DNA of 30,648 nt from a virus (lineage: Duplodnaviria > Caudoviricetes). Numbering within the stretch: position 1 is the first letter of the stretch; the number at the start of each line of letters is the position of its first letter. A program made the translations under genes and the position numbers. Positions 1-30,648 of this stretch are shown piece after piece. The stretch is from the IMG/VR virus record IMGVR_UViG_3300016263_000533, positions 1-30,648 of that record. The stretch is one strand, 5' to 3'. Below the pieces are notes generated by a model. The model saw only the letters and a program-made list of their open reading frames with translations, did not search any database and was not told the DNA's origin.

Positions 1-3000
1 CGTCGTTCGCGACAGCCGCGGCCGCCTGCGTCTCGTTCCATGCAATCCTGGCGGCCTCGACTTCCTCGGGGGTGACCGTCGGGTTTTTGGGCTGTGGGGC
101 GGCAAGTTTTGGGGCCTCTGGTAAGCGTGCCAACACTTCGGGCGGCAAGGCAAGAGGGCTCTCTGGGTCGTTGACCATTTTTTCGATGACGTCAGCCACC
201 GACATTGGCGTCGCTTCACTGCGCAGCGGCATGACAACAGCACGAAATTCGCCGTTCCGCCTAATGAGTGCGGGGTATTCCGGCCTGTTGAAATGCAATG
301 TGTCGCCATCGGCCATGACCTTGGCCAGGTTGCTCTCCAAAAACCGAGCGGTCGCCCCGTCGGAGTAGGTGAAGATAATGACGCGGTCGCCGTCAGCGGG
401 GGCTACGCCTGCAAATTCGGCTGGTTCTATCCGCGTTTGCGCTGCTGCTGAGTCGACAACGTTTTGGAGGTTCGGCAGTTCTTGGCCCGTCATCGCCTTC
501 GGGGCCGCGTCTTTGGCCTGCGCGACGGTCTTGAACGTTGACTTCCACGACACGTTCGGGCCCGACAGTTTGTATTCGTACGTCGGTTGGCCCTTCTTGT
601 TTAGGCCAGTCTGAATCCGTTCAATGGTGTATGTGTCGCCGTTGATGTCGGCAGTGATGAATTTGTTGCCTTGCGCGTTAGTTTCTGTTTTCGGTGCAAA
701 TTCGCCCCAGGGCGAAACATAGACGCCGTCCTGACGAAAGGCGGCATTGAGTGGCGACGCAGGGTCAAGTTCCCCAACGACGTAACTGTCAGAAAAATAC
801 CGCTTGTTGTAGAGAGAGAAAACAAACAGTTTTCTTTGGTAACTCTCGTTTATCGCTTCCGTATTTGCCTTGACCGCGTCCCTACCTTTTGGCAATTCGA
901 ACGTCAGGTCGAGCGCGGCCCTGGACGCCGCTGCTTGAGTCTTTGTAATCTGCCCAGCTTCGACAGCATCGTCGAGAGCGGCAATGATGTTGTCTGGCGT
1001 CAACCCGCTGACTTGTGCCGGCTGCGGCTCCGCAACTGCGGCTTTGCCCGCACGCTCTTTCCGCAGGCGAGTCTGAAGTTCTTGAACCTTTGCGCGGGCC
1101 TCGTTCTCAACCTCGATAGCAGCCTTGCGTGCGGCGGCCGCAGCATCGACGTCGGCCTGCGCAGCCTCGAGCGCGGCAGTGCCGTCGTCCGTTTCAAGAA
1201 ACGCTTCAGGGTCCCCAGGAATGGATTCAACGTCTGCCGCGGCGGCCTCGAGGATCGGCGTCGGGTCTTCGCCAAGGTCTTCGAGTGCGTTGGCGGCATC
1301 GGCCTGGGCACCCTCCATCTCGTCAATCTGAGTCGTGGTGTCGTCAATCTCGGCTTCGAGTTCGGCAATCGACGCTTCAACCGCTGTCACGGCATTGTCA
1401 GCTTCTGTGACGATCTGCTCGACTTGTTCGACTGTGTGGACCTTGCCGTCAATGACGGTGGTCTGCGCCTGCTCGGCGCGCATACGCTCCAGTTCGGCGG
1501 CGGCGGCCGCGCGCTTCTCTTTCAACTTCTCAATTAGCCCTGGGACGTAGGTCGCGCCGGCAGGGTACGTTCCGTCTTCGCCAGGCAGCAGGCGATTGCC
1601 GTCGGCATCGGTGTAGTAACCCTCCAGGGCCTCGATGCGCAGCGACGCTTTGATGATTTTGAACTCGAGGTTGCGGATCGACATTTCGATCTGCACGATC
1701 TTCTCGCCAATCTGACGTGACCGTCCGCGCAGACGCTCGAGTTGCTTGATGCTGTTGCGCAGGTAACGCTCAGGCATACGACTAAACGCGCCAGGGGCGT
1801 TGATGCTGTCGTAAAACTCCTCGGGCTGGAGGCCGGTCGTCGGGCCTTCGTCCATTGGCGTTGGGCGGCCCCCCGGATACCCAGCACCAGGAGGCGCGCC
1901 ACCAGCGGTTGCCGCTGCCTGGGCCTTGAGGGCTTCGCGGATGCGCTTGTAGAACGCGACGTTGTTGCGTTCCTTCGGCGGATAGACCGCCGGATCGAGA
2001 GCCACATCGTCTGGAGCCTGCTCCAAGACAAGTTGCAGGTGCATGAGGGCGTCTTGTGCGGCAGGTGTCTCAAACCGTCCGGCAAGCAGTTCATCGAAGA
2101 AGCCCTGCGCAACAAGTTCGTCGAGCGCGTCTGCTTGGTCAATCGCCCCTTCTTGACGCAGGCGGGCAGACAACCTGACGGGCTCAGGCACGGGGATGTC
2201 GTACATCGGCTCCAACGCTCGACGACGGCCATAACCTTCGCGTGCCAACTGTGTGGTTGACTCCAATTCGCGACTCAACCGTTCTACTGCGTCAGCGAGA
2301 CGCTGGCCAGTCACATCGTCGACGTTGCGGTTGAGGAAGTCGACGGCCAACTGCGCGCCTTCTGGCGTGAGGCCAGCACCGGGGGCGTAGCGGTAGCGGC
2401 CCCGTTCGGCAATTTGTGCGGCTGTCCGGTTTAGTCGCGGCATCAACTCGTTGATGAGGCGAGCGCGGCCATTCAGGATTGCAATGACCGCCTGGTTCTC
2501 AACCGGTGTCAGCGGGCCGTAGGCCTCGCCAGTCGCAGGGTTGATCTCGTCGCGGTACAGCGGGCGATCCTGAATGCCGAGCATCGCCTGGCGGACAGCA
2601 TCGTCGGCGGTGGAGGCGGCGCGCAGAACACGGTTGTTCATTTTACGCAGGGCCTTGTTTGTTAGCGTCCTGGCAACGCCGTCAACAAACAGTTCTTTGC
2701 CAAAGTAACTGTCAAGTTTGTCGGCTCTGCGCCGCTTTTCGGACACTTCTGGGTTGATGGGGTCGGCAGCTTCAACGGCCGCAGCCTGGTTGCGCAAGCG
2801 GTTCGCGTTCCAACGGCCGAAGCGTCCCGATACGTTGACGCCCTTGCCGATCAGCCCCGCCGGCAACGTAATGGGCGCATCCGAAACAACGTCCGCGATG
2901 CGCGCAAGCCGGAATGCTTGCTTGGCTCCGGCTTCGGCAGCGGCCGACACCGACGCAGATTTGGAAACAGCAGAGACACCCTTGAGAGTTGCGCCGGCAC

Positions 3001-3514
3001 CAGCAGCCACGATGGCAACGTTGCCGAGGTCTTCAAGCACGTATGGAAGCGGCGTTTCGCCCCGCTTCAACGATTCATAAGCCAGTTTCGAGTTTTGACC
3101 GCGCAACGTATTGAACACGCCGGTCGCCAGCGTTTGACCGGTCTTGCTGCCAACAATGGGGATGTACGAAAGTGCCTGTTCGTACCACGGCTTGCCTTTG
3201 CGATCCATCGGCTGGGTCAGGCCAACCAGCAGGCCAGCCATTGCCCCTGGCGCAGCCAGAGCCATCTGGCCCATAACGGGCAGCGTTTCTTTGGCCGCGC
3301 TGCTGACGTCGGACAACGTCAATTCCTCGTCGGCTTTCTTCTTGCGGGCTTTTGTCTCGATGGCCTCCGGCGCGGCAATGGTTGACGTGACAGGTTTGAG
3401 TGTCCCGCCTGGCTTGGGCGGCGGGGGTGGCTTGGGTCGGCCGCCGGGGGCTGGGGGCAGCAGTGCGCCGCCCCGCGGGCCGGGGGTGGTTACCGGCGGC
3501 TCGTACTTAGCCAT
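1..3514 (-). CDS. Giant putative ejection/internal virion (polyvalent-type) protein, >1170 aa, truncated at left window edge
   Basis: Not in the ORF track because there is no stop in the window. ATG at 3514 overlaps the upstream stop (TAATG). Manual translation MAKYEPPVTTPGPRGG... stays open to base 1. Pro-rich N-terminus, coiled-coil/acidic middle. Last and largest gene of the post-tail cluster, as in podovirus ejection modules. Confidence 0.85.
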   Translation of the reverse strand, partial: MAKYEPPVTTPGPRGGALLPPAPGGRPKPPPPPKPGGTLKPVTSTIAAPEAIETKARKKKADEELTLSDVSSAAKETLPVMGQMALAAPGAMAGLLVGLTQPMDRKGKPWYEQALSYIPIVGSKTGQTLATGVFNTLRGQNSKLAYESLKRGETPLPYVLEDLGNVAIVAAGAGATLKGVSAVSKSASVSAAAEAGAKQAFRLARIADVVSDAPITLPAGLIGKGVNVSGRFGRWNANRLRNQAAAVEAADPINPEVSEKRRRADKLDSYFGKELFVDGVARTLTNKALRKMNNRVLRAASTADDAVRQAMLGIQDRPLYRDEINPATGEAYGPLTPVENQAVIAILNGRARLINELMPRLNRTAAQIAERGRYRYAPGAGLTPEGAQLAVDFLNRNVDDVTGQRLADAVERLSRELESTTQLAREGYGRRRALEPMYDIPVPEPVRLSARLRQEGAIDQADALDELVAQGFFDELLAGRFETPAAQDALMHLQLVLEQAPDDVALDPAVYPPKERNNVAFYKRIREALKAQAAATAGGAPPGAGYPGGRPTPMDEGPTTGLQPEEFYDSINAPGAFSRMPERYLRNSIKQLERLRGRSRQIGEKIVQIEMSIRNLEFKIIKASLRIEALEGYYTDADGNRLLPGEDGTYPAGATYVPGLIEKLKEKRAAAAAELERMRAEQAQTTVIDGKVHTVEQVEQIVTEADNAVTAVEASIAELEAEIDDTTTQIDEMEGAQADAANALEDLGEDPTPILEAAAADVESIPGDPEAFLETDDGTAALEAAQADVDAAAAARKAAIEVENEARAKVQELQTRLRKERAGKAAVAEPQPAQVSGLTPDNIIAALDDAVEAGQITKTQAAASRAALDLTFELPKGRDAVKANTEAINESYQRKLFVFSLYNKRYFSDSYVVGELDPASPLNAAFRQDGVYVSPWGEFAPKTETNAQGNKFITADINGDTYTIERIQTGLNKKGQPTYEYKLSGPNVSWKSTFKTVAQAKDAAPKAMTGQELPNLQNVVDSAAAQTRIEPAEFAGVAPADGDRVIIFTYSDGATARFLESNLAKVMADGDTLHFNRPEYPALIRRNGEFRAVVMPLRSEATPMSVADVIEKMVNDPESPLALPPEVLARLPEAPKLAAPQPKNPTVTPEEVEAARIAWNETQAAAAVAND

Positions 3515-4650
3515 TAGCCAAGTATGTCAGATGCAGTCTGGTATTGGTAGAGCCCGCGACCAGTCTTGCCGACCTGGCGCACAAGTGAGTCAACGTATGT
3601 CGCCAACAATCGACCGAGCATTCGCGTTTGTGGATCGCTGCTAAACGACAGTGCGTCGGCATCGGCAAACGCAGCACCCACGTCGTCGGCCTGAACCGCG
3701 GCAAACGCTTCATTTGCCAGGTCTTGGAATGTCAACGTGCCGCGGTCTTTCAACTGAACCGAGGTAGACAACAGGTTGTAGCCCTGCTCTGGGGTGACTT
3801 GGGCCGCGCTGAACAACTTGGCCGCGTTCATGTTCAACTGATCCGACGCCAACTGGTTGTAGTACAGGTCGCGGACCTCTTGGCTGTACTCCGACGCAGC
3901 GTACAACTGCCCTGGGTCCTGCGTGCGCTTGGCTTCAGCGATGAAGTCGGTGAGGTCGCGCTGCTCGCGCTCTTGCTGCGCCATGGCGTCCTCGTAGCCG
4001 TAGCCTTGGCCAGTCTCGTAGTAATACTGGTCGCGCAACGCCTTTTGCGACTCGATGTCGTATTCCGTGCCGTACATACCGGCGGCCAGTGCGGGGTTGA
4101 CACCGTACTTGCGGGTGGCGATCGCCTGGGCCAACTGGGATGTCGGGGTGGACTCGATCTGTTCGGCGAGAACGTCGCCCTGGGCCAATTCGGCCATGCG
4201 CCGTTTGCCGTAGGCCTCCGTCTCTTGCGTCATGGGCGCATAGGGCATCGTGTAGGCCTTGCCGAGCCGCTCGGCGGTGCTGGCAACCTGGCTGCTCAAT
4301 GCCCCCTGCAACTGGCCACGCTGCTTGGATGCCAATTCGCGCAGGCTGGACGCGTAGTCGAGCAACTCCTGGTTCCGGGACATTGTCTCACCGCGGATTG
4401 CCTTATCCAGATCGCTGGCCGTGTAGAAGCCGCCGTACTTGCCCTCCGGCGACAGACCCATCGTGCTCGTCAGTGGCGCGGTCGTCAGACCTGCCTGGCT
4501 CATGAAGTCGCCGTACGAAGGTGCGGGCATGAGCTTCTGCATCATGGCCTGACCCATGGCGGTGTCAGTCGGCTTGGGTTGCGGCGGCGGCTCGACGCCG
4601 GTCGCGGCCTTGAGCAACGGGCCCTTTTCGCCTACGCGGTAGATCGCCAT
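3514..4650 (-). CDS. Putative ejection/internal virion protein (378 aa)
   Basis: Ala/Gln/Tyr-rich helical ORF, TAATG-coupled on both sides, in the ejection-gene position. Confidence 0.7.
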   Translation of the reverse strand: MAIYRVGEKGPLLKAATGVEPPPQPKPTDTAMGQAMMQKLMPAPSYGDFMSQAGLTTAPLTSTMGLSPEGKYGGFYTASDLDKAIRGETMSRNQELLDYASSLRELASKQRGQLQGALSSQVASTAERLGKAYTMPYAPMTQETEAYGKRRMAELAQGDVLAEQIESTPTSQLAQAIATRKYGVNPALAAGMYGTEYDIESQKALRDQYYYETGQGYGYEDAMAQQEREQRDLTDFIAEAKRTQDPGQLYAASEYSQEVRDLYYNQLASDQLNMNAAKLFSAAQVTPEQGYNLLSTSVQLKDRGTLTFQDLANEAFAAVQADDVGAAFADADALSFSSDPQTRMLGRLLATYVDSLVRQVGKTGRGLYQYQTASDILG

Positions 4651-5177
4651 TACATCTCCGTCATTTTGTTGCGCGAATAACGCCGCTGGGCCAGTGTCCG
4701 GGTCGCGGGCTGGGTCGGAGTTACAACACGTTGCGGCATGGCACCGTACGGGCTCGTCACGTATGCCGGGCCCATCTTGCCGCGAACGTCAGTGCTGGTC
4801 ATCGGCAAGTAGAACTGTGGCGGCAGCAGTCCCTGCATCGGGTAGTTGCCGGCGGACATCATCATGCCGGTCCCGCCGCCGCCTCCGCCGCTGGCCGCCT
4901 TTTTCTTTTCGGCTGTTTCGTAGGCACGTCGAGCGTTGACGTATCCCGGCAGTTTCGACGCTAGGGCTTCGTAGTAAGCGGCCATTGTGCTGGCCTTGTC
5001 GCCACCAGTAAACAACTGGTTCTGTAGCACGTTGGCCCCAGACCTCATGCCCGACTGGACCTCGATGTCGCGCAACATTGGGTCAAGCCCAGAACGGATG
5101 GCCTCGGCTTCACTACCGTAGCCCTCCATTACGGATTGCGCGCCTCGAGCGGTACGACTGACGTTGTAAGCAACCAT
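4650..5177 (-). CDS. Putative small ejection/internal virion protein (175 aa)
   Basis: Coupled to neighbours; low-complexity Gly run (SGGGGGGTG); function from synteny only. Confidence 0.6.
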   Translation of the reverse strand: MVAYNVSRTARGAQSVMEGYGSEAEAIRSGLDPMLRDIEVQSGMRSGANVLQNQLFTGGDKASTMAAYYEALASKLPGYVNARRAYETAEKKKAASGGGGGGTGMMMSAGNYPMQGLLPPQFYLPMTSTDVRGKMGPAYVTSPYGAMPQRVVTPTQPATRTLAQRRYSRNKMTEM

Positions 5178-5995
5178 TAGCGAGTCTTTACGGGGGTCGG
5201 TTTGCGGACGGGGACTGGTGCGGGCTTCGGCGGGGGTGGTGGCGGCGTGGGCTTAGGCGGGGTCGGCGGCTTAGGCGGCGTAGCAGGCTTGGGGGGAGTC
5301 GCCGGTCGAGGTGGCGGCGGTGGGGCCGCAGCCTGCTGACCGAGAGCCATGTAGGCCGCAGCAGCGAATGGGTTCGTCGTGCCCGGCGTGATTGTCGGCA
5401 GCGGACGTGCCGTAACCCCAGTAGCTGCGGCTTTGTTTTCTGGTTGCCCCAATGCCGCTGCTGCGGCGGCTGTTTCAGGCGAACGCTCAGAGGCTGGCAA
5501 CGACATCGAAGGCGGCGTTGTGGATGATGGCGTCGTGTCGGTCACGCGAGGGAGGGGTGTGACTGGAGCGACGGCCTGCGTCTGGGTGCCGTACTTGGCT
5601 TCGAGGTCTGCAATGTCGAACGCCAACTGCGCGCCGAGCGCGCCTTTCTTTGACGCCATCGCGTTGTAGTAGTCGAGCACCGACTGCTGGTAGTCAGATG
5701 CCATGCGCCCGCGGCTAGTTGCCGCCTGGCCGGAGCGCAGCAGGCCGCGCGACTCGAGGCCGCCTTCCAGGCCTTCGCGATTCCGCTGGTAGGCCAGGTC
5801 AAGTTCGCCGTACTGGGGCGTGCCACCTTCGGCTGCGACCTGAGCGGGGGACTTGTAAACGTCCCGGCCGTCGGCCTTGCTGACAGTTCCACCGGCCTTA
5901 CGCCTGAACTCACTATCGGCAACGCCAACGTCAGCGGTGTAGCGCGCCTGAGCCAGTTCTTTCAGGGTCTTGAGGTAGTCGGTGGAGACAGCCAC
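5177..5995 (-). CDS. Putative ejection protein with Pro/Lys-rich C-terminal tail (272 aa)
   Basis: SRGLLRSG motif reminiscent of podoviral internal virion proteins; C-terminal PPKP repeats; GTG start overlaps the upstream TAG. Confidence 0.65.
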   Translation of the reverse strand: MAVSTDYLKTLKELAQARYTADVGVADSEFRRKAGGTVSKADGRDVYKSPAQVAAEGGTPQYGELDLAYQRNREGLEGGLESRGLLRSGQAATSRGRMASDYQQSVLDYYNAMASKKGALGAQLAFDIADLEAKYGTQTQAVAPVTPLPRVTDTTPSSTTPPSMSLPASERSPETAAAAAALGQPENKAAATGVTARPLPTITPGTTNPFAAAAYMALGQQAAAPPPPPRPATPPKPATPPKPPTPPKPTPPPPPPKPAPVPVRKPTPVKTR

Positions 5996-6252
5996 TACGC
6001 GGACTTCCGGGTGCGCACAACCTTGGGTTTTGCAGCAGAGTCAAGTCGACGGACGTCGGACTTCAGGTCGCGCACGTCAGCCTTGACGTCGATCATGTCG
6101 CCCTTCACGTCTTTCACGTCGTTCTTGACCTCTTGGATAACCGCCATCGACTGGCCGTGCTGCTGTGTGTTCCGCTTATCCAAGCGATACAGCAGCCACA
6201 TTACAGGACCACCGACGATGGCGACAACGATTGCCGTCCAGTCAAAGCTCAT
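5995..6252 (-). CDS. Lysis-cassette membrane protein: one N-terminal TM helix plus VKxD heptad coiled coil (85 aa)
   Basis: Start moved to ATG 6252 (ATGA overlap with endolysin stop). MSFDWTAIVVAIVGGPVMWLL then VKNDVKDVKGDMIDVKADVRDLKSDVRRL. Confidence 0.75.
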   Translation of the reverse strand: MSFDWTAIVVAIVGGPVMWLLYRLDKRNTQQHGQSMAVIQEVKNDVKDVKGDMIDVKADVRDLKSDVRRLDSAAKPKVVRTRKSA

Positions 6253-6848
6253 TCGGGTGCGCTCCATTGCCAGTGCCACCATTCGTGTTCAGGGTTTGGT
6301 TGGCCGTTGTCGAGGAACGGGAGGCTCTGCAACGTGAACCCGTAGGTGGGGGCGTTCTTGCACAACCACTTCAGGGCCCGCTCAGTCAGCGGTTTGGTGC
6401 CGTCCTTGGTCTTCGAGCCGAGGTCGATGGCGACGCCCCACTGGTGGGGGCTGCCACGGTCCGGGCTGGCCGACGGGGCCATGCCAGGCTTCAGGTACCA
6501 GGTTGCGCCCTGCCAGGTGCGGGTGATCTGGGGCTTGCGGCCCTCGTCCTGCTTCGAGTATCGCTGAAGGAACAGCGTCTCGACCTCTTTAGGGCTGCGG
6601 TATGCGCCGAGGTTGACGAACTGGATTTCTTCGGCCTTGGCCGCCTCGATCATGTTCTCGAAGTAGATGTTGCATTCTTTCCACAGCAGACCGCCAATGG
6701 GGGTCTTGACAAGGAAATGCTCGGGGAGCCCGCTCTGCTTGTACTTCTCGAACCCGTCGGGGATGACTAGGGCGGCCGCGGGGATGCCCTTGTTCTTGCC
6801 GACGGCGAGACGGAGACGGCGGGAAAGCGGCTGCTTACCCGTTGCCAT
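6249..6848 (-). CDS. Endolysin, peptidase M15 (VanY / D-Ala-D-Ala carboxypeptidase-like)
   Basis: Motifs AYRS, SPHQWGVAID (SxHxxGxAxD) and HEWWHW. Start moved to ATG 6848 (MATGKQP), overlapping the holin end. Confidence 0.85.
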   Translation of the reverse strand: MATGKQPLSRRLRLAVGKNKGIPAAALVIPDGFEKYKQSGLPEHFLVKTPIGGLLWKECNIYFENMIEAAKAEEIQFVNLGAYRSPKEVETLFLQRYSKQDEGRKPQITRTWQGATWYLKPGMAPSASPDRGSPHQWGVAIDLGSKTKDGTKPLTERALKWLCKNAPTYGFTLQSLPFLDNGQPNPEHEWWHWQWSAPE

Positions 6849-7038
6849 TCGCGCCCCGTCCGAAAGCCTGGTCCTTCGGGTTGAGGTAGCGCATGACCAC
6901 CGGCAGCGCGGCAGCCCACAGGGCGTTGAGCGCGGCCTTCCAGTCCTGGCCGGAGGCGATGTACGAGGCGACGCCCGCACCCACGACCGAACGGGCGTAT
7001 GAGGCGATGATGGCCTTATTCGCTGCTGTCAGTTTCAT
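6835..7038 (-). CDS. Holin (67 aa)
   Basis: Two hydrophobic segments, C-terminal RYLNPKDQAFGRG, AGGAGG RBS, immediately upstream of the endolysin. Confidence 0.75.
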   Translation of the reverse strand: MKLTAANKAIIASYARSVVGAGVASYIASGQDWKAALNALWAAALPVVMRYLNPKDQAFGRGANGNG

Positions 7039-7303
7039 TCTTTTTCCTCCTGGCTGCTGACCCCGTGCCGATCATGACGCCGGACAGGGCACCTGTCAGG
7101 AAACTGATCGTTGGGGTGAGAATCTTGAAAAATTCAGCGTCGTTGGGGGCTTGCTCCATTGGCTGACTGACCCAGATGAGACTGTACAGAATTGTGAGAA
7201 CAGAGGCCACCAGGCAGGCGGCAAGGGTCAGGCCGATGTAGAACCGCAAGCGGGCATCGAGCTCCTCGCTCGACATACGGGTGCCGTCTCTGCGCTTTAG
7301 CAT
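7016..7303 (-). CDS. Two-TM membrane protein (QAPNDAEFFK loop) in lysis region
   Basis: Two clear TM segments and a basic C-terminus. Start uncertain (MLKRRDG near 7303 or MSSEEL downstream). Confidence 0.7.
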   Translation of the reverse strand: MLKRRDGTRMSSEELDARLRFYIGLTLAACLVASVLTILYSLIWVSQPMEQAPNDAEFFKILTPTISFLTGALSGVMIGTGSAARRKKNETDSSE

Positions 7304-7506
7304 TTTTGCGCAACGGCGGGCACGGTAGACGGCCCGAAGTAGATAGTCGAAGACGGGACCCAACCGAGGGCCTTATTCTTCGTGCGGTAGACGGTCGTGG
7401 GAGTAACCGGTCGGACCACGCCACAGGGGTCGCGGAAGCGGTCCGAGCAGGCCGTCAGCAGGGGCACCATCACGATGAGGCCCGCGACAAGCAGTTTGAG
7501 AACCAT
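7297..7506 (-). CDS. Small lipoprotein (69 aa)
   Basis: Signal peptide with lipobox LTA-C (MVLKLLVAGLIVMVPLLTAC). ATG 7506 lies 6 nt from a CACGAT -10-like hexamer. Confidence 0.7.
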   Translation of the reverse strand: MVLKLLVAGLIVMVPLLTACSDRFRDPCGVVRPVTPTTVYRTKNKALGWVPSSTIYFGPSTVPAVAQKC

Positions 7507-7545
7507 AACGCCATCGTGGCACAACGGAGACGGCGTTTCTAGGGG

Positions 7546-8322
7546 TCACGGGATTGCAAGCCAGTTGATTCGTATCAACGTGCTGGAGGTATCACTTGCC
7601 CTAATTTGGAAGAAACTGTTACTCCAGGAATGCACACCCACAAAACAGTTTCGCGACGCAGTATCTCCATTGGAAACAACGACTGTTGAAGGTGACGACC
7701 CGAATGGTGTCGGAAAAGAAATGACCGCCAGATTGGTTGCGCCGCCAGATGTGGAAACTACCGATGAACCGTATTGCCAACCAGACGTACCTGACGCGCC
7801 GGTCGCGCCCTGCGGACCAGTGGGCCCCTGTGGACCAGCAGACCCTTGCGGCCCCTGTGCCCCGGCTGCTCCTTGAGCTCCAGCTGGGCCCTGCGAACCC
7901 TGGGGCCCCTGGGGCCCTTGGGCTCCTTGTGCGCCTTGCGGCCCTTGCGGTCCAGTAGGCACCGATGACGAAATAGTGACGATGCCAGAGGCTCGGTTGA
8001 TGCTGATATTCGACCCAGCAACAATGCCGTTGACGATGTTGGTGTTGAGGAAGTCCTCGAGCTCGCGGTCACGGATTGTCATGTCGTCAATGACGTCCTC
8101 TAGGGGCTTCTTCTCGCCCAAACGGCCCAAATTGCCAGAGATGTCATCCCATCGAATCGGGAACTCGAAGCCGATCATGCTGTTGCGCTCCTGCGCATTG
8201 GCTGACTGGCCGGAGCCCTGGCCGACGCCAAGCGCGGTCAAGCTAGAGACAGTTTCGGCTGGCCCAACACCTGACGCCCCATAGATTGTCTGGTCGGCAC
8301 CGGCGTTGAATCGCTCGGTCAC
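7546..8322 (-). CDS. Short tail fibre: collagen-like stalk with C-terminal beta-sandwich (H-type lectin/gp53-like) tip
   Basis: About 18 G-X-Y triplets, then [17 protein letters not shown]...INWLAIP. Confidence 0.75.
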
Positions 8323-9953
8323 ATGGACTCCTTCAGGACTGCCATGACGCGCCGCACCTTCATCCCCGAGAAATTGACTTGGACTTCAAAGCCGTAGCCG
8401 TAGCCAGGGTTGTCGGGCCGGAAACGGAAGACGCGGCCCATGAAGCGGGTGCCCGTGCCAGGGATGCTGGAGCCCGCATAGTCCCCTGCGTTCATCAGCG
8501 TAGAGGAGACGTTGCCGACAGAGAATGCAAGGTCTGCTGGCGGGTACTTCATGTTGATCTGGCAGGAGATGGCCCCATCGCCTCCGTATGCGTATGCGCC
8601 ATACAGGTCTACTAATTCGACCTCGACGTAGACGTCCGTGCAGGTGATGGGTACTTGGCTCATGTAATCGGCCAGCAGAAGAGTCGCCGTCTGCGGGTTG
8701 CCTGCCGAATCGGTGCCAGGTTCAAATGTCGGGATTTTCACGGTATGGATCGCGACCTTTTTGTCGGTCGAGTTGTGCTCCATGATCCGGATCGACGGGT
8801 CGGACCAGTAGGCGGTTCTTGACTGAGTAACACTTGTGGGGTAGTAGTAGACGGTGTCGCCAGTGCCGGCGGCCGTGCCGTTGTCAATGTTGATGCGCGC
8901 CCAGCGGCCCTGTTGGTTCAGGTAGTAGAGCTGGCCGTTGACGTCGGTGTCGTCGTCGTTGGTGAACGCGACCTGCAGCACCCCGAGCGGACCCTTGGCC
9001 AGGTTGACGTTCTGGATGTTGCCTGCGAACCGCTGGTACATCATGGGCTGTACGCGCGCGCCGTTGACGGTGTAGAGGTTGACGGGGAAGCCAAGGGTGC
9101 CGGTGTCGGTGTTGTAGACGACCTGGTTGTTGTATTCGGCGACGCCGTCAGAGGCCAAGATGCCCATGCCGTTGTTGATCTGCCGGACAGCAGCGGAGTA
9201 GTTGAGGACGCCCGTGACGACATACCAGCCCGAGGGCTTGCCGACGAGAAGGTCGTAATTGCGTGGAACGCAAACTGAGATGCGGTCTTCGTTGTAGCCG
9301 ACGACAATGTAGTTCGTGGCTGCCCAGGTGCCGAAACTATCAGCATTGGAGAAGTAGAGATAACTGGTGTTTGACCAGCCGATCAGGCGCGCGCCCCAGA
9401 CAGCCAAGCCGTAAAGCCGGTCGTCCGATGTCGCGGTCATAAGCGATGAGAGCGAGATGGTTGTTGGCGAACCACCGAGGTTTGCCCCCGCGCTGTCAAG
9501 TTTGTATTTGTGGATTTGACGGTAGTCGCCAGGGATGAAGACGTCGACATAGTCATTCTTGGCGTCGCCGATTACCATTACCGGCCGCAAACATAGGAAC
9601 GCCGTGACCGTGCTTGACCCGCTAACGGAGATCGTGTGGCGCACCACGGCGTTGGAACCGGTGACCACATACAGGTAGGCGGCAGAGGCGGTCTTGGCGA
9701 CAAAACAGATGATCCCGTTGAGCTGCGCGGGCGGGCCCACGGCCGTCCAGTTGGCGTTAGTAATGACACCCGAGGTCACGTCCGTGCCGGTCAGGAGGGC
9801 CACCACAGGGTCATACGACGGCACCAGGGTTGCGTCGTCCATCGCAACCGTCACGTTGCTGCCAGTGAACGTGTTGCGGGGCTGCTTGGTGGCCGACGGG
9901 CCGACGTAATACCCGCCGGTGAAGTCGTCCCATTCAACGACGCGGGTCGCCAT
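8319..9953 (-). CDS. Tail nozzle / tubular protein B-like (P22 gp10/T7 gp12 analogue), 544 aa
   Basis: Begins VEWDDFTGG; beta-propeller-like content ([12 protein letters not shown]); follows the adaptor gene. Confidence 0.7.
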
Positions 9954-10573
9954 TACTGCCAGTTGACGTAGGAGAACTGCCGGGACGTCTGGATGCGGCG
10001 GCCCGACTTACGGCGCACGTCATCCCGCATACGGTTCAGCAGGTCGTTTGACTGGTTCAGGTAGACCTGGGCGCGGCCTTCGTCTTGGCGGCGCAGAGCG
10101 CACAGGTAGGCCCCGTAGGCGACGATCCACTGGTGTAGGAACGCCGGCATCAGCGGCACCGACGTGTCGGCAACCAGCGGCGGCTCGGCGCGGTAGTAGT
10201 ACAGGGTGCCGAGAAGCATTGTCGACCCGACGGGGAAGATGCGCACCCGGTCGGCGACGATGGTCCAGACGTACGGGTAGCCGGCGGAGTCGGTGTAGAG
10301 GAACTGGTTGAGGTCGACGTAGGTGACGGGTTCGTCGTTGATGACGAGCTCCTTGGCCCGGATGAAGTCGTCGGGCAGCTCCGCGACGCCCAAGTTGGCT
10401 GGGAAGGCCAACTGGCAGGTCTTCATGAGCCACGGCCAGTCGCGGGTCGAGGCGATCACGTTGAGCGCGTCCTCGATGGACTGGTCGACGACGGTGTCGG
10501 TGATGAGGCCGTCGCCCGAGGACGGGATCGCAAGCCGGTTCTTGATTTCGGTGCGGAGCTCGCCCTTGTTCAC
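9953..10573 (-). CDS. Head-tail adaptor / tail tubular protein A-like (206 aa)
   Basis: Pattern MNKGELRTEIKNRL...RDWPW...ELPDDF...PLMPAFLHQWIVAYGAY is typical of this adaptor class. Confidence 0.75.
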   Translation of the reverse strand: MNKGELRTEIKNRLAIPSSGDGLITDTVVDQSIEDALNVIASTRDWPWLMKTCQLAFPANLGVAELPDDFIRAKELVINDEPVTYVDLNQFLYTDSAGYPYVWTIVADRVRIFPVGSTMLLGTLYYYRAEPPLVADTSVPLMPAFLHQWIVAYGAYLCALRRQDEGRAQVYLNQSNDLLNRMRDDVRRKSGRRIQTSRQFSYVNWQ

Positions 10574-10577
10574 GGCG

Positions 10578-11381
10578 TCAGCCTACTACGACCTGCTCGG
10601 CGTTTTCTTGTAGTGGCCCCCAGACGGCATCGAGGGCGTCGGAGTGGATCGCGTGGATCTGCGGGACGAGGCGTTGGATGTCAGCGTTCTTCACGCGTTG
10701 CGCTGTGCCTGCCCCGATGTGCTGCTTGTAGAGCATCTTGGGGATGTGGTGGCAGCGGGTGGCGAGGGCTGTTCGGATTATCAGTTCGTAGTCGTCTGCG
10801 ACCGGCAGGCTGGGGTTGTGTCCGTCGATGGTGTGGTAGACGGATGCCCGCCATGCCCGGACGTGGTTGGGGGCTGAGACGATGTGGGAGAGGGTTGTCC
10901 GGTTCATGGGGACGCGGTGGGCCCAGACGCCGTGGGTGTCGTCCCAGTAGTGGGAGCCAAAGCCCATGCCCCAACCGTCGGGGTAGCGGCCCGACTCGCC
11001 GTTGGGGAACAGCTCGGTGCAGTCTGACCAGACGAAGCCAACCTCGGGGTCTTGGAAAGCCTCAGCGATCAAGGCCAGGGCGTCGGGGGTGAGTTCGTCG
11101 TCGTGGTCTAGTTCGACCAGGATGTCGCCTCTGCCGAGCATGAACGCATCGTGCTTCACCGAGCCGATGTTGCCGCCGCTGGGGGTATGGGGCCGGTATG
11201 CCCGGAGTCGGTAGCGTTCGTCGGCTGCGAGGCCGTACAGGTGGTTCCAAGTGTCGTAGCCGGGGCTGTCGTCTAGGACTACCCATTCCCAGTCGGTGTG
11301 GGTTTGGTTCTTGAGCGAGGCCCAGGTTCGGGCCAGGGTTTCACGGGGCGTGTTGTACGTCGGCGTGATAACTGAAATCAT
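10578..11381 (-). CDS. Glycosyltransferase family 2 (GT-A fold)
   Basis: MISVITPTYN, WEWVVLDDS, DxD motif ELDHDD, ADDYEL. Confidence 0.9.
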   Translation of the reverse strand: MISVITPTYNTPRETLARTWASLKNQTHTDWEWVVLDDSPGYDTWNHLYGLAADERYRLRAYRPHTPSGGNIGSVKHDAFMLGRGDILVELDHDDELTPDALALIAEAFQDPEVGFVWSDCTELFPNGESGRYPDGWGMGFGSHYWDDTHGVWAHRVPMNRTTLSHIVSAPNHVRAWRASVYHTIDGHNPSLPVADDYELIIRTALATRCHHIPKMLYKQHIGAGTAQRVKNADIQRLVPQIHAIHSDALDAVWGPLQENAEQVVVG

Positions 11382-12169
11382 CAGAACTTGATGATGTAAC
11401 TCAACACCATTGTCGGCTGTGTATTGTTGTGCGCAGATGACGCATTTGCAGCGGTGTTATTTACGTTCGTAACCGTCACCGTACCAGCAGGGGTAAACGA
11501 GTGGGTGTGCCGTGCCGAGGCACCACCAGATGCCGTGCTAGACCCACTAGGAAGCGTTGTCCCGAGGATGCTAGAAGATGCAGCAGCGACATTTGCGTTC
11601 CAGAATGGTGTTGCAGTTGTATGCGTGTGGTCAGGAGAATCGTTACCAGTGGTACCAGCGGACCCAGAGAATGTGGCTGTGTTTGCATGGCTGTGGGCTG
11701 GGACACCAGATTGCGCAGAAGTAAGTGTGACTGTTTCGGCACCGCCACTAGCACCAAGAGTTGTGCCTGTGATTCCAGAACCGCCAGATGTCAAACGGTT
11801 GGCAGCGGTGCCGCCCATGTCATCTTCACCAGCGACAACACGACCACGGAGGTCGGGCAGGTTGAACGTCGTGGAGCCGTCACCCGACCCATAGGTGGTG
11901 CTGACAACAGCGAATAGGTCAGCGTAGGTGGTTCGGCTTACTGCCTGTCCAGCGCACAACAGCCATCCTGTCGGGGCTGTGGAGCCTGCGTATGGGTTGA
12001 CTGTTCCAGCAGGAGCCGAGACAGCACCTTGCCATGCGCTACCAGTCCAAAACTTGAGAGCAAATGTGTCTGTTTCGAAAATCAGTTGCCCGGTGTACGG
12101 GGTGGTGGGGCGGGTGGTTGAGGTGCACACCCCAGGCCGCAGCCCTGTTGCGTTACTAGAGATTGCCAT
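11381..12169 (-). CDS. Tail fibre with phage tail-collar domain (262 aa)
   Basis: PAGTVNPYAGSTAPTGWLLCAGQAVSRTTYADLF...TTFNLPDLRGR...HNNTQPTMVLSYIIK. Start moved to ATG 12169 (TAATG). Confidence 0.85.
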   Translation of the reverse strand: MAISSNATGLRPGVCTSTTRPTTPYTGQLIFETDTFALKFWTGSAWQGAVSAPAGTVNPYAGSTAPTGWLLCAGQAVSRTTYADLFAVVSTTYGSGDGSTTFNLPDLRGRVVAGEDDMGGTAANRLTSGGSGITGTTLGASGGAETVTLTSAQSGVPAHSHANTATFSGSAGTTGNDSPDHTHTTATPFWNANVAAASSSILGTTLPSGSSTASGGASARHTHSFTPAGTVTVTNVNNTAANASSAHNNTQPTMVLSYIIKF

Positions 12170-12318
12170 TATGCGCCTGCCTTGACCCAACCAGCGGCGA
12201 CCAATTCTTCTTCGGTCGGCTGCGGCTCGTCACGCTCCCAGAGGATAATTCCTTTAGCGTGGTCAGCGGCCCAACCGTCGTGAAAACCAAGAGCAGTAAG
12301 AACCTCAACAATATTCAT
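12169..12318 (-). CDS. Small tail-fibre chaperone-like protein (49 aa)
   Basis: ATG 12318 overlaps the upstream TGA; W...PQPTEEEL motif; lies between fibre genes. Confidence 0.6.
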   Translation of the reverse strand: MNIVEVLTALGFHDGWAADHAKGIILWERDEPQPTEEELVAAGWVKAGA

Positions 12319-12920
12319 GCCGCAATCTCCATCAACGTAATTCGTGAGTCCTGCCACCCAGACCCAATAGACCTTTGGACATTCACGCCAGCAGCATTCA
12401 CCCCACTATTGAAAAACCGTGTTTTGTAGGTAACAGCAGACGTGGTTGCCGGAGAGTCAAGAATCTGCAAATCCCATGAGTCAATATGCAACTGGCTGAC
12501 GTTCTGGTACAGAAACCCATTCATGTAATGAATGATTGTGCTGTTGCGGTATGTGTTGATGCCAACAGATGATGCTGCATTGCCCGCTTCCTTAGACACG
12601 CCCTGCTGGTTGATTATCACAAGGATTTTGCTACTTGTTGATGTCGGTGTGATTGTTGCAGAAAGGCCCGTATCTACTTCTGTGCTCGTATTGTTTGTTA
12701 CCCCAATGCCGTACGCACCGTGCACGACCTGCAAGACGGTCCCGTTGGTCGGGGTGCCGAACGCCAGGGTGCGCCATGCTGTGCCGTTCCAGATTTGCAG
12801 CAGGTCCGTGTCGGTGGTGTAGATGACCTGGCCTTCGTACGGTGACGCTGGTTTGGTTGTGCTGGTGCATACGCCTGGTCGGGCGATGGCGCTGGTCGGC
12901 AGGTAGTTACTCAGGCCCAT
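12315..12920 (-). CDS. Tail fibre/receptor-binding protein (201 aa)
   Basis: N-terminal RPGVCTSTTKPASPYEGQ module; C-terminal VLQVV...ITPTSTSSKILV...DSPATTSAVTYK...ITLMEIAA beta domain common in aquatic phage fibres. Confidence 0.75.
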   Translation of the reverse strand: MGLSNYLPTSAIARPGVCTSTTKPASPYEGQVIYTTDTDLLQIWNGTAWRTLAFGTPTNGTVLQVVHGAYGIGVTNNTSTEVDTGLSATITPTSTSSKILVIINQQGVSKEAGNAASSVGINTYRNSTIIHYMNGFLYQNVSQLHIDSWDLQILDSPATTSAVTYKTRFFNSGVNAAGVNVQRSIGSGWQDSRITLMEIAA

Positions 12921-13447
12921 TAGAGTGCCGTCGCTTTGATGATGTAGTTCAACAGAAGTGTCGGCTGCATATTGTTGTGTGCCGCCCCACCACCCGTGCT
13001 TGAGGTGGCGAAATAACTGAACGAGGACGTGCCGCCACCAGCAGCGTTGGCGTTGTTTAGTCGGCTCCCGCTTGTTGCTCCGCCAAACGCTGATTCTGTG
13101 GTGTGGCTGTGCGATGGCATTTCACTCGTAGTCAAAGTGTGTGTTTGGGCACCACCGTTTGTGCCCAGCGTATTTGCCCAGTCCAATCGGCCTGCGTCTG
13201 TGCCGTTCATGTTGTCCAAACCTGCAACGACACGACCACGAAGGTCCGGCACATTGAACGTAGTCGAACCGTCGCCTGACCCGTAGGTGGTGCCGATAAC
13301 AGCGAACAGAGCACCGTAATCGGTTCGTGATACAGCCTGCCCAGCGCACAAAAGCCAGTTGGCAGGGGCAGACGAGCCAGCGAACGGGATGACAGAGCCA
13401 GCAGGTAGTGCCCCAACGGTGCTGCCAATGCCAGAAGAAATCCCCAC
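12920..13447 (-). CDS. Tail-collar domain protein (175 aa)
   Basis: PAGSVIPFAGSSAPANWLLCAGQAVSR...TTFNVPDLRGR...HNNMQPTLLLNYIIKA. Confidence 0.85.
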   Translation of the reverse strand: MGISSGIGSTVGALPAGSVIPFAGSSAPANWLLCAGQAVSRTDYGALFAVIGTTYGSGDGSTTFNVPDLRGRVVAGLDNMNGTDAGRLDWANTLGTNGGAQTHTLTTSEMPSHSHTTESAFGGATSGSRLNNANAAGGGTSSFSYFATSSTGGGAAHNNMQPTLLLNYIIKATAL

Positions 13448-13450
13448 GGA

Positions 13451-13789
13451 CTAGACCTCTTTCTCCCACCCGTTGACCGTCACCGTCACAACCGACGCAG
13501 AATCCGAATACCCGTAAAACTGCTCCGTCGCAGTCATCACCACAGCACAATCCAACACCACCGTGTCCCCGGCAGCAATCGGCAACGCCGAGAAGATACG
13601 GTTCGCAGCAGTAGCCGCCGTACCGATAGCGAGATACACCAGACGGTCCGAACCGTCCGTGTTGCAGAGAATCACCTGCTTGGTAATCCAGACACGGGAT
13701 GACGGGACAGCCGACCCGACAGTTGCGTTCGATGCGGTCAAAGCAACAGGCCCAACAAGCCTCTTTTCGGTGCGGTCACCAACAGCCAT
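13451..13789 (-). CDS. Small beta-rich structural protein (112 aa)
   Basis: TAATG-coupled to the collagen fibre; beta-strand pattern ending VTVTVNGWE. Confidence 0.65.
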   Translation of the reverse strand: MAVGDRTEKRLVGPVALTASNATVGSAVPSSRVWITKQVILCNTDGSDRLVYLAIGTAATAANRIFSALPIAAGDTVVLDCAVVMTATEQFYGYSDSASVVTVTVNGWEKEV

Positions 13790-15411
13790 TACGGGGCTAC
13801 CTCCATAATCATGATGGCTGCGAACGTGGTCGAAGTCATCGGGTCAGTAGTGATTTTCTGCGGACGGAACGTGATGTTCGCAGCGTCGTACACCAACGCA
13901 AAGTTGTTTTGCGGGCCAGTACCAGCCGTACCAGCAGACGGTTTGATGTTGATGGTCGCAATAGAGTCCGTCAGGCTGAGAGTGGCGTCGGTGGTCGTGG
14001 CCGACAGCAACGCCTGCGGGCCGGACGACGCCGTATCCCGAGCGATAACAATGCCAGTGTTCTCAACCCATGCCGAGCCGTTCCAGACGAGGGCTTTGTT
14101 GTTGAACGTGCCGTTAGCGAGCACGGTGCCCTGTGGTCCTTGTGGGCCTTGAGCCCCTTGCGGACCTTGGGGGCCTTGGCTGCCTGTGGCTCCCTGCGGG
14201 CCGGTGTCGCCCTGGAAACCCTGCGGCCCCTGAGGACCTTGCGAACCTTGGAAACCTTGTGGACCTTGAGGACCAATGTCGCCCTGGAAACCTTGCGGTC
14301 CTTGCGGGCCCTGGGCTCCTTGCGGGCCTGTTGCTCCTTGCGGACCCTGCGGGCCGGTAGCGCCCTGTGGTCCTTGAGCGCCGGTAGCACCCTGGGGTCC
14401 TTGTGGGCCTGTCGATCCTTGCGGGCCAGTATCTCCCTGTGCGCCCGTGGCACCTTGGGGTCCCTGAGCCCCCTGTGCTCCTGTTGCACCCTGCGGACCC
14501 TGCGAACCTTGCGGGCCGATTGCCGCGATAACAAACAACATTTGCTGATTGTTCGGGAAGCTGAACGTCGAGGTGACCAGCGTGACGGGCAGCTCAATGT
14601 AATCAACCTGCACAACCGGGGTGCCAGAGACTGTCCACTTCTGGTAGTTGGTGTGCAGCGTCTTGTCTTGCAAGATGATCGTGTCACCCGACTTGATCGT
14701 GGCAAGGAAAATGTCAATGTCGTAGCCATCTTGGTCAACGTGGCTGACGTTGATTTGTGTTGCTGACGCTTGGGTGGCGTTGTTCCAGATGATGTGGCCA
14801 GCCAGCGGGTCGCCAGAGGTAATGGTTGTCTTGGCCTGGTAGTCGTAGAAGCTCGAGGATTGGCCGTCGTTGCCTTGTGGGCCTTGGGCACCCTGAGCCC
14901 CCGTCGCACCTTGCGGCCCCTGAAACCCCTGCGGGCCCTGCGGGCCTTGAGTGCCTTGCGCCCCAGTCGCGCCTTGCGCTCCTTGTGGCCCCTGAAAACC
15001 TTGGGGACCAGTCGCTCCCTGCGCCCCCGTTGCCCCCTGTGCTCCTTGGGCACCCTGGGAGCCTTGAGGTCCCTGAAAACCTTGAGGTCCCTGCGGGCCT
15101 TGGGAACCAGTAGTGCCCTGTGGGCCTTGGGCTCCAGTTGCTCCTTGCGCTCCTTGGAATCCTTGAGGACCCTGGGCTCCTTGCGGGCCGGGAACAGTCG
15201 AGGCCGCACCTTGGGCACCTTGGGCACCTTGGGCACCCTGCGGGCCTTGAGCCCCCTGCGATCCTGTCGCGCCAATCGGGCCCATCGTGCCAGTGACTAC
15301 AGCAAGAATCTGGGTCTGCTGGACAGTGGTAACAAGTTGCGGCGCGTTACCAACGGTGGTCTGGATGTCCGGGTCCGTCGGGATGATGACGGTAATGGCC
15401 TCGGTTGCCAT
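13789..15411 (-). CDS. Long collagen-like tail fibre (540 aa)
   Basis: Two long G-X-Y tracts separated by a ~115-aa globular domain. Confidence 0.85.
14128..14518. repeat. Collagen-coding 9-bp tandem repeats (C-proximal tract, GPQ/GAT/GFQ)
   Basis: Degenerate 9-bp periodicity encoding G-X-Q/T; boundaries approximate. Confidence 0.9.
14872..15285. repeat. Collagen-coding 9-bp tandem repeats (N-proximal tract)
   Basis: For example (ccttgggca)x3 near 15209-15235; boundaries approximate. Confidence 0.9.
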
Positions 15412-15770
15412 TACGGCCTCGTAACTTCAGCGATCAGTGGCTGTGTGATGCCCGAAATGAGCGTCGTTTTCTTGCTCGACGTGTCAGTTTGCTGAAGGTC
15501 GTAGTAGTAGCTGGTGTTGGCGGTCAGTGCCGCAGCGTCGGCCGCGGCCAGAACGCAGGTCACCTGCGAGTTGGCCGCGTCAGTGACCGTGCAGGTGAGC
15601 GTCGCGGCTGCCGACGCGGCCCCCGGCGTGGTCCGCAGTTGCATTGCGTAGGTGTAGCCAGTGATGTTGCCGATAGGGGTGGTCCCGTCGGTCGTCAAGT
15701 TGAAGACGAGGGTCGTCGTGTCGCCTTGTACGAGAGAAAGTTCGGGGTCGAGTTTCCCAGGCGTAGGCAT
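15411..15770 (-). CDS. BppU N-terminal-like Ig-fold structural protein (119 aa)
   Basis: LVQGDTTTLVFNL...ITGYT...QLR...YYYDLQ...TLISG pattern. Confidence 0.7.
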   Translation of the reverse strand: MPTPGKLDPELSLVQGDTTTLVFNLTTDGTTPIGNITGYTYAMQLRTTPGAASAAATLTCTVTDAANSQVTCVLAAADAAALTANTSYYYDLQQTDTSSKKTTLISGITQPLIAEVTRP

Positions 15771-15779
15771 GGCTCGAGA

Positions 15780-16082
15780 TTAGCCGATGAGGGCGAAGGA
15801 AACGATGGGTGTCCCGGTCGCGATCACTTTGATGACGCAGCCGTTGCCGCTCCACGGCAGATCAAAGGTGCTGTATGCCGAGACGGCGACGTAGCAGTTG
15901 TCGCCAGCGTCGGTCGGTGTGGCCGGCGTGTCGCCAGGCTGCGCGACGGTGAATGACACCGGGACGGTCGTCGAGTTTGTCTGGACGCGCAATGTCGACC
16001 CGCTACCGTTCAAGGTAATGGTGTCGACCTGACCGCTGACCAGCGTGATCGTCTTGACTTGGCTCGCGGAGTAGGTAGCCAT
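15780..16082 (-). CDS. Small beta-rich structural protein (100 aa)
   Basis: Real start is ATG 16082 (MATYSASQVK; TAATG overlap). The longer track ORF overlaps the upstream gene. Confidence 0.7.
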   Translation of the reverse strand: MATYSASQVKTITLVSGQVDTITLNGSGSTLRVQTNSTTVPVSFTVAQPGDTPATPTDAGDNCYVAVSAYSTFDLPWSGNGCVIKVIATGTPIVSFALIG

Positions 16083-16516
16083 TACTTGCCTTTCGAGTAG
16101 AACGAGGTGTGGCGGCGGTTGCCGCCGTTGAGGTGGCCAACATCCTTGATGATGGCCCAGTGAAGCTTGTCGGCGATTTCGCGCCGCTTGTCTTCGTCGG
16201 CGTCGAGTTGGGCTTGGTGGGCTGCGCGGTTCTTCTTTTGAAGTTCCTCGAGCAGTTGCCGGCCCTTCTGCCAGTCGCCCTCGATGAGTTTGAGAATGAG
16301 GCTGTGGTCGCATCGGTCTGACGTTGCCGCGATGTACGGCTGACGCATCCCGTCTTCCATCCAGACCTCGAACTTGTTGGTCCACTGGTTGAACATGAGC
16401 GAGGCTGACGGGTCGCCCCGCCACCCCGATTCGTCGCCCTCCCGGATTCGGGTCGCGATGTCGTAGACGTCGCTAGTGATTTCCGCGAATTGCGTGTACT
16501 CGGGTGCCCCGATCAT
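16082..16516 (-). CDS. Hypothetical protein (144 aa) downstream of capsid genes
   Basis: AAGGAGG RBS; protein-like composition with a C-terminal coiled coil. Confidence 0.75.
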   Translation of the reverse strand: MIGAPEYTQFAEITSDVYDIATRIREGDESGWRGDPSASLMFNQWTNKFEVWMEDGMRQPYIAATSDRCDHSLILKLIEGDWQKGRQLLEELQKKNRAAHQAQLDADEDKRREIADKLHWAIIKDVGHLNGGNRRHTSFYSKGK

Positions 16517-16535
16517 GTTCCTCCTTGTGTGGGGG

Positions 16536-16571
16536 TTGGGCCTGGCCGCCCCCTACGACAGCCAGGCCCAA
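16536..16571 (-). terminator. Hairpin after capsid genes (terminator or mRNA-stabilising stem)
   Basis: Perfect 11-bp stem TTGGGCCTGGC (16536-46) / GCCAGGCCCAA (16561-71); no U-tract. Confidence 0.6.
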
Positions 16572-16576
16572 ACCGA

Positions 16577-16897
16577 TTAGGCTCCGAAAGCGAAGACCTG
16601 GACGCTGACGCTCGAAACGTCAGTCGTCGAGGGTACTTGCGCGAGCGGAGCACCGTCCACTGTGGTGTCAACCCAGAACAACTTGATCTTCGGTGCAGTG
16701 GTGCTTCCGTCCCAACCAGGCACGTAGCCGTCGTCGGTGACTGCCCACAGGAAGTCAAGGCGTGTGAGTCCCAGGTCAACCAGCGAGATTGCCTCGCCGC
16801 CCGTGGCGTACGACGAGTCAAAGGTGACTGTCGCGACCACGAACTTGCGGTTGCCCGGGACCTCCGGGCCAGTGTTGATGCTGACCGACGCCGCCAT
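16577..16897 (-). CDS. Putative capsid decoration/cement protein (106 aa)
   Basis: Directly after MCP; beta-rich (TFDSSYATGGEAI). Confidence 0.65.
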   Translation of the reverse strand: MAASVSINTGPEVPGNRKFVVATVTFDSSYATGGEAISLVDLGLTRLDFLWAVTDDGYVPGWDGSTTAPKIKLFWVDTTVDGAPLAQVPSTTDVSSVSVQVFAFGA

Positions 16898-16898
16898 C

Positions 16899-18167
16899 TT
16901 AGATCGACACCTCGGTGAGGTCCTTGATGACGAAGTGGGTGTTGCGCTGCTTGCAGGCGAGCTCCATGTAGCTGTAGAGCGTTGCCTCGTAGGCGTCGAG
17001 GTCCGGCTTGCGGTTCATCACCGCTCCGTCCATGTCCATGAACTGCCAGCCATCGCCAACCTGGTGGAGGACGAGGGAGTCAGTGTGGATGCCGTACAGG
17101 CTGTTGCTCGGGCAGTCGAAGTCGCAGTAGAGCACCGTCGGACCCTCGTCGCCCTTGCCGGAAACCGACGGGGCGAAGTACTGGATGCCGGCGTAGCCGC
17201 CCTTGAGGGCCGTCTGCTCCATGTTGCGCTTCAGCGAGAGGAACAGGTTCGCCACGCTCATGTGGACACCTTCAGCCGAGACGAGAAGGTTGACCTTCTT
17301 GCCCGAGTTGGTGAGGCCCTTCATGATCGAGCCGGTGATGAGCGTCTCCGAAACGGCGCGGTTCGTGCCGCTGTTGGAGTTGACGTAGGCCTTCCAGTTG
17401 GGCTGGGTCGACGGGTTGATCGTGTGCAGCACCGCCGAGTCCGACACGATGGTCTGAACGCCGGTGAGTTCGATCTGGCCGTCGCCAGGTGCGCCGCTGT
17501 TGTTCGATGCGCCACCAGCACCCGTGCGGAACACGAAGTGGCTGGAGGTGGTCGAAACGGTAGCTCCCGAGATGACCATCGTCTTGGCCGTGTTGTCAAC
17601 CGAGGTGACGGTACGGGCCGATGCGACGGTCGTGGGGGCTGCCACGGTGCCGATGTCGACGACCATGCCGCCGTCGTTGTACAGCTGGCGGAGGGCCGCC
17701 GAGCCGGTCGACGAGGCGAGGACAACCGTCGTGCTCGACGAGGTGGTGCCGCACTGCGCGATAACGCCGTTCGACTGGCCCCAGAGCTGGCGGTTGACGT
17801 CCTTCATGGCGTCGTTGCGGATTCCCTGCATTTCGGCGTCGAGCGCGTCGATGAAGGCACCGCGGTCGGTGACGGCCTGGCGGATCGTCGGGCCACTCAG
17901 CTGGATACGTCCGTAGACGTAGCGAACCGGGACCGGGACGGTGGCGTAAGCCTGGTTGGCTGCCGTCGGGAGCGTGCCACCCTCCGAGCGAGCACCGACG
18001 CCGGACGAACGTCCGAGGTGGATCGCGTGGCGGGCGATACGGCCAACGACCGTGTCCTTGCGAGTCTCGACCTGCGAGGTGAGAAACAAGGCGTTGTTGA
18101 GCTGGTCGATGTAATCCTTGTAGTCATCCTTGAGGATGGCATCAACCGTGGAAAGGGATGCGGGCAT
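16899..18167 (-). CDS. Major capsid protein (422 aa)
   Basis: Follows the scaffold gene with its own promoter. Start moved to ATG 18167 (MPASLSTVDAILKDDY; AAAGGA RBS). EGGTLP and DVNRQLWG motifs as in P22/SU10-type coat proteins. Confidence 0.85.
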   Translation of the reverse strand: MPASLSTVDAILKDDYKDYIDQLNNALFLTSQVETRKDTVVGRIARHAIHLGRSSGVGARSEGGTLPTAANQAYATVPVPVRYVYGRIQLSGPTIRQAVTDRGAFIDALDAEMQGIRNDAMKDVNRQLWGQSNGVIAQCGTTSSSTTVVLASSTGSAALRQLYNDGGMVVDIGTVAAPTTVASARTVTSVDNTAKTMVISGATVSTTSSHFVFRTGAGGASNNSGAPGDGQIELTGVQTIVSDSAVLHTINPSTQPNWKAYVNSNSGTNRAVSETLITGSIMKGLTNSGKKVNLLVSAEGVHMSVANLFLSLKRNMEQTALKGGYAGIQYFAPSVSGKGDEGPTVLYCDFDCPSNSLYGIHTDSLVLHQVGDGWQFMDMDGAVMNRKPDLDAYEATLYSYMELACKQRNTHFVIKDLTEVSI

Positions 18168-18315
18168 TTCTTGTCCTTTGTTGAGAGTGATTGAAAGGGA
18201 ATTGGTTTCCGCGATCATTCTTCGGCTTTTGGCGTCCCGCCGCTGGCCGCTCTCGGTTCCCCGAGGGTAGAACTAGCAGATTATTTGGCGTGGCCGTCCG
18301 ACCACGTTTGATGTC

Positions 18316-18343
18316 ATTGTAGTTCTCGTCGTCGGGTTGTCAA
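18316..18343 (-). promoter_or_regulatory. Sigma70/SigA-type promoter for MCP
   Basis: TTGACA (18343-38), 16-nt spacer, TACAAT (18321-16) on the minus strand. Confidence 0.8.
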
Positions 18344-18349
18344 CGACTG

Positions 18350-19084
18350 TCAGAGGCCCTGCTGCTCGAGGCGCGCCATTGCGCGGTCGCGAGGTGAAGC
18401 ACCGCTCATTGGCACACCGCTCATGCCGTTCGGCGCGGCCGTTGGCATTGCGCTGCCGGCGTTGCGACGACGCTCAACGATTGATTGCGCCTGCTGCAAG
18501 ATTTGGTTTTCCATCTCGTTGTAGGCGGCGCGAAGATCGAGGTCGTCGCGGTTGAGTGCTTGGGTGATGACCGCGTGGGCCAAAGGCGTATCTGGCTGAA
18601 GGCCGAGTTCGCGAATCGTCTGGTCGATCTCGACCTCGAAGCTGGCAACCTGTTGCTGCTCTTGGAACGCGGCAATCTGCTGCTGAACGAGTTGCTGCAC
18701 CGCCTCTGGCGTGAGGCCAGCGGCCTGGCCCTGGGCAACAGCGTTATCGACGACGGCCTGCTGACCTGCGATGTAACGCTGGAAGTTGTCCCCGGCGAGG
18801 GTCTTGGCGTTGTCGACCATCCATTGAATGGCGGCTTCCTGGTCGCCCGCGGCCCATGCTTGAGCGAACTGCTGAACGGCACTGGCATCGTCTGGGTGCA
18901 TACGGTCGAAGACCTGCTTGATCGGCTTGTACCGTTCGCGCTCACGGATGCGGTCCTGCACTTCAGCGCGGTACCGTTCCTCCCAGTTGACGTCGCCTGC
19001 GGCTTCGACCGGGGCCTCCGCCGCGGCGATTTCGCTTGAGAAGTCGAGGCTTTCAACGGCCCCGATGTCCCCTGTTTCACTCAT
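18350..19084 (-). CDS. Capsid scaffolding protein (244 aa)
   Basis: Acidic, Gln/Ala-rich helical protein between portal and MCP, with a short C-terminal helix (PRDRAMARLEQQGL). Confidence 0.75.
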   Translation of the reverse strand: MSETGDIGAVESLDFSSEIAAAEAPVEAAGDVNWEERYRAEVQDRIRERERYKPIKQVFDRMHPDDASAVQQFAQAWAAGDQEAAIQWMVDNAKTLAGDNFQRYIAGQQAVVDNAVAQGQAAGLTPEAVQQLVQQQIAAFQEQQQVASFEVEIDQTIRELGLQPDTPLAHAVITQALNRDDLDLRAAYNEMENQILQQAQSIVERRRNAGSAMPTAAPNGMSGVPMSGASPRDRAMARLEQQGL

Positions 19085-21087
19085 GCCATTCCTCCAGTGG
19101 TGGCTTGTGGTTCCGTTGCGGCGGGTGCCTCAACGGGTTGGGTGATATTGCTCGAGAAGCCTGGCTGGCCTCCCACCAATGCCTCGGCCGCCTGGCCCGA
19201 CAGACCGCCGGCGGCGGTCATTGCCGCCAGGGCGTCGGGCTGGCCTTGCGCCTGCATCATCCTGGCCTGTGCGTCGAGCGCAGCCTGGGTGTCGCCCATC
19301 AGCATTCTTTGGTGGGCCATGACGTGTAGATCAATAATTTCCTTGACGGCAGGATCAGCAAGTTCGTATGCCGGGGACTTGCGTTCGCGGTTGTGGATGT
19401 TGATGTGGACGTCATGAAGGTCGAAATCTTCTGGGACCACTGGGACACCTTGCATAAGAAGGCCATTTTCCCACTGAGCCTTAGAAGCGTCAGGGTCGAC
19501 CTGAGCGAGATACCCCTTGGGGTCTGGGAGGTCCAGCATTTTTGCCAGAGCAAGCGGGTCAATGTTCTGGAAAGCCTGCGGGAAGCGGTCCGCCAGAGAG
19601 GTAATGACCGACTGAGTAGCCAACTTGCTGCGAGGACTCGTAGCGTCCAGCGGTACCACGACTTTTGGTTTTTCATCGATGTCTTGTGCTCCCCATGAGA
19701 TGTCGAGCGGTTGCCCGTGATCGTTGATGATGGTGGCCTTGCGTTGCATTCCGCTGGCCTCCGCATTCATACGATACAGCATAAGGGTCATTTGCGCGAT
19801 GATCGCCCAGCCTTTTGCCTGGTCGCGGGCCATTGGGCCGAGCGGCGTGTCGTCCTTCTCGGCCAAGAGCGACAAAGCCAGACCCGAGTTGCGGTCGCCA
19901 GGTGCCTGGCCGCGGCTAACAGAGTGGGTGTGGAAGATGTCGTCGAGTTCCATTTCAAGCGCGGCGGCCTCGTTGCTGATCCAGCGCGGCACGTCGGGCG
20001 CGGTCTGCCAGTGAGGCTCACCAAGCTCGGCGTTGTATTCCAGAGTGTCGCCGGGGTCGCTGGTGATGATGTCGGCATCATCGATTGATCCGGCGGGGAT
20101 CATCAGACGCGCGTTGGCGGCCTTGCGCATATGCTCCATAATCGTTGAGCGGGCACGGTTGTATGCGTACTGCACGTCGCGGGCCGGAGTACACAGCGTG
20201 TGGCCAACCCAGGTGTTTGGAATCTTTTTCTGGCGGAACAAAGCCACGTTGAGGTGGGCAAACGGGAACGGCCAGCCATCTTCCTGCAACACAACTTTGT
20301 TGTTGACGACGTGGACAATGCAGCCAGGGGTCGACGGCGTGGGACGCTCGTAGTAGACGTAAACCATTGTCGTCTGCGGGGCCTGGTTGCCGGGGCGGCG
20401 CATGAGAATTGAGCGGGCGCGCGAAGTCAGCACGGCCTCGGCGTCGGGGCTTGGCATCCAGTCGAGGTTGTAACGCTCTTTGACTTGCGCCGGCGGCAGG
20501 CTGGTGGCGCGAATCCACCAACGGGCATCAGCAGGGTCTTGCGTGCCAGGCTCGAGGGTAAATTCGTTGATACCGAGCGGGGTCAGGCGCACGCCGCCAT
20601 CAGGGATCGCCACGCCGGTCTGCATATCGACGTAGTAGTCGTCGCCCAATTCGGGGTCCCAGTCAACGCAGACAGCCGCGGCACCGCCAAAAAAGGCTTG
20701 CAAAAGGGCGGTTTCGCGCACGAGCTCCCAGTCGCGTTCGTGCTGTTCTGCGATGAGCAACTGCTCCTGGAGCCGTTGTTTGCGCATCGAGGAGTCGTCG
20801 GTCCCCTGCGGCTGGACCTCGAAGACCAGTTCGGAGCGCATCATGCGCGCAAGAAGGGACGACAGTCGCGGGCCGTACTTGTCGACGGTGATGCGCGAAT
20901 CCTTCTCTGCTTCGGTGCGGTAGTCGAGTTCCTGCACCATCGTGCGGGTCGAGTCCCACCAAATCCACTGCTGGCCTAGGTAGTAGGAGCCGTTCAGCCA
21001 GTAGTCGCGACGCTCTTTGACTAAATACGAATCAGCATCGCGCCAAAGGTTCAAGACCTTCGCCGGTTCAGGCGGGGACCATGTCAC
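19081..21087 (-). CDS. Portal protein (P22-like, 668 aa)
   Basis: YYLGQQW, ARDVQYAYNRARS, HSVSRG...NSGLAL motifs; size and position after terL. Confidence 0.85.
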   Translation of the reverse strand: MTWSPPEPAKVLNLWRDADSYLVKERRDYWLNGSYYLGQQWIWWDSTRTMVQELDYRTEAEKDSRITVDKYGPRLSSLLARMMRSELVFEVQPQGTDDSSMRKQRLQEQLLIAEQHERDWELVRETALLQAFFGGAAAVCVDWDPELGDDYYVDMQTGVAIPDGGVRLTPLGINEFTLEPGTQDPADARWWIRATSLPPAQVKERYNLDWMPSPDAEAVLTSRARSILMRRPGNQAPQTTMVYVYYERPTPSTPGCIVHVVNNKVVLQEDGWPFPFAHLNVALFRQKKIPNTWVGHTLCTPARDVQYAYNRARSTIMEHMRKAANARLMIPAGSIDDADIITSDPGDTLEYNAELGEPHWQTAPDVPRWISNEAAALEMELDDIFHTHSVSRGQAPGDRNSGLALSLLAEKDDTPLGPMARDQAKGWAIIAQMTLMLYRMNAEASGMQRKATIINDHGQPLDISWGAQDIDEKPKVVVPLDATSPRSKLATQSVITSLADRFPQAFQNIDPLALAKMLDLPDPKGYLAQVDPDASKAQWENGLLMQGVPVVPEDFDLHDVHINIHNRERKSPAYELADPAVKEIIDLHVMAHQRMLMGDTQAALDAQARMMQAQGQPDALAAMTAAGGLSGQAAEALVGGQPGFSSNITQPVEAPAATEPQATTGGMA

Positions 21088-21299
21088 GGACCTACTCCTT
21101 CGATTGGGTTACGCCAGGAATGGTACGTCTTTTCAGCATCGGATTCAGCAGGCTTGCTGCGACGGCGCGGTGCGCGTTCGATGGCCGCGATCTCCCCGGC
21201 GTGGCGAGCAATGGCTGCGTACGTCAACTTGCGGTTCTCGTAGACCAAGAACGCGGCCAGCGCGCTATTGGCCGCGGCAACCAAGGCCAGCCAGATCAC
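21084..21299 (-). CDS. Small membrane-anchored protein (71 aa)
   Basis: N-terminal hydrophobic helix; GTGA-coupled on both sides. Confidence 0.65.
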   Translation of the reverse strand: MIWLALVAAANSALAAFLVYENRKLTYAAIARHAGEIAAIERAPRRRSKPAESDAEKTYHSWRNPIEGVGP

Positions 21300-21709
21300 T
21301 TCGTGCCTTTCGGCGGCGGAACGACCCTAAATTCAGTCGTGTCGGCCTGAGTGTCCGCGGGGACGACTGGGGTGACGTTGACGGCCTTGATGATGGCGAT
21401 GGTGTTCTCGAGTTCCTCGACGCGATCCTTGAGGGCCTTGTTCATGTTGCTGAGGCCTTGGCTAAGTTCTTCAAGGACCTTGTATGCGTTGGTCGGCCGG
21501 AGCTCGATGCCGCGGTGGTCCCTCACCATGTCTGCCAGGGTCAGGGCACAGTCGGCACAGATGTAGAGACGCCGGTTTGCCGACGGGTTGGGGTCTTCTG
21601 GCGCGTTGGGCCAGTCCAGGTCGAAGCCCGTGTCGATGGCCGGCAGGTTGCTGCTGTTGCATAACGTGCAGCACCCCGGCAGATAGTTGTAATGGTGGAC
21701 GACAAGCAT
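21296..21709 (-). CDS. Zn-finger (CxxC...CxxC) plus coiled-coil protein (137 aa)
   Basis: CTLC and ICADC motifs; LSNMNKALKDRVEELE heptads; GGAGG RBS. Confidence 0.75.
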   Translation of the reverse strand: MLVVHHYNYLPGCCTLCNSSNLPAIDTGFDLDWPNAPEDPNPSANRRLYICADCALTLADMVRDHRGIELRPTNAYKVLEELSQGLSNMNKALKDRVEELENTIAIIKAVNVTPVVPADTQADTTEFRVVPPPKGTK

Positions 21710-21712
21710 CAG

Positions 21713-23314
21713 TTACCTCCAGACGTTCCGACGTTTGCCTTGGCGATCAAGTTTTTCCATAAATTTCTGCACGCGACCCTCAGCCCCTGGCGCGTACTTT
21801 TTCTTGTCCCGCTTCGATAGTTCGTATGGTCTACACCCTAACAGATAGCGCAGGGCGTCGACGGCATGGTCTTCGTCGCGGCTGTCGAGGTCTTCTGGGT
21901 TGGTTTGGTCGTGGCGCATGAGGGGAATCGTGCGCACAAGGTTCTGGCAGGAGTTGAAAATTTTGAGTCGGACCTTGCCGTCGACAGGGTGGGCCATCAT
22001 GTAGCGGCGCATATTCTGCCAACCGCCGACTCGAGCGTTTTTGGCCTTGGTGACGACAACACCTTGGGCGTTGTATTGCGCTGCCACCGTCGTGCCCAAG
22101 CCGGCGACGTTGGAGAAGGTCGACGGGTCGATCACGGTAATAGAAATGTTTTCGCCCTTGCCGTGCTCGTCGACGCTCATGGACTTCACGAGGCGCGCCT
22201 GTTCGGCGGTCGTCAAGTTCTTTTGGTAGGCCTCACGGTAGATGTACATCGTTCCGTCCGATGGGTCGAGCGCACCCCAAAGGCAGCAGAACGGGTTAGC
22301 AGTACCGAAGTCGATGGCCCTAAACCTTTGCCATGTTTCTGGTATCGCAAAAGGCTCAATGACGTGGGTTTGGCGGTCAAATTCACCGAAATACTGGCCG
22401 GAGAAGGTATCCCAGTCGCCAAGCAACTTTTGCCGACGCTCGACCTCGGGCAGCATCGACAGGTGCTTCTTGTACGTCGGGTCGATAAATGGGTTGTCGA
22501 TGACTGTTGACGGAACAAACGCGACGATCAGGTGCTTGTCGGGGTCGTGGTCGATCTCGACCTTCTCGAGTTCGGCCAGGTCGTCTGGCAGCGGGACGAC
22601 CCGCACGATGTCCGGGTTCTCGAATCCTTCACTGACGTCGTACACAACAGCGTTCCTGCCGTAGTGCGTGGGGGTTACTAGCATCTGGTACAGGAATTGG
22701 TGGCCCTTGTCGCCTGGGTTAGTGGCGAACATGACGTGGGTCCGGACGCCGGCGGCGGCCATTTTGCGGCTGGTGCGGAGGCGGCCTGAGATCATCAGCA
22801 TTTGGTACGGCGAGAATTGTGTGGCCTCATCGAAGGCCACGAAGTCGTATTCGGCTGACATGAACTGGCCGACGTCTTCGTCGCGGGCGCAGTAGCCATA
22901 TTCGATAATTGACCCGTTTTCGTACCACCAGGCCTTCATGTTGTCCACGGATCGCAACTGGGCCTTGACTTTCAACTGCGCATAGCGCACCTGGGTGCGG
23001 ATAATCAGCGACCGGCGCAATTCGGGCAGGCTGGTTCGGATCAGCAGGCTGCGGTGGCCGGGGTAGCGCATCGAGAGGTTGTGAGCGTGGTAGGTGATGA
23101 GTTCCGACTTCCCACCACCCGCCGCGCCCCCGTAGAGGAGCCAATCCACCTTGTTGAGCAAGATGTTGGCCCTCGACTGCCGGTCGTTCCCGACGAGCGA
23201 CCAGGCAGATAGGTCTTCTTCTAGAAGTTGTAAGTATTCGTCTTGTTCGGCCGCGGTCAGCGACGCAAACTCCTCATCGGTCAGGAGGAGGGTCTTGTCG
23301 ACCGTTATGCTCAT
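21713..23314 (-). CDS. terL: Terminase large subunit
   Basis: Walker A YGGAAGGGKS, Walker B FVAFDEAT, ATNPG coupling motif, nuclease motifs AIDFG and DHAVDALRY. Confidence 0.95.
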   Translation of the reverse strand: MSITVDKTLLLTDEEFASLTAAEQDEYLQLLEEDLSAWSLVGNDRQSRANILLNKVDWLLYGGAAGGGKSELITYHAHNLSMRYPGHRSLLIRTSLPELRRSLIIRTQVRYAQLKVKAQLRSVDNMKAWWYENGSIIEYGYCARDEDVGQFMSAEYDFVAFDEATQFSPYQMLMISGRLRTSRKMAAAGVRTHVMFATNPGDKGHQFLYQMLVTPTHYGRNAVVYDVSEGFENPDIVRVVPLPDDLAELEKVEIDHDPDKHLIVAFVPSTVIDNPFIDPTYKKHLSMLPEVERRQKLLGDWDTFSGQYFGEFDRQTHVIEPFAIPETWQRFRAIDFGTANPFCCLWGALDPSDGTMYIYREAYQKNLTTAEQARLVKSMSVDEHGKGENISITVIDPSTFSNVAGLGTTVAAQYNAQGVVVTKAKNARVGGWQNMRRYMMAHPVDGKVRLKIFNSCQNLVRTIPLMRHDQTNPEDLDSRDEDHAVDALRYLLGCRPYELSKRDKKKYAPGAEGRVQKFMEKLDRQGKRRNVWR

Positions 23315-23811
23315 CCGGCGTCGCCAGCAATGGCGCGAAGGCCGCCCTCCACGCGACGCTTCGCCTCAAGCTTCAACTCCTCAAAGCGGTTTTTCCGCTG
23401 GTCGGGGCTCTCGGATTCCTGGCTGGACGAGATTGTGGTCGGCTCGCCCATCTCCAGACGGAAGATGTCGTGCCAAACCTTGCCGATCTTGGTGGCTTCT
23501 TCAGCGGTCTTGATCTCCCATTCGCCGCCCAAGACCCGCAGGCCGTGGTCAGCGATGATCGACAGGGCGATTGCGGGCAACTGGTCGCGGTCGACCTCTG
23601 AGGCGACCTTGGTGAGGCCCAGTTTGGCGATCTGGTCTTGCCGGCGGCGGTATTCGTCGGCGTTCTCCATTCGGGCTATTTTCTTGTCTTCGCGGCCTTT
23701 AGCGCGGGCATTTTCGGCCTTGTCGCGGTCTTCTTTGGTGAATTTGTACGACGCGACCACTTCTGCCACCGGCACCGGCTCGAGAATCGGCTTTTCTTTC
23801 TTCGTTGCCAT
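23311..23811 (-). CDS. terS: Probable terminase small subunit (166 aa)
   Basis: Immediately upstream of terL with ATGA overlap; helical and charged; GGAGGA RBS. Function from position. Confidence 0.65.
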   Translation of the reverse strand: MATKKEKPILEPVPVAEVVASYKFTKEDRDKAENARAKGREDKKIARMENADEYRRRQDQIAKLGLTKVASEVDRDQLPAIALSIIADHGLRVLGGEWEIKTAEEATKIGKVWHDIFRLEMGEPTTISSSQESESPDQRKNRFEELKLEAKRRVEGGLRAIAGDAG

Positions 23812-23823
23812 CAGTCCTCCGAC

Positions 23824-24519
23824 TTATGCGTTGTCACTTATTGTGCCATTCAGGGCGTGAAATTTCCATACTTGCATAGCAAGCTCGACGACGCCTTGGA
23901 TCGCCGCGTTTTCTTCCGCGGTGATAACTCCGGCCTGAACACCTTCGTGCGCAAGGTTGCCAACGTAGGACGCGCCCATAAAGAGAGCAGCAGCGGTCCT
24001 CGACTGAATCGGGTCTTCCCAGCCGGCCATGATGAGCGCAGCGGCGGCCTGGGCGGTGAGTTGCGATGCCCCGAGCGTGGGGGTTACCTCCATAACGAGG
24101 CGGGTCTGCTTGGGGATGTCTGTCTTTTCCAACTTCAGTGGTTTCCTTTGTAGGGCCAACTGTTCCCAGTCGGGTCGGTTTCGGTTCTCGAATCCCCGAA
24201 TGACGGCCTTCTCCCGCCGTATAGGCGCGGGTACGTCGATCTTGGGCTGCTGTAGAGAGATGACCACAGGTTCTGTTTGTCCTTCGCGTATGCGCTGTCT
24301 CTCACGCGGGCTTTTACCCCCAAACATCCCAAACCGATCGTTATCCGGGTCTTGAGCCATAGCCTCGGCAAGGCATTCTTCGCGTACATCGCAGCGGTTG
24401 CAGTAGGAACGAGCAACAGCAAAGTAATCGCGGCCTTGCGGCCTCTCTGGGAACCAAATGTTCGCGTCAAGGCCACGGCAAACCGCATCATGCCACCAGA
24501 ATTCACGATTTACGTCCAC
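23824..24519 (-). CDS. whiB: WhiB-family Fe-S transcription factor with long C-terminal extension
   Basis: W..DAVCRG...WFP...CNRCDVREECL...GMFGGKSPRER (four Cys plus G[IV]WGG-like turn). Start likely GTG 24519; the track's start at 24597 lies deeper in the HNH gene. Confidence 0.85.
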   Translation of the reverse strand: MDVNREFWWHDAVCRGLDANIWFPERPQGRDYFAVARSYCNRCDVREECLAEAMAQDPDNDRFGMFGGKSPRERQRIREGQTEPVVISLQQPKIDVPAPIRREKAVIRGFENRNRPDWEQLALQRKPLKLEKTDIPKQTRLVMEVTPTLGASQLTAQAAAALIMAGWEDPIQSRTAAALFMGASYVGNLAHEGVQAGVITAEENAAIQGVVELAMQVWKFHALNGTISDNA

Positions 24520-24937
24520 CGCTCGCCGCTGCACAGACTCGGCACCGGCGCGAACCGTTGCTAGGTTGAATGTAGACATTCTCAGAGGTGTATTCATGCC
24601 CTTTCGGGCAATGTGTTTTGCGAAAATTGCCGTTGTTCCGAGCGTTCTCCCTGTTGGGTAGTAGTCGAAGATGGCTCGGATTGCAGCATTTGCGGTTGTA
24701 ACAAGTGTGATCGACCGTCATGTCGTTCGGGATGTCATCATTGTGATGCAAAATCCAAGCAACACGATGAGCAAGCCTTACGCTTTTGCCGTCCCAGGTC
24801 TGACCATAACCATGCGATCCGCTTGACTGCTTCCATGGCCAACATTCGTCTTCGCCCCGAACGTCAACGCGCGTCCACCAGTCCATTGCGCGCAATTTGT
24901 CAATGTCCAAAGGGTATTTGGTTGGCGTAATGCTCAA
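24503..24937 (-). CDS. Free-standing HNH (His-Me finger) homing endonuclease
   Basis: ECWPW...GYG...AHRVAW...VDHTCYNRKCCNPSHL...N and C-terminal THCPKGHEYT..N...RRCRVC; more AT-rich than flanks. Confidence 0.9.
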   Translation of the reverse strand: MSITPTKYPLDIDKLRAMDWWTRVDVRGEDECWPWKQSSGSHGYGQTWDGKSVRLAHRVAWILHHNDDIPNDMTVDHTCYNRKCCNPSHLRLLPNRENARNNGNFRKTHCPKGHEYTSENVYIQPSNGSRRCRVCAAASGGRKS

Positions 24938-25320
24938 AACGGCTCGCTTTCTGGCCCGTCATACTGCGGTGTTTGACTTTGCGGGGCCCTTGCGCCCTTG
25001 TCGATGGTGACGGTGGCGAATCGGAGGTTGGCTGCGACGTCTTCGGCGACCAGTTCGGTCGAGTAGCCGGTGCTTCCGTCCTTCTTTTCGTACTTCCGAC
25101 GCTGGAAACGGCCGATCACGACAACTCGAGCACCTTTGGAGAGGCTCGCCGCGCAGTTTTCGGCCAGTTCACCGAAGCAGGAGACGTCCATCCAGAGCGG
25201 TTCATCGGTCTTTTTGCCGTTCGACACGCCGATAGTGAAACTACAGATGGGCAAGCTGCTGCTGGTGTAACGCAGTTCGGGCTCTTTGGCCAGGTTGCCG
25301 ATCATGGTCATGTGGTTCAT
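24934..25320 (-). CDS. ssb: Single-stranded DNA-binding protein (128 aa)
   Basis: MIGNLAKEPELRYT...LAENCAASLSKGARVVVIGR...; acidic tail ESEPF. Start moved to ATG 25320. Confidence 0.93.
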   Translation of the reverse strand: MNHMTMIGNLAKEPELRYTSSSLPICSFTIGVSNGKKTDEPLWMDVSCFGELAENCAASLSKGARVVVIGRFQRRKYEKKDGSTGYSTELVAEDVAANLRFATVTIDKGARAPQSQTPQYDGPESEPF

Positions 25321-25658
25321 TGGACTATCTCCCATACGGTGGTGGTTCTTTTGTGTGCTGTCAAGGCTTTCACCCCTGAATCGCGCAGGATTCCAAGCTC
25401 GACAAGTTCTTTGCGCCGCGACCGGCAACCCGAGGGGCTCAATTTGAGGTTGAGTTCAGCAACGAGGTCGATGAGTTCTTCGTCGGTCATTGAGTTGCGG
25501 ACACGGAACGCGGCCATGACGATCTTTTGGCCTTTGGTTAGGTCGACGGATGCCGCCGCCTGGAAACTGGTGGTTGGGTCGCCCCAGCGGGTCATCTGCT
25601 TCGGGTCCTTGTAGTAGCGGCTGCGGCCTTCTTCCCAGAGCATCATTTGGTCACTCAT
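25317..25658 (-). CDS. Winged-HTH DNA-binding protein (DPxTSxxAA family)
   Basis: RWGDPTTSFQAA...MTDEEL...SGCRSRRKELVELG...DSG...VW; start likely ATG 25658. Confidence 0.75.
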   Translation of the reverse strand: MSDQMMLWEEGRSRYYKDPKQMTRWGDPTTSFQAAASVDLTKGQKIVMAAFRVRNSMTDEELIDLVAELNLKLSPSGCRSRRKELVELGILRDSGVKALTAHKRTTTVWEIVQ

Positions 25659-25848
25659 AGCGCGTGGCCTCAACTGGGTTTGCCAAAAGATTGTGATACG
25701 TCAGTACAGCTTCAATTGAATCACGCAGGATTCTCAATTTTTCTTCGTTCCAGCGGCCGACGGTCACTCCGCCAGAGTGCATTTCGGCCAGCAGCAAAAA
25801 AGACATCGACAGGAGGTGTAGAAACATATGGCGTTCTTGGTCACTCAT
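25651..25848 (-). CDS. Hypothetical protein (65 aa)
   Basis: Fills the gap between neighbours with 8-bp overlaps. Confidence 0.6.
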   Translation of the reverse strand: MSDQERHMFLHLLSMSFLLLAEMHSGGVTVGRWNEEKLRILRDSIEAVLTYHNLLANPVEATRYE

Positions 25849-26500
25849 CGTTGTTCCCCGAGTAAATCAACAGCAGTTCGTCTTCGGTCATTGTTTCATC
25901 TCGATCAGACAGCAGTTTTTGTAGGTCAAGGGCTGCGCCATAGGCGTCGTAGAGCGCGTGGTGCGGGGCCTGCGATCTGTGTTGCCAGCCGTTGTTACCC
26001 CAGGCCACGCCACCGTGGTTGCCGTAGGCCATTGACCGGATGCAAAGCGTGCGGTAGTCGAACGGGTCTTTTTCGCCGGCGTCGCGCAGCAACTTGTCGA
26101 CAAAAGGCTTGTCGAAACTGGCGGGGCTGGCCGCGAAAACGGGCTTTGTGGTGAGGTGTGCGGTCATGCCGGCGACGAAGTCGCAGAACATCGACGCCAC
26201 TTCGCGCTCCCGGAAACGCACACCTTCGCCGCGCCACGCGGCCTTTTGCACGTCGATGGGTTGACGCAGCCACCACGACAGGGTGGATTGTGGGTCCATC
26301 ACTGTCGAGAACCAGTCGGACGCCTGAATCCATTCGCTCTGGTCGATGGTTTCGTAGAAGTAGTTCGCGTCGATGGTTGCGCATTCACCGTCAAATGTGA
26401 CGACGACGCAACCAATGCTGAAGATCACGTCTTGCGTCGGGTCGACACCGGATGTTTCGATGTCGGTGACGAAGAACGTCTGGGGACTATTGAGTGTCAT
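25841..26500 (-). CDS. DEDDh 3'-5' exonuclease (DnaQ/RNase T superfamily)
   Basis: ExoI DIETSG, ExoII SFDKPF, ExoIII HHALYDA; AGGAGG RBS. Confidence 0.88.
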   Translation of the reverse strand: MTLNSPQTFFVTDIETSGVDPTQDVIFSIGCVVVTFDGECATIDANYFYETIDQSEWIQASDWFSTVMDPQSTLSWWLRQPIDVQKAAWRGEGVRFREREVASMFCDFVAGMTAHLTTKPVFAASPASFDKPFVDKLLRDAGEKDPFDYRTLCIRSMAYGNHGGVAWGNNGWQHRSQAPHHALYDAYGAALDLQKLLSDRDETMTEDELLLIYSGNNDE

Positions 26501-26666
26501 CGGCTTGTGCCTCCTGCTTATTGTTCCACGGGGAACATTCAGCTTGAAGGCGGCCGAAGAAGGCCCAGACGTTCACTTGTTCCTCGACGGTGATCTCGAG
26601 GTCGGAACGTAGCCTGTAACGGATTTCTTCGAGCATGGTGACTCCCCTGTGCGCTTGGTAAGACAT
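26487..26666 (-). CDS. Hypothetical protein (59 aa; not in ORF track)
   Basis: MSYQAHRGVTMLEEIRYRLRSDLEITVEEQVNVWAFFGRLQAECSPWNNKQEAQADDTQ. TAATG-coupled; alternative ATG at 26636 has a GGGGAG RBS. Confidence 0.6.
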   Translation of the reverse strand: MSYQAHRGVTMLEEIRYRLRSDLEITVEEQVNVWAFFGRLQAECSPWNNKQEAQADDTQ

Positions 26667-26938
26667 TACTCGATAACACGCTTGTCGTCAAGCATTTCTT
26701 GATACTGAAGCTCGAAGATGCCGATCATGTCAGGCCGCTCGCGACGCACCCATTCGAGCGCACGCTGCCGGATGAAGTTGTTCCGTGCAGCGGATCGCCG
26801 CGACGCCTCACGACCGTTGTCCGTAGATCGATACTTCTGGCCATAGAGCCTCGAAGCTTCTTTGCATTCAGCGCAGCGGCAACCCTGGCCCGCATAGCCA
26901 TAGAGAGTCCCGTGAGAAATTGTTGGGTCTACTTGCAT
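26666..26938 (-). CDS. Zn-binding HGT..GY...CRC..C protein (90 aa), putative DNA-binding regulator
   Basis: HGTLYGYAGQGCRCAECKEA motif of actinophage type; AGGAGG RBS before ATG 26938. Confidence 0.75.
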   Translation of the reverse strand: MQVDPTISHGTLYGYAGQGCRCAECKEASRLYGQKYRSTDNGREASRRSAARNNFIRQRALEWVRRERPDMIGIFELQYQEMLDDKRVIE

Positions 26939-26943
26939 TGTGT

Positions 26944-26962
26944 CCTCCTGTACGCTACTGTA
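26944..26962 (-). promoter_or_regulatory. -10 element and RBS heading the middle operon
   Basis: TACAGT (26962-57) followed by AGGAGG (26949-44); no clear -35. Confidence 0.5.
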
Positions 26963-26996
26963 ACACACGTCGAGTAACGGCGACACCCACGCGCAC

Positions 26997-27038
26997 AGAC
27001 CCCCCGGCTCTCCGCAGGCCGGGGGGTCTTCGTTTTTC
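26997..27038 (+). terminator. Intrinsic terminator-like hairpin (U-tract on + strand; possibly bidirectional)
   Basis: Perfect 12-bp stem AGACCCCCCGGC / GCCGGGGGGTCT followed by TCGTTTTTC. Confidence 0.75.
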
Positions 27039-27049
27039 TAGTGGGATGC

Positions 27050-27079
27050 TTGACATCTTCGCGGCCTCGGGTGTATCCT
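27050..27079 (+). promoter_or_regulatory. Sigma70-type promoter facing the non-coding region
   Basis: TTGACA (27050-55), 18-nt spacer, TATCCT (27074-79); no credible + strand CDS downstream. Confidence 0.7.
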
Positions 27080-27085
27080 CCGATC

Positions 27086-27364
27086 TGTCCACCCCAGCAG
27101 CCAGCTGGGAAGGCGCGTGAAATAGGGTTCCCCAGCACCAACAGACAGTCTGGGGACCTGGCTGTTACTGAATCTGTTGCGGCACCCAACCCGGGAATGA
27201 CAGGCGAGAAATCCTGTGAGCCAAGCACAACAGAGGTGGCCCTCGAGGAGTGATCCGGGCCCTGGCGGTCAGGTAGATGTGAATCACGCTGCACGGACAA
27301 GGCTTTCTGGTAGTGACGCCGAATCTGACGGGTTGAGCCTCTAATCAACTTGGGGGGGAAGGGG
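27086..27364 (+). ncRNA. Candidate structured non-coding RNA (~270 nt) ending in a G-tract
   Basis: Downstream of a consensus promoter; at least six stems found by eye; ends GGGGGGGAAGGGG. Family not recognised. Confidence 0.5.
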
Positions 27365-27505
27365 CCCAGTCTGCCCGGGCAACAACAGTGAGGCGCGAGC
27401 CCCCAGGGCGAAGCGCAACCCAACTGAGCGACAGCGAAGGCGGGAGAAACACCAACCCGAGACAGACCGGCAACCACGGCACAGAACGAACCGCGAAAAG
27501 CGGCC

Positions 27506-27547
27506 TGTGGACAAGACCCAGAGTCATCCACAGACGGCTGTGGACAA
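27506..27547. promoter_or_regulatory. Cluster of three DnaA boxes
   Basis: TGTGGACAA (reverse complement TTGTCCACA) at 27506-14 and 27539-47, with TCATCCACA at 27524-32 in the opposite orientation; matches TT(G/A)TCCACA. Confidence 0.7.
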
Positions 27548-27569
27548 CGGTGAGAGCCGAACCACAGAC

Positions 27570-27675
27570 AACACCCCCCTCAAGGCACCCCAAACGTACG
27601 GGAATGGGTACTAGACCATACCCCACGGGGTCCCCCCACGGGGCGGGGGGGTGCGCGTGCGCGGGCGTGGGCGGG
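27570..27675. other. Putative packaging start / genome terminus region
   Basis: C- and G-tracts, CCCCACGGGG twice (27621-30, 27634-43), coinciding with a sharp oligonucleotide-usage boundary. Inference only. Confidence 0.4.
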
Positions 27676-28009
27676 CTCGGGCTCGGTCGGCGACGGGGCT
27701 CGACGCGTGCCGAGCGTGCTGCCAGATCGGCGGCGGGGGGGAAGGGTCGAGGGGCAGCGGGTCGAGCGGGTCGAGAGTCCAGGCGGCAGGGCTGCGGGTC
27801 TGGCGGGGCTCGACGTTGCCCACACCGTGAGCGCGTCGGCATACCCCCCGACCTTCGGCGGGTCGAGTGTGTCGGCGAGTGTGCTGCGGGTGCTGGTTGC
27901 CGGCGGCGGGGGGTCGAGGGGTCCGCGACGGGCGTTTATTTCGCGTCTGCCGCGTCGGGCGGGGTCCGTTCGGGTGAAGGGTGCGGGCGATCTGGTCGAG
28001 GGAATGAGA

Positions 28010-28050
28010 GAGCCCGCCGCACTCGGTGGGGGTCGAGTGGCGGCGGGCTC
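28010..28050 (-). terminator. Hairpin ending the early arm transcript
   Basis: GAGCCCGCCGC / GCGGCGGGCTC 11-bp stem, extendable with ACTCG/CGAGT, 25 nt after the 28076 stop; weak pyrimidine tail. Confidence 0.6.
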
Positions 28051-28075
28051 GGTGGGCTCGCGGTGCGGGTGCGGG

Positions 28076-28381
28076 TTACTGGGTGGCGATCACCTGCCTG
28101 CCCGCTTCGATCAGCCGCCGCAGCGCGTCGAGCGCGCCCGTGTAGAGGTCGATCTCCTCGAAGTAGTCCGCGTCACTCGCCAGCCCTTCGGGGTCGATCA
28201 CGCCGCGCGCGAGTTCGTCGAGCGCACCGAGGCAGTACCGCGCGACCTCGGCAAGCGTCTCGGCGTAGGTGGCGGCGATCTCGGCGACCGTCTCCCCTTG
28301 CGCTTCGGCGACTGCTTCGCGCACGTCCTCGGCGAGTGTGGCGAGCACTTCGGCGAGGTGCTCGACGTTGTACGCGGTCAC
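28076..28381 (-). CDS. Small acidic helical early protein (101 aa)
   Basis: GTGA-coupled to the upstream gene; 21 Asp/Glu versus 6 Arg and 0 Lys by hand count. Confidence 0.75.
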   Translation of the reverse strand: MTAYNVEHLAEVLATLAEDVREAVAEAQGETVAEIAATYAETLAEVARYCLGALDELARGVIDPEGLASDADYFEEIDLYTGALDALRRLIEAGRQVIATQ

Positions 28382-29064
28382 TTGCCTGCCCCCTTCGCGG
28401 TGCGGCGTGCCTTCGGTGCGGCGGTGACGCGGTGCGGCTCGCGTAGCAGGCTCTCGGCGAACTCGACGAGGGGCGCGAGGTCGGCGGACAGGCGGTGCGC
28501 CAGTAGTCCCGCGTCGAGTTGTCGAGCGACCGCGGCGGTGCGCTTCACTTCGACGAGATCGCCCGCGGGGGCGAGCACGCTGCGCACGTCGGCGGTCGTG
28601 AGTGCGCGCCCGTCTTCGACGATCAAAACAACGTGTTGCCGACGTTCCGCGCCCGCGTGCGCCGCCTGCGTCGAGCGACGGAGTGCGAGGTAATCGGCGG
28701 TCACTACTTCGACGGCGTGCGCGGTGAAGCCGTGGGCGGCGAGTGTCGCGGCGGTCGGCGTGTCGTCGTGAAGGTCTGTCACGATCACGTCGAAGCGCGG
28801 CGGCAGATCGGAGAGCCCGACGAGTCCGGCGAGCGCGAGCGTGTCGAGTTCGCCGAAGCGCGTCACGTCGAGCAAGTGAAGGCGCGTCTTTACTTCGGTG
28901 CTGAGTTCGTCGCCCGTCGGCAGCGCGAGCGCGGCGCGGGTGTCGATGTCGTTAGAAACGAGCGCGACGCGGTGACCCGCTTCGGCAAGCGCGAGCGCGA
29001 GCGCGCACGCGGTGACCGTCGTGCCTTGTCCTGCCTTGTGGCTTCTGAGTGTTACTGCTTTCAC
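28378..29064 (-). CDS. ParA/MinD/CpaE(Ssd)-like P-loop protein with degenerate Walker A
   Basis: SHKAGQGTTVTACALA...GHRVALV...FDVIVTD...YLALRR; strong RBS motif. Confidence 0.75.
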   Translation of the reverse strand: MKAVTLRSHKAGQGTTVTACALALALAEAGHRVALVSNDIDTRAALALPTGDELSTEVKTRLHLLDVTRFGELDTLALAGLVGLSDLPPRFDVIVTDLHDDTPTAATLAAHGFTAHAVEVVTADYLALRRSTQAAHAGAERRQHVVLIVEDGRALTTADVRSVLAPAGDLVEVKRTAAVARQLDAGLLAHRLSADLAPLVEFAESLLREPHRVTAAPKARRTAKGAGK

Positions 29065-29156
29065 GGTGTGACCCTTTCGTTAGTGGCGGGCGGTGTTGCC
29101 CGTCGTGTCAGATGATACACGCGAACACGGGCGGCGCGTGAGATCGACGGGGAACG

Positions 29157-29186
29157 AAAAGAGCCCGCGCCGAGTGCGCGGGCTCT
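29157..29186 (-). terminator. Intrinsic terminator
   Basis: AGAGCCCGCGC / GCGCGGGCTCT stem with TTTT on the minus strand, after the 29211 stop. Confidence 0.8.
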
Positions 29187-29210
29187 CTCTCGGTTGAGGG
29201 GTCGAGCGCG

Positions 29211-29705
29211 TCAGCGCGTGAACGCGTCCGCCATTGCTTCGGCGAGGGGTCCGCGCGCTTCGCCCTCGTCGTCTACCGTCTCGCCCGTGTCGGGGAAGTG
29301 GAGACGCGAGAAGGCACGCCCGTCGTGATCGACGCACGACACGAGACGCACGCGGCGGCGACTCGGGTGCGAACTCGGCGCGCCGTCGATCTCGCCCGTT
29401 GCGGGGTTGATCGGCGCAGCCCAGCCCCACGTTACGAGCGCGACCGCGTAGCACCCTTCGGGGCGTGCGTACTCGCCCGCACGGAAGTCGTCGAGGAGGT
29501 CGTACACGTCCATTGACGTGCCGACCTTCTCCGCGTGCGTGCCGGTGAGCCCGTGAAGCGACGCAGGCGAGAACGCCCACAGTTCCGCGAGACTCGCGCC
29601 CTCGTTGTTTTCCACGGCGTGCCAGCCGCGCACCGTGTCGAGGAGATCGACGCAGCCACGCACGTCTGCCGCTTCCGTTGCTTTCTTGCTCTTGCTCTTG
29701 CTCAC
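29211..29705 (-). CDS. Hypothetical early protein (164 aa; WGWAAP...PSSHPSRRRVRL)
   Basis: Start moved to GTG 29705 behind the repeated RBS motif and its own promoter; followed by a terminator. Confidence 0.75.
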   Translation of the reverse strand: MSKSKSKKATEAADVRGCVDLLDTVRGWHAVENNEGASLAELWAFSPASLHGLTGTHAEKVGTSMDVYDLLDDFRAGEYARPEGCYAVALVTWGWAAPINPATGEIDGAPSSHPSRRRVRLVSCVDHDGRAFSRLHFPDTGETVDDEGEARGPLAEAMADAFTR

Positions 29706-29944
29706 TTGTGACCCTTTCGGTAGGTGACGCGTCGCCCGTTGCGGCGCGTCGGCATTGACAATACGACACAAGCAACGCCGAGCGCAAGCACCAGCGCAAG
29801 CACCGCAGGGGTCGAGCTCGACGAGTCCCGCGGACCTTCGGCGAAGTGGCGCGCGCCCGCCTGGACGGTGGCGACCGCTTCGACGCTGCACGCTTGCGGC
29901 TCGCCGAGGAACGTGCCGCAGATGGGGCTAATTCTGTCTTCCAT
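29702..29944 (-). CDS. Hypothetical protein (80 aa, possible C-terminal TM)
   Basis: Has the repeated RBS motif and a GTGA overlap, but its 3' half overlies the next cassette's promoter. Confidence 0.45.
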   Translation of the reverse strand: MEDRISPICGTFLGEPQACSVEAVATVQAGARHFAEGPRDSSSSTPAVLALVLALGVACVVLSMPTRRNGRRVTYRKGHK

Positions 29945-30093
29945 AGGTGTGACCCTTTCTAGGTTGCGGCGGCGATCTGCCGCCGAGGGTGAAAGTACCC
30001 GCCGAGCGTGTTTCGGTGGTGGATCGTCGAAAACCGCCTGTCACGTTGCGCGGAGATCGACGAGCCGACTGCCCGACGGGTGAAGGGTGCGGG

Positions 30094-30258
30094 TTACTCG
30101 GTCCCGCGGCGGGTGATCTCGTGGCGGGGGGCGTGGCGACCGACACCGAAGGGGAAGCGGTCACACTCGACGCCGCCGCCCTCGACCGCCCACACACCGC
30201 CGCCCACCGCGTACACCACACACCCGCACCACACACACACCGACGGGGGCGGGGTCAT
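30094..30258 (-). CDS. Small Cys/His (Zn-ribbon-like) protein (54 aa)
   Basis: ATG 30258 overlaps the upstream TGA; CVWC...C...H. Confidence 0.55.
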   Translation of the reverse strand: MTPPPSVCVWCGCVVYAVGGGVWAVEGGGVECDRFPFGVGRHAPRHEITRRGTE

Positions 30259-30648
30259 ACCCGCACCGCCCGCCGCACTTCGAGCCGCTGCCACGTCTCC
30301 GGCGACCCCGCGCCACCGTGGCGGGGGAAAATAACGTCACGCACCTGCCCCGAGGGGAGACACGCACCACACGCCGCACACGCGCCCGCGACGTGACCCA
30401 CCGAGAGCGAAGCGCGCCGCCCGTCGAGCCCCGAGACGTACGACGGCCCGAAGCCGTCGCCCGCCCACACGCTGCCCGCGGGGCAGGTCAGTCGCCCGAG
30501 TTGCTCGGTGCGGAACTCCTCGACGGTCACACGCAAGGCAGCCGCCTCGGTCGAATTGGCGACCAAGTACGCGACGGGCAGACCCCACCGCGCCGCCGCC
30601 TTGCCGTGGGTGCGCACGTTCTCGGCATCGACCGACACGAACCACCGC
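30255..30648 (-). CDS. C-terminal part of a GP88-like (Cys-rich, radical-SAM-like) protein, truncated at right edge
   Basis: Frame open to the window end; CPA...GACAACGAC...VIFPRH matches my recollection of the GP88-family C-terminus. Confidence 0.55.
   Translation of the reverse strand, partial: RWFVSVDAENVRTHGKAAARWGLPVAYLVANSTEAAALRVTVEEFRTEQLGRLTCPAGSVWAGDGFGPSYVSGLDGRRASLSVGHVAGACAACGACLPSGQVRDVIFPRHGGAGSPETWQRLEVRRAVRV

Follow-up and report, generated by a model that had tools for sequence, protein, structure and literature searches.

The locus analysed here raises the question of how a tailed phage with no visible replication enzyme or initiator starts to replicate its DNA. The window, by which we mean the whole stretch of 30,648 nt, comes from an uncultured virus (Caudoviricetes) whose record is 74% complete, and the absence of replication genes therefore had to be tested in relatives. 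On its minus strand lie genes for terminase, portal and capsid, together with those for SSB, HNH, a DnaQ-fold exonuclease and a WhiB-like regulator. A preliminary description of the letters alone had proposed a ColE1-like, RNA-primed and host-dependent origin at 27050-27550. WhiB genes point to an actinobacterial host, and the virus likely infects actinobacteria; this assignment rests on the WhiB gene because a terminase search of GTDB genomes found no host genome and gave only 31-35% relatives, in Clostridia. Among cultured phages, the closest terminase match was 37% identical. The cassette and its surroundings contain the following features.

24934-25428, minus strand: SSB, neighbour of the RNA cassette (context only)
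25841-26500, minus strand: DnaQ-fold 3'-5' exonuclease (context only; many relatives are without it)
26997-27039, plus strand: terminator-like hairpin with a 13 bp stem and a T tail, upstream of the promoter
27050-27079, plus strand: sigma-70-type promoter TTGACA-18-TATCCT, from a consensus scan
27086-27352, plus strand: class A structured non-coding RNA of ~270 nt, from covariation, its 5' end inferred from the promoter
27086-27115, plus strand: 5' hairpin of the class A RNA
27130-27155, plus strand: hairpin of the class A RNA
27156-67/27263-74, plus strand: long closing helix around a multibranch domain of the class A RNA
27287-27315, plus strand: hairpin of the class A RNA
27329-36/27345-52, plus strand: terminal hairpin of the class A RNA
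27352-27364, plus strand: G7-AA-G4 tract, directly after the terminal hairpin
27393-27450, plus strand: block of GCG-N1-2-AGC ssDNA mini-hairpins, a literature-defined motif (motifs at 27393, 27408 and 27428)
27407-27415: AGCG motif GGCGAAGCG
27426-27439: AGCG motif GAGCGACAGCGAAG
27506-14, 27524-32 (one mismatch) and 27539-47: three DnaA-box-like 9-mers in alternating orientation
27586-27655, no strand assigned: conserved CCAAACGTACGGG...GGGGTCCCCCC..GGGG element, common to all three RNA classes of the terminase lineage

The promoter, the G-tract, the GGCGAAGCG and GAGCGACAGCGAAG motifs and the three DnaA boxes were thus all present in the order that had been described. The promoter was the best of two promoter-like sites in 24000-30648 (shuffle mean 0.7), and on the minus strand of this interval the scan, which covered the sigma70 consensus and no other promoter type, found none. 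Its TTGA and TA..T columns were invariant across seven aligned loci, and the distance from the -10 element to the G-tract was 278 nt in the window and 269-279 nt in 6/6 class A representatives. The hairpin at 26997-27039 probably insulates the promoter; its slot is taken by a hairpin of different sequence in L004, L019 and L020, and no hairpin was evident there in L009, L010 and L018. No intrinsic terminator was found directly after the RNA. Immediately 5' of the RNA, L005, L013, L017, L021, L023, L026 and L045 have a short plus-strand ORF (MG+K.GT.GR.VKR+DL+P...; roughly 50-60 codons), the end of which is overlapped by the RNA promoter in L005 and L013. Among four of six listed runs, all compared as contigs, one metatranscriptome had two low-depth contigs that covered 27173-27359 and ended in the G-tract; they are no evidence of expression, because they come from one unstranded study in which pieces also fell in upstream coding DNA.

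The fold of the class A RNA was derived from an alignment of nine distinct sequences, 65-99% identical, taken from the terminase relatives (45 loci) and from pattern scans. In the resulting structure of 69 pairs, 97.4% of 621 cells were paired, compared to 32-45% in slid controls. Two-sided changes were seen in 23 of the 69 pairs against 9.1 in shuffles, with 0/500 shuffles as high, and these covariation figures are optimistic since the structure came from the same alignment, which holds a small number of related sequences. G-U patterns favoured the plus strand (605/621 cells) over the minus strand (512/621). Folding energy gave no support on either strand (z +0.57; 144/200 shuffles folded as well). 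Thus, the term 'structured RNA' used in the preliminary description is upheld by covariation but not by folding energy. The called genes downstream of the RNA lie on the opposite strand and face it, and a 5' leader or attenuator was therefore rejected for the window's lineage.

Of 39 viral matches to a less strict class A pattern, only six contigs, all already known, were real; of 13 metagenome matches, eight were real and five arose by chance. Rfam had no match in the region and three chance matches elsewhere in the window; there were no matches in nine relative loci at the gathering threshold and none in five loci at E<=0.1. BLAST of the region or of the class B RNA against cultured phages (50,697 phage records) and 72,556 plasmids gave nothing above chance, and no printed description of such RNAs was found in the literature within reach, which took in few subscription papers. 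Judged by sequence comparison, the cassette is a real, uncatalogued structured RNA and the RNA family is new and uncatalogued.

The terminal hairpin and the G-tract abutting it were invariant in class A, where AATCAACTT-G7-8-AAGGG occurred in 9/9 sequences. The G7-AA-G4 tract is predicted to anchor an R-loop and to be the zone of transition from RNA to DNA. Further G6-7 runs exist in the window, including a second G7-AAGGG at 27735. The GAGCG and GAAGCG words past the tract had been taken for parts of a PriA site. As bare words they are uninformative, because the window holds 104 and 31 copies, respectively, on both strands; what is conserved is their position after the G-tract.

A 'PAS-like' pattern enrichment was set aside as circular, the pattern having been built from the same sequences, and a motif from the literature was used instead. 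The sequence GCG-N1-2-AGC forms DNA mini-hairpins that are far less stable as RNA, and these are described at G4 and ssiA-type initiation sites, both of which are primase-dependent (PMC13037366). In the 200 nt after the G-tract, the RNA-like strand carried 15 such motifs in class A (1.8 in shuffled sequence; six loci) and 20 in class C (2.3 shuffled; seven loci). In class B the hairpin block flips strand, with 27 motifs on the opposite strand (3.4 shuffled; any in 18/25 loci). A PriA site of fixed orientation is thus not supported, and the block is a candidate primosome or ssi-type signal on the displaced strand.

DnaA boxes were scored with TT[AG]TCCACA, which we took as the consensus. The only perfect copies in 30.6 kb are the two perfect boxes of the cluster, and three boxes within 45 nt occurred in 0/200 dinucleotide shuffles, so the cluster is beyond chance. 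A core role is not supported, since boxes were found in 4/6 class A loci (8 vs 0.4 shuffled), 9/27 class B loci (13 vs 3.3) and 0/8 class C loci (0 vs 0.4). The DnaA boxes are thus best described as accessory. An oriC-like, DnaA-dependent origin, for which a conserved box array and an AT-rich unwinding element would be expected, was rejected on these same counts together with the 62% GC of 27001-27500.

Of the 45 terminase loci, 21 reached the downstream landmark at 27586-27655, and 21/21 had a class A, class B or class C RNA upstream of it. Classes A and B interleaved on the terminase tree, a FastTree analysis only, of 22 rows with L020, L041 and L042 left out, and at least three changes were forced for class A. 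The sister loci L005 (class B) and L018 (class A) differed in RNA class. With three RNA classes in the same slot, the cassette is, on this comparison, exchangeable. Each class ends in a hairpin and a G-run, and visual inspection showed a 5' CC..GCTGGGAAG hairpin in members of each. The class A central domain was also found in the class C locus L038 (24 bits, rough E-value); 5' domains are swappable and the RNA structure is modular. Class B gave 48 viral matches, 39 of them distinct, with a G-run 18-27 nt past the core in 37/39 and a hairpin of free sequence directly 5' of the G-run in 28/29. RNAalifold gave no two-sided changes for class B in an alignment of 12, and its core fold is therefore putative. 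Class B is common to unrelated terminase families. In class C the G-run, again after a hairpin, is short or broken (GGGAGG, GGAAG). The complete records carry class B or C, and none was found for class A. The class C phages encode a tyrosine integrase (L059:4681-5601, L061:12030-12950), and none was present among the scanned ORFs of the class B genomes G002 and G003. The 79-kb record G001 (L007, L064-L067), with a pair of class B RNAs and terminases of two families, is probably two phages joined in assembly.

The element at 27586-27655 was seen in L005, L007, L008, L023, L026 and L033-L045. It is the most conserved DNA of the interval, base composition shifts there, and we would guess that it is a packaging site (pac/cos) or a genome end. 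A second terminase lineage has another conserved element (GGGGG..CTCGGCA..CCCC.GT) at a similar distance. The RNA of both 40-kb lineages has the terminase gene on one side and the presumed genome end on the other, with the end-like element about 190-410 nt past the G-tract.

A six-frame search for DnaB_C, Prim-Pol, PolA, HTH_36 and Toprim_2 found none of these five families in 27 RNA-bearing records, 13 of them at least 90% complete, and the control genomes matched. The earlier statement that no replication enzyme or initiator is visible was thereby borne out in relatives for these families. The class A record G024 is 62% complete, yet it covers the whole non-virion arc from tail gene to terminase. 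For annotation, 80 ORFs and 137 of 350 ORF cluster representatives were compared with PHROGs. The scanned ORFs encode RecT- or ERF-like annealing proteins, exonucleases, SSB, RusA, a MoxR/vWA pair and WhiB, and a beta-clamp-like protein was found in G001. No initiator was found among the scanned ORFs of the 40-kb phages; unannotated conserved ORFs could hide one. For a 164 aa early protein, no solved structure matched. The pair of genes for a MoxR-type AAA ATPase and a vWA-domain protein (L054:10821-13018, L057:2276-4554, G006, G015, G018) occurs in three RNA-carrying phage lineages.

A link between RNA and initiator appeared in G015 and G018, which are 15-18% fragments of larger phages (G015 also encodes a helicase of the SNF2 type). 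A class B RNA and its G-tract stand there about 200 nt 5' of a gene for a 111-123 aa protein that matches a PHROG replication initiator in its C-terminal part (E 1.4e-5), and the next gene is helicase-loader-like (E 6e-7). In the Atlas, the initiator domain lay near Phg_2220_C (0.93, a lead) and the loader near G39P_N (0.97; 10% of cluster members). Comparison with solved structures gave no match for the initiator domain. A word-based search found no longer homologues of this domain, but a profile search did, and the domain occurs alone and, in proteins of 214-413 aa, as the C-terminal part; 6/30 of the long proteins tested begin with an HTH, Phage_rep_org_N or DUF6291. An initiator's DNA-binding half and the origin normally lie at the position that the class B RNA takes, and by this layout the class B RNA in G015 and G018 therefore occupies the place of both. 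Among 43 non-redundant short-initiator loci, an upstream G-tract was found in sense in 13, in antisense in 12 and in either orientation in 21, compared to 1 downstream; 22/43 had no G-tract on either strand. The class B core stood upstream of the short initiator in 2/43 loci by motif, or in three with the variant L214. The initiator link thus concerns class B and not class A, and it is a minority pattern. Ahead of the gene for the short initiator domain in L208-L210, L219, L222, L224, L228 and L266, a conserved GGTTTCCCCCCGGACCCCCCTTCC..GGGGGTTAGACCCCCCGAACCCCCC block stands 150-330 nt 5' of the match and follows a promoter and a short non-coding region; L212, L213 and L223 have GGGGGGAACCAACGGAGGGGGG in its place. 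This block is possibly a fourth class of origin RNA.

The remainder of the window gave several further observations. The HNH endonuclease gene (24503-24937, minus strand) lies between SSB and WhiB, was missing from the terminase relatives searched and is, by that distribution, a recent mobile insertion. A 228 aa ORF (28378-29064, minus strand) has a weak CbiA/ParA match (E 1e-5), a degenerate P-loop and patchy conservation in relatives, and no ParB match was found among the window ORFs scanned. No protein records matched ORF 30255-30638, which may be a shadow frame. In the early region (27600-30648), GC jumps to about 70%, TCGA and GGGTCGA repeats are numerous and the plus strand is G-rich up to about 28060. 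The words GGGNAGGG, which we take to be KOPS-like, occur in this region and in L023. The sequence GTGACCCTTTC is repeated at 29069, 29709 and 29950 (minus strand) ahead of early genes, with the ribosome-binding site GAAAGGGTCAC, and intrinsic terminators lie at about 29154-29190 and 28015-28050. GC skew, which had been put forward as a check on the origin, showed no inflection. The fourfold-site skew of the RNA strand was positive for opposite-strand genes in 8/10 genomes, a figure confounded by codon bias and spurious ORFs.

The comparison with known systems began from ColE1, which resembles the window in its G-tract and DnaA box and whose pas has a candidate counterpart in the mini-hairpin block. 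In ColE1 the DnaA box comes before the pas, and the window order is reversed. A folded RNA with a G-tract near its 3' end is present in the window, and an element-encoded initiator is lacking from the 27 records as far as the five families go. ColE1/pMB1 is described as using a 550-nt RNA II that forms a persistent hybrid and acts with RNase H, Pol I and an antisense RNA I (PMC5043065). The window RNA is about 270 nt long, and the promoter consensus scan detected no counterpart of RNA I. Common to both are the absence of an initiator protein and a folded non-coding RNA that host RNA polymerase makes upstream of the start, as it would in the window. No ColE1-related Rfam match and, among 72,556 plasmids, no plasmid match was found at E<=1. 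Membership in the ColE1 family is therefore not supported, with neither similarity by sequence or model nor an antisense promoter in its favour. As a probable RNA-dependent origin served by the host replisome, the cassette would work like ColE1 but is not a member of that family. Marine RNA-based (MRB) Vibrio replicons are likewise ORF-free, RNA-governed and unrelated in sequence to ColE1, but they are plasmids with an antisense RNA I (PMC3035462), and the plasmid search gave no sequence match to them.

Among the systems compared, the closest known case by layout is the Ceduovirus (c2) origin. In Lactococcus phages c2, bIL67 and 923, the origin, with its non-coding transcript PE1, supports plasmid replication without phage proteins, and the three origin types are dissimilar between groups (PMC7150918). 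As with the candidate origin of the window, the lytic tailed phage c2 has its non-coding origin between early and late blocks (PMC7150918), and in both a promoter is followed after ~260 nt by a hairpin and G7. In the c2 record, -10 to G7 is 263 nt with the hairpin abutting G7, compared to 278 nt in the window, and bIL67 has split G-runs rather than G7. The window lineage likewise has, where early and late genes meet, a promoter-driven transcript region that is free of ORFs and comes in unrelated, interchangeable types. In contrast to the window, c2 has an AT-rich Firmicutes host, and a second promoter and co-directional early genes follow its origin, whereas the window genes are convergent. 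Sequence similarity to Ceduovirus was not above chance in the 50,697 phage records, and the covariance model R1 had no match in c2 or bIL67. Prophages of cluster A mycobacteriophages (Alma, RedRock, Gladiator) have a non-RepA, non-coding RNA origin beside parABS that serves the plasmid prophage and is dispensable for lytic growth (PMC7157519); it had no model match, and three aligned regions contained no G7 tract. In the available text of the two sources, the RNA-dependent origins of c2 and cluster A are functionally established and no priming mechanism is given (PMC7150918, PMC7157519). The preliminary description thus overstated the lack of precedent; RNA-dependent phage origins are already known, as in the dairy phage c2, and the novelty lies in the RNA family. 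At T4 oriF and oriG a persistent R-loop of a phage transcript primes leading-strand synthesis, but T4 differs in its own replisome, a sequence-independent AT-rich unwinding element and the lack of a conserved RNA fold (PMC3016281).

Sequence comparison established the promoter-like site, the fold, the G-tract, the downstream motifs, exchangeability and the absence of known replication genes. From these we infer transcription, an R-loop at the G-tract, priming by RNase H and Pol I, helicase loading, PriA use and recombination-dependent replication, as follows. Host RNA polymerase would fire at 27050-79, and the RNA would fold so that the terminal hairpin and the G7 tract leave a persistent R-loop. 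Trimming by RNase H, or the RNA 3' end itself, would then prime host Pol I. The displaced strand would fold into GCG-N1-2-AGC mini-hairpins that, together with DnaA boxes where present, may help to load host helicase and primase. Later recombination-dependent replication would draw on the SSB, annealing protein, exonuclease and RusA of the phage. That the cassette is an origin of some kind we regard as quite likely, and that it is an RNA-dependent origin with priming, served by the host replisome, as fairly probable. This reading draws on the stand-alone folded RNA with its invariant G-tract, the lack of recognisable replication enzymes, the class B RNA at an initiator/loader module and the c2 layout, and on this indirect evidence the original proposal of an RNA-primed, host-dependent origin is partly supported, without its ColE1 kinship. 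It is weakened by the mini-hairpin strand flip in class B, the absence of DnaA boxes and the broken G-run in class C, and the lack of a skew inflection.

The position of the cassette in both 40-kb lineages, between the terminase gene and an end-like element that is the most conserved DNA of the interval, would also suit a role in packaging or end processing, either as a motor RNA or through transcription that opens pac/cos. However, the sisters L005 and L018 show that the RNA class was swapped while the terminase barely changed, class B occurs with unrelated terminase families, and in G014, G015 and G018 no terminase was found among the genes called within 4.5 kb. Nor would packaging call for DnaA boxes or a loader gene, and we consider this role very unlikely. 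A trans-acting or regulatory small RNA, whether a protein sponge, an antisense to the convergent early transcripts or a conformational switch, would account for the elaborate modular structure with its swappable 5' domains. The G-tract would then only end transcription, right past which no intrinsic terminator was found, and replication would proceed by an unrecognised initiator or by recombination, for which the phages encode RecT- or ERF-like annealing proteins, exonuclease, SSB and RusA. This leaves unexplained the fixed-distance downstream DNA signals (mini-hairpins, DnaA boxes), the placement before initiator-domain and loader genes and the match to the c2 layout. Recombination-dependent replication would, moreover, still require a first origin, as established for T4 (PMC3016281), and a regulatory RNA thus seems unlikely.

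The cassette could also be an origin at which transcription only activates, opening the DNA for DnaA or for primase at the mini-hairpins, with an RNA that is not the primer. The DnaA-box cluster and the orientation flip in class B are in keeping with this, as are mini-hairpins of the type found at the primase-dependent G4 and ssiA sites (PMC13037366) and the c2 origin, which the available text calls 'transcription-mediated' only (PMC7150918). But activation would not need such strong selection on the fold and on a G-tract placed right against the final hairpin, and class C is without DnaA boxes; we give this version only a slim chance. For the origin with RNA priming, a broader and tentative generalisation can be drawn, which we think rather doubtful: widespread modular phage 'origin RNAs' may have taken the place of the DNA-binding half in initiators of the lambda O type. 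The RNA and its G-tract would open and prime the origin, and the helicase would be loaded by interchangeable routes: through ssDNA mini-hairpins, through DnaA boxes, or through a G39P-like loader paired with an HTH-less C-terminal domain of an initiator. The hairpin-G7 logic would be shared with lactococcal c2.

Many small actinobacterial phages are without recognisable replication genes, and a covarying origin RNA would, if true, explain their replication. The natural variants of such an RNA would give a structure-guided handle on RNA-dependent phage origins, and the three exchangeable classes with their differing loading signals form a test set for R-loop priming in Actinobacteria. For genetic work in actinobacteria, the cassettes could serve as a source of small replicons that need no protein of their own and are compatible with one another.

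Follow-up and report, generated by a model that had tools for sequence, protein, structure and literature searches.

Restriction selection acting on the DNA that enters a cell first is already known from a few models, and is weak in a large plasmid survey. In phages T5 and BF23, PMC10644984 describes only the first-step-transfer end region, with its small early genes, as restriction-sensitive, restriction sites lying elsewhere. For Autographiviridae (Murciavirus, T7), PMC12455610 reports that restriction selects on part of the genome, at an end that is variable and enters first, as established experimentally for single Type I motifs. Leading regions of conjugative plasmids are GC-rich, enter first and have their own promoters, and PMC13478746 records no systematic depletion of restriction targets in them. 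Cyanobacterial HIP1 (PMC4390886) exemplifies lineage-specific palindromes at very high density, in words of the methyltransferase type. The nearest isolates by capsid to the phage considered here, Arthrobacter cluster AV (Jasmine) and Microbacterium phage Shocker (29–30% identity), have terminal repeats, and their terminase genes lie 4.7 and 6.8 kb in from the left genome end.

The window analyzed here is the whole 30,648-nt stretch of IMG/VR record IMGVR_UViG_3300016263_000533, from an uncultured, podovirus-like actinobacterial phage of freshwater. Its last 3 kb form a terminal arm, laid out with the terminase gene as follows.

21713–23314, minus strand: terminase large subunit (terL), separated from the junction by 4.3 kb, with transcription leading away from the latter; our anchor for locating relatives.
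27592–27655, minus strand: conserved junction motif, a C-run, a G-run and CCCC, then CCCGTAYKTTT.
27656–30648, minus strand: terminal arm with a GC content of 70%, incomplete because the contig stops within it; delimited by composition and by the complete arm in G006 and L099.
27690–28075, minus strand: non-coding end segment with a hairpin past the last gene and six copies of GGGTCGAG (27744–28030).
28076–28381, minus strand: 101-aa acidic protein (21 D/E, 6 K/R), no family above cut-off.
28378–29064, minus strand: 228-aa ParA/MinD-like protein (Pfam CbiA, E 1e-5).
29065–29200, minus strand: intergenic module with a hairpin, a −10-like box, TATCAT, at 29120 and a ribosome-binding motif specific to the arm, GAAAGGGTCAC.
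29211–29708, minus strand: 165-aa protein from one of the two largest arm families, with 17 members.
29702–29944, minus strand: 80-aa protein assigned to no family, its C-terminal stretch hydrophobic.
30255–30648, minus strand: C-terminal 130 aa of a GP88-family protein, truncated by the contig end.

This arm shares some features with each described system. As in T5 and BF23, restriction sites would matter solely in an end region of small early genes, but the T5 repeat measures 9.7 kb and its injection includes a stop, whereas arms of this family span 3–5 kb (~4–4.6 kb in the closest relative), show no sign of doubled depth and also hoard sites. As in Autographiviridae, restriction selection would fall on part of the genome at a variable first-entering end, although the words concerned are several, Type II-like and 4–6 bp long. 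In contrast to T7 and Murciavirus, neither the window nor the scanned ORFs of its relatives yielded an RNA polymerase gene. Transcription runs toward the end in half of the arms (18/38 loci, window included), so their genes do not pull in DNA in the manner of T7. GC richness and own promoters recall plasmid leading regions, from which a 20- to 60-fold loss of GGCC sets the phage arm apart. Like HIP, a palindrome is over-represented many-fold in relatives' arms; however, HIP is genome-wide in cells, and the phage excess is confined to the end arm, with a putative link to methyltransferases. Jasmine and Shocker differ in encoding DNA polymerase and primase/helicase and in having no compositional arm. 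The arm genes are small and fast-evolving, with their own promoter and ribosome-binding modules; GAAAGGGTCAC recurs at 29718 and 29959 and is restricted to the arm side of the junction in 7/7 close relatives examined. A blastn search of the arm against INPHARED gave no match, all five Rfam matches fell well under the gathering score, and a terL search for prophages or hosts in GTDB returned three distant Clostridia matches only (31–35% identity) and no prophage of the family.

Restriction-type sites (GGCC, CCGG, CCSGG) are depleted in the arm relative to the remainder of the window. GGCC occurs once in 27651–30648 where 23–24 are expected, and the fewest in any 3-kb window of the remaining sequence is 13. 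Under an order-2 Markov model of the arm, GGCC (1 vs. 23.4) and CCGG (4 vs. 26.9) are the two most depleted of all arm 4-mers. The arm is also purged of CCSGG and CCWGG, TGCA is likewise depleted, and the arm holds 27 palindromes of 6 bp, where 300 simulations gave a mean of 89 and never fewer than 54. A previous, sequence-only reading had described an arm purged of restriction-type palindromes, and its counts were reproduced: one GGCC (30445) in 27510–30648 against 13 in bases 1–1000; no CATG, GTCGAC or CTCGAG alongside non-palindromic GTCGAG/CTCGAC, of which we count 27; a single AGCT (29815); CCWGG at 27779 and 29860; no internal Met in the 228-aa and 101-aa proteins; and Met codons never after C, all three internal ones being preceded by A. 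The purge holds for GGCC, CCGG and most 6-bp palindromes, but that reading missed both the depletion of CCGG, CCSGG and TGCA and an excess of TCGA (46 vs. 19–31) and GATC (20 vs. 8–14). The arm is rich in CTCGAC/GTCGAG, TCGA, GATC and CGCG, and within the window many-fold excess is limited to TCGA and GATC, about 2–6-fold. Free use of such sites in the remainder, also asserted earlier, applies to GGCC, GTCGAC and CTCGAG but not to AGCT (41 vs. 75) or to 6-bp palindromes overall (290 vs. 493, with GGCGCC at 0 vs. 22), and 12001–15000 equals the arm in 6-bp palindrome scarcity (12 vs. 46). The arm's edge, formerly drawn at 27510, is better set at the junction motif, ~27635–27655.

Such a pattern might merely follow from GC content and from early genes having host-like codon usage. 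The arm does have a higher GC3 than the core (0.82 vs. 0.73) and favors GCG over GCC, and plasmid leading regions are described as GC-rich and codon-adapted in PMC13478746. However, both depletion and hoarding persist when arm codons are shuffled synonymously. Shuffling the window's arm genes gives 23.8 ± 3.1 GGCC where 1 is observed and 17.0 CCGG where 3 are observed, with 0/1000 shuffles as low in either case, and hoarding persists likewise in the arm of the relative G010 (TCGA 77 vs. 49, GATC 51 vs. 24). Both effects also reach non-coding DNA, since the 873 non-coding nucleotides of the arm hold 0 GGCC and 12 CTCGAC/GTCGAG. GC content and codon usage as the sole cause are therefore refuted, and we consider a by-product origin very improbable. 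For CATG (0 vs. 1.9), GTCGAC (0 vs. 1.9) and CTCGAG (0 vs. 0.7), whose absence had been stressed earlier, codon shuffles are singly non-significant; significance is strong for GGCC and CCGG but weak for these three words individually.

Comparison with the closest relative, G006 (terL 96% identical), separates the loss of sites from the history of the genes. The G006 arm is collinear with the window over 4.7 kb and has the same genes, yet none of its 31 GGCC sites is common to the window (0/31), 15 of them differing by synonymous changes alone, as against 20/30 GGCC sites common in core genes. Divergence at fourfold sites, near saturation in both compartments, stands at 0.48 for the arm and 0.44 for the core. 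The differences at GGCC sites are mainly C-to-G or C-to-A, not C-to-T, and GC rises, for which reasons we reject methyl-cytosine deamination as the cause of loss. A recently swapped module or an assembly chimera bringing in donor composition could also place foreign word usage at a contig end, and members of the family do exchange arms: around terL, G009 and G010 show 95% identity, yet blastn finds no match between their arms, and L115 and L128 share 98.6% identity in the core against 77% in the arm. The arm is nevertheless not a chimera, as an independent contig covers 26045–27998, across the junction, with one difference, and it is not a recent import, because G006 carries these genes too, with silent divergence equal in arm and core and with 31 unshared GGCC. 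Furthermore, the signature appears outside the arm in 0/9 long genomes, and orthologous AAA/vWA genes in four arms carry differing signatures (TCGA 77, 43, 3 and 12). A chimeric join and a recent transfer were the two origins that the sequence-only reading had set against itself; neither was found, and for the window this explanation is largely refuted and in our view quite improbable.

Every long relative has the same compartment, which in the window loses its sites with a sharp edge at the conserved motif. The junction motif has 72 matches in IMG/VR, of which 69 were kept. We compared 33 arms with 20 flank controls after dropping L102, L108 and L144 (probable chance matches), six near-duplicate arms and two arms without a flank control, and excluding the first 38.3 kb of G001, apparently a different phage joined in one record. 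In 9/9 long genomes, the most deviant 3-kb window is the arm, 3–4 kb upstream of the motif. At least one restriction-type word is purged in 29/33 arms vs. 2/20 controls, and GC is raised in 32/33 arms. Counts are lower in the arm than in the flank for CCGG (30/33), GTAC (31/33), AGCT (25/33) and GGCC (24/33), and the set of purged words differs from lineage to lineage. Hoarding of a restriction-type word occurs in 15/33 arms vs. 0/20 controls (for example, CTCGAG 56 vs. 3, TCGA 155 vs. 19, CCWGG 44 vs. 12; against base composition, CTCGAG 60 vs. 1.1 and TCGA 167 vs. 10.8). Across arms, 27 of 528 palindromic 4-mer tests are enriched and 28 depleted. We found no genome-long avoidance gradient, and in seven long genomes the last decile shows no depletion of 6-bp palindromes (median O/E 0.75 vs. 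0.28–0.58 elsewhere).

The position of the compartment points to a genome end. The composition step coincides with the junction motif, where the signal drops, fading inward. Contigs start 1–8 nt before the G-run in 5/41 cases (binomial P ~1e-6 to 1e-8, with sequencing dropouts at G-runs a possible contributor) and end 55–144 nt past it in 4/33. The motif, with its C-run/G-run at ~27635, probably marks where the genome physically ends or where packaging begins, and a short terminal repeat may be present. A long terminal repeat is not favored, as arm depth is not doubled but ~0.7–0.8x that of the flank in long contigs, a contig-level value open to GC bias (6 vs. 8.5 and 10.6 vs. 13.3 for arm vs. 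adjoining DNA, one depth per contig and hence weak). Folding of the junction as a stable hairpin was no better than in shuffles (z 0.93).

Of the explanations considered, we lean toward restriction selection on first-entering DNA, of the kind known from T5 or murciaviruses, as the best one, with a presumed entry polarity. The arm would be the fixed end that enters the host first, and host restriction enzymes would cut it before phage products protect the remainder; GGCC, CCGG and most 6-bp palindromes would be lost because the arm likely enters first and is exposed. If the motif is the physical end, packaging may start there and proceed toward the terminase, as terminase position and the usual packaging polarity suggest, and the arm would therefore go into the capsid last and leave it first. 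The later DNA may be shielded by at least one arm protein or by a C5 methyltransferase adjacent to the arm. Raised GC would be adaptive by speeding up expression, a parallel to plasmid leading regions, and lineage-specific purged words would track the enzymes of each host. The weakest step concerns hoarded words, which would likely be host-methylated, uncut sites favored near the entering end. The earlier view of the arm as first-entering, restriction-surviving DNA is partly supported: a probable fixed end adjoins it and loss is site-specific and often synonymous, but hoarding is left unaccounted for.

Hoarding in 15/33 arms is not predicted by restriction avoidance, and we found no study in the literature that explains palindrome hoarding in such an end arm. 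A bolder and rather doubtful possibility is that the arm is a methylome-tuned entry module, stripped of host-cut words and accumulating host-methylated ones, up to one per 20 bp; its driver might be self-mimicry toward methylation-reading defences or an end-anchored, methylation-guided drive. For host methylation, Table 2 of PMC6329791 lists no methylated motifs or methyltransferases for seven Lake Biwa actinobacterial draft genomes, which are incomplete and of low coverage.

An end-anchored molecular drive, unlikely on balance though it accounts for both purge and hoarding, would operate through end-initiated recombination or repair, with variable heteroduplex tracts and a methylation-guided bias in repair or cutting. 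It would raise GC, make methyltransferase sites and erase cut sites with no first-entry advantage. The GC rise in nearly all arms and the junction step with inward fading agree with it, as does divergence that is faster, with more transversions, in the arms (6.4% vs. 1.1%, 17% vs. 4.4%). Genes for RecT-, RusA- and SSB-like proteins occur in the family, and a scan of 25 ORFs from two genomes gave no match to a polymerase, primase or helicase. A methylation-linked repair model has been published for cyanobacterial iterated palindromes (PMC4390886). On the other hand, silent divergence from G006, near saturation, is equal in arm and core. In L136, whose arm hoards TCGA, the transversion neighbors TGGA and GCGA are drained as much as the transition neighbor TTGA, and hoarding is accordingly not the work of simple T:G repair of the Vsr type. 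We know of no end-anchored drive of this kind in phages.

Restriction could also strike the arm alone, regardless of entry order, if the arm escapes methylation, for example because it is a terminal copy produced during packaging or because it is packaged after all other DNA. This requires a fixed end only, and the C5 methyltransferase found just inside or beside the arm in several relatives could cover the remainder. However, the arm is lower in depth than its flank, not doubled (again one depth per contig, weak), a simple pattern scan of the complete genome G002 found no methyltransferase motif, and hoarding is left unexplained, so that this explanation appears distinctly unlikely. Nor did an adjacent methyltransferase predict GGCC state, which showed no pattern.

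If first-entry selection shaped the arm, its proteins become relevant to defence, although searches of Pfam, PHROGs, NCBIfam and PADLOC revealed no known anti-defence family among them, most being without any family, and no known anti-restriction family among the 102 and 88 arm proteins scanned. The 101-aa protein, with no usable match in the ESM Atlas, is a candidate DNA mimic or inhibitor by its charge. The canonical deviant Walker A motif of ParA/MinD proteins is KGGxGKT. In the 228-aa protein, whose family is present in six loci, the corresponding stretch reads HKAGQGTT, lacking the second lysine, and the motif is not intact; NCBIfam matches are weak, all below cut-off and confined to the first 40–70 residues. 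The 165-aa protein has a weak PPA1309 likeness (NF040618, E 0.012) but scores 15.7 bits against a family cut-off of 70, and we do not assign it there. Its Atlas lead is 0.90, with PF28004 on 40% of members. It has no PDB sequence match, and a single tblastn match (E 0.007) was disregarded. Its predicted model is confidently alpha/beta (pLDDT 85), with no Foldseek match at E <= 0.001, and its top VIA match, to a pilin (Z 6.7, with 91 residues at an rmsd of 3.4), was set aside as lying in the range of common arrangements. The 130-aa GP88 fragment is 82% identical to L099:3395-4360, itself PF17338 at E 1e-22.

What these arms add to the known models is a signal of 20- to 60-fold strength that switches between lineages and sits at a conserved end in dozens of uncultured freshwater actinophages. 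The small set of arm genes without a family are, from sequence, anti-defence candidates. Hoarding points to an undescribed selective benefit of methylation sites or to a local mutational drive. The arms offer a possible route to inferring host restriction specificities and, were they indeed methylome-tuned entry modules, arm sequence would directly report both the restriction and the methylation specificities of the host.

Palindrome depletion in the arm that closes the window (27656..30648, minus strand) is real. The site counts made in the sequence-only reading are correct on recount. Measured against an order-2 model fitted to the arm, no other 4-mer is as depleted as GGCC (1 vs. 23.4 expected) and CCGG (4 vs. 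26.9). The arm has 27 6-bp palindromes against 89 expected (lowest of 300 simulations, 54). Shuffling synonymous codons within the five arm ORFs again leaves GGCC (1 vs. 23.8) and CCGG (3 vs. 17.0) depleted, with 0/1,000 shuffles as low. The depletion stands for these two words and for 6-bp palindromes but not for CATG, GTCGAC, and CTCGAG taken singly, which are not significant in the codon shuffle; CATG is nevertheless absent against 8 expected by flank scaling. TCGA and GATC are commoner than expected in the arm, and CTCGAC/GTCGAG occur 27 times against 7.5 expected. Many 6-bp palindromes are avoided in the rest of the window too (290 vs. 493 expected), and a tail-fiber block at 12–15 kb matches the arm in 6-mer palindrome poverty (12 vs. 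46 expected in 12001–15000). That block, nearly without CGCG (0–2 per kb) and GATC (0–3 per kb) across 11000–14500, probably came from a phage whose avoided words differ.

Two alternatives, an assembly chimera and a recent import of the arm, are largely ruled out. An independent contig covers 26045–27998 with one difference, and the window is collinear over 4.7 kb with its closest full-armed relative (G006, terL 96% identical), with similar four-fold-site divergence in arm (0.48) and core genes (0.44). Amino acid divergence between the two phages is 0.38 in arm genes and 0.12 in core genes. None of the 31 GGCC sites in the G006 arm genes recurs in the window, and for 15 of them the differences are purely synonymous; in the core, 20/30 sites are shared. 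Four other relatives tested also carry GGCC in these arm genes, suggesting loss as the direction of change. Arm swapping occurs among family members, and arms mostly diverge faster than cores (6.4% vs. 1.1%, 17% vs. 4.4%), the two being about equal in 2/12 pairs having both regions.

Purging recurs across related arms. We reduced 41 arms to 35 by removing near-duplicates and to 33 with a flank control; these arms are related, so that counts over them are not independent events. GC is raised in 32/33 (mean +6.8 points), and arms fall below their flanks in CCGG (30/33), GTAC (31), AGCT (25), and GGCC (24). Among 17 restriction-type words, a list picked after the data were seen, at least one is purged (a quarter or less of expectation) in 29/33 arms vs. 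2/20 flank-versus-flank controls, the most extreme case being the window's GGCC (1 vs. 65, flank-scaled). In 9/9 long genomes, the 3-kb stretch whose word usage departs most from that of its own genome is found 3–4 kb upstream of the junction motif.

The depletion signal begins at this conserved motif, and the arm probably sits at a genome end. The features concerned are:
27592..27655, minus strand: junction motif, a C-run/G-run with the G-run starting at 27635
27656..30648, minus strand: arm, encoding the five products that follow
GP88-family gene, truncated
80-aa protein that includes a hydrophobic stretch
165-aa protein, weakly similar to PPA1309
ParA/MinD-like protein whose Walker A motif is deviant
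101-aa acidic protein

The motif pattern matched 72 IMG/VR loci, 3 of which were left out as probable chance matches. Of contigs ending ≤7 kb on the arm side, 5/41 start 1–8 nt before the G-run (two being near-identical phages), and 4/33 contigs end 55–144 nt after it. This clustering is as expected for a physical end carrying a short repeat, although sequencing dropouts at the G-run could also produce it. Cluster AV phages also have terminal repeats, according to PMC5794937. Jasmine and Shocker, the nearest isolates by capsid (29–30% identity), have repeats of 1,330 and 484 bp, and their terminases lie 4.7 and 6.8 kb, respectively, from the left end; the window's terminase lies 4.3 kb from the motif. 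Lambda, P22, and SPP1 package from the terminase end, the last DNA in being the first out, and in T7 the early genes and the terminase lie at opposite ends of the genome. If terminase-end packaging and last-in-first-out order both apply, the arm would be packaged last and enter first. About 110–310 nt inside the junction (window about 27405–27440, minus strand), a conserved element, CTCCCGCC-TCGCT..CGCTC-GTTGGG, matched in 28/68 loci (one pattern), resembles plasmid priming signals and might belong to an origin.

Gene content varies among arms. Three window arm genes have the ribosome-binding motif GAAAGGGTCAC, which is confined to the arm side in 7/7 close relatives. The 165-aa protein has a confidently predicted fold (pLDDT 85), and its model gave no convincing structural match. 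Other arms encode DUF7447, an integrase, or an AAA ATPase accompanied by a large partner gene (which we take to be vWA-like from its DxSGSM motif); at the inner edge, a C5 methyltransferase is present in some. In one, the C5 cytosine methyltransferase is two adjacent ORFs just inside the arm (L099:1299–2578; 346 and 80 aa), each matching PF00145. About half of the phage family has a tyrosine recombinase at this edge (L136:2196–3116 and relatives; 17 genes, one family), and in these arms transcription runs away from the end. Overall, our gene caller gave 226 arm genes in 89 families, oriented toward the end in 18 loci and in the opposite direction in 20. Known anti-defense families were absent among 102 arm genes compared with Pfam and 88 with PHROGs.

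The window is an entire virus record of 30,648 bases, and complete relatives measure 40–44 kb. Its predicted genes, on the minus strand, include WhiB, SSB, an Rv2179c-like exonuclease, terminase, P22-like portal, capsid, SU10-type adaptor, and tail fibers, a set that suggests a podovirus-like phage infecting Actinomycetota. Sequencing runs holding it are, where named, freshwater, aquatic, wetland, or sediment metagenomes. One arm-protein homologue comes from an Ilumatobacteraceae MAG, a lead toward Acidimicrobiia as putative host. Within the tail gene region, 10578–11381 encodes a family 2 glycosyltransferase. An HNH gene region (24486–24983) and a 65-aa gene (25646–25837) are missing from close strains in three and two runs, respectively, and look like mobile insertions. 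Among 25 ORFs scanned from G002 (L050–L052) and G006 (L062), there were no DNA polymerase, primase, or helicase families, while RecT-, RusA-, and WhiB-like genes were found; the family may replicate by recombination using host enzymes. The 79-kb IMG/VR record G001 (L046–L049) is seemingly two different phages joined (about 38 and 41 kb), with GATC and CGCG almost absent from the first.

Selection by host restriction against cut sites in a first-entering arm is the best explanation of purging, and we somewhat favor it. By analogy, the arm would work like a first-injected region. An Lsr2-like protein is encoded in Jasmine's terminal repeat (L154:373–927); Lsr2 binds AT-rich DNA, and escape from its silencing could also favor a GC-rich entering arm. 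T5-like phages (PMC10644984) and murciaviruses (PMC12455610) provide direct precedents for first-entry restriction selection, and plasmid leading regions show a parallel GC rise, with target depletion described there as not systematic (PMC13478746).

Arms also hoard words, which first-entry restriction selection does not by itself explain. Hoarding (2.5-fold or more over expectation) occurs in 15/33 arms vs. 0/20 controls, with observed and expected counts reaching 56/3 for CTCGAG, 155/19 for TCGA, 71/9 for GATC, 44/12 for CCWGG, and 58/13 for CGCG. GGCC flips among close relatives (1 in the window, 2 in L120, 55 in L099, 73 in L112), as does CCSGG (0 in the window, 44 in L153). Palindromic 4-mers are strongly enriched (27/528) as often as depleted (28/528), compared with 181/3,960 and 118/3,960 for non-palindromic ones, and the palindromic words vary among phages about twice as much as in control DNA of equal length. 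The excess persists after codon shuffling, ends in no more than 400 bp at the junction, and weakens toward the interior over 4–5 kb. We found no genome-long avoidance gradient, nor 6-bp palindrome depletion in the arm decile of seven long genomes. An end-anchored, methylation-guided drive would account for purging and hoarding alike, and resembles the methylation-guided model for cyanobacterial iterated palindromes (PMC4390886), but it has no known phage mechanism and we consider it unlikely. For CGCG, 10 arms show hoarding and 3 show purging; its reported methylation across marine Acidimicrobiia MAGs (PMC8919816) weakly fits arms hoarding host-methylated words, while seven Lake Biwa actinobacterial drafts without methylation (PMC6329791, Table 2) count against this. 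In literature covering few subscription journals, we found neither this family's arm nor the hoarding of sites at the end of a phage genome described. Purging of first-injected regions is already known elsewhere; what appears to be new is a two-way, lineage-switching selection on words at the arm.
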